Of a stretch of 64,000 nt of DNA, positions 1 through 64,000 are shown piece by piece. The stretch is taken from assembly GCA_965216785.1 (NCBI GenBank), contig OZ244197.1:1376001-1440000 (forward strand). The letters are read 5' to 3'. Below the pieces are notes generated by a model. It worked only from the letters and a program-made list of their open reading frames with translations, ran no database searches and was not told where the DNA came from. Source of the stretch: Thermodesulfobacteriota bacterium (GTDB taxonomy: Bacteria > Desulfobacterota_D > UBA1144 > Nemesobacterales > UBA2774). The position numbers and the translations under genes are program-made. The stretch's first letter is position 1; each line of letters starts with the position of its first letter.

Positions 1-117
1 TATGCTGATGAATGAACGCTCCCTCAGCCCTTAAGCCCGGGGCGAGACTGTTCATGTTTAAATTTGTATGTACAATTATCTCTCCCGGGACTGCAGAGAG
101 GAGAAAAGATAAAGAAA

Positions 118-909
118 ATGGGACTCACTGTATATCAGGTAGACGCGTTTACATCAGAGCCCTTTAAGGGAAACCCCGCGGGAGTGTGCATTCTTGACGG
201 GCCCGCCGGGGAAGAGTGGATGCAAAGCGTAGCGCTTGAGATGAATCTTGCGGAGACCGCGTTTCTTTACCCTAGCGGGGAGCGCTATAAACTCCGCTGG
301 TTCACGCCCACGGTTGAGGTGGACCTGTGCGGTCACGCAACGCTCGCAAGCGCCCACGTGCTTTGGGAAACAGGACAACTCGGGCGTGAAAATAAAGCCG
401 AATTTGATACCAGGAGCGGGCTTCTTACTGCCTGGACTGAGAACGGCGCTATAGAGATGGACTTTCCGATGGATGAGAGTAAGGAGTGCGCCCTACCCGC
501 GGAGCTTGCGCGGGCGCTCGGGGTAAAACCGCTGTATACCGGAAAGGCGGCGTTTGACTATATACTCGAGCTTGAGTCAGAAAACGAAGTGCTTGAGCTA
601 AAACCCGACTTTGATTTGCTGAAAAAGGCTCCGATGCGGGGCGTGATGGTTACGAGTGTGTCCTCGTCAGATAAGTATGATTTCGTCTCCAGGTTTTTCG
701 CTCCGGGATCGGGCATAGACGAAGACCACGCCACGGGCTCCGCGCACTGCTGCCTCGGCCCTTACTGGGAAAAGCGTCTCGGAAAGAGCGGTCTCAGGGC
801 GTATCAGGCCTCGCCGAGGGGAGGGGAGATTCTCGTGCGCACAGAAGGCGAAAGGGTAGTCCTTGGCGGAAATGCCGTCACAGTGCTTAAGTGCGAGCTT
901 TTGGTCTAA
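118..909 (+). CDS. PhzF family isomerase/epimerase
   Basis: Motifs YQVDAF..GNPAGV, EMNLAETAF, EVDLCGHATLA, EDHATGSAHC. ATG at 118 preferred over the TTG at 64. Confidence 0.9.
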   Translation: MGLTVYQVDAFTSEPFKGNPAGVCILDGPAGEEWMQSVALEMNLAETAFLYPSGERYKLRWFTPTVEVDLCGHATLASAHVLWETGQLGRENKAEFDTRSGLLTAWTENGAIEMDFPMDESKECALPAELARALGVKPLYTGKAAFDYILELESENEVLELKPDFDLLKKAPMRGVMVTSVSSSDKYDFVSRFFAPGSGIDEDHATGSAHCCLGPYWEKRLGKSGLRAYQASPRGGEILVRTEGERVVLGGNAVTVLKCELLV

Positions 910-1015
910 GCGTTAGTTCCTCACCCTTAGAAAAAGGGAGATGGATAATGAAAACCGCGCTTGAAAATCCCGCAGAATAGTTCATAATAATTCCCCTGTT
1001 CGACGACACTAATTA

Positions 1016-1090
1016 GGCGGCGTAGCCAAGTGGTAAGGCAGCGGTCTGCAAAACCGCAATGCCCCGGTTCGAATCCGGGCGCCGCCTCCA
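1016..1090 (+). tRNA. tRNA-Cys(GCA)
   Basis: GGCGGCGTAGCCAAGTGGTAAGGC...GCGGT-CTGCAAA-ACCGC...GGTTCGAATCC...GCCGCC-T-CCA forms a cloverleaf with anticodon GCA. Confidence 0.97.
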
Positions 1091-1102
1091 AATTTCCTCA
1101 AT

Positions 1103-1588
1103 TTAATACGGTTTCCATTGTCCCCCGCAGGCCACGTTGCCAGCTGAAGTAGTGCGGCAGTCCTTTGCCATACCTCCGCAGGCGACCTCTCCTTTACTGG
1201 TAGTTCTGCAATCTTTTGCCTTACCTCCGCAAGCTACATTTCCGGCGGACGTGGTGCGGCACTCCTTGGCAAGCCCGCCGCATGCTACGTTACCGGCTGA
1301 GGTGGTCCTGCACTCTTTCGCAAGCCCGCCGCATGCTACATTACCAGCAGACGTTGTGCGGCACTCGGTAGCCATACCTCCGCAAGCGACCTCGCCTTTA
1401 CTGGTAGTCCGGCACTCTTTGGCCAGCCCCCCGCAGGCTACTTTCCCGTCTGAAGTAGTTCTACAGTCCTTTGAGCCGCAGAACACCAGCCCCTCTTTTA
1501 TTACGCACTCGTTGGCCGATGTAAGCCCGGGAGCGAAAAATAATACGGCTAGTGCTGTAAGACATCCTATTCTGATAAATGTGATCAT
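1103..1588 (-). CDS. Secreted Cys-rich tandem-repeat protein (7 x 17-aa CRTTSxGxVACGGxAxE/D)
   Basis: GGAGG RBS before the ATG at 1588; signal peptide ending ...PGLTSA; repeats conserved in protein with synonymous variation in DNA. Confidence 0.8.
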   Translation of the reverse strand: MITFIRIGCLTALAVLFFAPGLTSANECVIKEGLVFCGSKDCRTTSDGKVACGGLAKECRTTSKGEVACGGMATECRTTSAGNVACGGLAKECRTTSAGNVACGGLAKECRTTSAGNVACGGKAKDCRTTSKGEVACGGMAKDCRTTSAGNVACGGQWKPY

Positions 1589-1770
1589 AATGGTGCTTCC
1601 TCCTTGGGGAATAAGGTAAAAGATAAGGAGAGGCATTACCACTAATATTCTGTTAATTCTCTCGACCCCGAAAAAAGCCTGTGGCAGATACGCCTGCTTA
1701 GGGTGAGGTATTTGGAGAGGGTGAGGGATAATGGCACTGATGGGGGCAGACCCACTTGTAATAAAGATAC

Positions 1771-1800
1771 AAAAAAAGGGAGCCGAAGCTCCCCTTTTTT
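1771..1800. terminator. Bidirectional intrinsic terminator
   Basis: AAAAAAAGGGAGCCGAAGCTCCCCTTTTTT hairpin flanked by A and T runs, downstream of the minus-strand operon. Confidence 0.8.
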
Positions 1801-1864
1801 ATAATCGATTGCTCTCTTGATAAACGCACTGAATTACTAAATTAAAAAGCCCAATAAGAAGCGG

Positions 1865-2305
1865 TTAGTGCTTGCATTCCCCCACGGAGCCGGGTTTGCA
1901 CTGCTGGCCGTTAACCCAGTATGTATTGTCGAACCGGGCGCCGTTTAGCTTTGCGCCTCCTATAAGTGACTTTGTCATATAGGCGGACGTAACGTTCGCG
2001 TTTTCAAAATTCACTCCCTGAAGGTTTACGCCCAGTATTGAAGCTCCGTCTAGATTGGCCCCGGATAAATTAGCGCCTTCAAGGTTAGCGTGTGACAGAT
2101 TTGCCCCTGCCAGGTTTGCTTTGCTTAGGTCCGCATCTTTCAAATATGACCCCATCTTATTACATCCCTGCCAGTCAACGCCCGGAGCCGGAGGATCGTC
2201 ACAAGTTGCGAGGGCGGCGGATGAAACCGATAAAACTAATAGGGAAGCGAGCAATGCTCTTTTAATAAACCACAAATAATTTTCGTTCATTATCATAGTC
2301 CTCAT
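1865..2305 (-). CDS. Exported pentapeptide-repeat protein
   Basis: A(D/N)LxG repeats (ADLSKANLAGANLSHANLEGANLSGANLDGA), signal peptide, Cys caps (CDDPPAPGVDWQGC; CKPGSVGEC). Start may be a few codons later. Confidence 0.85.
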   Translation of the reverse strand: MRTMIMNENYLWFIKRALLASLLVLSVSSAALATCDDPPAPGVDWQGCNKMGSYLKDADLSKANLAGANLSHANLEGANLSGANLDGASILGVNLQGVNFENANVTSAYMTKSLIGGAKLNGARFDNTYWVNGQQCKPGSVGECKH

Positions 2306-2354
2306 TTATATAGACTTAGATGCGATCTATAAAAATAGAGGTGCATAGGCGCTC

Positions 2355-3212
2355 CTACTTTGGTTTATTTCCCGGCCACATAACCGCCCTCACGCTGCCC
2401 TCCAGGATCTGGGGCATTTTATAGTCGGGGTAGAGCGTCTTCATTTTTTTTACAGCCTCATCGATAGTTTCAGAATTATTAACCGTTTCCTGAAAATTGA
2501 GTAGATATTCCACAGCCCGATCTAGAATATCCGCGCCGCCCGCCGGCCCGTGCCCGGGATAGACTTTGGAAATAGGGCCGATAGCGCGGATTTCGCTTAG
2601 CTGCCCGAGCCATTTCTCGACATTGTTCTCTCCGACCCACATGTGAACGCCGCCGCTTGCCAGGTCGCCTACGAACAAAGTTTGTGAGGAAGGGATGTAA
2701 ACGACCGTATTTTCAACACTCTCGCCGCCTTTGAATATCCTGTAGGTAATTTGAACGTCCTCAAGTTTTAACTCTCCGTTTTGCAGCACTGTCAGATCAC
2801 TAAAAGCCTGCCGCTTATCGTCAGAGCCTGTCCAGTACTTAGAGGTATTCCTGACGCCCGCTATAGTCTCTGGGCCCCCGGTTATTTCGGCGCCCCCGAA
2901 CTCCTTTCCTATAAACTCAAGGCCGTAGTAGTGGTCCGGGTGAGGGTGAGTGATAATTATCCCGACCAGCTCTTTCCCGGTTGATTTGATTAACTCTCCG
3001 ACCTTCTTTCCCTCAGCCGGGGAAAACTGGGCGTCTATTAAAATCGCCTCATTCTCTCCAATAAGGATGTGGGAATTACTCATAAACCCTTCAGCAGGTG
3101 CTGCGTAGGTGATTACAGAGAATTCGGGTCCAGAATCGGTTTGAGCTTCCAGTGCCGCTGTAGAATAAGAGATAGCAGAAAATAAGAGAAAAACAGCTGC
3201 AAAGATAGGCAT
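2355..3212 (-). CDS. Exported MBL-fold metallo-hydrolase
   Basis: THPHPDH (HxHxDH), LFVGD and YPGHG motifs; signal peptide from the ATG at 3212. Confidence 0.85.
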   Translation of the reverse strand: MPIFAAVFLLFSAISYSTAALEAQTDSGPEFSVITYAAPAEGFMSNSHILIGENEAILIDAQFSPAEGKKVGELIKSTGKELVGIIITHPHPDHYYGLEFIGKEFGGAEITGGPETIAGVRNTSKYWTGSDDKRQAFSDLTVLQNGELKLEDVQITYRIFKGGESVENTVVYIPSSQTLFVGDLASGGVHMWVGENNVEKWLGQLSEIRAIGPISKVYPGHGPAGGADILDRAVEYLLNFQETVNNSETIDEAVKKMKTLYPDYKMPQILEGSVRAVMWPGNKPK

Positions 3213-3270
3213 AGCGTATCTATCTAAATTACACCTATCCTCACAGCAATATAGCCAACAGGTCAATGTT

Positions 3271-3624
3271 CTAGTTTACAAAAAGTACCCAGCCGGTTTG
3301 CTCGTTCCCCTGAACTTTACCAGCGATTTTCACATTAACTCTGTTGGGGTTTTGCTCAATCTTCATAAGACCATCCTGAAGCCCCTGGAGTACATAAACC
3401 TTGTCTCCACTCACTAATAAATGCTGATGTGGTGGTAATGTGTCACACGCATGAGTGGCGATTACCGGTTTGACTGTGCCTTTGGCATAATCCGGGATCA
3501 GGCAAATTACGTTCCCCTGTATAGTCGTGGTAGCTTCCTCATCAGCATAACTAGCTGTCCCAGCAAAAAGAACAAATGAACCTATAATCATCAAAGACAA
3601 AAACATTGTTTTAAATCCACGCAT
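3271..3624 (-). CDS. Exported hypothetical protein
   Basis: GGAGG RBS, signal peptide (...ASYA), two Cys and a His cluster (HACDTLPPHQH), co-oriented in the operon. Confidence 0.7.
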   Translation of the reverse strand: MRGFKTMFLSLMIIGSFVLFAGTASYADEEATTTIQGNVICLIPDYAKGTVKPVIATHACDTLPPHQHLLVSGDKVYVLQGLQDGLMKIEQNPNRVNVKIAGKVQGNEQTGWVLFVN

Positions 3625-3720
3625 AATTTAGCCTCCTAAAACTGTATTTTGTATGTTTAAGCGCTAAAAAAATTATTAGCAACTCTTAGGACTGACTCTG
3701 TTCCTGTACAAGCTGAAAAA

Positions 3721-4269
3721 TCATTTTTTTAGTACCGGATAACCTTCTATATAGATCCAATCGGTTTGCTTTGCCGGTACGTGACAGCCAAGGCAATCCT
3801 TTTTATAGTCCGTTGCCACATCCTTGGAAGGGTCCTTGGCGTAATAAAGAGCCCATCCCCATCCGTCCCCCCATTTCGGGTTGTCCGGGAACCTGCCTTT
3901 TTCGTCTTTCACCATGACGAACCACAGAACGATATCCTTGGCGTGGAGCACCCCCTTTCCCGTAGTCATATCCTGGACGCCTTCCGAGAGTACTTCTTTT
4001 ACCAACACCGCTCCGTCAGGGAATTTCCCGTTCTTTTTATAACTCTCGGCAACCCCGGGCTCGGTGTATACGTTGTGTATGCCGCTCTCCCTGTCCTCGG
4101 GGTGTACCCAGGAGCCCAGGTAAGTCCATTTTTCCCTAAAATCCGCCGGTCGGGTGATGTTGCCTTCAGAGTCCACATAAGGTGAGAATGATCCATTCTC
4201 ATCCGCCTGTGCGGAAATCATCAGTCCGAATGTAAATAAGGCTGCAAACATTAATAAAAAACTGTTCAT
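3721..4269 (-). CDS. Cytochrome P460 family protein (divergent copy)
   Basis: Signal peptide; P.DFREKWTYLGS, HNVY, FPDGAVLVKE, VMVKD, GDGWGW; C-terminal CLGCH haem motif. Confidence 0.88.
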   Translation of the reverse strand: MNSFLLMFAALFTFGLMISAQADENGSFSPYVDSEGNITRPADFREKWTYLGSWVHPEDRESGIHNVYTEPGVAESYKKNGKFPDGAVLVKEVLSEGVQDMTTGKGVLHAKDIVLWFVMVKDEKGRFPDNPKWGDGWGWALYYAKDPSKDVATDYKKDCLGCHVPAKQTDWIYIEGYPVLKK

Positions 4270-4315
4270 GTACGACTCCCTTTATTTGTTTTGATTTCAC
4301 CGCCCGCACAACCGA

Positions 4316-4945
4316 TCACCTGCACGGACGCATTGCGCGCGCGTGGAGAGCGTGGATCTTTTTACTGCTGTTGAGCACGAGGCCGTCGAAAAAATTCACG
4401 GTCCAGGCATTTTGTGTAATGATTACGCTTGGAGTAGAAGTCCAGTAGTAGGTCGTTGCCATTTCTCCGTGAACACTGCTCGCTGGACGAAACGAGCCGT
4501 AGTCCACGATGCTCTGCAGCTCCTTTACATCCGGTATACACCAGTCTCTGTGTCCGGTGAAACCACATTTCTCACCTTTAGCGCAGTCTTCGTCGCTTTT
4601 ACACTCTGTTGCGCCTTCTCCCTCGCACGTGCTGTTAAGCGCTCTCAGAAAAACCTCAAACAGAGTGCCGTCGGGCTCTGAATCACTTTCCTCTCTCTGC
4701 GTCCATGTATATGTGTTGTCCACGTCGTGGACGCTTTCATCGTCTGTTTTAATCTCCCAGACAATCTTCGTTTTCTCATCCGTAAACGTTCCGTCTCCGT
4801 TGTCCTTGTAATGCTCCGCCGGGCCGTACCTTTCCAAGCCAAACGCATCTGGGATGAAAAACCCGGAGTAAAGAAAGTGACACACCGAAATGCAGATTAA
4901 GCCTAAAAAAAGCGGCAGCGATATTTTAAAAGAAAGCTTCTTCAT
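4316..4945 (-). CDS. DUF1566 (Lcl C-terminal-like) domain protein
   Basis: DNGDGTFTD.KT.IVWE, DW.IP.VKELQSIVD, YWTST, AWTVNFFDG motifs; N-terminal hydrophobic segment. Confidence 0.8.
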   Translation of the reverse strand: MKKLSFKISLPLFLGLICISVCHFLYSGFFIPDAFGLERYGPAEHYKDNGDGTFTDEKTKIVWEIKTDDESVHDVDNTYTWTQREESDSEPDGTLFEVFLRALNSTCEGEGATECKSDEDCAKGEKCGFTGHRDWCIPDVKELQSIVDYGSFRPASSVHGEMATTYYWTSTPSVIITQNAWTVNFFDGLVLNSSKKIHALHARAMRPCR

Positions 4946-5058
4946 TTAGCTCCTACTCCTCAAAAGTGGATAGGCGGCAATGAATCGCCTCGCAAATAAC
5001 CCACCTGAAAAGGAGATTTAATTACCCGGTAATAGCTGTGTCTGCGGTAATCATGCCT

Positions 5059-5670
5059 CTATTTCTTTTTCACTGCCGCCTTTGCCGCTCTTAGAACAGG
5101 ATAGAATTGTGTGAATACCCAGTCCTCACCCGCAGTTGCCTGATGACAGGCGTTGCAAGACGCCGTTGGCTGCAATTTGCCGGATTCGGGGTAGGGAGGC
5201 GGTTTATGGCTGAATGAGAAATACACCCAGTTCCCGGGCTCGTCGGGATAGCGTTTTTTACTTTTATACGCGGCTTCGAGTCCGATGAAATCACCTTCAA
5301 AAAAGCCGTTTCCGCTAGAGGCTTTTGTTGCCCCAACGCTCACAAGCTCCTTAATCAGCAGAGTCCCTTCGGGGAATTCCCCTGTTTTTGAATAATGATC
5401 AAAGCTATTTGGGTCCATGTAGACATTGTGAAACTCTGGGAAGGGCGCTTCGGGCGGATTGAGCGAGTTCGGAGTAACGGGAGTGCCTACGTATATCCAC
5501 TTCCTCCACTCATAATCCTTGGGCTGAATCAGATTCCCATCCTTATCGAACTTGGCGTGTTCTTTAGCCTCCGCTTGAGGCTGGGCAAGAATCATCATGC
5601 TAAGAAGAAGTATTAAGGACGCGCATGCCAGTACGCTTACAAACAAATACTTTGATCTCAAATTTAACAT
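5059..5670 (-). CDS. Cytochrome P460 (Nitrosomonas CytL-like)
   Basis: W.YVGTPVTPN.LN..APF, TGEFPEGTLLIKELVSVG, GNGFF.GDFIGLEA, EPGNW, CNACH, VFTQFYPVLRAAK closely match the N. europaea P460 sequence as recalled. Confidence 0.92.
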   Translation of the reverse strand: MLNLRSKYLFVSVLACASLILLLSMMILAQPQAEAKEHAKFDKDGNLIQPKDYEWRKWIYVGTPVTPNSLNPPEAPFPEFHNVYMDPNSFDHYSKTGEFPEGTLLIKELVSVGATKASSGNGFFEGDFIGLEAAYKSKKRYPDEPGNWVYFSFSHKPPPYPESGKLQPTASCNACHQATAGEDWVFTQFYPVLRAAKAAVKKK

Positions 5671-5955
5671 CTGACACCTCCTAAAAAAGATTTTTTAGAA
5701 AATCTTATTTGACGGTGAGTATCAAACCTAAATCCAGTATTTATACAAAGTATCTACATTCCGATTCGAATTTTAGTTTCTATTGAAATAGTGTTAGAGA
5801 CTCGTAAGAGCAGAGCTTGAAAACCGACCTAGAAATTGAGACCCGCCGTGGCTCAAATTCTTAGCTCTCCTTAATATTAGGATCACTAACTAATTTTGAC
5901 GATAACATATTGACATATTCAAATCAAGGGTTTTTAAATAGTGATGGGGAATTAT

Positions 5956-5987
5956 AAAAAAGGGGCGAAAGTCCCGCGCCCCTTTTT
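5956..5987. terminator. Intrinsic terminator of the 8070-6053 operon
   Basis: AAAAAAGGGGCG-loop-CGCCCCTTTTT hairpin. Confidence 0.75.
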
Positions 5988-6052
5988 GTAGTCGATTGCT
6001 CTCTTGATAAACGCGCCGAATCGCGGAAAGCCCGCGCCGAACCCCGGCAGGA

Positions 6053-6406
6053 TTATTTTGCTACGGTGATCTGCGCTTTCATATTCGGATGATAGCGGCA
6101 GAAATATGTTTCATACATGCCTTTTTTAACAACTGTCTGCCACTTTCCTTCCGCCTCGATGAGTCCCGAGTCCCAGCTCTCGTCATCGGCTGTCACCGTA
6201 TGCGGGATAAAATCGTAGTTTATCCATGTGATTGTGTCGCCGGGCGTTACGGTCAGCTCCTTGGGAGAGAACTCCAGGTTTCGTATCTCGACCACGTGCT
6301 CCTTTGCTACGGAGTCACCAGCCGCAGGGGGCTGGACGGGCATTGATAATAGGACTGCGGCCGCAATCGCAACCACAGTCCTAAGTGAGGATGATAGTAT
6401 GCTCAT
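6053..6406 (-). CDS. Cupredoxin (amicyanin/plastocyanin-like blue copper protein)
   Basis: F.P.EL.V..GDTITWIN, PHTVT and YFCRYHPNM provide the His/Cys/His/Met type-1 Cu ligands. Signal peptide; ATG at 6406 right after the upstream stop. Confidence 0.9.
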   Translation of the reverse strand: MSILSSSLRTVVAIAAAVLLSMPVQPPAAGDSVAKEHVVEIRNLEFSPKELTVTPGDTITWINYDFIPHTVTADDESWDSGLIEAEGKWQTVVKKGMYETYFCRYHPNMKAQITVAK

Positions 6407-6407
6407 T

Positions 6408-6968
6408 TTATTTGTTGACCGCATCGACCATATTCTGGGCATGCTGCTCGTGGCTTTTGAAGATTACGATAGCCTGACCGAAGAGCTCTTTCATCTGAGG
6501 GTTTTGAATGTTGGGGATGAACGTGCCCTCAACTAAAGAGTTAACGGCCTGATGGTAGGCAAGCTCGTTCTCCGCATATCTCTTATCGAACTCAGCTCCA
6601 CTCAAAGCGCTCATCTCTTCTACAAGCTGGTCAGCCTGCTTGTTCAGGTTCTGGCTCAAGAAGTTGTCCTGAGGCTGTGCGCCCAGTTTCTGTAAAAGCG
6701 CGAGGGCCTGCTCGTTAACGCCGGTGTGGTCGCGCACCATGGTCTCGGCAAACTCTATCACGACCGGGTTCTTTGACTTAGCCAGCGCCAAATGCGCGTA
6801 GCGGATGTCGATGTTGTCCGCCGTATAGGCTACGTGCGCTATCTCAAGGTCGTTAAGGTCCGCAGGGGACGGAGCCTTGTCGGCCGATGCAGAGATGGAA
6901 GCTGCGGCAAAGATAATAGCCACTGCCAAGAAAGCGAAAACTGATCTAATAATAGTTTTCTTACTCAT
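6408..6968 (-). CDS. DUF4142 ferritin-like exported protein
   Basis: LNDLEIAH, FAETMVRDH, LSGAEFDKRY..NELAYH motifs; signal peptide. Confidence 0.85.
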   Translation of the reverse strand: MSKKTIIRSVFAFLAVAIIFAAASISASADKAPSPADLNDLEIAHVAYTADNIDIRYAHLALAKSKNPVVIEFAETMVRDHTGVNEQALALLQKLGAQPQDNFLSQNLNKQADQLVEEMSALSGAEFDKRYAENELAYHQAVNSLVEGTFIPNIQNPQMKELFGQAIVIFKSHEQHAQNMVDAVNK

Positions 6969-7025
6969 AGTTGTTACTACCTCCTAAGTGTTATTGGTTA
7001 AACAACTTGATGTCGTACCAAAATA

Positions 7026-7487
7026 TCAGAGATCCGCCGGGTTTTTGTCTTTAATTCCTGGCCAGTTCTGATCGGCTTTGACGATGTTTCCGGGGATGTC
7101 TTCAAACCACATTTTCTGAATGTTTCTGTCTAGGTTCAAGTAGAGCTTACCGTCAACTATCTTCCAGACTTCGGGGTCGCCTACGAACTTCTTATTGACT
7201 GAAACACCGAAAGCGCAGTATCCGCCGTACGCGGGGAGATACTTCTCCGGGTTCTTCTCAAACGCCTTTTTATTTTCCTCGTTTGCGAAAAGGTAAGTAA
7301 CACCGTCTACGACCACGAGGTTGTTGCCGTCGCCCCTCACTGGTTTTCCTTCCGTGTGGTAGGAAACGAGGTCGTATCCGAGCACGCCCGTGGTGCTAGT
7401 TTCAACGCCCGCTGCAAATGAGTCAGCGGCCCAAAAGCTAACTGCTACTACAAATACCGTTAATATTAAAGATTTGATTCTGTTCAT
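7026..7487 (-). CDS. YHS domain-containing exported protein
   Basis: GYDLVSY, YLFANEEN..F..NPEKYLPAYGGYCAFGV, DP..WKIVDGKLYLN, ADQNWP. Confidence 0.88.
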   Translation of the reverse strand: MNRIKSLILTVFVVAVSFWAADSFAAGVETSTTGVLGYDLVSYHTEGKPVRGDGNNLVVVDGVTYLFANEENKKAFEKNPEKYLPAYGGYCAFGVSVNKKFVGDPEVWKIVDGKLYLNLDRNIQKMWFEDIPGNIVKADQNWPGIKDKNPADL

Positions 7488-7551
7488 GATAATCTCCTTA
7501 TAAGTTTATTTTTCGGAGAGGTTTACTCCCCTATACCTTTTAAATCTCTAC

Positions 7552-8070
7552 TTACACATATCTGATGTGGTACTTCTCTGAGAGCGCATCGATTTGTTCC
7601 TGAGTGGGCTCGCCTTTTGCGTAAAGTGCGGCCATCTCGACGAAGTAGTTATCGAACTGCCCCGGCAGTATGGTGTCTATAACGATGCTAGGCTTGTCGC
7701 CTACGTTTGTGAAGCCGTGGGATATCCCGCGCGGCAACAGCGCCGTAACGCCCGGAACCGCAAGCATGGTCTGATCGCCGAGGGATACCTCGATCTCGCC
7801 CTCGAGCACGTACACGAGCTCGTCTTCGTTCTCGTGTACGTGGGAAAGGACTCCCTTGCCCGGAGGGGTTACGATCTGGATCACCGAAAATACGTTATTG
7901 GTATCCTGGCTCTTCACCTTGTGTATGAAGTCGCCGCCCGCTATGTTTAGCACGTCGCCGCCGTCCGGTACTACAATGATGGGGTCCTGCGTGAAGGAGT
8001 TTCCTTCCCCGTCTACAAAGTAGACGCTGTCCTTTGCTTCAGCTGGATTGTTTACTGACATGTTTATCAC
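7552..8070 (-). CDS. Cupin domain protein (quercetinase-like)
   Basis: HVHENEDE..YVLEG and LPRGISHGF cupin motifs. Confidence 0.85.
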   Translation of the reverse strand: MINMSVNNPAEAKDSVYFVDGEGNSFTQDPIIVVPDGGDVLNIAGGDFIHKVKSQDTNNVFSVIQIVTPPGKGVLSHVHENEDELVYVLEGEIEVSLGDQTMLAVPGVTALLPRGISHGFTNVGDKPSIVIDTILPGQFDNYFVEMAALYAKGEPTQEQIDALSEKYHIRYV

Positions 8071-8131
8071 CTCCTAGTGATAATTTATGACGTTTGGATT
8101 TTGAGATCGTCATAATCATGCCCTCTATAAG

Positions 8132-8148
8132 TACAAGAGCCGTGCCAA
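8132..8148 (-). promoter_or_regulatory. Sigma-54 (-24/-12) promoter
   Basis: Minus strand reads TTGGCACGGCTCTTGTA, ~60 bp upstream of the cupin gene; GT instead of GC at -12. Confidence 0.7.
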
Positions 8149-8305
8149 GAGGCGCGCGGTTTGTGAAAAGCGGGTGTAACACCCCTTCATCATTCAGTAT
8201 TGTGTCGGTCCGGAGGTGAGTCTGCCAAGCTGAGGTACACGGTGGCCGTTACGGAATATCACAACGTACCGATATGCCACGACTTGGCGGGTGGGTGGAG
8301 GGAAA

Positions 8306-8548
8306 GCAGGATAAAATAAAGATAGCGATTGCCGGAGAGATCCAGAATCAAGTTCAGGACATGGTCCGGGATGACAAGTAGTGCTGGTGCCCGGGGCCGG
8401 ACTCGAAGCGGCGGGGGGCAGAGGCGAGCGCTTTATAGCGATGCCTGCAGGATAAAATAAAGATAGCGATTGCCGGAGAGATCCCGAATCAAGTTCAGGA
8501 CATGGTCCGGGATGACAAGTGGTGCTGGTGCCCGGGGCCGGACTCGAA
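8306..8548. repeat. 102-bp direct repeat (8306-8407 / 8447-8548) including the tRNA-Leu 3' end
   Basis: Two copies, period 141 bp, 2 mismatches. Each holds TTCGAGTCCGGCCCCGGGCACCA (minus strand) plus a REP-like GTCATCCCGGA...GATCTC palindrome. Confidence 0.9.
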
Positions 8549-8612
8549 CCGGCACGAGCGTGAACTCGAGGGATTTTAAGTCCCTTGCGTCTACCAATTC
8601 CGCCACCCGGGC
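8526..8612 (-). tRNA. tRNA-Leu(TAA)
   Basis: GCCCGGGTGGCGGAATTGGTAGACGC AAGGGA-CTTAAAA-TCCCT, long variable arm, GGTTCGAGTCC, ends in CCA. Confidence 0.97.
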
Positions 8613-8756
8613 ACAGTAGGGCGGGCTCACTATTATAAAAACAAGAAAGAATAATAGCGGGAAGATTTGTATTTTACAGTTTTTACAGAGTCATTCAATA
8701 GCGGGCGGCTCATTACTTAAGAGAAATGATTGTTTAATTCCAGGGATCGGCAGAAT

Positions 8757-9107
8757 TTACAAATCACTTTTCATCTCTTCTATCTCTTTATTAAGGAAAT
8801 AGGACAATATGGTTCTTATAACTACGATACCGCCTAGAAAAATAAGCTCTTCCGTTGTTTGATGCAGAACCGTTTTTATTATATCGGCGACTATCATTAT
8901 TTCTAAACCCAGCAAAAGATAACTGCCCAAAAAACACCTGATAGTTTTTATATCAGAGCTGCTAAGAGTTTTATTCCTTATCCTCAGCGCAAAATAGTCA
9001 TACATTGCTTTTATGAAACCCCATAAAATAAATAATATCGCTACTATATCTATAATCTCTGTTACCGGAGTAAAGATAGATACGATGAATTCTTCAAAAT
9101 GAAGCAT
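8757..9107 (-). CDS. DUF1622 membrane protein
   Basis: LG.YLLLGLEIM..ADII.T...LG.IVVIRTILSYFL.KEI signature. Confidence 0.88.
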   Translation of the reverse strand: MLHFEEFIVSIFTPVTEIIDIVAILFILWGFIKAMYDYFALRIRNKTLSSSDIKTIRCFLGSYLLLGLEIMIVADIIKTVLHQTTEELIFLGGIVVIRTILSYFLNKEIEEMKSDL

Positions 9108-9455
9108 GTGTGCCCCCCTGATAATTATTTATTTTCATATCCTGAAGCGAAAGCCCCGGAGTCCTTTCTCTAACCACATTGATATCATCTAATTTACTTT
9201 ACTCCGATTGCTATTAAAAACTTTGAGGCTTATATGACCTACTACTTTAGACTTCGTATGACGAAATAAGTAGCGTCCGCCTGCCCCTGCTTATTACCCC
9301 AGTATCTCCAAAATATAAAATTCACCAAATATCGTGGATTCACTAAATATCCAAGATACCTCTAACTCACCAAAATTGTAGAGAACCCCTCCGGAATTAA
9401 GCATTATCACGTCATTCTAGAGGCTTAGAGCCCTCTTCGCTCATCAGAGGAGCCG

Positions 9456-9471
9456 TGGCACGCGCGTTGCA
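9456..9471 (+). promoter_or_regulatory. Sigma-54 (-24/-12) promoter
   Basis: TGGCACGCGCGTTGCA is a perfect consensus, 38 bp before the ATG; AGGAGG RBS follows. Confidence 0.85.
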
Positions 9472-9509
9472 CTTAAGGGGCGTATCAAAAAAATTCAGGA
9501 GGCAGTAAC

Positions 9510-10487
9510 ATGACTTACATTATGAGACAAACGGTTTTAGTTTTATTCGCCATTGTGATGATAGGGCAAGCGGCGGCATTCGCGGGAGAGCAGACAGCAC
9601 CTCCCACTCAGACCCTTCATAAGACGGTGAAGATAGACGGGCTGGACATATTCTACAGGGAAGCGGGCCCTAAGGACGCACCGACGATCCTTCTGCTGCA
9701 CGGGTTCCCTACTTCATCGCATATGTTCAGGAACCTTATCCCGGCCCTTTCGGACAAGTACCACGTGGTGGCTCCGGATTACCCCGGATACGGGTTCAGC
9801 TCTATGCCCACGGTGGACGAGTTTGACTACACTTTCGACAACTTGGCCGCGGTAATGGAAAAGTTTATAGATAAGCTCGGGCTGGATAGCTACAGCCTTT
9901 ACCTTCAGGACTACGGCGCGCCGGTAGGTTTCCGCATCGCCGCGAAGAGTCCTGAGAAGGTGGAAGCGCTTATCGTCCAGAACGGAAACGCCTACGAAGA
10001 GGGGCTGCGCGAGTTCTGGGTTCCGCTGAGAGCCTACTGGAAGGACCGCTCGGAAAAGAACGCCGCTGTGCTAAGAGAGTTCCTTACACTCGATACTACC
10101 AAGTGGCAGTACACCCACGGCGTCAGGAACGTCGAGACGATAAGCCCCGACAACTGGGGGCACGTACAACCGCTGCTTGACCGCCCGGGCAACCAGGAGA
10201 TACAGCTTGCGCTATTTTACAGCTACGGCTCAAACCCTCCGCTCTATCCCGACTGGCAGGCGTACATGAGAAAGCACCAGCCCCCGACGCTGATCGTATG
10301 GGGTAAGAACGACTACATATTCCCGGCTGAGGGCGCATATCCCTACAAGCGGGACCTTAAGAACGTTGACTTCAATATACTCGACACCGGGCACTTTGCC
10401 CTGGAAGAGGACCTTGAGGTCATTACAGGGCACATTCGGAGATTTATGTCTGAGAACGTAAACAAAAACTCCTCTGCCAAAAAATAG
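9510..10487 (+). CDS. Exported alpha/beta hydrolase (epoxide hydrolase/dehalogenase-like)
   Basis: [22 protein letters not shown] nucleophile elbow, DTGHFALE; signal peptide. Confidence 0.9.
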
Positions 10488-10510
10488 TTTCCAACTAAAA
10501 GACAGAACGA

Positions 10511-10548
10511 GCAGGCCGCGCTCTGAAAATGGCGCGGTCTGCGTTTCT
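10511..10548 (+). terminator. Intergenic stem-loop (terminator or processing stem)
   Basis: GCAGGCCGCGC...GCGCGGTCTGC followed by GTTTCTT. Confidence 0.5.
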
Positions 10549-10605
10549 TATGACAAACAGGCTCTGCTTACAGGGGCTAAATCACATAAAACGGAGGTAT
10601 TCAAA

Positions 10606-11277
10606 ATGGCATTACCCGATCCCGGAGTAAAAGTAGATAAGACTAATACGGCACTGCTGATTACGGACCCGCAGAACGATTTCCTCAGCCCCGAGGGGGT
10701 TACGTGGGGAGTCGTCGGCGAGAGCGTCACGGAGAACAATACGGTCTCGAACCTTGAGCAGCTCTTTAAGACGGCTAAGAAAAGGGGCATCCCGGTATTC
10801 ATCTCTCCTCACTATTATTACCCGACAGACCACGGGTGGAAGTTTGAGGGAGCGCTCGAGAGACTGATGCACTATTTAGGTATGTTCGACAGAAAAGGCC
10901 CTCTCAGTCTGGAGGATTTCGAGGGCTCGGGGGCCGATTGGCTTGAGCGCTACAAAGGCTATATAAACGACGGGGAAACAGTAGTTTGCAGCCCGCACAA
11001 GGTTTACGGCCCTGAGACAAACGACGTCGTTCTACAGCTCAGGAAGCGCGGCATCGGAAGAGTGGTACTGGCCGGGATGTCGGCAAACCTGTGCGTAGAG
11101 TCGCACCTGAGGGAGCTGCTTGAGACAGGGTTTGAGGTCGCGGTTGTAAAGGACGCCACCGCGGCGGCCAAGGTGCCCGAAGGCGACGGCTATGAGGCCG
11201 CTCTTACGAATTTCCGCTTTCTCGCCGGAACCGTCTGGACTACGAAAGAAGCCGTAAGGCACATGAATAAAAGCTGA
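10606..11277 (+). CDS. Isochorismatase-family cysteine hydrolase
   Basis: TALLITDPQNDF (Asp), PHK (Lys) and GMSANLCVE (Cys) catalytic triad motifs. Confidence 0.88.
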   Translation: MALPDPGVKVDKTNTALLITDPQNDFLSPEGVTWGVVGESVTENNTVSNLEQLFKTAKKRGIPVFISPHYYYPTDHGWKFEGALERLMHYLGMFDRKGPLSLEDFEGSGADWLERYKGYINDGETVVCSPHKVYGPETNDVVLQLRKRGIGRVVLAGMSANLCVESHLRELLETGFEVAVVKDATAAAKVPEGDGYEAALTNFRFLAGTVWTTKEAVRHMNKS

Positions 11278-11351
11278 TATCTGCGGCTCTTAAATAATTT
11301 CTCTAAATCCAACCAAACACCGTCCCGGCTCTTTGGAATTATTAACAGGTT

Positions 11352-11936
11352 CTATGCCGGGGCGGGTTCCGTAAGTACCTTTTCAATATTTTTAAGCGCT
11401 TCCCTAAACGGCTTTGTCGAGCCGATTCCTCTTGAGAGCACTAGTCCTCCTTGAAGCAGAGTCAAAGCGTTTACGGCTCTTGACTGAGCTTCCTCTTTAC
11501 TAACCCCATTTTCCTCCAAAACGCCAGCAATCGTGCTTATTAATGTCTTGAAACCGTTCTTTATAGATTTGGCGAACGGCCCCTTATCTATAGTGGGATG
11601 AGAGAGCATGTTCAGCAGGCAGGACTCGTTTCCGCCAGCGTAGAGGTTGTTAAGCTCCTTTACGAGGTGCTTGATTTTCTTGTCGGGAGTGAGCTTGCCG
11701 TCTTTACTCCTTAGGGGCTCAATTATGTTCTCGGCTATCCACGCGTCGGCAAAGTCCAGCACCGATTGGGCCATCTCTTCCTTGCCACCGGGAAAGCGGT
11801 GGTATAGGCTTGCTTTCTGAAGCCCCGTTACCTCGGCGAGCACGGTCATCGACGCCCCTTCGTATCCGTAGTTCCTGAACACCTTGGCCAGTCTCTCCAT
11901 GAGTTCCTGATCGCTTACTTTCGCAGTTCGAGCCAC
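11352..11936 (-). CDS. TetR/AcrR family regulator (LmrA/YxaF-like)
   Basis: HTH F..YGYEGASM..LA..TGL.KASLYHRFPGGKEE; single Cys in GNESCLL. Confidence 0.92.
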   Translation of the reverse strand: MARTAKVSDQELMERLAKVFRNYGYEGASMTVLAEVTGLQKASLYHRFPGGKEEMAQSVLDFADAWIAENIIEPLRSKDGKLTPDKKIKHLVKELNNLYAGGNESCLLNMLSHPTIDKGPFAKSIKNGFKTLISTIAGVLEENGVSKEEAQSRAVNALTLLQGGLVLSRGIGSTKPFREALKNIEKVLTEPAPA

Positions 11937-12027
11937 ATGAGCCTCCTATTCTTTACTGAACATTCGTTATAATGTACCTGTAATCACTCATAAATAAATA
12001 ATTTTTACAAACTACTGAAAAAAACTA

Positions 12028-12077
12028 TTGACAAACTATTTGTATTTCACTACAATAATTATACCGAACGTTCGGTA
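12028..12077 (+). promoter_or_regulatory. Sigma-70 promoter of the activator gene with overlapping palindromic operator
   Basis: TTGACA-17bp-TACAAT (12028-12056), then perfect palindrome TACCGAACGTTCGGTA (12062-12077). A 13/16 copy, TACTGAACATTCGTTA, lies at 11954-11969 in front of tetR. Confidence 0.8.
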
Positions 12078-12107
12078 ATTATCAAGTAGAGTTAAGGAGG
12101 TTTCAGA

Positions 12108-13160
12108 ATGTCTTGCAAAATAGCCGATATGAATTATCTCTGTGAGCGGGGTAAAAATTCTTCACCGGCCGTGCGCTATCTAAAGCTGTCTAGGGCAGGA
12201 GATTACTCGGGTGTGTTTAATAATATCGTAGGTAAGAGCACGGCGCTAAGGGCTGTGCTGAGTAAGGCAAGGCTCGTAGCGGGAACAAACGCTACAGTGT
12301 TGATTACCGGGGAGACCGGTACGGGTAAGGAGCTGATCGCCAGGGCCGTTCATAACGAGAGCCCGCGAAGAGAGCGCCCTATGGTAAAGGTCAACTGCTC
12401 GGCGCTTCCCGCAAACCTCATAGAGAGCGAGCTGTTCGGCCATGAGAAAGGAGCTTTCACCGGGGCCATAGATAAAAAGATAGGACGGTTCGAGCTTGCG
12501 GACAAGGGTACGATATTCCTTGACGAGATCGGGGACATGCCGCTTGAGCTTCAAGCCAAGCTATTGAGAGTGCTTCAGGAAGGTGAGTTTGAGAGGCTCG
12601 GAAACCCCAGGACCATTAAAGTGGACACACGCGTCATCGCGGCCACGAACCTTAACTTTGAAGAGGCGATTAAAGAAGGAAAATTCCGTGAAGACCTCTT
12701 TTACAGGCTAAACGTATTTCCCCTCCACGCACCGCCCCTCAGAGAAAGAAAAGAAGACATACCGGGGCTTGTTTCTCACTTCAGCGTAAAGCTGGGCGCG
12801 AAGGTAGGTAAGGAAATACATTCCATAAGTTATAAAGCGCTCGATCAACTCTCGCAATATGATTGGCCCGGTAACGTGCGTGAGCTTGAAAACGCTATAG
12901 AAAGAGCGATTATCACAGCCGAGAATAGCACGATACAGCCCGGGGAATGGATACCTCAAAAGAATAAGACACCGCTTGCTTCGGATGAAATATATACTTT
13001 AGAGGAAAACGAGAAGCGCCTAATCATGAGGGTCACCGAGCTTACGGGTGGTATTTTGAGCGGCGAAAGGGGCGCGGCAAAACTGCTCGGAATTAACCCC
13101 AATACGCTGCGGAGCCGAATGGAGAAACTTGGTATAAAAAGACGGCTCAGTGTTTGTTAG
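12108..13160 (+). CDS. Sigma-54-dependent transcriptional activator lacking an N-terminal sensor domain
   Basis: GETGTGKE Walker [30 protein letters not shown] and C-terminal Fis-type HTH. Only ~37 aa precede the AAA+ domain. Confidence 0.93.
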
Positions 13161-13277
13161 GCTAAAAGATAAGTTACTTCGAGGGAACGCGGTGACCACC
13201 GCAATCCCGGACACTCACGACTGCTCTATAGTTTTACTCCCATAGATCCGCTACATATTCCGGTCTGTCCTCGGACT

Positions 13278-13376
13278 CTGATTTGATTCCTGCCCCGGCA
13301 TCGCTGTGAAGCGCTCGCCTCTGTCCCCTGATTTTATTCCCGCGGGCATCGCTGTGAAGCGCTCGCCTCTGTCCCC
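13278..13376 (+). repeat. Tandem ~48-bp repeat (2 copies; third inverted copy at ~8413-8460)
   Basis: GGCATCGCTGTGAAGCGCTCGCCTCTGTCCCC is exact at 13297-13328 and 13345-13376. Confidence 0.85.
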
Positions 13377-13522
13377 ATTACGATATATCACAGAATTATT
13401 TTATTTCGCTATTAAATCTCATGATCCAAAGCTCGTGTGCGGGCGTATTATTGTGCAACTGATCAACATTGTTTAACGATAACAGGCGCTTGTATGGCTT
13501 AAATCAGCATAAAACGCACGTT

Positions 13523-13538
13523 TGGCACAGGGCTTGCA
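13523..13538 (+). promoter_or_regulatory. Sigma-54 (-24/-12) promoter
   Basis: TGGCACAGGGCTTGCA, ~42 bp before the ECF sigma ATG. Confidence 0.82.
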
Positions 13539-13580
13539 CTTATCACGAATGTAAAAATAAAGGTGTTACGGAGAGTTAAG

Positions 13581-14273
13581 ATGAGCAATACAAATTTAGC
13601 GCAAACACAAAAAACAAAAGGCTACGACATGCCGGCGGCGGACCCAAAGCAGTTTAGCGGAGAGCCCGCAAGAACGGAATATCTGAAAGCGCCTGACGAG
13701 CTGCTCGCAGAGCTTTACGTCAGTAAAAAAGCACAATGGGCCTTCAATGAGCTCGTAAACCGGTACAGCTGCAAGATCTATAAGCTCGCATACAAGTTTA
13801 CTAAGGACGAGAACGGCGCCAATGACGTCCTTCAAGAGGTCTTTCTCGCATTGTTTCAGAAGCTCGATACATTTAGGGGAGAGTCAAAATTCTCGACCTG
13901 GGTTTTCGGAATCACCAGGAATACGAGCCTCATGTATCTGAAAAAACAAAGAAAGCACCTTAGGGACCTATCGCTTACTGGGGCCCCAGACGCTGAGGGC
14001 GATACGCCCGAGTTCCTGGTGGAGGACTGGAGGTTCATACCGGACACGCTGATTATGGAGGAGGAAAAGCGGTACAAAGTTGAAGAAGCGCTGAGCGCGA
14101 TACCCGAGAAGTACAATACCGTGCTCCGCATGAGAGACCTTGAAGGCCGGACGAACCTTGAGATCGGTGCGATATTGGGCATTAGCCTATCGGCTGTAAA
14201 ATCGCGGGTCAGACGAGCGAGGATGCAGCTTAAGGAAAGTCTGGTGCAATACAGGGTGAATGAGCTTTACTGA
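13581..14273 (+). CDS. ECF RNA polymerase sigma factor
   Basis: Region 2 DVLQEVFL...FRGESKFSTW..I..N; region 4 LRDLEG....EIG.ILGIS..AVKSRVRRAR. ATG at 13581 follows GGAG. Confidence 0.92.
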   Translation: MSNTNLAQTQKTKGYDMPAADPKQFSGEPARTEYLKAPDELLAELYVSKKAQWAFNELVNRYSCKIYKLAYKFTKDENGANDVLQEVFLALFQKLDTFRGESKFSTWVFGITRNTSLMYLKKQRKHLRDLSLTGAPDAEGDTPEFLVEDWRFIPDTLIMEEEKRYKVEEALSAIPEKYNTVLRMRDLEGRTNLEIGAILGISLSAVKSRVRRARMQLKESLVQYRVNELY

Positions 14274-14403
14274 AACTCGCGCTTATTCCGGTTTTTCAAA
14301 GGGAAAATTGGAACTTTAGAACAATATTCTAGAGTCCCTTGTATATGGGTTTTAGAATGCGTTAAGGTTTGGATAGATATACGCGGGTAAGTATTCTGCG
14401 GCT

Positions 14404-14622
14404 TTAGTGGTAGTTTCGGTTAATTATCTGCTCTTCATCTTCGTCGTCGTCCCAGTCCTCGTCATCATCGTCGTCCCAGTCTTCTACGTCTTCGTCGTCG
14501 AACAATCCGTCTTCGTCGTCCAATTCGTCCCAGAGCTCCTCGTCTTCGTCCTCATCCCACTCGTCCTCATCATCGTTGCTCCACTCATCGTCTTTTTCAA
14601 GAAGCTTTAATTCTTTAGTCAT
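14404..14622 (-). CDS. Small hyper-acidic Asp/Glu/Trp-rich protein
   Basis: 72 aa, ~60% D/E, GGGGGT RBS, TTGACA-type promoter near 14711. Confidence 0.6.
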   Translation of the reverse strand: MTKELKLLEKDDEWSNDDEDEWDEDEDEELWDELDDEDGLFDDEDVEDWDDDDDEDWDDDEDEEQIINRNYH

Positions 14623-14842
14623 TAAATACCCCCGAACTACAGAAATCTAAGGAAAAATTTGCACTGCCTAATTTATATCTGAAAACATACATCTTGGCAT
14701 AGAAATGTCAAGCAAAATTATAGACAGTTTGTAATGCCTGGAATTTCCGTTTAAATGCAATAATATTTAAATATTACAGGGTGTTAGAGGTGTCAAGTTG
14801 CCGGATGGCAGGGGCGAGTAGGTATGCTGTCCGGGCTTATTT

Positions 14843-15874
14843 CTATGTATCGTCCGCCGAGCCCGGATCGCTGTGGTTATTTAAGAATTCCTCGGCCTTT
14901 AGAACCATTTCTTCAGACCCGGTAAAAATCGGGGTTCTCTGGTGAAGCTCTACGGGCTCGATGTCCAAAATACGTCTTACACCGTCAGTAGATCTTCCCC
15001 CTGCCTGCTCTACTATAAAAGACATAGGGTTGCACTCGTACACGAGCCTCAGCTTGCCGACGGGGTGATCGTTTAACGGCGGGTAGATGTATATGCCACC
15101 TGTTATTAAGTTCCTGTGGATGTCCGCGACCATCGAGCCTATGTAGCGGGCTGAGTAGGGTGAGCTTGATTCCCTGCCTACTTTCTTGCAGTAATTTATA
15201 TAATCTTTTACGCCCTGCGGGAAGCTGTCAAAGTAACCCGAGTTCACGGAGTAAGTCCTTCCTTCCGGAGGGATCTTCATGTCGAGATGGGACAGGCAAA
15301 ACTCCCCGATCGAGGGGTCTAGAGTAAAACCGTTCACACCGTGCCCGGTGCTGTATACGAGCATGGTAGATGAGCCGTATATTATATAGCCCGCGGCTGC
15401 CTGTTCCGCGCCCTTTTGAAGAAAGTCCTGGATTGTACAAGGGGCCCCCGTGGGAGTGACTCTTCTATAGATCGAGAATATGGTCCCGACAGAAACGTTG
15501 ACGTCAATGTTGGAAGAGCCGTCTAGAGGATCGATTGCGACTACGTATTTACCCTCGTAAGAGGACTTGCCTTCAAACGCTATAAACTCCTCGTCCTCTT
15601 CAGACGCGACGCCGCAGCACTGGCCTCCGAGCTCAAGTGAGGCTATGAAGCGTTGATTGGCTAATATGTCGAGCTTTTTTACTTCCTCCCCCTGCACGTT
15701 CGTATAGCCGGTCGATCCGAGCACGTCCACAAGTCCCGCTTTACTGACGTCTCTGTGTACAATCTTGGCGGCAAGGGCAATGTTACGCAAGAGCCTGGAC
15801 AGCTCACCGGTTGCGTAGGGGAATTCAGTTTGTTTTCTGATAATAAATTCGTCTAAAGTCTGAACGCCGATCAT
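14843..15874 (-). CDS. fbp: Fructose-1,6-bisphosphatase class 1
   Basis: [50 protein letters not shown]. Confidence 0.96.
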
Positions 15875-16030
15875 AAACAAATATAATACCAAAATTCTAA
15901 GTGCTAGGGAAATTTGAGTTATAAATATCTAATGTTATCTAGAGGTTATGCGCGCTTTTTGTTTTAATAGGTGGTTTTAAGATGGAATTTTTATTACTCT
16001 TAGGTAAGCTGCCAGCGCACGGTATTAAAG

Positions 16031-16057
16031 AAAAAAGGGAGCCGAAGCCCCCTTTTT
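16031..16057 (-). terminator. Intrinsic terminator after IPTL-CTERM gene
   Basis: Minus strand AAAAAGGGGGCTTCGGCTCCCTTTTTT. Confidence 0.8.
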
Positions 16058-16084
16058 GTTCTATTGTTGTCGTGGTTAACAGAT

Positions 16085-16768
16085 TTAAGCACTCACCTTC
16101 TTTCTGCGTATGGCTATCAGGCCGATAATTCCAAGCACTCCTGCCATAGCGATCATCCCCCATTCAGAGAGTGTGGGTATGGGTCGCGGCGGTACATGAG
16201 CATAAACAATGCGCTCATACTCGTTCTCGTCGATCCCAAGGTCTTCAATCGCTCCGCATCGATATCCTTCACTATTATTCAAATGCCAGCACAGCCTTTC
16301 GTCGTCAGCGCCGCTATTATCAATGTCGCAATTAACTTTCTTTACAACATCTCCCGCTCTGGCAAATCCCCAGGCATTCCCATCTTCTACTTCACCACCG
16401 ACATTGTTGAAATACCAGCCGACACCGTTTGCTATGTGAACAACATCAGTATTATCATCACCTGTATCGAAAGTGACGTCGCTCCTCTCGCCCTGGGCAA
16501 GCAGCATAAGAGTGGAGCTTCCGGTCATTCTACAGGACAGCATCAATCGTTCCCCGGGACATTGGGAGAGCACCTGGTCGGCGTCCATATGGACATCATA
16601 GGTGTCACGGTAGCACTCGGTCCATCCGCCACCGGTTACCGTGGCTACCGCTACATTCGTCTTAGGTCCGACCGGAAGGTAGCTCTGTGCTTTTACTTCT
16701 AGGGGTGTAAATATAAAAACCGCAACTGTTACTACAATTATTGGTAAAAATGAAAGTGCATTTTTCAT
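16085..16768 (-). CDS. IPTL-CTERM sorting-domain surface protein
   Basis: Signal peptide; C-terminal RPIPTLSEWG + transmembrane helix + RRKK. Confidence 0.88.
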   Translation of the reverse strand: MKNALSFLPIIVVTVAVFIFTPLEVKAQSYLPVGPKTNVAVATVTGGGWTECYRDTYDVHMDADQVLSQCPGERLMLSCRMTGSSTLMLLAQGERSDVTFDTGDDNTDVVHIANGVGWYFNNVGGEVEDGNAWGFARAGDVVKKVNCDIDNSGADDERLCWHLNNSEGYRCGAIEDLGIDENEYERIVYAHVPPRPIPTLSEWGMIAMAGVLGIIGLIAIRRKKVSA

Positions 16769-16902
16769 CTTCCCTTCTCCTTTAATAGAAATTAATTTTT
16801 TCTAATATTACACATTTCCAAAATCAATATCAATTATTTTAAGTGACTCATCTTATATATTTCTCTTCTTTGACTATACAAGGAATTGTTATGATACGAT
16901 TG

Positions 16903-17472
16903 CTATTCAGAGTTTTTCTCGCGAGACTCTTCAATTTTCATTGCGGCCCTGATGCCCTCTTCCCGAATTACCTCTTTGGCTCTTAAAACACTCTTGTCAA
17001 AATCCTCGGGGAGGCTGTTTTTAACGACAGTGTAAGCCTGGTTAAGATAAGGGACGAGGGTCGAATTCTCGAGCGCAGAGTCATTTTCCGAGTAGAACAT
17101 GCCAAGCGATGAGGTGAATAGAAACGCGAGCACTGCTCCTATGATAAACCCGAGCAGTCCTCCGGCGCCCCTGTTTATCCAGGAGAGCTGAAGCGTGCCA
17201 ATGAGCTTAGCCGTTATCCAGCCCAGTATCTGGATGATTATGTAAGCCACAAAGCCTGAGATAATAAACCCGCCGACGTTCGCTATGGACTCATTGTCCA
17301 CAAGCCCCATGTCCATAAACACTCCCCCGGCGATATCGTAGAGGATGAAACCCACAATAATGCCGCCCACGAGCGCCGCTATGGAGAAAACCTGGCGGAT
17401 GAGCCCCCTGTAGATGCCGATCAGGGTGAATACCGAGAGGATGATTACGATGGTTATGTCGAGCCAGTTCAT
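16903..17472 (-). CDS. cvpA: CvpA (colicin V production) family membrane protein
   Basis: MNWLD...G..RGLI.Q, W.NR..G.L.G...G, S.L.PY. Confidence 0.88.
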   Translation of the reverse strand: MNWLDITIVIILSVFTLIGIYRGLIRQVFSIAALVGGIIVGFILYDIAGGVFMDMGLVDNESIANVGGFIISGFVAYIIIQILGWITAKLIGTLQLSWINRGAGGLLGFIIGAVLAFLFTSSLGMFYSENDSALENSTLVPYLNQAYTVVKNSLPEDFDKSVLRAKEVIREEGIRAAMKIEESREKNSE

Positions 17473-17638
17473 TGTTTAGACCTTCGAGCTGTTTTCTATA
17501 ACATAATGACCGGACTGTTTCATAATTCAATCTCGCCGTGGATTCACATATGTCTTAACATTCCCGCAGTGGATTATCTTTGCGTGCTCGACTACAATAC
17601 TTATAAGGTTTAAATGATCATGGGAGGGCTTTTTGTAA

Positions 17639-18910
17639 ATGGACAGTAAAGAGCTTAAAACCACCTGCCCGGAATGTAACTCTGAAATATACGTCGATGA
17701 AATCCTTCATAAACAGATAGAAGAGAAATATAAAAGGAAATACGCGGAAGAAGCGAAAAAGTACGAGGCTGAGAAATTAAAGTTAGAGCAAGAAAGAGAA
17801 GAGCTGCAAAAGACCGTCGCACAGACCGTCGAGCAAAGGATGAAAGCCGAGAAGGAGAGTCTTGAGGAAAAGCTGAGGAAAGATATTGAAAAAGAGAACT
17901 CAGAGCAATATAGCTCGCTTCAAAAAGAGCTGAACGAGAAATCCGAGCAGTTAAAGGACTATAACAAGTCAAAGGCCGAAATTGAAAGGTTGAAAAGGGA
18001 AAAGGACGAGCTTTCAGATAAAATTCAGGCCGAAGCCGAGCAAAAGCTCAGTACGCGGATAGCGGAGGAAAAGGAAAAGATACAAAAGTCCGTCCAAGAA
18101 GGAATGCAGCTAAAGATTTCCGAGAAAGAAAAAGTGATAGACCAGTTGAAGGCCCAGCTCACAGAAGCCCAGCGCAAAGCCGAGCAGGGCTCACAGCAGC
18201 TTCAGGGCGAGGTGCAGGAGCTTGCGATCGAAGAGTATCTCAAGAGCACCTTTCCGCTCGATAGGATAGAAGAGGTGAAAAAGGGTAAAAAGGGCGCGGA
18301 CTGCCTTCAGATCATAAACACCGAGTACAGCCAGAACTGCGGCTCTATCTATTACGAGAGCAAGCGGACCAAGACGTTTCAGAGCTCTTGGATAGAAAAA
18401 TTAAAGACCGACATGCGTGTTATGAAAGCTACTGTGGGAGTGATTGTTACTGAGACAATGCCGCCCGATATGGACGTTATGGGCCAGAAAGAAGGAATAT
18501 GGGTGTGCAGCTTAAGGGAGTTCAGGAGCCTTAGCCAAGTGCTGCGCGAATCTCTAGTGCGGGTGAGCGACGCCCTCTCGGCGCAGGAGGGTAAAGGGGA
18601 CAAGATGAGCCTCCTCTACGATTTTCTGATGAGCGACGAGTTTAAGCACCACATAAAGGACATTGCCGAGGCGCTTGTCGATATGGAGAAAGACCTGGAA
18701 AAAGAACGGCGAGCCATGGAGGGGCTGTGGAAAAAGCGCGAGAAGCAGAACCATAAGGTGCTTACGAACCTGAATATGATGTTCAACTCCATAAAGGGCA
18801 TTGCCGGAAACTCCCTCGGCACGATCACGGCGCTTGAGCTTCCGTCTCTTGAGAAGGCTGAAAATGACAGCGGGACAGACACAGAAAATGACCAGGACGA
18901 GCTGTTTTAG
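17639..18910 (+). CDS. DUF2130 coiled-coil protein
   Basis: N-terminal CPEC, long coiled coil, GSQQLQGEVQEL, GAD, YESKRTK.F...WIEKLK.D. Confidence 0.88.
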   Translation: MDSKELKTTCPECNSEIYVDEILHKQIEEKYKRKYAEEAKKYEAEKLKLEQEREELQKTVAQTVEQRMKAEKESLEEKLRKDIEKENSEQYSSLQKELNEKSEQLKDYNKSKAEIERLKREKDELSDKIQAEAEQKLSTRIAEEKEKIQKSVQEGMQLKISEKEKVIDQLKAQLTEAQRKAEQGSQQLQGEVQELAIEEYLKSTFPLDRIEEVKKGKKGADCLQIINTEYSQNCGSIYYESKRTKTFQSSWIEKLKTDMRVMKATVGVIVTETMPPDMDVMGQKEGIWVCSLREFRSLSQVLRESLVRVSDALSAQEGKGDKMSLLYDFLMSDEFKHHIKDIAEALVDMEKDLEKERRAMEGLWKKREKQNHKVLTNLNMMFNSIKGIAGNSLGTITALELPSLEKAENDSGTDTENDQDELF

Positions 18911-19050
18911 CAAGAAACTTCAATTTATTTAACCTTGGAGCGGCTCCCACGCCTAATCCTCATCGCGACTTCCCCCTGAATTTTTGAATAATACACTGAT
19001 AGCTCGGTATTTTGACTTATGTAAAGTGTTCAGATAACTTAAAAACCGTG

Positions 19051-20031
19051 ATGGGTTTTTCCGAAATTCTATCTGTTATAGCACCTGACTTAGAGGAAGT
19101 TGAGGCAGAGCTTGAGAGCTCGATCCAGTCCCCTGTGCCTTTGGTGTATGAAATTTCCAAATATCTGCTTGGAAGCGGGGGCAAGAGGCTCCGTCCGTCG
19201 GTGCTTCTGCTCATAAGCGGGGCGTGCGGCAACCTGGAAGGAAAGGAGAGAATCTACTCCGCAGCCGCTCTAGAGCTGATACACACCGCGACGCTTCTTC
19301 ACGACGACGTAGTGGATGAGGCCAAGCTGAGAAGGGGCAAGACCGCCTCGCACGTCGTGTGGGGCAATAAGGCTACTGTGCTCGTCGGGGACTTTATGCT
19401 GGCCCGGGCGCTCGGGCTGATACAGTCATGCGGTAACCTGGAGCTCATAAAAGCCGTAACCGACGCTGCGGCAAAGCTTGCGGAGGGGCAGGTGCTCGAG
19501 GTGATGAGCGCAAACAGCATGGTCGAGGTGTCTGAGGAAATATGCTTTGGTATTATCGAGAACAAGACGGCTTCGCTGATTGAGAGCTGCGGTACTGTAG
19601 GCGCTATATTAGCGGGGGCTGAGGACACGCTAAAGCACTCGGTAGGGCAGTACGGGCTTAATATAGGTATTGCTTTTCAGCTCATCGACGACGCGCTCGA
19701 TTACTCGTCGAGCGAGGAGGAGTTCGGAAAAGGAGTGGGTCAGGATCTCGTTGAGGGCAAGATGACCCTTCCGCTCTATTATTCACTGGAGCAGGCCTCC
19801 GCGCCTGAGAAATCAAAAGTGAACGATATACTTGTCCGCGAAGACTTTGGAGACGGAGAGCTTGATTTCGTACGGGATATAGTGGAGCGCTATAAAGGAG
19901 TTGAAAAGACCAAGGTGGTAGCGAAAGACTATATACACAAGGCCAGGGAATCCCTCTCGCCCGTTCCTGAAAATATTTATAAAAACTCACTTAGCCAACT
20001 TGCCGATTTTGTAGCGGAAAGGAAAAACTAA
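19051..20031 (+). CDS. ispB: Polyprenyl (octaprenyl) diphosphate synthase
   Basis: GGKRLRP, LLHDDVVD...RRG, AFQLIDD.LD, D..EGK.TLP. Start uncertain (19012-19051). Confidence 0.9.
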   Translation: MGFSEILSVIAPDLEEVEAELESSIQSPVPLVYEISKYLLGSGGKRLRPSVLLLISGACGNLEGKERIYSAAALELIHTATLLHDDVVDEAKLRRGKTASHVVWGNKATVLVGDFMLARALGLIQSCGNLELIKAVTDAAAKLAEGQVLEVMSANSMVEVSEEICFGIIENKTASLIESCGTVGAILAGAEDTLKHSVGQYGLNIGIAFQLIDDALDYSSSEEEFGKGVGQDLVEGKMTLPLYYSLEQASAPEKSKVNDILVREDFGDGELDFVRDIVERYKGVEKTKVVAKDYIHKARESLSPVPENIYKNSLSQLADFVAERKN

Positions 20032-20054
20032 AAGATTATCTTTTTTGCTAACGC

Positions 20055-20507
20055 TCAAATCTCAAGCATCATAACGTAGGCGTCTTCGCCCGTATCCGAG
20101 TAGTATTTACGCCTAACCTGTATGGTTTTAAACCCTAGCTTCTCGTAGAGCTTCTGAGCCCCAATATTTGTTATGCGTACTTCCAGGATAGCGTACTTAA
20201 GCCCTTTCTCGGCGGACTCCACGATGCAGTCCATCATGAGCTTTTCTCCGAGACCGCTCTTTCTGAACTCGGGGTGTACCGCCACGTTCAGTATGTGTAC
20301 CTCGTCGTAGATTGTCCAGGTCACGATGTATCCTACCACAATGCCGCTCATGCGAATCACCCGGTTGTAGGATGTGCTCGACTTTATCTCCCTCTCAAAG
20401 ATCCTTTTGGGCCAGGGCGAGGGGAAGCTGACGTTCTCGATCGCCACTATGCCGTCAAGGTCGGCGGGCGTGATTATGTCTATTTCAAATTTAGGAGCTT
20501 TCTCCAT
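20055..20507 (-). CDS. rimI: Ribosomal protein S18 N-acetyltransferase
   Basis: IE..SF..PW, E.HILNVAV.P..R..G.G, LEVR..N..A..LY..LGF....R..YY...EDA. Confidence 0.92.
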   Translation of the reverse strand: MEKAPKFEIDIITPADLDGIVAIENVSFPSPWPKRIFEREIKSSTSYNRVIRMSGIVVGYIVTWTIYDEVHILNVAVHPEFRKSGLGEKLMMDCIVESAEKGLKYAILEVRITNIGAQKLYEKLGFKTIQVRRKYYSDTGEDAYVMMLEI

Positions 20508-20593
20508 ATCAATAATTTTTTCGGTTTTATGCCGATATGTCCAGAGTGAAATTTATAAAAGGGGGTTATTTCCGCTATTGGTTGATGCGGGAA

Positions 20594-22732
20594 TTAAGCA
20601 GCGGTTTTTTTCTCGATAAGTAAGTTCAGAATATCCCGAGCGGCGTCTGAAATGACTGTACCGGGGCCGAAAATAGCTGTAACGCCGGCTTTATAGAGGT
20701 AATCGTAATCTTTTTTGGGTATCACTCCCCCGATCACGACCATTATGTCGTCCCTTCCCACATCACTTAGCTCCTTAACGAGCTCCGGCACCAGGGTTTT
20801 GTGGCCCGCGGCGAGGCTGGATACGCCTATTACGTGTACGTCGTGCTCTACAGCCTGACGTACTGCCTCAAGCGGGGTTTGGAACAGAGGGCCGATGTCT
20901 ACGTCGAACCCAAGGTCCGCAAAGCTCGTGGCTATGACCTTTGCGCCTCTGTCGTGTCCGTCCTGGCCCATTTTGGCAACGAGTATCCTTGGTCTTCTGC
21001 CCTCTATCGCGTCAAATTCATCGGACAGCTCACGCGCCCTTTTAAAGCTCTTGTCCTCGGATAATTCGGAGGAGTAAACGCCGGATATCGTCTTAATCGA
21101 TGCTTTATAGCGCCCGAACACTTTCTCGCAGGCATAGGATATTTCTCCGAGCGTAGCCCTTTTTCGAGCGGCCTCTACGGATAGCTCAAGCAAATTGCCC
21201 TCACCCGTCTCGGCGCACTTTGTTATAGCGTCCAAGGCCTTATGTACGGCCTCATTGTCTCTTTCTTCTCTCAGCTTCTCAAGCCGCGCAATCTGAGAGT
21301 TCCTCACCTGGGTGTTATCTATTTCTAGTATCTCGATCTCGCTTTCTTCCTCAACCTGGTATTTGTTCACGCCTACAATCGTTTCCTGCCCCGAGTCTAT
21401 GTGCGCCTGCTTTCTGGCCGCGGCCTCTTCGATCCTCATTTTCGGAAGCCCCGTGTCTATGGCCTTGGCCATGCCGCCAAGCTCCTCAACCTCTTGAATA
21501 AGCTCCCATGCCCTCTGCGCGATCCTGTCCGTAAGGTACTCGACATAGTAAGAGCCCGCCCAGGGATCTACGGAGCGGCATATGTTCGTTTCTTCCTGAA
21601 GATAAATTTGAGTATTTCTCGCTATACGCGCGGAGAAATCGGTAGGGAGCGCTATTGCTTCGTCAAGGGCGTTTGTGTGGAGCGACTGTGTACCCCCGAG
21701 CACCGCCGCGAGCGCCTCTACGCATGTCCTGACGGCGTTATTGAACGGGTCCTGCTCGGTAAGGCTCCACCCAGAGGTCTGGCAGTGGGTCCTTAGAGCA
21801 AGGGATTTAGGGTTTTTAGGGTTAAACTCTTTAATGAGCTTTGCCCACAGCATCCGGGCAGCCCTCATTTTCGCGATCTCCATGAAGTGGTTCATCCCGA
21901 TGCCCCAGAAAAAGGAGATGCGGGGAGCAAAATCGTCTATGTCCATGCCGGCTTTAATGCCCGCCCTTACGTACTCGAGCCCGTCCGCCAGGGTGTAGGC
22001 AAGCTCGATGTCAGAAGAGGCCCCGGCCTCCTCCATGTGATAGCCGCTTACGCTGATTGAGTTGAATTTTGGCATGTTCTCTGAGGTGTACTTGAATATG
22101 TCGGCGATGATTCTCATCGAGGGTTCAGGTGGGTAAATGTAGGTATTCCTGACCATAAATTCTTTTAATATGTCGTTTTGAATGGTGCCGTTAAGCTCTT
22201 TTGCAGGGACTCCCTGCTCCTCAGCGGCCACGATGTAAAAGGCCATAACCGGCAGTACCGCGCCGTTCATGGTCATTGACACCGATGTCTCCCCAAGCGG
22301 AATCTGGTCGAAAAGAACTTTCATGTCCAAAATCGAATCGATTGCGACACCCGCTTTACCCACATCTCCCGGCACGCGCTCGTGGTCTGAGTCATAGCCC
22401 CTGTGAGTGGGCAGATCAAACGCCACCGACAGCCCTTTTTGCCCTGCGGCCAGGTTCCTGCGGTAAAAAGCGTTTGATTCCTCGGCAGTGGAGAACCCGG
22501 CGTACTGCCTTATGGTCCAGGGCCGGGTTACGTACATCGAGGAGTAGGGCCCGCGCAGAAAGGGCGCTATACCGGCTGCGTAGTGTAGATGATTGAGCCC
22601 TTGAGTGTCGTTTTCTGTGAATACGGGCGCAACGGGTATGGCCTCGGGCGTAATCCATTTTTCGTTTGCATTGTCCCAAGGCTTGCTCTTAATATTTCGG
22701 GTGATATCTATTTTTGAGAAGTCGGGTCTCAT
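20594..22732 (-). CDS. scpA: Methylmalonyl-CoA mutase, large (B12-binding) subunit
   Basis: [44 protein letters not shown]12 motif. Confidence 0.97.
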
Positions 22733-24603
22733 TCCACTCTCACCGCCTTCTGATATTTTCTTAGCGTCTCCAGAATGTTCGAGCGTACGTGTATAAAATC
22801 GTCAACGCCCGCCTGTTTCAATTCTTCTATGTGTTCCTTGGGGTTCCCGGCGATAATTATGTGAATGTCGCTGTCATGTGCTTTTAGCTTTTCACATATT
22901 GCGGGGGTTATATCCGGATACTCTTTATCCGAGCTGCAAATAACTACTATGCCAGAGCCGCTTTTAATAGCGGCTTCAATGCCCTCTTCCATACTGTCAA
23001 ACGCACCCTTATCGATGACCGTGAAGCCTCCGCAGCCGAAAAAGTTCGCGGAGAATCCCGCCCTAGCCGTCCTCATTGCCGCGTTCCCGACTGGCAGGAG
23101 GAAAACACTCGCACCGCTCTCATGGTTTTCCGTAGCCATGCGGAGCTTCTCAAAAGCCTCGGCTCCGCGGTAGGGTTTCAAGGGTTTTATTTCGAATTTA
23201 GTATTATCTCTAACAGTACCGGTAAGCTGAGTTTTGGGAGCTTGCTCGCTCAAGTCAGGATATCTGTTTACACCTAGTAAAGTCGCCCGGCCCGTTTCCA
23301 GGTCTTCGTCTTTTGAGCTGCGGGTTTCCTCTATCCTATCCTGTATTAATCCGGATTTTAACGCCTCTATTAGTCCCCCTGCCTTCTCCACTTCCAAAAA
23401 CAGCTCCCAGGCGGCCTGTATCAAACTGTCCGTCAGGTTCTCTATGTAGTATGAGCCTGCTGAAGGGTCTATTACTCTGTCTATGTAGGACTCGTTCTTA
23501 AGTATAAGCTGGGTGTTCCTCGCCATTCTTCGGGTGAATTCCCCGGGTTTTTCATAGGCTGAATCAATAGGGGATATATGTACCGTATCGCTCCCGCCAA
23601 TGGTCGCTGCCATCGCTGCCACAGTGCCGCGCAGCATGTTCGTGTAAGGGTCATAAACAGTTTGGTTCCATCCGGAGGAGACAGTCTCGATGCTCATTTT
23701 GCCTTCATTACAACCGTACTGCTCCATTAATACAGCCCATAGGTATCTTGCCGCTCTTAGTTTCGCTATTTCCATAAAATAGTCAGAGCCGATTGAGAAA
23801 GAAAAACCCATGTGCCCCGCTATTTGCTCAGGCGTTAGGCCCATAGAGGTGAGCCTGTCCATGTACTCAACTCCGGAGGCAAGTGAGAACGAAAGCTCCT
23901 GTACCGCCGAGGCTCCCGAGTCGCCGAATATCTCCCCGTGTACTGTAAGTCCTTTAAAACCGGGCATTTGCTCGCTCACACAGGATATAACCGGTTTCAG
24001 CTCGTCGAATTTAGAAGGGTTGTAGGTCCCGCTTAGCATCAGCTCGCCGATGGGGTTCGTATCGACAGAGCCTCTCAGATCAATCAGGCTGATGCTTCTA
24101 TTCAATGCTTCGCTGCTAAGTAAATCCAGTATTGCCATTGCCGCAGCGCCGCACTTAAAATGGACAGGAACCTCGTCTATCTGTATGTCTTTTAAAAGCG
24201 CCGCCATATCGGCCTTATTCTCTATGGGCACGCCGCTTGTACCGCTTTCTTCGCTCCTGCATACGAAAGTAAGTGACTGAGCGCCCATTCGGAGACTTTC
24301 GAGAGCGGATTTATTCGCAGCTTCGATATTGGCCTCTGATATGTACTCATTAATATTCCACTCATTATTCCCGGCTTCCGTACCCCTCGTGTAGGGGAAC
24401 TGCCCGGGGGCGGAGTCCGTAAGATATGCGAGCTGCTGCAGGTCTTCCTGTGTATAGAACGGCTCCACAGTGAACCCCTCGTAGGGCTTCCACCGAAGCG
24501 TATCAAGGCTGCGGCCCTTAATATCTTTTTCGATTTGCTCCTTCCACTGCTCAGAAGAGACCGGGGGGAACTCGGAAAATAAATTTTCTTTGTCTTCGGG
24601 CAT
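22729..24603 (-). CDS. mutA: Methylmalonyl-CoA mutase, small subunit
   Basis: [45 protein letters not shown]; overlaps the scpA start. Confidence 0.92.
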
Positions 24604-24776
24604 ATCTGGCTCACTTTAAATAGCCTAATAATAATAAAGAAAAGTGAAACCGTTGCAAGAGCTTTGGATTTATCATTACCAGCCGAAGTATCAATAGTTA
24701 TTTTCTTCCGATATGAATTTGTCATATTTTGTGTTAAGATGGCTCTAGCAAATTTATTTAAGAGAGGAGCAAAAGG

Positions 24777-25718
24777 ATGAATAAACTTATAACAGCTACC
24801 ATAATAGCTGTAGCCATTAGTTTTGCATACACAGAATTGACTCAGGCGGTCTGTGTTGAAGGACCCGCGGATACTTTTACATGTAACACCGACCCGCCAA
24901 ACCCTGATCTAGGCGGTGTTCAAGCAAGTATCGCAAACGATGTAACTGTGAACGTCTTGCCGGATGCCGAGATTAACACTCAAGGGCAGCCTGGGAATTT
25001 AGACGCCATTAGAACAGGAAATGGAAGTGATGATATAACGATTACAGGCGGAGCTGTGAGGGCCGAAGATGTAGGTGTAAACTCCGGTAACAATAATGAT
25101 ACGGTTAAAGTTGTCGATAGTATAGTAAGCGCTTTGGAAAGAGCCATAGATCCGGGTAACGGGGCAGATACGGTAATGGTTGAAGATTCTGAAATTACAT
25201 GTGATGAAGAGGATTGTATACATACCGGCAATGGGGAAGACGTTGTGATGGTTAACGGTTCTCTGGTGACGGGTCTTAGCGGTGATGGAATAGAAACTGC
25301 TAACCAGGACGATCAGGTTACTATAAGTGACTCTATAATCACAGGCGACGTCGGGTTCTTTGCCGTCGACCTTGGAAATGGTGACGATACCCTCACTATA
25401 GGGACCGGGGCTGTTCTAAATAACGGAATAGATTGCAGGGATGATTTCGATACACTCATTTTCGCCATGGAAGTGCCCGAAGAAGCGGTTGCTTTCATCT
25501 CTTCAGAACTCGCAGGCAAAGACCCGGCGGGTGACAGTATTACAATTAACAACATTTTTTACCAGTGGCAGGAATGCGAGGTTATCGTAAGCCAGCTTGT
25601 GGGAGTGCCGAATGTAAGGCCTATCCCGACCCTGTCGGAGTGGGGGCTTATCGCTATGGCGGGAGTGCTGGGGTTTGCAGGGTTACTTGTAGTTCGTAGA
25701 AGACAAGCGGCTGCTTGA
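24777..25718 (+). CDS. IPTL-CTERM surface protein with RTX-like GNG.D repeats
   Basis: Signal peptide; repeated TGNGSDD/PGNGADT/TGNGEDV/LGNGDDT; C-terminal RPIPTLSEWG-TM-RRR. Confidence 0.88.
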   Translation: MNKLITATIIAVAISFAYTELTQAVCVEGPADTFTCNTDPPNPDLGGVQASIANDVTVNVLPDAEINTQGQPGNLDAIRTGNGSDDITITGGAVRAEDVGVNSGNNNDTVKVVDSIVSALERAIDPGNGADTVMVEDSEITCDEEDCIHTGNGEDVVMVNGSLVTGLSGDGIETANQDDQVTISDSIITGDVGFFAVDLGNGDDTLTIGTGAVLNNGIDCRDDFDTLIFAMEVPEEAVAFISSELAGKDPAGDSITINNIFYQWQECEVIVSQLVGVPNVRPIPTLSEWGLIAMAGVLGFAGLLVVRRRQAAA

Positions 25719-25751
25719 AAAGATTTACTCGATGGTAATAAATATGAATAG

Positions 25752-25778
25752 AAAAAAGGGAGCTTCGGCTCCCTTTTT
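25752..25778 (+). terminator. Intrinsic terminator after IPTL-CTERM gene
   Basis: AAAAAAGGGAGCTTCGGCTCCCTTTTT. Confidence 0.8.
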
Positions 25779-25904
25779 ACGTGCGCTCGGACAGTAGCAC
25801 GGCACGCTTCGCATCAATTAGTAAGCGCCGGATTTATAAGGTATTGCGCTTAGGCCTGTCCTCCCCCTTGTCCGACATACTTACAACCCATATAATATAG
25901 TCCG

Positions 25905-26579
25905 ATGAGCGAAAAAGCGGTGATAATAGTATCGGGCGGAATTGACAGTACGACCCTTCTATACAAAACACTTATTAAGGGCCACGAGGTTAACACCTTG
26001 ACCTTTCTTTACGGCCAGAGGCACGTTAAAGAGGCTGAGTACGCAGAGAATATATGCTTGAATCTCGGCGTGCCGCATAAAACCGTCGATCTGTCCTCTA
26101 TGAAAGAGCTCCTTTCCGGCTCGGCTCTCACGGACTCCTCTGTAGATGTGCCAGAGGTGCCGGAGACGGCCGAGCACCACGATACCCTTCAGGCGACTAT
26201 TGTGCCCAACCGTAACGCTATTTTCCTTTCGGTAGCCATCGGTTACGCTGTCAGCATAGGGGCTGAGAACGTCTATTTCGGCGCCCATTTCTCTGACCGG
26301 GGAGTATATCCTGACTGCCGCAGCGAATTTGTAGACGCGTTTCAAAGCGCTGAGAGACTCGCTACCGACATACAGGGGCTTACTATAAAAGCGCCGTTTG
26401 TGGACAGCGATAAATCCGAGATTGTAAAGCTGGGCCAAGAGCTCGGCGTGCCGTTTCAGGACACGTGGACCTGCTATAAGGGCGGGGAGCTTCACTGCGG
26501 CGCGTGCAGCTCTTGCAGGGAGCGTAAGAGAGCGTTTTCAGATTCCGGCGTTCCCGACCCCACAGAGTACGAGACATGA
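25905..26579 (+). CDS. queC: 7-cyano-7-deazaguanine synthase
   Basis: SGGIDS, YGQRH, VPNRN.IFL, YPDCR, TWTCY...HCG.C.SC..R. Confidence 0.96.
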   Translation: MSEKAVIIVSGGIDSTTLLYKTLIKGHEVNTLTFLYGQRHVKEAEYAENICLNLGVPHKTVDLSSMKELLSGSALTDSSVDVPEVPETAEHHDTLQATIVPNRNAIFLSVAIGYAVSIGAENVYFGAHFSDRGVYPDCRSEFVDAFQSAERLATDIQGLTIKAPFVDSDKSEIVKLGQELGVPFQDTWTCYKGGELHCGACSSCRERKRAFSDSGVPDPTEYET

Positions 26580-27217
26580 AGATTAGCGAGATATTTTATT
26601 CAATTCAGGGCGAGGGGATTGAAATGGGGATGCCGACCGTTTTTGTAAGGCTATTTGCCTGTGATCTCAGGTGCTCGTGGTGTGACACGATGTACGCCGT
26701 AGAGGGAAGGGATTTTACGGAGGTGCCGGTAGACGAAGTTATTGAGCGCGTTGGGAAATGGGACTGCAGGCGTGTATGTATTACAGGGGGCGAGCCCCTA
26801 ATACAGCGTGAGGAGGTCTCGACGCTTGCCCAAGAGCTAATAGATAGAGGCTACCGCATCCTTCTTGAAACAAGCGGCCACAAGATGCCCCCCGATGTGT
26901 TCTGGGGTGAGGGCTCTGTCATCAGTATGGACTGCAAGTGTCCGGGTTCGGGCATGAACGAGCGGATGGACTTTACGCTCTACCCAAAGCTCCGCGCGGG
27001 CGACCAGCTCAAGTTCGTAATACAGGATGAGGCGGACTATGAATACGCGCGGGGCGTAGTAGATAAGCATGATATTAAAGCCCATATTGTTTTTCAGCCT
27101 GCCGGGGGTCTTGGGATAGGGTGGATAAGCGAGAGGGCCATGAAGGATAATCTTTCAGGCGTAAGGGTTCTGCCCCAGCTCCATAAAATTATATGGGGTG
27201 ACAAAAGGGGTGTATAG
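26576..27217 (+). CDS. queE: 7-carboxy-7-deazaguanine synthase (radical SAM)
   Basis: EIFYSIQGEG, CDLRCSWCDT, TGGEPL, PQLHKIIW; overlaps the queC stop. Confidence 0.93.
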   Translation: MKISEIFYSIQGEGIEMGMPTVFVRLFACDLRCSWCDTMYAVEGRDFTEVPVDEVIERVGKWDCRRVCITGGEPLIQREEVSTLAQELIDRGYRILLETSGHKMPPDVFWGEGSVISMDCKCPGSGMNERMDFTLYPKLRAGDQLKFVIQDEADYEYARGVVDKHDIKAHIVFQPAGGLGIGWISERAMKDNLSGVRVLPQLHKIIWGDKRGV

Positions 27218-27367
27218 TATAAACTATACTCGTTGGCGGGATTTATTTTTAATCCCTCACATGTTATAATCGTTAACCCAACAGTTAAGGTTGGAACCTG
27301 AGTTTTTTAAATTAAATAGCTGTATTTGAGCGGGGGCGAGAGGTAAGAGCGGAGGTTTTATATAAAT

Positions 27368-28264
27368 ATGGAAACAGTAAAGAAAAACATGGATATTTCA
27401 GAAATGGATCAGGAGCAGTACAATTATGAGCCGTTTGCTGATACGGAAGAGTACAAGAAGGTAAACACTGACTGTATTCACAGCTGGGTCGAGATAATGA
27501 AGAGAAAGGGCGTGAGCAGTATTGAAGCGCTCCTAGACGTGGCGACCGGCGCGGGCACTATGGTTCAGATTGTATTCGACAACCTGCCGGATAGCTGGAA
27601 AACGGCTGCTGTCATGTGCCTTGACCAGTCATCGGAAGCCCTTAAACTGGCCCAATCGAGATTGGAAAAAACTGTAGGTAAACTGAAAATGGTTCATTCC
27701 TCCATCGAAGAAATGACGATTCCGGACCAGAGCGTAGATATTGCGGTCTGGGGAAACGGTATACACTATCTGACAGAGGACGACCAGTTGGACAGCATAA
27801 AGCGCATCAAGAAAGCGCTTAAACCCGGCGGGCTGCTGTTCTTCAATACCGCGTTTTATGAGGAGGCTAGGCCTCCGGACACATTGCCCTTTTACCGCAC
27901 ACAGGTAAAGAACGCGGTCCATTACTTAAAAGAGCGGGGCGTCAGGCGTGATAAAGACGGCCTGTCGGCTAATGAAGCTTCAAAGTTCCTTCCGAAGTCA
28001 TATTACGAGGAATTGGTCGAAAAGGCCGGTTTCAAGCTCGTTGAGGCTTCTGAATTCACTTTGGAAATGCACAGAGAGGCCTGGGAGTATATAAGCGCTT
28101 TTCAGCAGTACGCTGCGGGAGCGCTGAGAGGATACCCGATAGATGAAGCGATCGAAGCTATGAGGGGTTCAGTGGAGCCGGCTCTTGAGCAGCATGGCCG
28201 TCCCGACAGTGACGGAGAGCTCTTCATCCCGCGTAAATGGCTCGCTATAAGCGCCGAGGCCTAA
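27368..28264 (+). CDS. Class I SAM-dependent methyltransferase
   Basis: LLDVATGAG motif I; ALKPGG.L. Confidence 0.8.
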   Translation: METVKKNMDISEMDQEQYNYEPFADTEEYKKVNTDCIHSWVEIMKRKGVSSIEALLDVATGAGTMVQIVFDNLPDSWKTAAVMCLDQSSEALKLAQSRLEKTVGKLKMVHSSIEEMTIPDQSVDIAVWGNGIHYLTEDDQLDSIKRIKKALKPGGLLFFNTAFYEEARPPDTLPFYRTQVKNAVHYLKERGVRRDKDGLSANEASKFLPKSYYEELVEKAGFKLVEASEFTLEMHREAWEYISAFQQYAAGALRGYPIDEAIEAMRGSVEPALEQHGRPDSDGELFIPRKWLAISAEA

Positions 28265-28268
28265 GGGC

Positions 28269-28398
28269 GTCATTGCGAAAGAGCGCAGCGAACGAAGCAA
28301 TCTCCCGCAACATTCTCTAACACCTGAGCATATCATTCCAGAATACTTCTATCAGGATTCCAAGCTCGGCTGTCATTGCGAGCAAAGCGAAGCAATCC
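28269..28398. repeat. Cluster of REP/RPE-like palindromic elements
   Basis: GTCATTGCGA...CGAAGCAATC at 28269-28304 and 28372-28397, with a degenerate ATCATTCCAGAA...GGATTCC between them, in a convergent intergenic gap. Confidence 0.65.
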
Positions 28399-28476
28399 CC
28401 AACAGTAATTCGTACGAACTACCTATCTACAGAGTAATTATTAGAAGGGAAACCACGCAGTCCGGCCCGCGCGCTC

Positions 28477-29826
28477 TTACATCAGGTTGTAGTAGTCAAG
28501 ACCCAGGTGGGTTATCAGCTCTTCGCCCTTTAGGTAGCGGAGAGTATTCTTGAGCTTCATGAGCTGAATAAATACATCGTGCTCGGGGTAAAGCCCCTCG
28601 CCGTACATCGGGCTCTTGAAGTAGAAAGAAAGCCACTCCTGTATGCCGTCTAGCCCAGCCCTTTGGGCCAAGTCCAGAAACAGCACAAGGTCGAGCACAA
28701 TCGGAGCCGCCAGGATGCTGTCGCGGCAAAGGAAGTTCACTTTTATCTGCATCGGGTAGTTAAGCCAGCCGAATATGTCGATGTTGTCCCAGGCTTCCTT
28801 TGCGTCCCCTCTCGGAGGATAGTAATTAATCCTCACCTTGTGGTAAACGTCCGAGTACAGATCGGGATGAAGGTCAGGCTGGAACAGATGCTCCAGCACG
28901 CTGAGCTTGCTCTCTTCCTTTGTTTTGAAGGAATAGGGGTCGTCCAGTACCTCGCCGTCTCTGTTGCCTAGGATGTTTGTTGAGAACCAGCCGCTAAGCC
29001 CTATCATTCTGCTCTTGAGCCCGGGGGCCAGTATGGTTTTCATCAGTGTCTGACCGGTTTTGAAGTCCTTTCCGGCCAGAGGAACGTTATTCTTTTTCGC
29101 AAGCTTTATGAGCGCGGGTACGTCCGCTGAGAGGTTCGGCGCTCCGTTCGCGTAGGGTACGCCGCACTTGATAGCCGCATAGGCGTAAATCATGCTGGGC
29201 GGTATGCCGGGGTGGTTATTCTTAAGTCCGTCTTCAAATGACTTAACGGAAGAGTGAACGGATTCACCTTGTATATATACTTCAGTGCTCCCGCACCATA
29301 CCATTACCAGGCGCTCTACTCCGCTTTCTTTTTTGAAATTTTTAATGTCTTCGATCAGTGCTTTGGCAAGGTCCATTTTGGTCTTGCCTTTCTTTAAGTG
29401 TTTACCGTCTAGGTTCTTTACATATTTCCTGCTGAAAACAGCGGGCATGGGGCTTGTTTGTGTAAGCGTATCCCTGAGATCTTCCACAAGCTCTTTATCG
29501 AGCACTCCCGCCTTTAAACATGCCTCATAACAGTTGTCTTTAAATATGTCCCAACCCGCAAACACCAGATCATCTAATTCAGCGAGCTTTATAAATTCCT
29601 TAATTAGCGGGGATTTCTTTTCGGTTCTCTTGCCGAGCCTGATCCTGCCCATCTGGGTAAGTGATCCCACGGGTTTCCCCAAGCCCTTCTTTATAGCCTC
29701 TACACCTGCGATAAACGTAGTGCTTACGGCTCCGCTCATTCCGGGGAGAAGCACACCCAGCTTGCCTTTAGCAGGCGCAATTTTCTTTTTCTTAGTACTT
29801 ATGGACTTCTTTTTAGTTGTAGCCAA
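28477..29826 (-). CDS. ino1: Myo-inositol-1-phosphate synthase
   Basis: GAVSTT..AG, G.DFKTGQT, WFSTNILGNRDG, CRDSILAAP..LDL. TTG start. Confidence 0.93.
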   Translation of the reverse strand: MATTKKKSISTKKKKIAPAKGKLGVLLPGMSGAVSTTFIAGVEAIKKGLGKPVGSLTQMGRIRLGKRTEKKSPLIKEFIKLAELDDLVFAGWDIFKDNCYEACLKAGVLDKELVEDLRDTLTQTSPMPAVFSRKYVKNLDGKHLKKGKTKMDLAKALIEDIKNFKKESGVERLVMVWCGSTEVYIQGESVHSSVKSFEDGLKNNHPGIPPSMIYAYAAIKCGVPYANGAPNLSADVPALIKLAKKNNVPLAGKDFKTGQTLMKTILAPGLKSRMIGLSGWFSTNILGNRDGEVLDDPYSFKTKEESKLSVLEHLFQPDLHPDLYSDVYHKVRINYYPPRGDAKEAWDNIDIFGWLNYPMQIKVNFLCRDSILAAPIVLDLVLFLDLAQRAGLDGIQEWLSFYFKSPMYGEGLYPEHDVFIQLMKLKNTLRYLKGEELITHLGLDYYNLM

Positions 29827-29834
29827 TGTGGTGA

Positions 29835-30227
29835 TTACCTCTTTGAGAACTGCTGTCCGCGTCTCGCTTTTCTGAGTCCGTATTTCTTTCTTTCTACCAT
29901 CCTCGGATCTCTTTTCAGCTGACCTGCGGATTTAAGAGGTTGCCTGTTAGACTCGTCCGCTTTTAGGAGCGCTCTGGCAATGCCGTGCCTTACCGCGCCG
30001 GCCTGTCCCGTAAGCCCTCCGCCCTTGACGTCGACCAGTACGTTGAACTTACCTTTGGTCTGCGTTGTATCCAGCGGCTCGAGCGCGTGCACTCTCCAGC
30101 TGTCGCGTGGAAAGTACTCTTCGGGAGTGCGTTTGTTTATGGTTATCTTGCCGTCTCCTTCGCGGAGCCATACACGGGCAATGGATGTTTTTCTTCTTCC
30201 TGTACCGTAGTGGTTAACTTCAGCCAT
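29835..30227 (-). CDS. rpsI: 30S ribosomal protein S9
   Basis: [34 protein letters not shown]...QFSKR. Confidence 0.98.
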
Positions 30228-30235
30228 ATTATCTA

Positions 30236-30664
30236 TTATACCTCCAGTATCTCAGGCTGCTGGGGAGCATGTGGGTGCTCGCCCCCTGCGTATACTTTCA
30301 AGCGTTGAATTAGTTTGTCCTGCCATTTGTTTTTGGGAAGCATTCCCCAAACGGCTTTCTTTAGTATTTCCTCTGGTTGTTTCTCAAGCAGCTTCTCTGC
30401 CGTTATATCTTTAATCCCACCAGGATGATTGCTGTGGCTGTAATATGTCTTCTGACTCCACTTATCTCCTGTGAATACTACTTTTTCGGCATTGACTACT
30501 ATAACGAAGTCCCCTAAGTCCGCGTGCGGTGTAAACTCGGGCTTTTCCTTTCCTCTCAGAATCGTTGCGATCCTGGTAGCAATGCGCCCGACTGTTTTTC
30601 CGTCTGCGTCAATCAGGTACCATTTTTTATCGAAATCCTGGCTTCTAGCCATGTAACTCTTCAT
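30236..30664 (-). CDS. rplM: 50S ribosomal protein L13
   Basis: W..IDA....GR.A..IA..LRGK.KP.FTPH.D.GD, GMLPKN, HPH..Q.P. Confidence 0.98.
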
Positions 30665-30850
30665 TTTCTGCCTCTTATTCTTGGAAGTAAACCATTCAAT
30701 TTACCGTCTTAGCAGGGATTGTCAAGCTTTTTTAATAATAATGCAAAGCAGTTTTGCCATATTATCCGCTTAATTGGTCTCGGGTCCGAATAATGATATA
30801 ATCTTGCGGTAATTTAATCAATAAACCTATCTTAATAATGGAATCGTACT

Positions 30851-32317
30851 ATGTCTTCAGATTGGAAAATCGCATTTAAAGACAAGCTGCTCGCCATACT
30901 CGGCGCTAAGGGAGTGATATTCGCGGATGACGAGCTCATAGCTTACGAGTGCGACGCCCTCACGGGCCATAGAGTAAAACCCGTTTTCGTAGTGCTCCCT
31001 GAAACCGCGGAGCAAGTCTCCCGCGTGGTCAGGGAATGTTACGAGCACAACGTCCCTTACGTCCCTAGGGGGGCCGGTACAGGGCTTTCTGGCGGGGCTC
31101 TCCCGACAGAGGAAGGCATTGTAATCTCGCTTTCACGCATGAATAAGATAGTTGAAGTCGATATCCCAAATGAGCGAGTCGTAGTCGAGCCGGGCGTAGT
31201 TAACCTCTCTGTAACGGATGCCGTAAGCACTGAGGGCTATTACTATGCGCCGGATCCTTCGAGCCAGATAGTGTGCACCATCGGAGGGAACGTAGCCGAG
31301 AACTCAGGAGGGGTGCACTGTCTTAAATACGGCGTCACCTCAAACCACGTGCTCGGGCTAGAGGTAGTGCTTCCCGACGGAGAGATAGTCGAGCTGGGGG
31401 GTAAGAGCGCGGATCACCCGGGGTATGATCTCATCGGGCTTGTGGTCGGCTCTGAAGGGCTTCTCGGCATTGTAACCAAGGTAGTCCTCAAAATAGTACG
31501 TAAACCCGAGACGGTGAAGACTCTATTCGCTACTTTTGACAGGATCGAAGACGCGGGCGCTTCTGTTTCAGGGATTACCGCAAGGGGCGTTATCCCAGCC
31601 GGAATGGAGATTATGGATAACCTCTGTATACGCTCGGTGGAGGAGGCAATTGGCTGTGGTTACCCGGTGGACGCGGGCGCAATATTACTTGTAGAGCTCG
31701 ACGGGCCTGAGGCCGAGGTCACGGCGCAGATGCCCATCGTGCAGAGCGTACTTAAAGAGCACAACGCTAAAGAGATTAAAATTGCCAGGGATTCAAATGA
31801 GAGAGACCTTTTTTGGAAGGGTAGAAAGAACGCCTTTCCCGCTATGGGCCGCATAAGCTCTGATTACTACGTACAGGACGGAGTTATCCCAAGGAGTAAG
31901 CTTGCGGAGGTGCTGGGCAGGGTAGGTGAGCTGAGCAAAAAGTACGGGCTCAGGGTGGCAAACGTGTTCCACGCGGGAGACGGCAACCTCCACCCGCTTG
32001 TTCTGTATGACGGGAATATAGAGGACGAGTACCATAAAGCGCTTGAGCTTGCTGGGGATATCCTTACCGTCTGTGTCGATTCGGGGGGCAGTATCACGGG
32101 CGAGCACGGCGTCGGTCACGATAAAAAAAGATTCCTGTCTCTCATGTTTGATGAGAGTGATCTCGACACGATGAACCTACTCAGGTGCTCGTTTGATGTG
32201 AAGGGCCTATGCAACCCGGGCAAGGTTTTCCCGACCCCCAGAACATGCGTAGAGCCCGGAATGAAGCCTTACAAGGAGCACCCGTTACAAAAAAAGGGTC
32301 TTGGTGAGATGTATTGA
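30851..32317 (+). CDS. glcD: Glycolate oxidase FAD subunit
   Basis: PRGAGTGLSGG, YAPDPSS, GGVHCLKYG, FHAGDGNLHP, GEHGVG. Confidence 0.93.
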   Translation: MSSDWKIAFKDKLLAILGAKGVIFADDELIAYECDALTGHRVKPVFVVLPETAEQVSRVVRECYEHNVPYVPRGAGTGLSGGALPTEEGIVISLSRMNKIVEVDIPNERVVVEPGVVNLSVTDAVSTEGYYYAPDPSSQIVCTIGGNVAENSGGVHCLKYGVTSNHVLGLEVVLPDGEIVELGGKSADHPGYDLIGLVVGSEGLLGIVTKVVLKIVRKPETVKTLFATFDRIEDAGASVSGITARGVIPAGMEIMDNLCIRSVEEAIGCGYPVDAGAILLVELDGPEAEVTAQMPIVQSVLKEHNAKEIKIARDSNERDLFWKGRKNAFPAMGRISSDYYVQDGVIPRSKLAEVLGRVGELSKKYGLRVANVFHAGDGNLHPLVLYDGNIEDEYHKALELAGDILTVCVDSGGSITGEHGVGHDKKRFLSLMFDESDLDTMNLLRCSFDVKGLCNPGKVFPTPRTCVEPGMKPYKEHPLQKKGLGEMY

Positions 32318-32380
32318 TTGTCGCTAATATTGAATATTCATTTTACTTATAAACGGGGCTGGAATTAATCGTACAATCTA

Positions 32381-33712
32381 ATGGCTGAATCTAAAGGTAT
32401 AAAAGAGTTTATTTCCATTCTCGGAGCGTCCAATGTCGCTGCGGACCCGTCAGGGCTAACCGACTACTCTGTGGACGGGTTGGCCCCAAAGGCTGTTTTA
32501 TTCCCAGACAACGAAGAGCAAATTTCAGAGATTATGAAAGTCGCCTCAAAAGAATCCGTTTCGATAGCGCCTGTAGGCTCGGGTACGAAGCTGAGCCTTG
32601 GTAATGTGCCTTCAGAGCTGGACGCGCTTCTCTCTACATCTAAGCTCGACCGGGTGCTGGAGCACGAGGCGCGTGACCTGGTGGCAACGACGCAGTGCGG
32701 TGTTACGCTCGAGAGCTTTCAAAATAAGCTTGGAGAGAATAATCAGTTCCTTTCAGTTAACCCCATGCACGAAGCCTGTGGTGCTACGATCGGAGGTATT
32801 ATCGCCTCAAACTCAAGTGGCCCGCTCAGGCTCCGTTACGGCACTCTCAGAGAGCTGCTTATCGGACTAAGGGTAGTAAGAGCGGACGGCACGGTGTTTA
32901 AAGGCGGCTCCAAGGTGGTTAAAAACGTCGCGGGTTACGACCTGCCAAAGCTCTATGTGGGCTCTTTGGGTACGCTCGGGATAATCACTGAAGCCACTCT
33001 CAGGCTCTACCCGGTCCCAGAGCGAAGCGAGACGTACCTAGTGAGCTTCACAACCCTTGAAAAATGCGCCGGGACCGTGATGGAGCTTCTTAAGTCTGAC
33101 CTCGTAATGAACTCGCTTGAGCTCCTTAACCCCGCTTTGGTCGCGCAGGTCACCGAGCGCTCCGGAATAGAGCTAAAGAGGAAAAAATACGCCCTCGCTG
33201 TAAGGATAATGAATGTGGATAAAGCGGTAAGTGAGCAGATGGCGCTCGTTAAGAAAGTTTGTAATAAACACCGTGGTCAGGGCGCAGTAGTAAAGAACGG
33301 TGAAGAGCAAAAGCTGTGGGACGAGATAGTAAACTACCCCTGGAACAGGCCCGGTGAAGACCGGGTGAAGTTAAAAGCAGGGGTGTTGATTACTGCCGTA
33401 AGCGGTGTATTCACAAAGCTTGAAGAATTATCCGAGAATTTCAGTATTACCTCATACGCTTCAGCTAAGGCCGGAAATGGAATTTTAGATATTACGCTAC
33501 AAGGCGGCTCCGGGGAATTGATTTCGGTTATTCGGGCACTAAGAGAATATTGCGACTCCATCGGGGGAAGCCTCGTAATCGAAGCCGCCGCGCCAAAGCT
33601 GAAATCGCAGATCGACGTCTGGGGCGACATGGGCTCCGGGCTCTCACTGATGAAAAGGGTTAAATCTAACTTCGATCCCGCAGGCATACTAAACCCGGGC
33701 AGGTTTATCTGA
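32381..33712 (+). CDS. glcE: Glycolate oxidase FAD-binding subunit
   Basis: ATIGG....SGP.R..YG, GG.KVVKNVAGYDL.KL..GS.GTLG, K..FDP..ILNPGR. Confidence 0.9.
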   Translation: MAESKGIKEFISILGASNVAADPSGLTDYSVDGLAPKAVLFPDNEEQISEIMKVASKESVSIAPVGSGTKLSLGNVPSELDALLSTSKLDRVLEHEARDLVATTQCGVTLESFQNKLGENNQFLSVNPMHEACGATIGGIIASNSSGPLRLRYGTLRELLIGLRVVRADGTVFKGGSKVVKNVAGYDLPKLYVGSLGTLGIITEATLRLYPVPERSETYLVSFTTLEKCAGTVMELLKSDLVMNSLELLNPALVAQVTERSGIELKRKKYALAVRIMNVDKAVSEQMALVKKVCNKHRGQGAVVKNGEEQKLWDEIVNYPWNRPGEDRVKLKAGVLITAVSGVFTKLEELSENFSITSYASAKAGNGILDITLQGGSGELISVIRALREYCDSIGGSLVIEAAAPKLKSQIDVWGDMGSGLSLMKRVKSNFDPAGILNPGRFI

Positions 33713-34485
33713 TGATCCGCAGGGAAGAAAAAAACGGCTGGCTTCTCATTACCCAGCACGACCATGCCGGGCTTGCCGGGGAGATAATGGCGTATTGGGG
33801 GAATGAAAGCTTCTCCGTGCTAGAGCCCCGGGACGAGGTGCTTTTTGCCGTAGGCGAGCACGATGCGGGGTGGAGGCAGTGGGACGCGTCTCCGAAGATT
33901 GACGCGAGCTCTGGAGTTCCCGCGAATTTCTCGGAGATGGATACCTCTGATCAGTCTGTGATATGGGAGCACTGCTTCAGGGACCACGCTGCTGAGCACC
34001 AGTACGCCTCTGTTCTCATAGCGCTTCATTTCGCGAAATTCAACCAGCATAACCTCGATAGAGACCCATCGGACGAAAACGCCGGGATGTTAAAGGCTGA
34101 GCTCGGGAAGTTTATAAAAGACAAGGTGGGAGCGGAGTTAAACGGGTTTTCACTTGATGACATTCCACTGGATATAAAGGTCAATCTAAAGCTACTTCAG
34201 ATTGCCGATATAATGTCGCTAACACTATGCCACGGCTGGAAGTCTGTAGAAATAAAGGACGCGCCGCTTGATTATTCGGGAAACTGCAAAACTCTTAAGA
34301 TGGAGTCGGGAGACGGGCTCAATTACACGGTTGAGCCTTACCCCTTCAGCCAGCCGCGGTTAAACTTCAGTATACTAGGCAGGCGGCTTTTCAGCGCCTC
34401 GTTTGCAGACGACGCTGAGTACAGAAGCGCGTATGAAAACGCGGAGCTCGAAAAGCTCTATTTTAAAATAAGTAAGAAGGACTGA
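33712..34485 (+). CDS. DUF3891 family protein
   Basis: MIRRE....LITQ.DHA.LAG.....WGN, A...HD.GW..WD, D..SL..C (HD-like); translationally coupled to glcE. Confidence 0.8.
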   Translation: MIRREEKNGWLLITQHDHAGLAGEIMAYWGNESFSVLEPRDEVLFAVGEHDAGWRQWDASPKIDASSGVPANFSEMDTSDQSVIWEHCFRDHAAEHQYASVLIALHFAKFNQHNLDRDPSDENAGMLKAELGKFIKDKVGAELNGFSLDDIPLDIKVNLKLLQIADIMSLTLCHGWKSVEIKDAPLDYSGNCKTLKMESGDGLNYTVEPYPFSQPRLNFSILGRRLFSASFADDAEYRSAYENAELEKLYFKISKKD

Positions 34486-34494
34486 AGAAAGATC

Positions 34495-35802
34495 ATGGCT
34501 GATTACGAAAAGAGCTCTTTTGACGATCAGGACACACCGAGCGCCGATATTATTAAGGACTGCGTGCACTGCGGCTTCTGTCTCTCGGCGTGCCCGACGT
34601 ATTTAGAGACCGGGAACGAGCTCGATTCACCCCGCGGCAGGATCTATCTTATGAAATCAGCGCTTCACGGCGAGATACCTATAGCGGGATCACTTACAGA
34701 GCACCTGGACAGGTGCCTCGGGTGTCTTGCGTGCGAGCCCGCGTGTCCTTCCGGGGTACGCTACGGCTCTCTAATAGAGGCAGCCCGCTCACAGATCGAA
34801 AGGCGTTATGACAGAAGCGCAGGTGAAAAGCTTCACCGTCAGGTGATATTCTCCCTTTTCCCTTACCCTGGGCGCCTAAAGCTCATGCTGCCCTTTCTGT
34901 ACCTGTATCAAAAGCTCGGAATTAGCGCTCTTGTACGCTCGAGCGGTATTCTGGGAAAGCTCTCCGCTAATCTGGAGCAGATGGAGGCAATGCTCCCTCC
35001 TGTTAAATCTCCCACGGTCCCAAGGTCGCTCCCTGCAGTGATAGCTCCCAAGGGGAAGAAGCGTTACAGGGTCGCTATGCTAAGCGGCTGTGTGCAGAGC
35101 GTATTCTTCGGCGACACGAACGGAGCTACGGCCAGGGTGCTGGCCGAGAACGGCTGCGAAGTCATTGTGCCTCAAAGCCAGGGCTGCTGCGGCGCTCTCA
35201 GCATCCATTCGGGCAGGTTGTCCGAAGGGCGGGAGTTTGCCAAGACAACGATCCAGACTTTCGAAAACTTAGACGTAGATGTGATCATTGTAAACTCAGC
35301 CGGGTGCGGCTCCACGATGAAGGAGTACGGGGAGATATTAAAGGACGATCCCGGATTCGCCTCACGCGCAGAGGAACTTTGTGCTAAGACAAAGGACGTA
35401 ATGGAATTTCTCTCGGATATAGGACTTGAGGGGAAGCTGCACGAGCTGAACCTGCGCGTCACATATCAGGACGCGTGCCACCTGGGTAATGCCCAGAGGA
35501 TAAAGTCGCAACCCAGGAGTGTAATGGGACGGATTCCCGGCCTTGACCTCATTGAATTACCCGAGTCAGAGGTTTGCTGCGGGAGCGCCGGTATATATAA
35601 TCTCGTCCAGCCCGAAATGTCTCAGAGCCTACTTGAAAGGAAAATAGACAACCTCCGCACTCAGAATGTGGACTACCTGGTCGCGGGAAACCCCGGGTGC
35701 CTCCTTCAGATTAAAAAGGGGATAGATAAATACGGTTTAGGTATAAAAACCGCCCATCCTGTAGAGCTTCTCGACTGGTCTTACAGGGGTATTAGCGGAT
35801 AG
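34495..35802 (+). CDS. glcF: Glycolate oxidase iron-sulfur subunit
   Basis: CVHCGFCLSACPT, CLGCLACEPACPSGV and two CCG domains. Confidence 0.92.
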   Translation: MADYEKSSFDDQDTPSADIIKDCVHCGFCLSACPTYLETGNELDSPRGRIYLMKSALHGEIPIAGSLTEHLDRCLGCLACEPACPSGVRYGSLIEAARSQIERRYDRSAGEKLHRQVIFSLFPYPGRLKLMLPFLYLYQKLGISALVRSSGILGKLSANLEQMEAMLPPVKSPTVPRSLPAVIAPKGKKRYRVAMLSGCVQSVFFGDTNGATARVLAENGCEVIVPQSQGCCGALSIHSGRLSEGREFAKTTIQTFENLDVDVIIVNSAGCGSTMKEYGEILKDDPGFASRAEELCAKTKDVMEFLSDIGLEGKLHELNLRVTYQDACHLGNAQRIKSQPRSVMGRIPGLDLIELPESEVCCGSAGIYNLVQPEMSQSLLERKIDNLRTQNVDYLVAGNPGCLLQIKKGIDKYGLGIKTAHPVELLDWSYRGISG

Positions 35803-35805
35803 CCC

Positions 35806-36312
35806 CTACTTATTTACCTCGATCCCGCGTGATTGTATTGCCTCAAGCGTAGCGTCGAGCGGCTTATTCTCACTCACCCAGTAGTTTCCCTTGCTTTCCT
35901 TACTAAAAACAGGGTTTTGAAACTTGCACACGTCGAGATCACCGCCGCACGGAACCTCGTCAAATTTGTCCGGCACCATCTTCCCGCAAGTGAACGCGAA
36001 ATTCCCTTGGCTCATGGTTATGGCCGTCCAGTTCCCCGCGGCAAGCTCGGTTGACCAACCGGCGCTCGCGCCCGGGTCATCCTTGGGCTCGTGATTTATG
36101 TATATTGTGTCTTCTGAAATATTATGGAAGAGAAAAAGGTTCAGCACGCCCCTTGTCTCGTTGTTCAGGAATAATGCTTTGCCGCTAATTTTATAGCCCT
36201 CGGCGTTGCAGCCCTCCGGAAACCCGGCGCCATTGTCTTGAGCCTGGCAGCCACCTAACAAAAAAAGCGCAAATAACGCGAACGTTATCAAACTGTTGTT
36301 GCGGAATTTCAT
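35806..36312 (-). CDS. Lipoprotein, Legionella/Coxiella EnhB-like
   Basis: Lipobox LLGGC; FP.GC, AGWS..L..GNW, C....LDVC, GNYWVS.NKP resemble EnhB as recalled. GGAGG RBS before the ATG at 36312. Confidence 0.65.
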   Translation of the reverse strand: MKFRNNSLITFALFALFLLGGCQAQDNGAGFPEGCNAEGYKISGKALFLNNETRGVLNLFLFHNISEDTIYINHEPKDDPGASAGWSTELAAGNWTAITMSQGNFAFTCGKMVPDKFDEVPCGGDLDVCKFQNPVFSKESKGNYWVSENKPLDATLEAIQSRGIEVNK

Positions 36313-36425
36313 ATCTACCTCCTCCTTGGCCCTACTTTTTTTAGTTAACGGCGACAATTCAAATAGCTAACGGAAAACTATCGGTTATCCTTATTATATA
36401 CAATAAATAAAGGAGCGCTCAAGGG

Positions 36426-37031
36426 ATGAAATACCTTTTTATCATAGCAATAATTTCAGTTTCATTTATTACTCTTTCCTGCGATGAAACAGAGGATCTA
36501 TTTGATGATGCTACTGGGGGCACGGATTCGTTAATAGATCAGGAAATAGCCGAAGCCCAGGACTATAACCTCACTACGCCTGTTTACGGTATGCGGGTTT
36601 CTGTGAGGGACGATGTGGGTTTGGGTATTAACAATATCCTAAATATCCTCGATAACCGCGCTACGCAGTTTTTGGACTGCCAGTTCGAAGGTGGCTCAGA
36701 TCTCGGATTTGAGGACGTCATGCTCTCAAACGGAGACACCATCGGACCGCTCTCCGACCTCCGGGTTTTCGTCGTACCAAGGAGGTTTAAGTGTGAGGCC
36801 GTGGATCTTGACGTTTGCACCGGCATATATTTCTTCGGAAACGATATCATAGTAGTCTCTTCAGGTAGTTTTGGGGGGTGCCCCAATCTTGCAGTCTGGA
36901 AGCACGAGCTCGGGCACCGTTACGGTATGGAAGCAGATCACAGTAACCTTAATGAGTTCCGTGCCTGCACCGATGAGAATAATTGTTCCTTCGAAGATAT
37001 AATTGGGTTTAACGAAAAGCATATCCACTGA
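36426..37031 (+). CDS. Lipoprotein with zincin motif
   Basis: Lipobox ITLSC; HELGHRYGMEADH (HExxHxxGxxxxH). Confidence 0.7.
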   Translation: MKYLFIIAIISVSFITLSCDETEDLFDDATGGTDSLIDQEIAEAQDYNLTTPVYGMRVSVRDDVGLGINNILNILDNRATQFLDCQFEGGSDLGFEDVMLSNGDTIGPLSDLRVFVVPRRFKCEAVDLDVCTGIYFFGNDIIVVSSGSFGGCPNLAVWKHELGHRYGMEADHSNLNEFRACTDENNCSFEDIIGFNEKHIH

Positions 37032-37039
37032 TAACCGAT

Positions 37040-37630
37040 TTATTTGATCGCTTTTCCACTCTTTCTAAGCCCGAGCCATATTCCGGTATTGATTAAGAAG
37101 CAGAGCACTGTGAGCAGTCCCACAGTGTATTTAAAGAACTGTCTCGGCATTATGTAGAAAGAAAGATCGTACTGATTGTTCATCCATAAGTCGTTCTTAA
37201 ACATCAGAGGATGAAATATCTCCCTCCAGAAAGTGCCGAAAAAAGGCAGCACCAGCAGAAGAGATAAGATCAATACAGCGTTTACCAGAGCAAACCGTGA
37301 AACCCTCTTGCGCTCAAAAGTCAGAGTGAGCAGTATGAGCGCTCCAACTCCCCCAATAAGTAACTTGTCGAATATCCCCCTCACTTCCTCCAGGTGGAGC
37401 TTCTCTTTCTCTGTATAAAAGGTTTGCAGTCCACCCTGATGTCTGAAATAGGCGCTCAGCTCTGAAATTCCCTTTCGCGCTTCCTCCATTCCCACAACTT
37501 CACACCTCTTATGGTACTCGCAGTTGTACTCCATCCACACCGGGGAGTAGACGGTAAATGCCATAGGTATATAGAAAGTGATATAGAGAAGTGATACGAA
37601 AAGAAGGGCGCCCTTAATTCCTTTTATCAT
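37040..37630 (-). CDS. DUF1461/TIGR01906 (Lit-like) membrane protein
   Basis: E..HL.EVR.IF and F...FHPLMF.N.LW...MP..FF signature with the two conserved His. Confidence 0.75.
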   Translation of the reverse strand: MIKGIKGALLFVSLLYITFYIPMAFTVYSPVWMEYNCEYHKRCEVVGMEEARKGISELSAYFRHQGGLQTFYTEKEKLHLEEVRGIFDKLLIGGVGALILLTLTFERKRVSRFALVNAVLILSLLLVLPFFGTFWREIFHPLMFKNDLWMNNQYDLSFYIMPRQFFKYTVGLLTVLCFLINTGIWLGLRKSGKAIK

Positions 37631-37666
37631 GGCAAAATTGAGTATAAAGCATGGGTATAGTTCTTT

Positions 37667-38881
37667 CTATATGTCCTGATCAATATCTTTATCTGCCCGC
37701 TCGGGAAGCGAGTATCTTAGAACGAGATACCCTATTATAGCGGATAAGAACGATCCCGTCAGGATGCCGAGCCTTGCGTCTATTCCATATTCAGCTTTAT
37801 CCCCTACAAAAGCAAGTGTGCTTATGAAGAGGCTCATAGTAAAACCTATGCCGCAGAGGATAGACGCCCCGTATATGCCTTTCCAATCAATGTCATCCGG
37901 CAGCTTCGCGAGACCGAGCATCACTCCCGCCTTTGCAAACCCGAATACACCGATTTGTTTGCCCACGAAAAGACCGAGCGCTACGCCCAGGGGAATGGGC
38001 TCAAACAGCGTACCGAGCGACATGCCTTCTAGCGAGACTCCCGCGTTTGCGAAGGCGAATATAGGCATAATGGCAAACGCTATCCATGGGTGAAGAGTGT
38101 GCTCGAGATCCCTCAGAGGACAGGGTTCGCCCTCTGCGGTCCGAAGAGGTATCGAGAACGCCAGTATCACGCCTGCAAGAGTTGCATGAACACCTGACTT
38201 AAGAACGCATATCCAGAGTATTACCCCTACAATGACATATGCTGCTATGCGCTTTACGCCCATAAAGTTCATCACAGCGAGTGCCGCGATGGCTACCCCG
38301 GCTCCAATCAACGACGCAAGTGAAAGATCACCTGAGTAAAATACGGCAATAATAACGATTGCTCCCAGATCGTCGATGATCGCGAGGGTAAGCAGGAATA
38401 ACTTCAATGACACAGGGACGCGCGAGCCCAGAAGCGCCATAATCCCGAGCGCGAACGCTATGTCGGTCGCAGCCGGAATAGCCCAGCCGTCAAGCGCGTC
38501 GGGAATACTTAAATTCAGTAGCACGTAGAACAGCGCGGGAATCGCCATACCCCCCACGGCCGCTATACCGGGGAGCGCAATCTGAGAGACGCTCGATAGC
38601 TGGCCGTCCAGAATTTCTCGTTTTACCTCAAGCCCGATCAAAAGGAAAAATATCGCCATTAGACCGTCGTTTATCCAAAGCAGTAAAGGTTTTGCCAGGT
38701 GCAGCGCTCCCACGCGCACTTCAACCGGGGTATCTAGGAATAGATCGTACAGGCCCGAGAGCGGGGAGTTATTTGCTATGAGCGCAAGTACCGCAGCGCC
38801 CACAAGTATGATCCCGCTTGCGGACTCGAGCTTTAGAAACTCTCTTATTGCTTTAACAGCGCGCTTGGAAACAGCCGCCAT
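37667..38881 (-). CDS. nhaA: Na+/H+ antiporter
   Basis: [44 protein letters not shown]. Confidence 0.96.
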
Positions 38882-39053
38882 GGTAAATTCCCCCCGAATT
38901 AAGTTGCAAGATTATACGCTAAATGCAGTAGGGAATCAAAGCGCTTTTTCCGCATATACTCCTGCATATTAAGGCCATATAGGTTTTTGATGATTGCATG
39001 ATGTTGTGTTAATATCCATTACCGACCATAGAGAATTATATGCGGAGCGAGAA

Positions 39054-40139
39054 TTGGAAATAGGCTATTTCACAATGCCCCTTCACCCTGCGGGTAGAGA
39101 CCTCTCGGAGACCATGGAAGAGGATCTCGAGCAAATAATAATACTTGATGAGCTCGGGTTTAAAGAGGCCTGGATCGGAGAGCATTTTACCGCCGGTTGG
39201 GAAAACATTCCCGCCCCCGATCTTTTCATAGCAAACGCGATCCCCCTTACAGAGCAGATTGTCTTGGGCACGGGAGTCTCGTGTCTGCCCGAGCACGACC
39301 CGTTCGTACTTGCTCACAGGATTGCGGTGCTCGATAACCTGGCCAAGGGCCGATTTTACTGGGGCATCGGAGCGGGCAGCTTCATAGGTGACTTCGAGGC
39401 GTTTGGTATAGATCCTCAGAGCGGTCAGCACAGAGACCTAACGAACGATTCGCTCGAGTTTATCCTTAACCTATGGAATGACCCGAAGCCGGGAAAATAC
39501 TCAAACTCCAGATGGAGCTTCACCGTGCCTGAGCGTCAGGATGACGTGGGACTCGGCGTACACACCAAGCCCTATCAAAAGCCCCATCCGCCGATTGCCG
39601 TAGCGGGCATAACTCAAAGCTCGGGCACTCTCAGAATCGCGGGCGCAAATGGCTGGATACCGATGAGCATAAACTTTGTGACAAAGGACGTTTTGAATAC
39701 GCACTGGGCTTCGGTACAAGAGGGTGCACGAAGCAAAGGGCTCACGCCGGACCGCTCCAAGTGGAGGATCGCGAGGGATATTTATGTGGCCGAAACCACT
39801 GAGGAAGCTGTAAAAGAAGTGAAAGAGGGCACGCTTGCCCGCGATTTTACAGATTATTTCTTCAAAATGGTCCCTAAAATAAGGGGCAACCTCAACATAT
39901 TCAAGACGGATATTTCGATGCCTGACTCTGCGGTTACGCCCGATTATATGCTCGAGAACCTATGGATTGCAGGAAGCCCTGAGGACGTAGCGGAGCAGAT
40001 TAGAGAGCTCTACACGCATGTGGGAGGGTTCGGGGTCTTACTCGTTATGGGGCACGAGTGGAAACCTAAAGACAAATGGGTGCGCTCGATGAGGCTTCTT
40101 GCCGAAGAAGTTATGCCTCTACTTAAAGATTTATCTTAA
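39054..40139 (+). CDS. LLM-class flavin-dependent monooxygenase
   Basis: GYFTMPLHP, LGF.EAWIGEHF, KPYQKPHPPI. In-frame TTG start at 39054 after GGAG. Confidence 0.88.
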   Translation: MEIGYFTMPLHPAGRDLSETMEEDLEQIIILDELGFKEAWIGEHFTAGWENIPAPDLFIANAIPLTEQIVLGTGVSCLPEHDPFVLAHRIAVLDNLAKGRFYWGIGAGSFIGDFEAFGIDPQSGQHRDLTNDSLEFILNLWNDPKPGKYSNSRWSFTVPERQDDVGLGVHTKPYQKPHPPIAVAGITQSSGTLRIAGANGWIPMSINFVTKDVLNTHWASVQEGARSKGLTPDRSKWRIARDIYVAETTEEAVKEVKEGTLARDFTDYFFKMVPKIRGNLNIFKTDISMPDSAVTPDYMLENLWIAGSPEDVAEQIRELYTHVGGFGVLLVMGHEWKPKDKWVRSMRLLAEEVMPLLKDLS

Positions 40140-40198
40140 CTTGAGCTGCAGGTATTGATTCTAAGCTGGGTTCCTTAACTAAATAAAGTAGTTGATAG

Positions 40199-40633
40199 TT
40201 ATTCCCCGCTCTCTACAGGCGTGGTCTTCTCACCCATATCAGATATGTACACAACTTTGTTTACGCCCTGGGTTTTCACGATAGTAAGCCCGTTCATGCT
40301 CAGTATTATTTCAAAGAGTCTCAGCACCTCACCCTTTTCCATACCCGCCTCAGGTGTTATGATGCTAACTTCCTTTGGCTTGATATTGTCTTCGATCAGA
40401 TAGACTTCTTCGTTGATTTCACTGACGGCTTTGATGAGGTCCACTATGTCCATCTCACGCTTTAGGTGCACGATGCCGTCTTCTGTTACGTACTTCTTCT
40501 CAGACTTTTCCTGCGGCTCCTTGGCCTCCACTGTGTCGGTTTCTGCGAGGCTGAGATGAGCGGCAGAAAAAACGCATAATAAAATCACGCAAAGCACTGA
40601 TATGGTTATGTGATTTAGTCTCCTCATGTCCAC
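40199..40633 (-). CDS. Exported protein consisting of a secretin (GspD) N0-like domain
   Basis: Signal peptide; MDIVDLIKAVSE....YLI.D....EVSIITP....E...LF..IL..NGL.IV..G..KVV matches the N0 pattern; no secretin core. Confidence 0.65.
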   Translation of the reverse strand: MDMRRLNHITISVLCVILLCVFSAAHLSLAETDTVEAKEPQEKSEKKYVTEDGIVHLKREMDIVDLIKAVSEINEEVYLIEDNIKPKEVSIITPEAGMEKGEVLRLFEIILSMNGLTIVKTQGVNKVVYISDMGEKTTPVESGE

Positions 40634-40695
40634 TCTTCCGGTACTCAGATCAATACCTTAGCGTAACATAGAACCATAAAAAGACGAAAGCTTTT

Positions 40696-41673
40696 TTATA
40701 TATACAGATCGGTTTCCTTAATCTTCTTTATCCGCTCTTTTCTCTCTTCTCTTCTCGCTTCAGCCTTTTTCCAAAGCCTTTTCTCTTCCGGAGTTTCAGG
40801 CGCGAATTCGGGCGTCGGCTTTGGCGAGCCGTCCTCTCCCACATGTACAAAGCTCAAAAACGCCGTACAAGTATGTCTCTGCTCTCCCGTCATGATGTTC
40901 TCCGAGAGCACTTTAATCCCAACCTCAAGCGAAGTGTTGCCTACGTAGGTAATCCCGGCTTTGAATATTATTATGTCTCCTACCTTGATAGGTGAGTAAA
41001 AATAAAGATTGTCTAATGAGCCTGTGACCAGAACTCCCTTTACGAACCTCATTGCGAGTATGGCGGCGGTTTCATCAACTGCCAGCATGAGCTTGCCGAC
41101 GGACATGAAGTTGCCGTAGAAGGTGTCCTCAGGTAGCACGACCCTCGTAGTCTCAAGGCGTTTCCTTACTATCTCGGTCTCATCTATTGTATTTCTTGCC
41201 TGATCATCCCTTTTGGCTACCTTAGGGAGCCTGCCCTCTTTTCTTTTTTGCGCAGCGGTATATAAAGTCATTTCGCGGTCGTCAGCGGGAATTATTTGCT
41301 CGTCCAATTTACGTGGGTTACCGTCCTTATCAACAGCTATAAAGGCCATGTGCGAGAATGTCGTAAGCGTTCTCTCCCCACTCTCCGGGTTCTCCGCGTG
41401 CACCATGACTCCCACTTCAAGTGAGCTGGACCCTATGTTCTCTATCCAGCTCTCAAGCACAACAATTTCTCCCACTTTAACAGGATTTACAAAATCTATA
41501 CTGTCCGTCGCTCCAAGCACTGTGATGCCTTTTGATACGCGTGAGGAGTTAACGCTCCCGGCCAGCATTATCCAGTCCATGAGCCTGCCGCCGTGAAGCG
41601 TCCCTTGGGTGTTTGCGTGCTCCGGGAAAACGAACTGTACCATCTGATGTCTTGTCTCTTTTATAGTCGGCAT
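40696..41673 (-). CDS. Tandem hotdog acyl-CoA thioesterase
   Basis: Two hotdog repeats (VFP.HAN..G.LHGG; VLP.D...G....G..M..VDE), each with G.SS/TSLEVG. Confidence 0.88.
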   Translation of the reverse strand: MPTIKETRHQMVQFVFPEHANTQGTLHGGRLMDWIMLAGSVNSSRVSKGITVLGATDSIDFVNPVKVGEIVVLESWIENIGSSSLEVGVMVHAENPESGERTLTTFSHMAFIAVDKDGNPRKLDEQIIPADDREMTLYTAAQKRKEGRLPKVAKRDDQARNTIDETEIVRKRLETTRVVLPEDTFYGNFMSVGKLMLAVDETAAILAMRFVKGVLVTGSLDNLYFYSPIKVGDIIIFKAGITYVGNTSLEVGIKVLSENIMTGEQRHTCTAFLSFVHVGEDGSPKPTPEFAPETPEEKRLWKKAEARREERKERIKKIKETDLYI

Positions 41674-41677
41674 AGGA

Positions 41678-42496
41678 TTATTTGTTCCTGTCTACGTGGA
41701 CGTCCATCTGCGGGAATGGGATAGAGATGCCGTTTTCGTCAAACGCGAGCTTTATCTTCTCTGTGATATCGAACTTGACGTTCCAATAATCGCCAGTCTT
41801 TGCCCAAGGGCGCACCGCAAAGTTTACACTGCTGTCCGCAAGCTCTCCTACCGCGACCACGGGTTCAGGGTCTTTCAATATGCGCGGGTCTTCGCTAATT
41901 ATCTTCTCTATGAGCTCCTTAGCCTTTTTGATATCGTCCCCGTAGCCTATGCCGAACACCATATCCACCCGTCTGTTTTCCCTAGCCGAGTAATTAGTTA
42001 TAACACCTGAGTATATGGATCCGTTCGGAACAATCACTTCCTTATTGTCTGGAGTTCTGAGAGTAGAGCTGAATATTGTTATCTTCTCCACCGTGCCCGT
42101 TGTACCCCCGGCCTCAACAAAATCACCCTCTGTAAACGGTCTGAAAGTTATTAATAGAACACCCGAAGCAAAGTTCTTTAGAGAGTCCTGGAGCGCAAGG
42201 CCAATGGCGAGTCCCGCGGCACCGATAAGCGCTATCAGCGAGTTTGTGTTTATACCGAGCTGGCTAAGGGCCGCTATAATCACAAATAGCAGGAGCAGCC
42301 AGTTGATGATGGAGCTTATGAAGTTTACAAGGATATTTTCCATTCCGGCGTTGCCAAGGGCTTTTTTGAGTATTCCTACCAGTATCTTGGAGACATAGAT
42401 TCCGATAATGAAAATCAGTAGGGCAAACCCAATCTTTATTCCCCATGGGTATAGGTAAGTGTTAGCGATTTCTTGAATGTTTATTGACTCGAGCAT
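41678..42496 (-). CDS. mscS: Small-conductance mechanosensitive channel
   Basis: GAAGLAIGLALQ..L.NFASG, RPF..GD, IVPNG, RR.D..GI.Y, IPFPQMDVH. Confidence 0.94.
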   Translation of the reverse strand: MLESINIQEIANTYLYPWGIKIGFALLIFIIGIYVSKILVGILKKALGNAGMENILVNFISSIINWLLLLFVIIAALSQLGINTNSLIALIGAAGLAIGLALQDSLKNFASGVLLITFRPFTEGDFVEAGGTTGTVEKITIFSSTLRTPDNKEVIVPNGSIYSGVITNYSARENRRVDMVFGIGYGDDIKKAKELIEKIISEDPRILKDPEPVVAVGELADSSVNFAVRPWAKTGDYWNVKFDITEKIKLAFDENGISIPFPQMDVHVDRNK

Positions 42497-42779
42497 TGCT
42501 ATTGTCCTCCTTTTTGAACCTTAAAGACACTACCATAAAAATATACGTACGAAAATTTTTCTATGTTTACATAAAATAAACATATTTTTCTTCAACTTAT
42601 CAACAGCATGAGTTTTTTCTTTTCTAAGGTGCAAGTTCCCATTTTGTCTGTTTCAAATATTGCGCAACTGACAATTTTTGTCATTATTTGGTGATTCATA
42701 TTTTCATCGCTTTGATATCAATAAAGTAAATGCAATAATAGAGATGGGTTGCATTCAATAAGCCTAAACATACGTATAG

Positions 42780-42795
42780 TGGCATGGTTTTTGTA
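42780..42795 (+). promoter_or_regulatory. Possible sigma-54 promoter
   Basis: TGGCATGGTTTTTGTA upstream of the REC-PAS-GGDEF gene; palindrome TGACAATTTTTGTCA at 42669-42683. Confidence 0.45.
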
Positions 42796-43060
42796 TTAAT
42801 AGTTCTATGTAGGGCTTAAAGCGAAGTTGATAAATAAGCTGCATTGTAGATTTAAAGCCGTATAGATGTAGGGGGTACGGATGATGGTCTTAAAATATCT
42901 GTCTATTAAATCTGATATTACCAGTCTATGCGTATTAGTATTGGAAGAACGTTATCTGATTTGCAGCTCAGAGACGGATAAAAGGGTTATAAAATAGCAA
43001 GACCTAATCCTTTTCAATCAGTAAATAAAGTTCCTCAGGGACTGCCAGGGTTTATGGATA

Positions 43061-44428
43061 TTGGCAAACGGTTATAGTAAAATTTCATTTAAGGATATGA
43101 ATATGGACGTGGAAAGAAACATAAATATATTATTGATTGAAGATAACCATGACTACGCCCGTTTGATAAATAGGATTATAAGCAATAAATCCTCTAATCT
43201 TATGGAAGTAGAGCACCATGAAACTTTTAAAAAAGGATACGAGAGACTCTTGCAAGGTGAAATCGACCTTGTCCTCCTCGACCTCGAGCTTCCGGATAGC
43301 TCTAATATAGATAAGATAGTACAAATTCACTGCTCTACGGATGTACCGATAATAGTGCTTACTGGTACGGAAGATGAGCAGGTTGCCATAAAAGCTGTTC
43401 AGATGGGTGCCCAGGACTACCTGATGAAGAACAACCTTGATAGCAGTCTTCTGGTACGCTCGATAAGATACGCAATTGAGCGTAAGAAAGTCGACGATCA
43501 GCTTAAAAGAACGGAAGAAAGGTTCAGGCTCCTTATTGAAAACGCAGTCGACCTCATAGCTATTCTTGATATAGACGGGACTATTAATTACACGAGCCCC
43601 TCCCATAACCACGTACTGGGTTATGAAGAGCAGGACCTGCTGGGAAGGAAAGCGTTTGAATTTATACACCCTGAAGACCTGCCGGCTGTTGTAGAAATAT
43701 TCTCCAAGGGAATTCAACAAATCGGCGAGGGCAATGTCGATGACGACATGTCGTATTCAGCGGAATTCAGGTTCAGACATAAAGACGGTTACTGGGTAAC
43801 TCTTGAGTCCTTCGGTAAGCTCTACCCACCCGATTCCGGAGAGACAGGCATTATTGTGAATTCAAGAGACGTTACCGAGCGCAAAAAAATGGAAGAGAGC
43901 CTGAGAAACCTGAGCGTAACGGATGATCTAACGAACCTTTATAATCGTAGAGGTTTTATGTCCTTTGCCGAGCACCACATAAAGACCGCTGATAGAAAAA
44001 AAGAGAGGATGATGCTGATTCTCATCGACCTTGACGACCTTAAGAAGATAAACGATGCCTTCGGGCACAAAGAAGGTGATATGGCTTTGATTGATACGGC
44101 AGAGGTCATTAACAGTACCTTCCGCAAATCCGACCTGATTGCCAGGGTAAGCGGAGACGAGTTTGTAGTGCTTACTTCCGATACCAAGCTAAACGCGACA
44201 GAGGCCATCAGGATGCGGCTTCTAAAAAACATAGAAGCGCACAACGCAAAGCAAAAACGGCTGTACAAGCTCTCTTTGAGCTTTGGAATTGCAGTTTATG
44301 AACCTGATAATCCATGTTCTATAGACAGGCTCATTGTAGAGGCGGATGAGCTTATGTATATGGAGAAGCATAAGAAAGATGAGCATTCCGAGGGTATGGT
44401 TGTAAATATGAACAGAAGCGGAAAGTAG
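43061..44428 (+). CDS. REC-PAS-GGDEF diguanylate cyclase response regulator
   Basis: LLIEDN...LLDL.LPD REC; PAS (FIHPED); TDDLTNLYNRR, RKSD I-site, SGDEF active site. Start may be later (~43097). Confidence 0.9.
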   Translation: MANGYSKISFKDMNMDVERNINILLIEDNHDYARLINRIISNKSSNLMEVEHHETFKKGYERLLQGEIDLVLLDLELPDSSNIDKIVQIHCSTDVPIIVLTGTEDEQVAIKAVQMGAQDYLMKNNLDSSLLVRSIRYAIERKKVDDQLKRTEERFRLLIENAVDLIAILDIDGTINYTSPSHNHVLGYEEQDLLGRKAFEFIHPEDLPAVVEIFSKGIQQIGEGNVDDDMSYSAEFRFRHKDGYWVTLESFGKLYPPDSGETGIIVNSRDVTERKKMEESLRNLSVTDDLTNLYNRRGFMSFAEHHIKTADRKKERMMLILIDLDDLKKINDAFGHKEGDMALIDTAEVINSTFRKSDLIARVSGDEFVVLTSDTKLNATEAIRMRLLKNIEAHNAKQKRLYKLSLSFGIAVYEPDNPCSIDRLIVEADELMYMEKHKKDEHSEGMVVNMNRSGK

Positions 44429-44691
44429 CGGTAATTTGGTTTGCCAATTAATATTGCCGGGTTTCTAATCGACCTGCATTCATGATAGGTTTCCGCATAT
44501 CGAGTACTCTGAAGTAGAGTCTCGTATTACATTTTTTTGTTTTAAATTGACAATTCCTGAATTTTACATTACCTCAACTTTGTCATCTTGCACTGTTTAT
44601 TTTGACACAATACGTACCAAACCCCCCTTATTCTTTACTTTTATCTGAATAAATAAACTGTAATTACAGTGCATTACACAATCGTTTGTAT

Positions 44692-44707
44692 TGGTACAGT
44701 TATTGCT
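44692..44707 (+). promoter_or_regulatory. Possible sigma-54 promoter
   Basis: TGGTACAGTTATTGCT, ~70 bp upstream of the hybrid kinase. Confidence 0.55.
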
Positions 44708-44776
44708 TAATAAATATGTGTTACACAAAACACTGGATATCAGAAACAGTGCTATTAAATTATTGAGGAGCTTAAG

Positions 44777-46723
44777 GTGGTAGAAAGCAGGACTAACATA
44801 CTTCTAGTAGAGGACAATCTAAGTTATTCAAAGCTTGTGGAAAAGATGCTGGGCGAATCGGGCGGCGTCGCCCGGATTGAGCTCAGTGTCGATACAATTG
44901 CGAAAGGGCTCAATGCGCTCGATAATACAGACTTCGACCTTGTGCTTCTTGACCTCAATCTCCCGGATTCGGAAGGACTTGATACGTTTAACACCTTGCA
45001 TGAGCACAATCCGGATATACCCGTGATAGTGCTTACCGCGATGAGCGACGAACGAAAAGCCGTTCAGGCTGTCAAGTCGGGTGCTCAGGACTACCTGATA
45101 AAGGGCGAAGTGGATGGCAGGCAAATTTACCGCTCAATACGCTATGCTGTCGAGCGCCAGCGGGAAATGAATAAGATAAAGCGTATGGACCAAGCTCTGT
45201 GCCGTGAAAAAGAACGCCTTTCCGTAACACTCGCTTCCATTGGTGACGGAGTAATAACAACGGACACCGAAGGCACAATCGATTCATTAAATAGTGTGGC
45301 GGAAAATTTGAGCGGCTGGTCTAGTGAAGAAGCCGCGGGAAAAAACATAGAAGAGGTCTTTTTATTAATAGATGAAAAATCGGGAGAGAGGAAAGAGAAC
45401 CCGGTAACCAGAGCTATTAATGCAAACGAAGCAGTAGGTCTCCATAAGGGCACGGTTCTTGTGACTAAGGGCAGAGAGGAATTCCGTTACGTCTCGGCAA
45501 GCTCCTCGCCTATAAGGGACAATGACGGCATAATTATCGGAGTGGTATTGGTATTCAGAGATATAACACAAAGAAAGAAAATGGAAGATGAGCTGCTTAA
45601 GGCTCAAAAATTAGAGTCCATAGGTTTATTGGCGGGCGGCATTGCTCATGATTTCAACAACCTCCTCACTGCGATAATGGGTAACATCTCACTATCTAAG
45701 GTGTCGGAAACCAAGGATGACAATACGAGAAAAAGGCTGCTCGAAGCCGAGGGTGCCTGTGAAAAGGCAAAGAATCTAGCGAGTCAGCTCCTGACATTTT
45801 CAAAAGGCGGTGTACCTGATTCCAGAGAGTCAACATCCCTTGAGAAAGTGATCAGGGATACTGCTAGTTTTACTATGAGCGGATCGGATCTGGACTTTAA
45901 TTTCGTGGTCGATAAAGATATCTGGCCGGTCGAAATCGATCAGGGACAGATCAGCCAGGTTATAAGCAACCTTTTGATCAACGCCTCGCAGGCCATGGCT
46001 AAGGAAGGAAAGATAACCATAAAGCTGGAGAATACCCAGGCGAGTAAAGAAAAAGGGGTTCCCCTCATAGGAGATAAATACGTAAAAGCCACAGTAGAGG
46101 ATGAGGGTATCGGTATACCCCATGAGTATTTATCCAAAATTTTCGATCCCTACTTCACGACCAAGCAGAGCGGCAGCGGTCTCGGGCTTGCTACTTCATA
46201 CTCAATTATCAAAAACCACGGCGGATATATAGCGGTTGATTCAGAGCTTCATGAGGGCACGAAATTTTATCTGTATATTCCCGCAAACGGCAAGTTGAAC
46301 GGCTCTGCAATACCCAAAGAGAACGATATTGTCTGGGGAAGCGGCAGGGTGCTTCTGATGGATGACAAACATGAAATTCTAGAGGCCGCCGGTGAAATGC
46401 TGAGTCATATCGGCTACGAAGTCGATTACGCGAAGGACGGAAGCGAGGCGCTGCAAAAATATAAATCGGCACGTATGAGCGGAAAACCTTTTGATAGCGT
46501 AATAATGGACCTTACGATCCCGGGAGGTATGGGCGGAGAGGAAGCTCTTCGAAAGCTCCGCGTGATTGATCCGGACGTTAAAGCTATAGTATCGAGCGGC
46601 TACTCGAGTGACCCTATAATGGCTAAATACAAGAAGTACGGGTTTAAAGCAGTTCTTCCAAAACCATATGAGGTAAAGAAGCTTAGCTCTGTCTTAAGCC
46701 ACGTACTGCTGGAAAGCAATTAA
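44777..46723 (+). CDS. Hybrid sensor histidine kinase (REC-PAS-HisKA-HATPase-REC)
   Basis: GGIAHDFNNLL H-box, N/G1/F/G2 boxes (FDPYFTTK..GSGLGL), receiver domains at both ends. Confidence 0.93.
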   Translation: MVESRTNILLVEDNLSYSKLVEKMLGESGGVARIELSVDTIAKGLNALDNTDFDLVLLDLNLPDSEGLDTFNTLHEHNPDIPVIVLTAMSDERKAVQAVKSGAQDYLIKGEVDGRQIYRSIRYAVERQREMNKIKRMDQALCREKERLSVTLASIGDGVITTDTEGTIDSLNSVAENLSGWSSEEAAGKNIEEVFLLIDEKSGERKENPVTRAINANEAVGLHKGTVLVTKGREEFRYVSASSSPIRDNDGIIIGVVLVFRDITQRKKMEDELLKAQKLESIGLLAGGIAHDFNNLLTAIMGNISLSKVSETKDDNTRKRLLEAEGACEKAKNLASQLLTFSKGGVPDSRESTSLEKVIRDTASFTMSGSDLDFNFVVDKDIWPVEIDQGQISQVISNLLINASQAMAKEGKITIKLENTQASKEKGVPLIGDKYVKATVEDEGIGIPHEYLSKIFDPYFTTKQSGSGLGLATSYSIIKNHGGYIAVDSELHEGTKFYLYIPANGKLNGSAIPKENDIVWGSGRVLLMDDKHEILEAAGEMLSHIGYEVDYAKDGSEALQKYKSARMSGKPFDSVIMDLTIPGGMGGEEALRKLRVIDPDVKAIVSSGYSSDPIMAKYKKYGFKAVLPKPYEVKKLSSVLSHVLLESN

Positions 46724-46762
46724 CCCGGCGGGCGGTGGCGCGGCAATGGGCTCGCATTGGTA

Positions 46763-48586
46763 TCACTTGGCAAGCTCAAATCCCTCACCTACCATGGCTC
46801 TGAGTAGATCGAGTCCTCCCTGCCAGAAGCCGGGGTCGTTTATATCTACTCCAACGCGCTCTAACAGCTTTTCAGGGGCCTGACTTCCTCCCGATGATAG
46901 TAGTCCTATATATCTTGGAACAAAACTGTCACCTTCAATCTGATATTTGTTATATAGAGCGAGCACTAAGAGCTCTCCGAACGAGTATGCGTAGCAGTAA
47001 AACGGTGAGTGTATAAAGTGCGGTATGTACATCCACCAGTTCGAGTACTCGGCTGTGAGTGTGACCGAGCTTCCGTACATGGGTTTGTTGGCCCCGGTCC
47101 ATAGCTCGTTTATCCTCTCCGTAGTAAGCTCTCCTTCCTCCCTTCTTGCTATATGGAGCTTCTCCTCGAACTTAGTAAGCACTACCTGCCTGAACACTGT
47201 CGCGAAGATGTCCTCAAGCTTGCCGCAAATTAGAGCGAGTTTGGTTTTCGGGTCGTTCTCGTTCTCCATTAGCTTATGGAACACGAGCATCTCGGCGAAC
47301 ACGCTCGCAGTCTCTGCCGTGGTAAGCGGGGTGTCGGATTCAAAGTACCCTTGTTTTCTTGATAGGTACTGATGCACACCGTGTCCGAGCTCGTGCGCTA
47401 GCGTCATTACGTCCCGCATTCTTCCGGTGTAGTTTACAAATACGTACGGGTGCGCGCTCGGCACCGTGCCGTGGCTGAAAGCCCCTCCTCTTTTACCGCT
47501 GCGGGTCTCGGCATCAATCCAGTTTTTTTCAAAGAACATATCGGCAATCCCCGCCATCCTGGGGGAAAATTCGCCGAACGACTCGATTATTATTTTCCGG
47601 GCTGTCTTATATGTAATGATTTTTGTATCGGCAAAGATGGGGGCGTAGCGGTCATAATCGTAGAACCTGCTTATTCCCAGGAGTTTCTTCTTGAGCTTAT
47701 AGTAGCTCTCTACCATATCGTAGTTTTTCTCACACGATGTAATCAGGGAATCGACGGTTTCTTTTTCGATTTCATTGTCCAGGTGGCGCGAGTCCATGGG
47801 GTAATCGAAAGAGCGGAGCCTGTCGTTGGTGGCGTGGTCGTATACCAAGGTATTGAATATGTAAGTCAGTACATGAGAGTTCTCTAATAATCCGTTTGTA
47901 AGACCCTTCGCGGCCGCTTTTCTCTTGTCGCGCACGGGGTCGTACAAGAGCGCAAGCGTCTCGGTCTCGCTCATAGAATGGGTCTTCTTACCGATTTTTA
48001 CTTTAAATGATATGTTGTTCAAAAGCTCGTCGAACAAACGCCTGAAAGCCCGCCCGCCCGTGTTGGCTTTCTCGTCCATAATTTTTTCTTCGGGCTCGCT
48101 GAGCCTATGGGGCTTGTAGCGCCTTTCACGCTCAAGGAAATGCTTATACTCTGAAAGCTCGGGCGACTTAAGCAGCTCCGTCACTTTTTTTTCACTAAGC
48201 TCCACCCATTCGAGCTCAAAGAATATGAGGTGCCCCCGGAGCTTTGTAGAGGATTCCTGAACACTCTGCAGGAAAGCCCCGTGCTCGGGCTTTGAAGTAT
48301 CCGCGGCAAACACAAGGTATGCGTATGAGAGGAGCTTGCCGATCCTCTCGCTTATGCTCTCAAGCTCTTTTACCGCGTTTGATAGTTTCTTGGGTGTTAA
48401 GGACTTAGAGTTTATCTTGCCCCTGTATGTCTTCTCAAATTTTTCCGCTCTCTTGAGCAGGCTTTTTCTGTCTCTTTCAATCCTCGGGTCATTAAGTCCT
48501 GAGTACAGGTCCTTTAAATCCCACTTAACGCCTTCTGATCCGAGTTTTGGTTTTTTAGGTTTTGGTTTTTTCGCAGCTTCTGCCAT
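46763..48586 (-). CDS. M3 family oligoendopeptidase (PepF-like)
   Basis: WDL.DLY, GK.GGAF, TLAHELGHGVH, AETASVF.E, HF...PFY.YAY.FG. Confidence 0.92.
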   Translation of the reverse strand: MAEAAKKPKPKKPKLGSEGVKWDLKDLYSGLNDPRIERDRKSLLKRAEKFEKTYRGKINSKSLTPKKLSNAVKELESISERIGKLLSYAYLVFAADTSKPEHGAFLQSVQESSTKLRGHLIFFELEWVELSEKKVTELLKSPELSEYKHFLERERRYKPHRLSEPEEKIMDEKANTGGRAFRRLFDELLNNISFKVKIGKKTHSMSETETLALLYDPVRDKRKAAAKGLTNGLLENSHVLTYIFNTLVYDHATNDRLRSFDYPMDSRHLDNEIEKETVDSLITSCEKNYDMVESYYKLKKKLLGISRFYDYDRYAPIFADTKIITYKTARKIIIESFGEFSPRMAGIADMFFEKNWIDAETRSGKRGGAFSHGTVPSAHPYVFVNYTGRMRDVMTLAHELGHGVHQYLSRKQGYFESDTPLTTAETASVFAEMLVFHKLMENENDPKTKLALICGKLEDIFATVFRQVVLTKFEEKLHIARREEGELTTERINELWTGANKPMYGSSVTLTAEYSNWWMYIPHFIHSPFYCYAYSFGELLVLALYNKYQIEGDSFVPRYIGLLSSGGSQAPEKLLERVGVDINDPGFWQGGLDLLRAMVGEGFELAK

Positions 48587-48625
48587 TTAAGTCTCCCGGT
48601 ACTTTTCTTCGATGATTAGTCCTGG

Positions 48626-49087
48626 TTATTCCCCTTGCGCTTTCTCGAGCTCTTGCTTTACAAGCTTGTTAACGAGGGCCCCGTCCGCCTTTCCCTTCAC
48701 CTTGGGCATGACCTCTTTCATCACCTTGCCCATGTCTTTCATTCCCTGAGCGCCGCTCTGCGCGATCGCGGCTGAGACTAGAGAGCGTATTTCATCCTCT
48801 CCCATCTGCTCGGGCATATATTTTAGGAGTATGTCCATCTCTGCAGTCTCGTCCGCCGCCGCATCGGGTCTTCCGACCTTTTCATACTCCTTTGCGGCTT
48901 CTCTTCGTTTTTTTATCTCAGTGCTGATTACCGCTATAACTTCCTCATCCGTAAGCTCCCTCTTATTATTTTCTATCTCCCTGTTTTTAATCGCTGACTG
49001 AAGCATGCGGAGCACTGTAAGCTCAAGCGTGTTTTTATTCTTTAAGGCGCTCTTAAGATCCTCTGGTATCTGGTCTCTAAGGCTCAT
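48626..49087 (-). CDS. GatB/YqeY domain protein
   Basis: DLK.A.K......LR.L..AIK, KR.E....Y...GR, YMP.Q, DMGKVM, G.ADG. Confidence 0.92.
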   Translation of the reverse strand: MSLRDQIPEDLKSALKNKNTLELTVLRMLQSAIKNREIENNKRELTDEEVIAVISTEIKKRREAAKEYEKVGRPDAAADETAEMDILLKYMPEQMGEDEIRSLVSAAIAQSGAQGMKDMGKVMKEVMPKVKGKADGALVNKLVKQELEKAQGE

Positions 49088-49140
49088 TTTTCTTTCTCCT
49101 TTTTTCCCTCGATATATTCAGCACTTACTTGCCAATTAAT

Positions 49141-49677
49141 CTAATCTAACACATATATTGCCGGCAGGTTTCGGCCCCTCTCGGCATAGTCCGTCCCGTA
49201 GCCTACAATAAATCCTCCCTCGATCTCAAACCCCAGATAATCCGCTTTAATGTCACTCTCTCTTCGCTCTTTCTTATCGATCAGGGCGCATATTTTAAAA
49301 GACGCGGGCTCTTTTGCAAGTACCTTCGCTTTTATTAAATCGAGTGTGCCTCCCGTATCCAAGAGGTCCTCCACCAAAATTACGTCTCTTCCCATTGGGG
49401 AAATACCGCTTTCTTGAAGAAGCTCTACCTCTCCCGGACTATCTCTTTCTCCGTAGCTCGATACTCTCAGAAAATCAATCTCGATTTCTAACTCGATCTG
49501 TCTTGTAAGATCGGCAAGGAATATGAATCCGCCCTTTAATATACCCAGCAACAGAGGGTTTTTCCCTTTGTAGTCCCTAGTGATTTCTTGCGCGAGCTCG
49601 CGCACGCGGCGTGAGATCCGTTCCTCAGAGATTAAGGGTTTAAGCGCCCGCCCGTTTATTTCATCCAACATGGGCAT
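49141..49677 (-). CDS. hpt: Hypoxanthine phosphoribosyltransferase
   Basis: ILKG.F.F.ADL, VSSYG, VILVED..DTG.TL, F.VGYG.DY.E..RNLP. Confidence 0.93.
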   Translation of the reverse strand: MPMLDEINGRALKPLISEERISRRVRELAQEITRDYKGKNPLLLGILKGGFIFLADLTRQIELEIEIDFLRVSSYGERDSPGEVELLQESGISPMGRDVILVEDLLDTGGTLDLIKAKVLAKEPASFKICALIDKKERRESDIKADYLGFEIEGGFIVGYGTDYAERGRNLPAIYVLD

Positions 49678-49799
49678 TTAAGTTTATACAATATTCTCCA
49701 ACTGAACAGTATCTCGCTTAACCTCGGGGAAAGAAAGCTATAGTTAATCGCAGTACCCGGAGCACAATATTGACCTCCCCATTCTGATGCTCTATATTT

Positions 49800-51041
49800 T
49801 TGAGCGAATCAAAAAGGTATGAATGTGAGGAGCACGCGTTGAATTTTATAGAACCTGAAAAGCAGATTAGGATATTAAGAAGGGGTGTTGAGGAAATAAT
49901 CTCAGAGGAAGAGCTTTTATCAAAGCTCAGGAAATCTAAAGAAAAGAACACGCCGCTTCGGGTAAAAGCGGGGTTTGATCCCACCGCGCCAGATCTTCAC
50001 CTCGGGCACTCCGTGCTTCTCAGAAAGCTCAGGCAGTTCCAGGACCTCGGGCACACGGTGCTGTTTCTGATAGGCGATTTCACGGCTATGATCGGGGATC
50101 CCTCGGGCCGCTCGGAGACAAGGCCCCCTCTTACCGAGGCCGAGGTTAAAGAGAACGCGCTCACTTACGAAAGGCAGGTTTTCAAAATACTCCTTAAAGA
50201 AAGGACTGAAGTTGTATTTAATTCTTCCTGGCTCTCCGGGATGTCGGCGATCGACCTCTTGAAGCTCTCCTCACAGGGTAACGTGGCCAGGATGCTGGAG
50301 CGGGACGACTTTGAGAAGCGCTACAAAAGCGGCGTATCTATTACGATTAACGAATTTCTATACCCTCTCATTCAGGCGTATGATTCCGCGGTGTTAAAAT
50401 CTGACGTGGAGTTCGGCGGGACAGATCAAAAGTTCAATATACTACTTGGGAGAGACCTTCAGCGTCACTACGGGGTAGAGCCACAGATTGCTATATTGCT
50501 GCCGATACTCGAGGGGCTGGACGGTGTAAGGAAGATGTCTAAATCCCTTAACAATTACGTCGCGCTCGAGGACACGTCCGTTGAGATGTTCGGAAAGCTC
50601 ATGTCTCTTTCAGACTCCCTCATGTGGCGCTACTATGAGCTTTTGACCGACAGGACCGACGAGCAGATCAAGGAGCTTAAGAAAGGGCACCCCATGGACG
50701 CCAAGAAAGAGCTTGCGCTCGATATTACCTCCTGGCTTAAGGGAGAAGATGAAGCACTCTTAGCCAAAGCGGACTTTGAAACAAAGTTCTCAACCAGAGA
50801 GTTTCCGAAGGACGCAAGGGAGGTCTCCTTTGAGCGGGGCGGAGATAAGACCCTGCTGGACCTCGTAACCGAGTCTTCTGAGAGATTAAAGAGCCGCGGC
50901 GAGGCAAAGAGGCTCATTCTACAAGGCGGGGTCAGCATCGACGGTGAGAAGGCAACTGATATAAACAGCCCTATGCCGGATGCCGAAACCATTGAGCTTA
51001 GGATCGGTAAGAAGGAATTTGTCTTGGTTAGGTTTAATTAA
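49800..51041 (+). CDS. tyrS: Tyrosine--tRNA ligase
   Basis: [26 protein letters not shown]-terminal S4 domain. Start uncertain. Confidence 0.96.
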
Positions 51042-51042
51042 A

Positions 51043-51426
51043 GGCGAGCGGGCCTGTAAGCCGAATTCTGTCTTGGACAATCATTCATCTGGGACATCCA
51101 TTGCTGAATGCCTCTCGCAACTTACCCGGAAGCTCTGGGCGGGCAGCCCTTTATTTCCTAAGAAAAACGCTCCCCTATTTTGTTTTTCTCCAAGCGGGGT
51201 TTACCGTGCCGCGGACTGTCGCCAATCCGCGCGGTGGTCTCTTACACCCCCATTTCACCCTTACCGGTCTTTCCCGAGGGAAGGACTTAGGCGGTATATT
51301 TTCTGCGGCACTTTCCGTTGCCTCACGGCACCTGGGAGTTACCCAGCGCTCTGCCCTAGGGAGTTCGGACTTTCCTCCAGTCTCCGGTACTAGCCCGGAA
51401 ACCAGCGATTGCCCGGCTCACTCGCC
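51043..51426 (-). ncRNA. rnpB: RNase P RNA, bacterial type A
   Basis: Minus strand has GGAGGAAAGTCCG, GGAAAGTGCCGCAGAAAA, GGTAAGGGTGAAA, GGTAAACCCC, ACAGAATTCGGCTTA; P1 pairing GGCGAGTG.../...CGCTCGCC. Confidence 0.96.
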
Positions 51427-51427
51427 T

Positions 51428-51874
51428 TTAATTAAAATATTCATCAATTGCCAGGTTTGCAAGTCTGTCCGCCTCTGCGTTCTGCTCCCTTGGGATATGG
51501 CGGATGGTTATGTCGCTGAAGCCTGAGAATAGGCTCCGGGCTTTTTTGTTAAGCGGGATAATTTCAGCGTGTTTGACTTTCCACAAACCGTTCACCTGGT
51601 TTGCTACGAGAAGTGAGTCTGTGAAGATGCGAATAGGCTGGCCGTTTAACTCTTTTGCCGATTCAAGCGCTTCAATCAGCGCGGTGTACTCGGCTTGGTT
51701 GTTGGTTTTTGTGCCTAGATATTTAGTGATCTCGCGGGACTTGCCGCCGGGCTCTTTAATTAGAATGCCGATTCCAGCATCCCCGGGGTTCCCTCTGGAA
51801 GCGCCGTCTATATATATTTGTACCGTGTCTGTGTCCAATTCTTCGCTGCCGCCGCTATCCTGTTTGCGCTTCAC
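51428..51874 (-). CDS. rnhA: Ribonuclease HI
   Basis: YIDGASRGNPG, TNNQAEY.AL, TDS.LV..Q, HIPREQN..AD.LAN. Confidence 0.93.
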   Translation of the reverse strand: MKRKQDSGGSEELDTDTVQIYIDGASRGNPGDAGIGILIKEPGGKSREITKYLGTKTNNQAEYTALIEALESAKELNGQPIRIFTDSLLVANQVNGLWKVKHAEIIPLNKKARSLFSGFSDITIRHIPREQNAEADRLANLAIDEYFN

Positions 51875-52583
51875 TTTGTTTTTCTTCTTCGCAGTAAAGA
51901 ATCTTTTTACAGTTTGGGCACTGAATTATCCTCGAAAGCGTAAGCACTTCATTGAAAAGCTGTGGAGGGATATTCATATGACACCCTGTGCATACTTCAT
52001 TCTTAGCAAGAGCAAGTGCCGTCCCGTCTCTTTTCATTATTTTTTCATATACGGGGAGTATCTCCGGGCTTATTTTTGAAGCAATGTTTTCTTTCTCTGC
52101 TTTTTTCGGCGTGTACTGTACTTTTACTTCCTCGAGCTTTTCTTTTATCCCGTCAATTTTTTCCTTGTACTCTTCTTCTTTTAAGGAAAGCTCCTGTTCG
52201 AGCTCGGAAATGTTAGTTTCAAGACCCTCTATTTTCTCCATTTCCCCTATAAGGTTTTCTTCAAGCTCCGAATTTGTTCTTTTTGTGTCAGAGATTTCTT
52301 TTTGAAGCGCCGCGTATTCCTTGTGGGTCTTAATGTCAAACAGTTTCTCTTCAGACTTCTTAATAGTCTCCTCATTACTTGCCAGTTCCTGCTCAAGTTT
52401 GGTTTTGCTTTCAATAAGTTGTTCAAGTTGTGTTTTTAATTCGGAAAGTGTGTTTCGGGCTGTTTCTAACTCATGCTCAAATGCTGAAATTCTTTCGGGG
52501 TACTCTTTTAGATGTACCTCTAATTCGCTGAGCTCCGTATCGATACGCTGGAGCTCATCGATAACCACAATTTGGTCTTTCAT
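51855..52583 (-). CDS. C4-type zinc-ribbon coiled-coil protein (DUF164)
   Basis: LQ.ID...long coiled coil...CTGCHM.IPPQ...CPNC..IL; conserved synteny with rnhA-rnpB. Confidence 0.9.
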   Translation of the reverse strand: MKDQIVVIDELQRIDTELSELEVHLKEYPERISAFEHELETARNTLSELKTQLEQLIESKTKLEQELASNEETIKKSEEKLFDIKTHKEYAALQKEISDTKRTNSELEENLIGEMEKIEGLETNISELEQELSLKEEEYKEKIDGIKEKLEEVKVQYTPKKAEKENIASKISPEILPVYEKIMKRDGTALALAKNEVCTGCHMNIPPQLFNEVLTLSRIIQCPNCKKILYCEEEKQSEAQTG

Positions 52584-52737
52584 ATACCCCTCCCTTGTGT
52601 GTGTAATTTTTAATTCTGACCCTTAGAAATGGTGAGCTACTTCCCCGAAATGAAGGGATGATTAAGTTCGTTGAATGCAGACTGTTAGTAGTTTTGACTG
52701 CTCTATACATGTAACATGCCGTAATTAAAACGTTTTT

Positions 52738-52811
52738 TGGGCCCACCCGGACTCGAACCAGGGACCAACGGATTATGAGTCCGCCGCTCTAACCAACTGA
52801 GCTATGGGCCC
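52738..52811 (-). tRNA. tRNA with CAT anticodon, probably tRNA-Ile2
   Basis: GGGCCCATAGCTCAGTTGGTTAGAGC GGCGGA-CTCATAA-TCCGT...GGTTCGAGTCC GGGTGGGCCC-A. Ile2-like acceptor stem; CCA not encoded. Confidence 0.9.
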
Positions 52812-53046
52812 TAACACTCGTTTAGTAAACTTATTATTCTAGAGTAGGAACATTATTTTGTCAAACTTAGGGTGTGTAGAGAACAAGTATTGCAATGATT
52901 ACAGTGAGTTGCGTGACTCTCAAGACTCTTGCTCCTGTTGTGGTCACCTGTAATTTGGCTCATTTTCTATATTACGCAATAAATTACGGACGATTAATTG
53001 CCGGGGGCGGGTTTTTAGAGATGTCACGCTATTTTTTTATGCCGGG

Positions 53047-53976
53047 TTACTTTTTAAGCGCGTAATTTCTGGACTTAAGGATCTTATAGTACCCGAGTAC
53101 TCTTGTGATGTACTCCGTAGTCTCCGGGTATGGGGGAATGGTAAAACCGTGTTTAATGACCGCTCCCTTTCCGGCATTGTACGCAGCTAAAGAAAGCCTG
53201 AGGTCGCCGTCAAAGTAGTTTAGAAGATCGCTTAGGTATTCGACTCCCCCGTCCATATTCTCTTTCGCGTCAAAAGGATTGTTCACACCGTAGTCACTTG
53301 CGGTCTCGGGAATTAGCTGCATTATGCCCTGCGCATTTTTAGGCGACACGGCGCCCGGGTCAAAGTTTGATTCTGCTTTTATTACCGCTTTTACCAGATA
53401 GGGGTCTACATCGTGCTTGGCGCTTACACTCATTATGTCCTTATCGTAATCTGTGACGAATTTATGTGATAGCATGCTTAAATCGCTAGCTCCATCGCCT
53501 TTTCTTACGATTTTATATCTTGACAGAGCCCCCGGACCGTTAAACACCACGGTCGGCATCTTGTTGTTACATTCCATGGTCTCGAAATTCCCCGATCTTT
53601 CAATCAATATAATGCATTTTGAAATCTCGACCACCTTAACCGGCTCAGAGCTTATTATGTCTATCCTATCACCTTCATAATAGCTCCCCAGCTCCCCGGT
53701 AACAGGGTTCTTTAACAGTACTTTTCTTTTGTTTCCGTTGGTTAGTGTCCCTAGCACGTTGAGCCCGAGGTCTGAAGTTGAAACCTCTATTGCCAGTATC
53801 TCATGAGCATTTTCGACACTGGGAATTAAAGATTCATCTTGGGAAATAGCCGAAGATGCATCCGTGTCCGGGGAAACGGATTTCTCCTTTCCCATAACCG
53901 CGGAAGTAAGGAATAAAATGAATAACAGACAAAAAGGTAGAGAAAAATATAGGTTTTTCATGCTATGGAAGCTCAT
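53047..53976 (-). CDS. Lytic transglycosylase (SLT) with N-terminal GspC/PilP-like domain
   Basis: AVIKAESNF.P.AVS.K.A.G.MQL.P.TA, LAAYNAG, PPY.ET..Y; signal/TM segment; N-terminal L.VLGT...LL....G....Y.EGD.I. Confidence 0.85.
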   Translation of the reverse strand: MSFHSMKNLYFSLPFCLLFILFLTSAVMGKEKSVSPDTDASSAISQDESLIPSVENAHEILAIEVSTSDLGLNVLGTLTNGNKRKVLLKNPVTGELGSYYEGDRIDIISSEPVKVVEISKCIILIERSGNFETMECNNKMPTVVFNGPGALSRYKIVRKGDGASDLSMLSHKFVTDYDKDIMSVSAKHDVDPYLVKAVIKAESNFDPGAVSPKNAQGIMQLIPETASDYGVNNPFDAKENMDGGVEYLSDLLNYFDGDLRLSLAAYNAGKGAVIKHGFTIPPYPETTEYITRVLGYYKILKSRNYALKK

Positions 53977-54231
53977 TTCCTCTAGTTTCAGAATAAATGA
54001 TTGGAGGCGAAAAGTAAATAATAAATTTATAGTGGATAAAGCTTATCTATAAGACTGCTGGAGAACTTCTGAGGGCCCGGACGCAGAAAATTCGGATGAG
54101 GTCCGAAAGACTGAAATGAGATTTAACGGACCGAGAGCGGAATATTGCTATTATGAGCGAAGCTGTCCCGTTTAAATTTGTCTAGGGTATCAGGGTTTAA
54201 GGTTACTTGCCGACCCGGCAGCAGCTTTTGA

Positions 54232-54642
54232 TTATACTGCGTAGAACTTATAAGACTTGACGTCTTTTCCGTCCCTCGTCTTTTTTACCGTGCCAACGGT
54301 AACACCCATCTTCTGACCCATCTTGAGTCCTTCGGGGTCATCCGTTTCAACCTGTGCCATTACCCTAACGCCTTCTGGGAAATCCACCAATGCGAGCGCA
54401 TAGGGAACCGGGAATTCAGGCATGCTTCTCCTGACAATTGTAAACGAATGGAGCTCCCCTTCGGGGCTCAGCATCTTTTCTTCTATCTCGTCCGAGAAGC
54501 TGACCGGATCTGCCAGATATCTGGGGAATGTCCAGTTATCTGACTCTTTAGAGTAACCCGCAATGAGCCTAACTCTACCCTTGTCGTCAACTCCGAAAAG
54601 TTCGGGAAATAAAACTTCGTCTTTTTCTGAAATCTCTGCCAT
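54232..54642 (-). CDS. DUF35/ChsH2-like OB-fold protein
   Basis: LS.EG.LHSFTIV.....F.VPY....VD.PEG.RV..Q.......L..G..; ATG at 54642 after AGGAG. Confidence 0.8.
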   Translation of the reverse strand: MAEISEKDEVLFPELFGVDDKGRVRLIAGYSKESDNWTFPRYLADPVSFSDEIEEKMLSPEGELHSFTIVRRSMPEFPVPYALALVDFPEGVRVMAQVETDDPEGLKMGQKMGVTVGTVKKTRDGKDVKSYKFYAV

Positions 54643-54765
54643 TTCTACTATATCTCCTAAGAAATTTTGAGTCCCGTATATATTACATCCAAAAATTATT
54701 AAGTCTAGGGCAGTTGGCGTGAGGGGGTTTGTCAAGGCAGCAAATTCTTAGTAGAATAAAGCCCT

Positions 54766-55566
54766 GTGAGCAGCAAAACTCCCAGGGCGCTCAGTATTGC
54801 CGGTTCCGATTCGGGTGGGTGCGCCGGAATACAAGCGGACCTTAAAACTTTTACGGCGCTAGGGGTTTACGGTATGTCCGTTGTGACTTCTGTAACGGCG
54901 CAGAATACACAGAGCGTAGCGGGAATACACGAGCTGCCGAGCGAATTTGTGGAGCTTCAGATCGACGCCGTACTGGGAGATATAGGCACCGATGCCGTGA
55001 AGCTGGGAATGCTTCCCAATGAGGGTATTGTCTCAGCCGCTGCCAAAAAGCTGAGCGAATACGGGGTGGAAAATATTGTTCTTGACCCCGTTATGGTCTC
55101 CACAACCGGTGCTGTGCTTGCTGATGAGGGAGCTGTGAAATCTATCATTAGAAACCTACTTCCGATTAGCTATGTAATTATGCCGAACCTCCCTGAAGCG
55201 CAGGCTCTTAGTAGTCAGCAAGTGACTACGGTTGATGATATGAAAGGGGCCGCACGGAAGATAAAATCACTTGGGCCTAAGTATGTGTTAATTAAGGGGG
55301 GGCACTTGGACAGTTCGCCGGATTCCGTGGATGTGCTTTACGACGGGAGTGATTTTACCGAATTCAGGGCTCCCAGGATAAATACTAAAAACACTCATGG
55401 GGGAGGGTGCACATACTCGGCTGCGGTGTGCGCGTATTTGGCAAAGGGGGAGTCTCTATATGAGGCGGTAAAGGAAGCGAAGAAATATGTTACGGAGGCT
55501 ATTTCAAGATCGTTTGACCTGGGGAAGGGGCACGGACCGTTAAACCACTATTGGAAAATAAAATAA
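54766..55566 (+). CDS. thiD: Hydroxymethylpyrimidine/phosphomethylpyrimidine kinase
   Basis: IAGSDSGG.AGIQADLKT, TAQNT, DPVM, PN..EA, KGGH, THG.GCT. Confidence 0.95.
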   Translation: MSSKTPRALSIAGSDSGGCAGIQADLKTFTALGVYGMSVVTSVTAQNTQSVAGIHELPSEFVELQIDAVLGDIGTDAVKLGMLPNEGIVSAAAKKLSEYGVENIVLDPVMVSTTGAVLADEGAVKSIIRNLLPISYVIMPNLPEAQALSSQQVTTVDDMKGAARKIKSLGPKYVLIKGGHLDSSPDSVDVLYDGSDFTEFRAPRINTKNTHGGGCTYSAAVCAYLAKGESLYEAVKEAKKYVTEAISRSFDLGKGHGPLNHYWKIK

Positions 55567-55590
55567 AACTTACTCAAAGAGGGATATAAT

Positions 55591-56439
55591 ATGGCTCAGA
55601 TTATAGACGGAAAAGAGGTTTCACAGTATATAAGAGGAGAGGTCGCAAAAGGCGTGTCTCAACTCGTTGATAGCTCAGCTATAACTCCGGGACTCGCGGC
55701 GGTTCTTGTGGGTGAGGACCCGGCCTCTGAGATCTATGTGAGAAATAAAAGAAAGGCCTGCACTGAGGCGGGAATGTACTCTGAGGAACATAAGCTTCCG
55801 GCAGAGACAACAGAGCAAGAGCTTCTCACGCTCGTTGAGAAGCTGAATAATGATCCTAAAATCCATGGCATTCTCGTGCAGCTGCCGCTGCCCGATCATA
55901 TAAATGAGACAAAAGTGCTTAGGGCGGTGTCTCCGGACAAGGACGTGGACGGCTTTCATCCATTCAACGTGGGTCTTTTGGTCGAGGGCAACCCGAGGTT
56001 TATTTCCTGCACGCCTCACGGGATTATCAAGATGCTCGAGTACTACGATATAGATATAAAAGGAAAAGAGGCGGTTGTAGTTGGCAGGAGTAATATTGTT
56101 GGAAAGCCTGTAGCGATGCTTCTGCTTCACCGTCACGCAACCGTCACCGTCTGTCATTCCCGTACGAAGGATCTTCCGGAGGTCACCCGAAGGGCAGATA
56201 TACTCGTTGCCGCCATAGGGCGCGCAAACTTCGTCACGGAGGATATGGTGAAGGAAGGCGCTGTAGTGATAGACGTCGGCATAAACCGTAATGAAGAGGG
56301 CAAGCTAACCGGGGACGTAGACTTTGCGAATGTCGAGAAAAAAGCCTCATACATAACGCCCGTGCCGGGCGGGGTAGGGCCGATGACCATCTCCATGCTC
56401 TTATGGAATACCCTTGAATCGGCAAAAGCGGGTTCATAG
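55591..56439 (+). CDS. folD: Methylenetetrahydrofolate dehydrogenase/cyclohydrolase
   Basis: GILVQLPLP, KDVDGFHP, GRSNIVGKP, ITPVPGGVGPMT. Confidence 0.97.
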   Translation: MAQIIDGKEVSQYIRGEVAKGVSQLVDSSAITPGLAAVLVGEDPASEIYVRNKRKACTEAGMYSEEHKLPAETTEQELLTLVEKLNNDPKIHGILVQLPLPDHINETKVLRAVSPDKDVDGFHPFNVGLLVEGNPRFISCTPHGIIKMLEYYDIDIKGKEAVVVGRSNIVGKPVAMLLLHRHATVTVCHSRTKDLPEVTRRADILVAAIGRANFVTEDMVKEGAVVIDVGINRNEEGKLTGDVDFANVEKKASYITPVPGGVGPMTISMLLWNTLESAKAGS

Positions 56440-56476
56440 ATCAGCCATTTGCGGGTTTGAGAGCAGCTTGTTTTAT

Positions 56477-57550
56477 TTATCTGCCGGAGCTCTCTAATCG
56501 GTCACTGAGAGTTTCTACAAATTCGCCAGTAAAGTATTCACCCACTACATTATTGCCGATGCTGTTAAGGTGTCCGTCCAGGCGGTAATAGAGATCGGTG
56601 TTCTCTTTATTACTGTAATCCGCCAGTACATCTAATACCGAAATCCATGTAAAACCGTTTTCCTTGGCGAATGCTCCTAATTCATCGTCGATAATATCGA
56701 CATCCGTGTTTTCAAATTGATAGCTGTTCGCCTTATAAAGCACCTGAAACTGCTGGGGTATGGACAGAACCATAAGCTCAGCGTCTCTTTTCTCACAGTA
56801 TTTTGCGGCTCTTAGTAGAAGGTCTTTTGTTATCGCGAGTTGATCGTTAAAAATGCTGGTCGGCTTAGATCTGAAATATTCAGAGCGTCCTGTAATGCTA
56901 TAAAGCTTGGAATAAACCCAGTCGCTGGATATAAGTATGCGCTTATAAAGTGTCAACAGGTTGAAGGTAGAGCTTTTTTCGTTTTTTGTGCGAACGGTTT
57001 TATCATTTGTCCTAACACTTCCCTCTGAAATAGGAGTGTTTGTAAACAGATCGTTCGGTAAGAATACCAATACTACAATATCAGGCTCATATTTTGGGAA
57101 TAATCTTTCGAGCAGCAGTACTTCTTTTGTCGTATCGTAAGCAGGAATCCCCGCTTTTATAACTTCGGCCTCAAAGCCATTGTCCGCGAGCTTTTCTTCA
57201 AATATAACGGGCCATATCTCCTCATACTGAACGCCGTCGCCGAACGTAAAGGAATCGCCCAGTAATAAAATCCGTGTTACTCCAGGAGTTTTAGGTTTTG
57301 TATGATTTTCCCGATCCCTAAAACCCTCGTCGCTTATCCCGTACTCAACAAAGAACTCCGGGGTTTTCACGGTAGTTAAAGAGCCCGGTCTGTTACTATG
57401 TCCAAGAACGCTGTCCGAGAGTCCCAGCGACTCGTTTTTATATGTTATTATAGGTTCCTGCGGGAAAAAGGTGCTTAGTGTGATCTCGAAAAGAGCAAGA
57501 ATCAGTATGGTTGCCGCAGTAACAATCAGGACTTTTTTAAAGAAACTCAT
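56477..57550 (-). CDS. SGNH/GDSL hydrolase or acyltransferase (membrane-anchored)
   Basis: ILLLGDSFTFG, PND, DGHLN..G; N-terminal TM helix. Confidence 0.82.
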   Translation of the reverse strand: MSFFKKVLIVTAATILILALFEITLSTFFPQEPIITYKNESLGLSDSVLGHSNRPGSLTTVKTPEFFVEYGISDEGFRDRENHTKPKTPGVTRILLLGDSFTFGDGVQYEEIWPVIFEEKLADNGFEAEVIKAGIPAYDTTKEVLLLERLFPKYEPDIVVLVFLPNDLFTNTPISEGSVRTNDKTVRTKNEKSSTFNLLTLYKRILISSDWVYSKLYSITGRSEYFRSKPTSIFNDQLAITKDLLLRAAKYCEKRDAELMVLSIPQQFQVLYKANSYQFENTDVDIIDDELGAFAKENGFTWISVLDVLADYSNKENTDLYYRLDGHLNSIGNNVVGEYFTGEFVETLSDRLESSGR

Positions 57551-57817
57551 TTATCTCCCTCATCAGGATTTAAGTATATACCCTTCTTGGAAAATATGAT
57601 GAGAATATAACCAATCCGAGAGGAAATATATAAACCAAAGTGTTGTGCATAACTTCTTCAATCTATACATGCTTAAATATCTGCTTTCATTAGTTGAACA
57701 AATAAAAATATTGTCTAAGCCTCTGATACGACACGTTAATATTATGTATTAAGTGCGTTGTGTATGTGTTTATATCTCTATTGATTTCATGTTGGAAGGC
57801 TGTGGACAACCTGTGGA

Positions 57818-58321
57818 TTACTGTGGATCGGGTGTGGATGGCGGGATTAGCCGTACCACCTTATGAGGGTCCTTAATATTTCCCAGCAGCTCTGATACTG
57901 AAACTTGAAAATGAGGGTGGATCAGCCCGGGCGCTATCTCCGCAAGCGGCTCCAGAACAAAACGTCTTTTGTGAGCCTCCGGGTGGGGTATTTTTAAATC
58001 GGGGTCGTTTAATACCACCTCACCGTAAAAAATTATGTCCAGGTCTATTGTTCGAGGGCCCCATTTTTCTTTTCTAACTCTTCCAAGCTTATTCTCAATC
58101 CTCGATAGCTCGCCTAATAGCTGGTGAGGCGTGATATCTGATATTATCTCTATAGCGCAGTTAATGAAAAGCGGCTGGTCTTCATTGCCCACCGGATCTG
58201 TTTCATAAAATGACGAGACGGCTGTAACGTCCGAGAAAGCTGAGATCTCCTCTATTGCCCTCTTGCAGTTAAGCGTCCTGTCGCCCAGGTTTGATCCTAT
58301 AGCTATATATACTCTTTGCAC
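57818..58321 (-). CDS. folK: 6-hydroxymethyl-7,8-dihydropterin pyrophosphokinase
   Basis: IAIGSNLGD, SS.YET.P, F.N, WGPRTIDLDI, PHP....R.FVL.PL. Confidence 0.95.
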   Translation of the reverse strand: MQRVYIAIGSNLGDRTLNCKRAIEEISAFSDVTAVSSFYETDPVGNEDQPLFINCAIEIISDITPHQLLGELSRIENKLGRVRKEKWGPRTIDLDIIFYGEVVLNDPDLKIPHPEAHKRRFVLEPLAEIAPGLIHPHFQVSVSELLGNIKDPHKVVRLIPPSTPDPQ

Positions 58322-58427
58322 ATGTTAATATTAAATCAAATTTCCAAGTAACAATAGATTGGATATCAAAAGATTTTGACTAAGCTTAAGAGTTTGAATA
58401 CATTTATTTCGCCGGAGGAGACTCAAT

Positions 58428-58706
58428 ATGCCGCTACTTAGTGACGAAGATATACAGGACAAGCTCGGGGGTATTGATGGATGGGAAAGGGTAGACGAGC
58501 AGATTACGAAAACCTATAAATTAAAGAATTACATTGAATCAGTAGGATTTGTTAATAAGGTAGCGCTACTTGCCGAAAGGGCGGATCACCATCCTGATAT
58601 CATACTTCAGTACAATAAGGTCACTGTTACGCTCACTACTCATAGCGACGGGGGGATTACCGAAAAGGATTTTAGTCTTGCCCGTGAGATAGAAGGGGTT
58701 TTCTGA
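58428..58706 (+). CDS. Pterin-4-alpha-carbinolamine dehydratase
   Basis: AE..DHHPD...Y..V...L.TH..GG.TE.D..LA. Confidence 0.93.
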   Translation: MPLLSDEDIQDKLGGIDGWERVDEQITKTYKLKNYIESVGFVNKVALLAERADHHPDIILQYNKVTVTLTTHSDGGITEKDFSLAREIEGVF

Positions 58707-58714
58707 GCTTTAAG

Positions 58715-58999
58715 TTAAGACTGCTTGTCTTTATTCTCTATAACCTCGAAGTCGCCTTCCTCAAGTATTATAGTCTTGCCGCCGTCCCGGGTTTCTCTTG
58801 TTTTTTCTTTCTTACCAAATGAGGAGAATAGCCTCGCGACGCTGAAAATAATTATTAAACCAGCAACAGCTATCCCTATGACAAGGCCGAACACAGCGAG
58901 TACCGCGACTACCAGAACTACTGTTATGATGGCTAGTGGTAGAGCATAGAAGGGCGGTTTTTTACCCTGAAAATAAAACACTCTTCGGTTAGGGTTCAT
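58715..58999 (-). CDS. Small membrane hypothetical protein
   Basis: Long hydrophobic stretch plus C-terminal I.L...DFEV tail; GGAG RBS. Confidence 0.6.
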   Translation of the reverse strand: MNPNRRVFYFQGKKPPFYALPLAIITVVLVVAVLAVFGLVIGIAVAGLIIIFSVARLFSSFGKKEKTRETRDGGKTIILEEGDFEVIENKDKQS

Positions 59000-59078
59000 T
59001 CTTATTTGTCTCCGTGATATTATGGCTATTTACAACAAGTACATATTGTACCCTATTACGTATCTAAAATCTTCTCAT

Positions 59079-60017
59079 TTACACCGGCACTGCAAGCCTG
59101 TCCAGTATGTCTACAATCGCATCCTCAGAAGCGTTTTGCGTTAGGCCGCCGTTTTTGGATATAACTCTGTGAGCAAGCACGGGTACAGCCATTTTCTTTA
59201 TATCGTCAGGTGTGCAGTAAGTCCTGCCTTCTGAAAGCGCTGTGGACTGAGCTGCGGATTTAAGCGCAATGGCTCCCCTCGGGCTCACGCCGAGCTCAAA
59301 TAGGCTCTCGTTACGAGTCTCGTTTATAATAGCTATTATGTAATCCAGGAGTGATTCGTCTACCTTAACGTTTTGAGACATTTTCTGGAGAAGCAGCAGC
59401 TCCTGTTTTGAAATCACAGGCTCGATTCTCTCCCGTATGTCCACGATGCTGTGCTCTTTCAGTATGCTCTTTTCACTCTCACTGTCCGGGTACCCTATAC
59501 TGATCCTGATCGAAAACCTGTCGAGCTCGTTTTCCGGTAGAGGGAACGTACCCTTGTACTCAAACGGGTTCTGTGTGGCGATTACCATAAAAGGCTCGGG
59601 AAGCGCGTATTCTCCGCCGTCAATTGTTACCTTTGCTTCGTTCATCGCTTCAAGGAGAGCGCTCTGTGTTTTGGGGGTCGCTCTGTTTATCTCATCCGCA
59701 AGCACGACGTTTGCGAACAACGGGCCTTCCTTAAAATTAAACTCCCCGCTCTTCTGATCAAGAATTGATACGCCGAGTATGTCCGAGGGCAGCAGGTCGC
59801 TTGTAAACTGTATTCTCTTAAACGTAAGCTCAGTCGAGCTTGCAAGGGCATGCGCTAGTGTGGTTTTCCCGACTCCGGGCACGTCTTCGATCAGTATGTG
59901 CGAGCGGGAAAGGAGAGCGGCGACCACAGTTTTCACAATCTCCTGCTTACCTTTTATTACGGCTCCGATGTTATCTTCAAGCTTCCTTATCTTATCTTTC
60001 AGCTCTTTTTGGTCCAA
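59079..60017 (-). CDS. MoxR family AAA+ ATPase
   Basis: EDVPGVGKT, RIQFT.DLLPSD, LADEINRA.PKTQSALLEAM, ATQNP.E..GT.PLPE..LDRF. Confidence 0.93.
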   Translation of the reverse strand: MDQKELKDKIRKLEDNIGAVIKGKQEIVKTVVAALLSRSHILIEDVPGVGKTTLAHALASSTELTFKRIQFTSDLLPSDILGVSILDQKSGEFNFKEGPLFANVVLADEINRATPKTQSALLEAMNEAKVTIDGGEYALPEPFMVIATQNPFEYKGTFPLPENELDRFSIRISIGYPDSESEKSILKEHSIVDIRERIEPVISKQELLLLQKMSQNVKVDESLLDYIIAIINETRNESLFELGVSPRGAIALKSAAQSTALSEGRTYCTPDDIKKMAVPVLAHRVISKNGGLTQNASEDAIVDILDRLAVPV

Positions 60018-60155
60018 TATGGATACACCTCTCTACTTATCTCGCCTATTTATTACTATGCTGCTATTAGAAAGTATATATCACTAAGGGGCTAAAGTGA
60101 GATTAATTTAATAAGGTTCGCTTGGTAAATAGAACGCGGGTGCGCAGTGTTATAC

Positions 60156-63017
60156 TTACGCGCTCCTTCCGTGACATTTCTTATATTTCTTGCCGCTTCC
60201 GCAGGGGCACGGGTCGTTTCTTCCGACCTTTTTCTGCTGACGTCTTATCGGTTTTTTCTTTTCCTCTTCTTCCTCGCCCCGGCTCATGGTCATACGCTGC
60301 TGCTCTTCCCTTCTTCGTCTCTCGAGCCTCGCCATATCGGTTTCGCTGACCGGCTGCACCTTAAATAGCTTTTCGCAAACATCATCCGACAAGCGGTTCA
60401 TAAGCGAGCCGAACATATCAAACCCCTCTTTTTTATACTCATGGAGCGGGTTTTTCTGCGCGTATCCCCTGAGTCCTATCCCCTCTCGCAGATGGTCCAT
60501 GTTGAGCAGGTGGTCCTTCCAAAGGAAATCAAGGGTCTGGAGCATCAGGTAGCGCTCTACCTGTCTCATGGTTTCAGAGCTGATATTCTGCTCTTTTTCC
60601 TCGTAGTAACTGTGCACATTTTCTCTTATGTACTCCGCTACGTCCTCTCTCTTGACGCCGTTTCCCTTGAGCGCCTCAAAATCCGTCTCAAAGTTAAACA
60701 CCGTGTGCACGGACTCACTCAGATCGTCAAGCTCAAGGTCTTCGGAGTTTGCCTTTTCCGGTACCATCGACTCAGTAAGATCGTATATTATCTCATCAGC
60801 CATCTCATAGAGGTTTTCTTTAAGGTTGTCGCCGCCAAGATATTCCTTTCGCTTCGTATAGATGACCTCTCTTTGTTTATTCAATACGTCGTCGTAGTCA
60901 AGAAGATGCTTTCTTATATCGAAGTTTCTTCCCTCTACTTTCTTCTGAGCATTTTCAATGGACTTGGTTATCATGCCGTGCTCTATGGGCTCTCCCTCTT
61001 CCCATCCGAGCTTGTCCATTACCTTGGTAATGGTTTCAGAGGCGAATATACGCATCAGGTCGTCTTCGAGCGACACGTAAAAACGTGAAGACCCCGGGTC
61101 TCCCTGACGGCCTGCTCTACCCCTTAGCTGGTTGTCGATCCTTCTGGATTCGTGACGCTCCGTGCCTATGATATGAAGCCCGCCAAGCTCTAGCACTCTT
61201 TTCTTTTCATCCTCGCATATGGCTCTTGCCTCGAGCATGGATTCCTCGAACTGCTCGGGAGCCGCTTCCTCCGGGCTCACTTTGAATTTCTTCCTCAGTA
61301 TTTCCTCGGCCAGATGCTCGGGGTTTCCGCCCAGTACGATGTCCGTACCCCTTCCCGCCATATTGGTGGCAATGGTTACAGCGCCTATCCTTCCCGCCTG
61401 CGCCACGATCCCGGCTTCGTTTTCGTGCTGCTTCGCGTTTAGGACCTGATGAGGGATCTTCATTTTCTGAAGCAGTTTGTTGAGCTTCTCGGACTTCTCG
61501 ATCGAGGTGGTTCCGACCAGAATCGGCCTGCCCTGCTCGTTCATCTCTTTTATCTCATTTCCGACTGCTGAGAATTTTTCCTCTTCCGATTTATATATAG
61601 AATCGTTATTATCAGCCCTTACCATGGGTTTGTTTGTGGGTATGACGTTTACGTCCAGTTTATAAATATTCTTAAACTCAAAAGCCTCGGTGTCCGCGGT
61701 CCCCGTCATACCGGCAAGCTTTCTGTACATCCTGAAGTAGTTCTGAATGGTAATTGTGGCGAGGGTCTGGTTCTCATTCTCGATATCAACCCCTTCTTTT
61801 GCCTCGACAGCCTGGTGCAGTCCGTCGCTCCAGCGTCTTCCGGGCATAAGCCTCCCGGTGAATTCGTCCACTATGATTACCTGGCCGTCTTTTACCATAT
61901 AATCGACGTCTTTATTAAATAGGTTATGGGCCCTCAGACCCTGTATTACGTGATGAAGGAGCTCAAGGTTTACAGGGTCGTAGATGTTCGATACACCAAG
62001 TGCCTTCTCTACTTTATTAGAGCCTTCTTCAGTTGGCGTGACCTGCTTGGTTTTCTCGTCAATAGTGAAATCAACTTCGGGGGCAAGCCTCGTCACGACT
62101 TTATTAATGTCATAGTAGAGCTGTGTAGAGTCTTCAGAGGGTCCTGAAATAATAAGCGGGGTCCTGGCTTCATCGATGAGTATGCTGTCCACCTCGTCCA
62201 CAATTGCGAAGTTGTGGTCTCTCTGGACGTAATCATCAAGCGAAAATTTCATATTGTCTCTTAGGTAATCAAAACCAAACTCGTTATTTGTCCCGTATGT
62301 CGCGTGCGCACGGTAGGCCTCTTGCCTCGTGCACTCGACAATCTTAGTTTTAAACGCCGACAGTACATCGAGGTTTCTCTCGGGGGGTATGTCCATATCT
62401 GCGTACTCTTTTGGCCATACGCTAAGATTGTTGTCTATTGCGTGCTGAGCGCGCTCTTCGTCTTCCCACTGTAGAAGATAAGATATATCGTGGTTTACGA
62501 TTCCGACATCGAGCCCGAGTAGTTTATAAATAGGCCCCATCCATGTGGCGTCTCTTCTGGCCAGGTAGTCGTTCACGGTTACGAGGTGAGCACCAAGACC
62601 AGTGATGCCGTTTAAGTATAGAGGAAGGGCCGCTACAAGAGTTTTACCCTCTCCGGTTTTCATCTCGGCTATCTTCCCTTGATGAAGCACAACGCCGCCA
62701 ATCAGCTGAACGTCAAAGTGCCGCATTCCCAGAGTCCTTCTGGCCGCCTCTCTTACAAGCGCAAATGCTTCAGGCAAAATTTCCCAGAGCTTATCCTCAA
62801 GCGCGCCCGCAAGCTCCTCATCATCAAGAACGTTCCCGCCGTTAAGCGAGGATTTGATATTAGCCGAGAATTCATTCGTTTTCTCTCTAAGAGCGGTATT
62901 CGGCAGTTTGAGCAGATCGCTTTCAAGCTCATTTACCGCTTCTACAACGGATGTTATCTTTTTTATCTCCCTTTCGTTCTGGGAGCCTACAATTTTCTTC
63001 ATTAAATAGGAAAGCAT
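60156..63017 (-). CDS. secA: Preprotein translocase subunit SecA
   Basis: [66 protein letters not shown]. Confidence 0.98.
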
Positions 63018-63172
63018 ATGGTGGAAAACCTCCGGATATCTTACAAACCCTAAAGTATATGTGTAAAAGCAATCTATCTCAACTTATCTAAGATATATAT
63101 ATTCACTGTTTTTATCGTTTCCAGCTTATTTTAAAGATATTGTTTGCAGGGCTTATTGTGTGGACGAGCTGC

Positions 63173-64000
63173 CTAGTTAAGCTCGACGGATACTACGGTA
63201 GAAGTACCGGATTTATTGGATGTTATACCTATAAGCGAGTTTACTTCCTGCATCGTTTTTTTGTTGTGCGTGATGATGATAACCTGGGAATTTCTGTCTA
63301 TTTCTTTTATAAGCTCTGTGAAATAAGATGTGTTTCTATCATCGAGCGGAGCGTCGATCTCATCGAAGAGTAAAAACGGCGCGGGCTTTATCAGGCAAGC
63401 GGATATGATAAGCGCGATAGCCGAGAGCGCTTTTTCTCCTCCCGAAAGAAGGTTGATGGACTGAAGCTTTTTCCCCCTTGGTCTGACCATTACGTCCACT
63501 CCCGATTCCAAAATATTATCCGGATCAGTGAGTATTAATTTTCCTTCGCCTCCTCTGAACAGGCGGCTGAATATCTCTCTGAATTTTTTGTCCATAAGCT
63601 CAAACGCTTCACCAAAGCGTTTCTCGGATTCCTTGTCTATCTTGTTGATCGCTTTTCCGAGGGATGAAATGGCCTGCATCAGGTCATCAATCTGCTCGGT
63701 CAAAAATCCGTATCGCTCTTCGAGCTTGTTATACTCCTCGGGCGCAAGCAGGTTTACAGGGCCGAACCGCTCTATTCTCTTCTGCAGTTTTTTAAGCCTC
63801 GACTCTTCAGCCGCGAGGTTAAAGCTTTGCTGCTCAGCTTCGTCATTTTGAGAGCCTGAGAGAAACTCGTCGACATCTTCTATAATGTTGTTGTTTCTAA
63901 GATTTTGTACGATATTGTCTATCTCTATTCGGATGCTGTTTAAATCGAGCTCAAACGAGTTGTTCTTTAATCTCAGCTCAGATAACTCGGTATTAATGCT
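63173..64000 (-). CDS. smc: Chromosome segregation protein SMC (3' part; runs off window)
   Basis: GPVNL.A.EEY, LLSGGEKAL, FDEIDAPLD, IITH.K.TM; frame open to the window edge. Confidence 0.93.
   Translation of the reverse strand, partial: SINTELSELRLKNNSFELDLNSIRIEIDNIVQNLRNNNIIEDVDEFLSGSQNDEAEQQSFNLAAEESRLKKLQKRIERFGPVNLLAPEEYNKLEERYGFLTEQIDDLMQAISSLGKAINKIDKESEKRFGEAFELMDKKFREIFSRLFRGGEGKLILTDPDNILESGVDVMVRPRGKKLQSINLLSGGEKALSAIALIISACLIKPAPFLLFDEIDAPLDDRNTSYFTELIKEIDRNSQVIIITHNKKTMQEVNSLIGITSNKSGTSTVVSVELN

Follow-up and report, generated by a model that had tools for sequence, protein, structure and literature searches.

How is a sigma-54 activator that carries no sensor domain itself held in check, and which genes does it serve? 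The question is posed by a locus within a 64,000-nucleotide stretch of DNA (the window) from an uncultured bacterium, where such an activator is encoded divergently from a TetR-type repressor and close to three promoters of the -24/-12 type, one of which precedes an ECF sigma factor gene. The initial annotation proposed a cascade in which TetR governs the activator, all three sigma-54 promoters answer to the activator, and the ECF factor amplifies the signal. As an explanation of the whole locus we favour this scheme with modest confidence; its gene assignments, predicted operator, promoter geometry, enhancer-like motif and domain loss are drawn from sequence and from comparison with relatives.

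Gene content of the locus

Profile searches placed all of the named genes at the positions and in the families first given for them:

6053..6442, minus strand: exported cupredoxin, plastocyanin/azurin family (Pfam PF00127, E 8e-9)
6408..6968, minus strand: DUF4142 protein with a signal-like segment at the N-terminus (Pfam PF13628, E 3e-33)
7026..7487, minus strand: YHS-domain (seleno)protein family member (NF041384, 141 bits, cut-off 70)
7552..8061, minus strand: cupin (Pfam PF07883; RBS for the start)
9510..10487, plus strand: alpha/beta hydrolase of haloalkane-dehalogenase/epoxide-hydrolase type, signal-like N-terminus (profile searches)
10606..11277, plus strand: isochorismatase-family cysteine hydrolase (Pfam PF00857)
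11352..11936, minus strand: TetR repressor, LmrA/YxaF-like, with a single invariant Cys106 (TetR_N and LmrA/YxaF-like C-terminus)
12108..13160, plus strand: sensorless sigma-54 activator, AAA+ and Fis-type HTH, with a poorly conserved leader of about 35 aa (Pfam, tree)
13581..14273, plus strand: ECF sigma factor (Pfam r2, r4_2; TIGR02937 above cut-off)

Two starts needed correction, since ribosome-binding sites make ATG 8061 the better choice for the cupin and ATG 13581 for the ECF factor. A tRNA-Leu gene (8526-8612) and a DUF1622 gene divide the region in two. The DUF4142 protein has an 87% orthologue in the relative G003 and the isochorismatase an 85% orthologue in G021, and the sole cysteine of the YHS protein, Cys91, lies within a G-Y-C motif resembling the GxU motif given for its family in a table of PMC13188914. 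No solved relative of the hydrolase was found at E 1e-25. The hydrolase and isochorismatase genes are indeed adjacent, but the pairing proposed for them is questionable as a shared transcript because a terminator-like hairpin (10511-10542) lies between them. The hydrolase and redox-type genes headed by the sigma-54 promoters are likely to be detoxification genes.

The tetR gene and its predicted operator

The region between tetR and the activator gene contains the perfect palindrome, the weaker copy and the activator promoter described earlier, together with a leftward promoter for tetR:

12062..12077: main predicted TetR operator, perfect 16-bp palindrome (unique in the genome, conserved in relatives)
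11954..11969: weak second predicted operator before tetR, three mismatches (genome motif scan)
12028..12056, plus strand: activator sigma-70 promoter, TTGACA-17-TACAAT (TTGACA-17 in 5/5 relative loci)
12058..12085, minus strand: tetR sigma-70 promoter, TTGATA-16-TATAAT, with the operator in its spacer (counterpart scored in 4/5 relative loci)

The genome contains 58 perfect 16-bp palindromes, so that a palindrome by itself is no better than chance, and it is conservation in relatives that establishes the operator. The site has the form TACCG-N6-CGGTA and is the only one in the genome with at most two mismatches. The same arrangement of TetR, palindrome and TTGACA-17 is present in all five aligned relative loci, and the operator is found upstream of 13/17 TetR homologues at 40% identity or above, compared with 10/63 below 40% (three loci dropped). 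Among the fetched genomic matches to an 18-bp form of the palindrome, 43 of 80 have a TetR of this type at most 250 nt away, and 28 of these 43 loci also carry a hydrolase orthologue, the most frequent neighbour of the subfamily; many of the loci come from related Bacteroidota and the counts are not independent. Across phyla the palindrome thus goes with this TetR subfamily. The idea that TetR directly controls a larger set of genes here was rejected, as no further intergenic operator occurs within three mismatches in the genome.

The operator overlaps both divergent promoters and is co-conserved with TetR, as in autoregulated repressors. Because it overlies the +1 position of the activator promoter and occupies the spacer of the tetR promoter, repression is predicted. 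The proposal that TetR, sitting on the palindrome, represses both tetR and the activator gene is strongly supported by these comparative data, and we infer such binding here.

The predicted signal

The single cysteine noted in TetR is Cys106, which is kept in 29/29 aligned TetRs. In alignment it coincides exactly with Cys106 of NemR, the bleach and electrophile sensor of E. coli (HHalign probability 91%, 22% identity). Members of the TetR subfamily in other phyla neighbour GST, MAPEG, CMD, DoxX, PNPOx-like and RidA-family genes. Taken from Cys106 and these detoxification-type neighbours, an electrophile or oxidant is a plausible signal, and such a small reactive molecule, probably acting at Cys106, would free TetR from the DNA. 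NemR is described as an autoregulated repressor with detoxification-type targets (PMC7464077), and the present TetR is predicted to resemble it in both respects. The likeness has limits: NemR Lys175 is replaced by Arg, Cys21 and Cys116 are absent, the NemR operator is TAGACC-N4-GGTCTA, and NemR targets nemA and gloA whereas the target here is an activator gene, with different neighbours.

A second reading concerns just the signal and leaves the proposed wiring as it is. The best solved relative of this TetR is YxaF of B. subtilis (PDB 1sgm, E 8e-17), which has no cysteine at the Cys106 column, and Pfam assigns the C-terminus to the LmrA/YxaF-like family PF21993, although at this E value the LmrA/YxaF(QdoR) subfamily is distant. 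LmrA and QdoR respond to flavonoids. The ligand might similarly be aromatic or hydrophobic, for example a compound consumed or made by the hydrolase that so often adjoins the gene, and the module would then be catabolic or xenobiotic-handling. We regard this as possible but doubtful, given that Cys106 is invariant throughout the subfamily and that GST, MAPEG, CMD and YHS-seleno families are among its neighbours. The analysis also brings to notice a TetR subfamily that is widespread, so far uncharacterised and marked by a cysteine like that of NemR.

An activator that has lost its PAS domain

As first described, the activator is a GAFTGA protein with no sensor domain. Its gene is intact and encodes 350 aa, the sole families recognised are AAA+ and HTH_8, and no Pfam domain is found N-terminal of residue 37-40. 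The Walker A/B, GAFTGA, R-finger and sensor II columns are all conserved in the alignment. The best NCBIfam matches, FhlA and NifA, are each under the cut-off, and that of TIGR02974 is not reached either. Phylogenetic analysis places the protein in a monophyletic clade of seven sensorless clusters nested inside PAS-bearing activators (support 100/98), with 61-64% identity to the PAS activators surrounding it. On this tree the PAS domain was lost, and the loss is stable in the 350/351-aa clade. A scan of viral contigs returned just generic activators at no more than 55% identity.

Could the protein instead be the relic of a decaying gene or a product of misassembly, lying in a chance grouping of stress genes? 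Its 35 N-terminal residues are poorly conserved and have no confident fold (pLDDT below 50, in a weak AlphaFold model of mean pLDDT 62.5 from 19 sequences), and the distribution of tetR in the phylum is patchy, the gene being found in just 4/120 genomes searched. Against this, the seven clusters are independent, share 68-85% identity and retain intact motifs; the gene has a strong RBS, with an in-frame stop four codons 5' of the start; and the module is conserved in relatives. Clade length, intact motifs and the tree rule out a truncation artefact, and this reading is largely refuted and highly improbable.

The activator is predicted to be active once made, and constitutive activity is described for a DctD stripped of its regulatory and DNA-binding domains (PMC3844500). 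We infer constitutive activity here too, so that the locus may offer a natural, compact constitutive activator. Another naturally sensorless activator is PspF of E. coli, 39% identical in alignment; it too is encoded divergently and keeps its AAA+ core and HTH intact. At the column of PspF Trp56, which we take to be the PspA contact, the present activator has Arg. A PspA/IM30 gene does exist in the genome, but it is unlinked, at 1.70 Mb, unlike the adjacent psp operon, and control of the activator here is apparently transcriptional, unlike that of PspF by PspA.

The PspA gene nevertheless belongs to the case for an activator that is not constitutive, and that would have to assemble with a PAS or GAF paralogue into a hetero-hexamer, in the manner of HrpR and HrpS, or be freed from a trans-acting inhibitor, as in PspF/PspA and HrpS/HrpV. 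Known sensorless activators are described as behaving in this way (PMC5263251). Moreover, the sensorless cluster P0124 and the PAS activator P0146 have a longest contig of 7962 in both cases, which suggests a common contig. That tetR accompanies the other sensorless activators is likewise deduced solely from contigs of equal length, a weakness of the main scheme. The Arg at the Trp56 column, the intact catalytic motifs and the lack of any recognised small cytoplasmic inhibitor-like gene in the locus all point the other way, and we consider a required partner or inhibitor improbable.

Sigma-54 promoters with a shared enhancer-like motif

All three -24/-12 sites proposed earlier are present, and each is preceded by enhancer-like boxes:

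8133..8147, minus strand: -24/-12 site of the cupin-YHS-DUF4142-cupredoxin operon, TTGT variant (pattern match, relatives)
8252..8281, minus strand: two cupin enhancer-like boxes, 8252-8263 and 8270-8281, 116 and 134 nt upstream of the -24 element
9456..9470, plus strand: -24/-12 site of the hydrolase gene (conserved in G021 and L027)
9325..9354, plus strand: two hydrolase enhancer-like boxes, 9325-9336 (weak) and 9343-9354 (motif scan)
13523..13537, plus strand: -24/-12 site of the ECF gene (conserved in G021, G003, L028 and L029)
13381..13423, plus strand: ECF enhancer-like boxes, 13381-13392 (strong) and 13412-13423 (weak) (motif scan)

The -24/-12 pattern gives five matches in the window against 2.87 expected, and at least five in 19/100 shuffles. 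As this is no better than chance, the sites were judged by conservation in relatives; the TTGT variant of the cupin site recurs in G001, in L029 and at a cupin paralogue in the same genome, which also encodes RpoN. A new observation of the present analysis is that one enhancer-like motif is common to all three promoters, at -110 to -144, with an information content of 13.0 as opposed to 9.9-10.5 in shuffles. With a matrix built from the sites of other genomes, the three promoters rank 1, 2 and 5 of 41 genome-wide, and 0, 0 and 0.3% of control regions (n=600) score as high, although the ranking is not fully independent because window sequences were included in the motif-discovery set. Five promoters that had no part in its training also yield boxes with this matrix, at -110 to -134. 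A fourth promoter with the motif lies 60 kb off.

Once derepressed, the activator would bind these boxes and open the three promoters. The shared motif and synteny support this connection, which is probably not exclusive. Among the 15 sigma-54 activators of the genome, three others have a near-identical DNA-binding helix: the GAF protein 1328437, the 661-aa protein 1910136 and the 378-aa protein 3012632. These might be the main drivers, the short activator being minor or redundant and perhaps acting at the hydrolase promoter only. The GAF protein is a rival driver because it is sister (100/98) to the G003 activator, which adjoins a cupin-DUF4142-cupredoxin-ECF block; the G003 cupin and ECF blocks flank that GAF activator, and the tetR upstream region there is cut by an IS. 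The cupin paralogue near 1328437 shares the enhancer motif (rank 3 of 41), and in G007, G036 and G058 it is other activators (661-821 aa where complete) that are found by the motif and by ECF paralogues, the stretches fetched there containing no operator of this kind. In relatives the module is served by activators with a PAS or GAF domain. Nevertheless, a check for conserved neighbourhoods found the module again in relatives such as G021, L027, L028 and L029, where tetR is divergent from the orthologous activator and this tetR-controlled orthologue adjoins the hydrolase, ECF and cupin promoters, and in the window the ECF promoter is immediately 3' of the short activator gene. Control mainly by the other activators is thus unlikely in our estimation. 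The three promoters probably take input from up to four same-helix activators, with the TetR branch as one input to an OR-type regulon.

The ECF sigma factor

The ECF factor consists of sigma regions 2 and 4 only, and no anti-sigma gene was recognised beside it. We presume that it would relay the signal to further genes. The amplification tier proposed for it is supported by the conserved sigma-54 promoter before the gene, this being its sole support, whereas a genome search found no ECF target promoter or repeated motif. One conserved element upstream of a P460 gene occurs once in the genome, so that a motif could not be built from it.

Comparison with Hrp cascades and possible history

The initial annotation knew of no description of the combined circuit, but a cascade with the same logic has been described. 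In the Hrp cascade of Pseudomonas syringae, Erwinia amylovora and Dickeya dadantii, an activator of the HrpR/HrpS type without an N-terminal receiver (PMC4490474) acts on the sigma-54 promoter of an ECF gene, hrpL, whose product is described as having no known anti-sigma factor (PMC5263251). The ECF gene here likewise has a sigma-54 promoter with upstream enhancer-like boxes. The activator gene, which here appears to be controlled at transcription, is so controlled in the Hrp systems as well, as described for HrpY in Dickeya (PMC11960120), and a 2025 report on P. syringae pv. actinidiae has TetR1 binding upstream of hrpR and hrpL (PMC12285254). No literature match joined TetR repression, a sigma-54 enhancer binding protein and an ECF sigma factor, or linked DUF4142 to an ECF sigma factor, and nothing relevant was among the matches listed for Dadabacteria sigma literature.

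There are also clear differences. TetR1 is reported as a positive regulator, whereas operator position predicts repression here. The Hrp output is a type III secretion system, of which no genes are among those annotated at 2355-16768; here it comprises exported proteins of redox type together with hydrolases. The ancestors of the activator were PAS-bearing proteins resembling FhlA, in a tree without HrpS, and no HrpV/HrpG-like gene was recognised, without a family-specific search. The locus is likely to encode a genuine stress cascade, similar in type to the Hrp cascades of plant pathogens and probably of separate origin. It introduces no new regulatory principle, and provides a testable set of operator, enhancer and promoters for an uncultured lineage.

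Historically, a widespread unit of TetR, operator and hydrolase may have gained a PAS activator tier in this lineage, after which one clade lost the PAS domain and TetR was left as sole sensor. A fuller version is more speculative, and we hold it only tentatively: an ancient thiol-stress unit, in which TetR acts directly on the hydrolase in many phyla, would have acquired a sigma-54 activator between repressor and targets, forming a TetR AND PAS gate, before one clade discarded PAS and the firing of a constitutive activator, of three sigma-54 operons and of an ECF factor free of anti-sigma came to depend on the single-cysteine TetR switch alone. This would represent a second, independent Hrp-type origin serving electrophile or oxidant defence, with a new TetR thiol-sensor subfamily and a defined enhancer. 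Sensing would thereby have moved from a domain of the activator to a separate repressor, and both the PAS-bearing intermediate and the direct TetR-to-hydrolase state survive in relatives.

Organisation of the locus

The source genome is a single contig of 3.12 Mb that encodes rpoN, three HU/IHF-family genes and 15 sigma-54 activator genes; orthologues are carried by MAGs labelled Thermodesulfobacteriota. The initial annotation proposed that a TetR regulator governs a sensorless sigma-54 activator, which in turn serves three sigma-54 promoters, one of them that of an ECF sigma factor. The genes, the palindrome, the sigma-70 promoter and the three -24/-12 sites on which this proposal was built are all present where it placed them (window coordinates):

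8133-8147 (-), -24/-12 site of the cupin operon
9456-9470 (+), -24/-12 site of the hydrolase gene
11352-11936 (-), tetR
12062-12077, perfect palindrome, main predicted operator
12108-13160 (+), activator gene (350 aa)
13523-13537 (+), -24/-12 site of the ECF gene

We regard the circuit as real, conserved and probably functional. Taken alone, neither type of element exceeds chance: the -24/-12 pattern matches five times in the window against 2.87 expected, and the genome holds 58 perfect 16-bp palindromes. A relaxed -24/-12 pattern gives 61 matches genome-wide, whereas five shuffles gave 21-28; 41 of the 61 lie upstream of genes.

Two further genes, for a tRNA-Leu and a DUF1622 protein, break up the region. 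The 3' end of the tRNA-Leu(TAA) falls within a 107-nt direct repeat (97%; 8306-8412 and 8447-8612), which appears to be a local duplication or integration scar between the cupin and hydrolase promoters. Between its units sits one copy of a 32-nt REP-like repeat (13297-13328, 13345-13376 and 8414-8445) that has 55 BLAST matches genome-wide, often in tandem arrays of 47-48 nt. The hydrolase and isochorismatase genes are separated by a strong GC hairpin (10511-10542) that ends in a T-rich tail. Convergent with the ECF gene is an ORF of 72 aa (14404-14622) whose product would be very acidic, with Asp/Glu runs.

TetR and its operator

The palindrome is the sole site in the genome within two mismatches, and at three mismatches the copy before tetR is the only other intergenic one. 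Its position, 5 nt past the activator promoter's -10 and within the spacer of the leftward tetR promoter, is one from which TetR would be expected to repress. In all five aligned relative loci (G021, L027, L028, L029 and G026) the TTGACA-17-(-10)-operator layout is kept, together with a second operator nearer tetR. Among TetR homologue loci, after three with too little DNA were dropped, an operator occurs within 200 nt upstream in 13 of 17 at 40% identity or more, compared with 10 of 63 below 40%; in one of the misses, the relative G003, an IS is inserted at that place. Conversely, 45 of 80 examined loci that carry an 18-bp form of the palindrome (from at least 120 matches) hold this TetR type, within 250 nt in 43, counts that are non-independent since many of these loci are from related Bacteroidota. 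This co-occurrence of operator and TetR subfamily, from both directions, makes it very likely that the predicted operator belongs to this TetR. The GTG start of tetR is overlapped by an ATG in another frame (11918-11938), placed 3 nt after the RBS; this ATG opens a frame of 6-7 codons that might damp TetR translation.

Origin of the sensorless activator

The activator consists of AAA+ and HTH domains only, and has a good RBS with an in-frame stop four codons upstream. Six other clusters match its length (350/351 aa), share 68-85% identity and keep the catalytic motifs. In a midpoint-rooted tree of 51 rows, from which HrpS was left out, these seven sensorless members form one clade (100/98) nested in PAS-bearing activators of 475-523 aa. 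The tetR-divergent orthologue in G021 and L027 is a 523-aa PAS-type protein, and those in L028 and L029 have the same long N-terminus, cut off by the contig end. The nesting and these long orthologues argue that the sensorless form is derived, through a stable domain loss. Solely from matching contig sizes (7962, 5314 and 4778), we infer that other sensorless members also lie beside tetR. The column of PspF Trp56 is Arg in the activator. By analogy with engineered truncations such as DctD250, cited for such activity (PMC3844500), the activator may be constitutively active. Another short activator, of 378 aa with a ~55-aa leader (L018:8633-9769, genome 3012632-3013768), belongs to a different branch and is possibly a second case of sensor-domain loss; its gene is flanked by a RidA-like gene on one side and a hydrolase gene on the other.

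Sigma-54 promoters and a shared upstream motif

The sigma-54 site is conserved upstream of the orthologous hydrolase (G021, L027), ECF (G021, G003, L028, L029) and cupin (G003, L029, G001) genes. Gibbs sampling of 13 upstream regions yielded a 12-nt motif (TGTGATATTTCG-like; information content 13.0 against 9.9-10.5 when shuffled) that clusters at -112 to -116 and -141 to -144 in 12 of them. When 41 promoters were ranked with a matrix built from nine sites of other genomes, the three of the window came first (ECF), second (cupin) and fifth (hydrolase); the ranking is partly circular, as the window regions had also been used to discover the motif. Third came a cupin paralogue at a distance of 60 kb, and fourth an unrelated exported-protein gene. 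The scores of the three window promoters were reached by 0, 0 and 0.3% of 600 control regions, respectively. As an independent check, boxes at -110 to -134 of five promoters outside the training set (one each in G001, G036 and G058, two in G007) score 10.6-12.5, against at most 4.9 for the four other -24/-12 matches in these loci. The shared motif and these additional boxes make the three window promoters look co-regulated.

Conservation of the module and alternative inputs

The activator has a near-identical DNA-binding helix in common with three others in the genome (at 1328437, 1910136 and 3012632). The first, a GAF activator near the cupin paralogue, is sister (100/98) to the G003 activator, which sits between a cupin-DUF4142-cupredoxin block and the ECF gene. 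G007 and G036 encode activators of 661-821 aa, and G058 a partial one, alongside the same motif, ECF paralogues and differing selections of YHS, P460, hydrolase and cupin genes. The common helix and the other activators beside the module count against exclusive control by the short activator. Of the neighbourhood whose conservation was initially to be checked, the output module recurs in relatives. The TetR branch is rare, occurring in 4 of the 120 phylum genomes searched, and was not found in the two same-genus genomes, both fragmented, although G001 has ECF (76%, at a contig end), cupin and YHS genes. Judged by gene content, the output module is conserved and its input varies.

A second half-module lies 60 kb upstream (L226:6300-7300 and 12438-14039; genome 1322315-1330038). 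Its cupin and 117-aa paralogues are under a sigma-54 promoter carrying the shared enhancer-like motif, and it also contains an IS and the GAF activator. Two Nitrospinaceae loci (L111, L161), from a different phylum, have a similar gene set: this TetR type with its operator, genes for YHS and isochorismatase proteins and, at a distance of ~3.5 kb, a long activator that belongs to another branch.

Nature of the signal

Several sequence features fit defence against an electrophile or oxidant. The ligand could alternatively be an aromatic compound, as for the LmrA/YxaF type, to which the closest structure to TetR belongs. Cys106, the only cysteine of TetR, is conserved in all 29 aligned homologues and lines up with Cys106 of E. 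coli NemR, described as implicated in HOCl sensing (PMC7464077). The protein is nevertheless not NemR, as the Lys175 position is Arg and the operator differs. Neighbours of TetR elsewhere include detoxification-type families (GST, MAPEG, CMD, DoxX, PNPOx-like, SnoaL/DUF1348 and RidA; 77 proteins scanned, namely 67 of 115 listed neighbours and 10 added by hand), and the YHS protein, whose family is listed with a GxU motif (PMC13188914), has G-Y-C. In other phyla the same TetR directly flanks the hydrolase orthologue in 28 of 43 loci. In G026 the promoter under operator control is followed by a short ORF and the hydrolase gene, and no activator intervenes.

Comparison with the Hrp cascade

The initial annotation knew of no description of the combined circuit. 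Its three-tier logic is already known, since the ECF factor HrpL is expressed from a sigma-54 promoter that HrpR/S activate (PMC5263251), HrpS is without an N-terminal receiver (PMC4490474), hrpS transcription in Dickeya is controlled by HrpY (PMC11960120), and TetR1 of P. syringae pv. actinidiae is a positive regulator binding the hrpR and hrpL upstream regions (PMC12285254). The present circuit is thus a variant of that cascade logic, differing in its predicted repressor sign, its origin by PAS loss and its detoxification-type output. A literature search outside subscription journals and supplements returned no paper on a TetR-repressed sigma-54 activator with an ECF, nor on DUF4142 with an ECF.

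The ECF sigma factor

By family assignment this is a regular ECF; no anti-sigma gene was recognised among the neighbouring genes. A search for its target motif found none, so the proposed amplification of the signal through the ECF is unproven. An 18-nt element (5832-5849) that precedes the P460-Lcl-P460-MBL cluster, and is conserved in G003, could be part of an ECF-type promoter; this cluster has no site in the genome-wide relaxed -24/-12 list. It encodes an MBL-hydrolase, a 117-aa exported hypothetical protein, two cytochrome P460-family proteins and Lcl_C (2355-5670), and travels with the module, entire in G003 and in part in G007 and G036. Elsewhere in the genome (933867-935264), the closest ECF paralogue (46% identity) is immediately preceded by another TetR gene.
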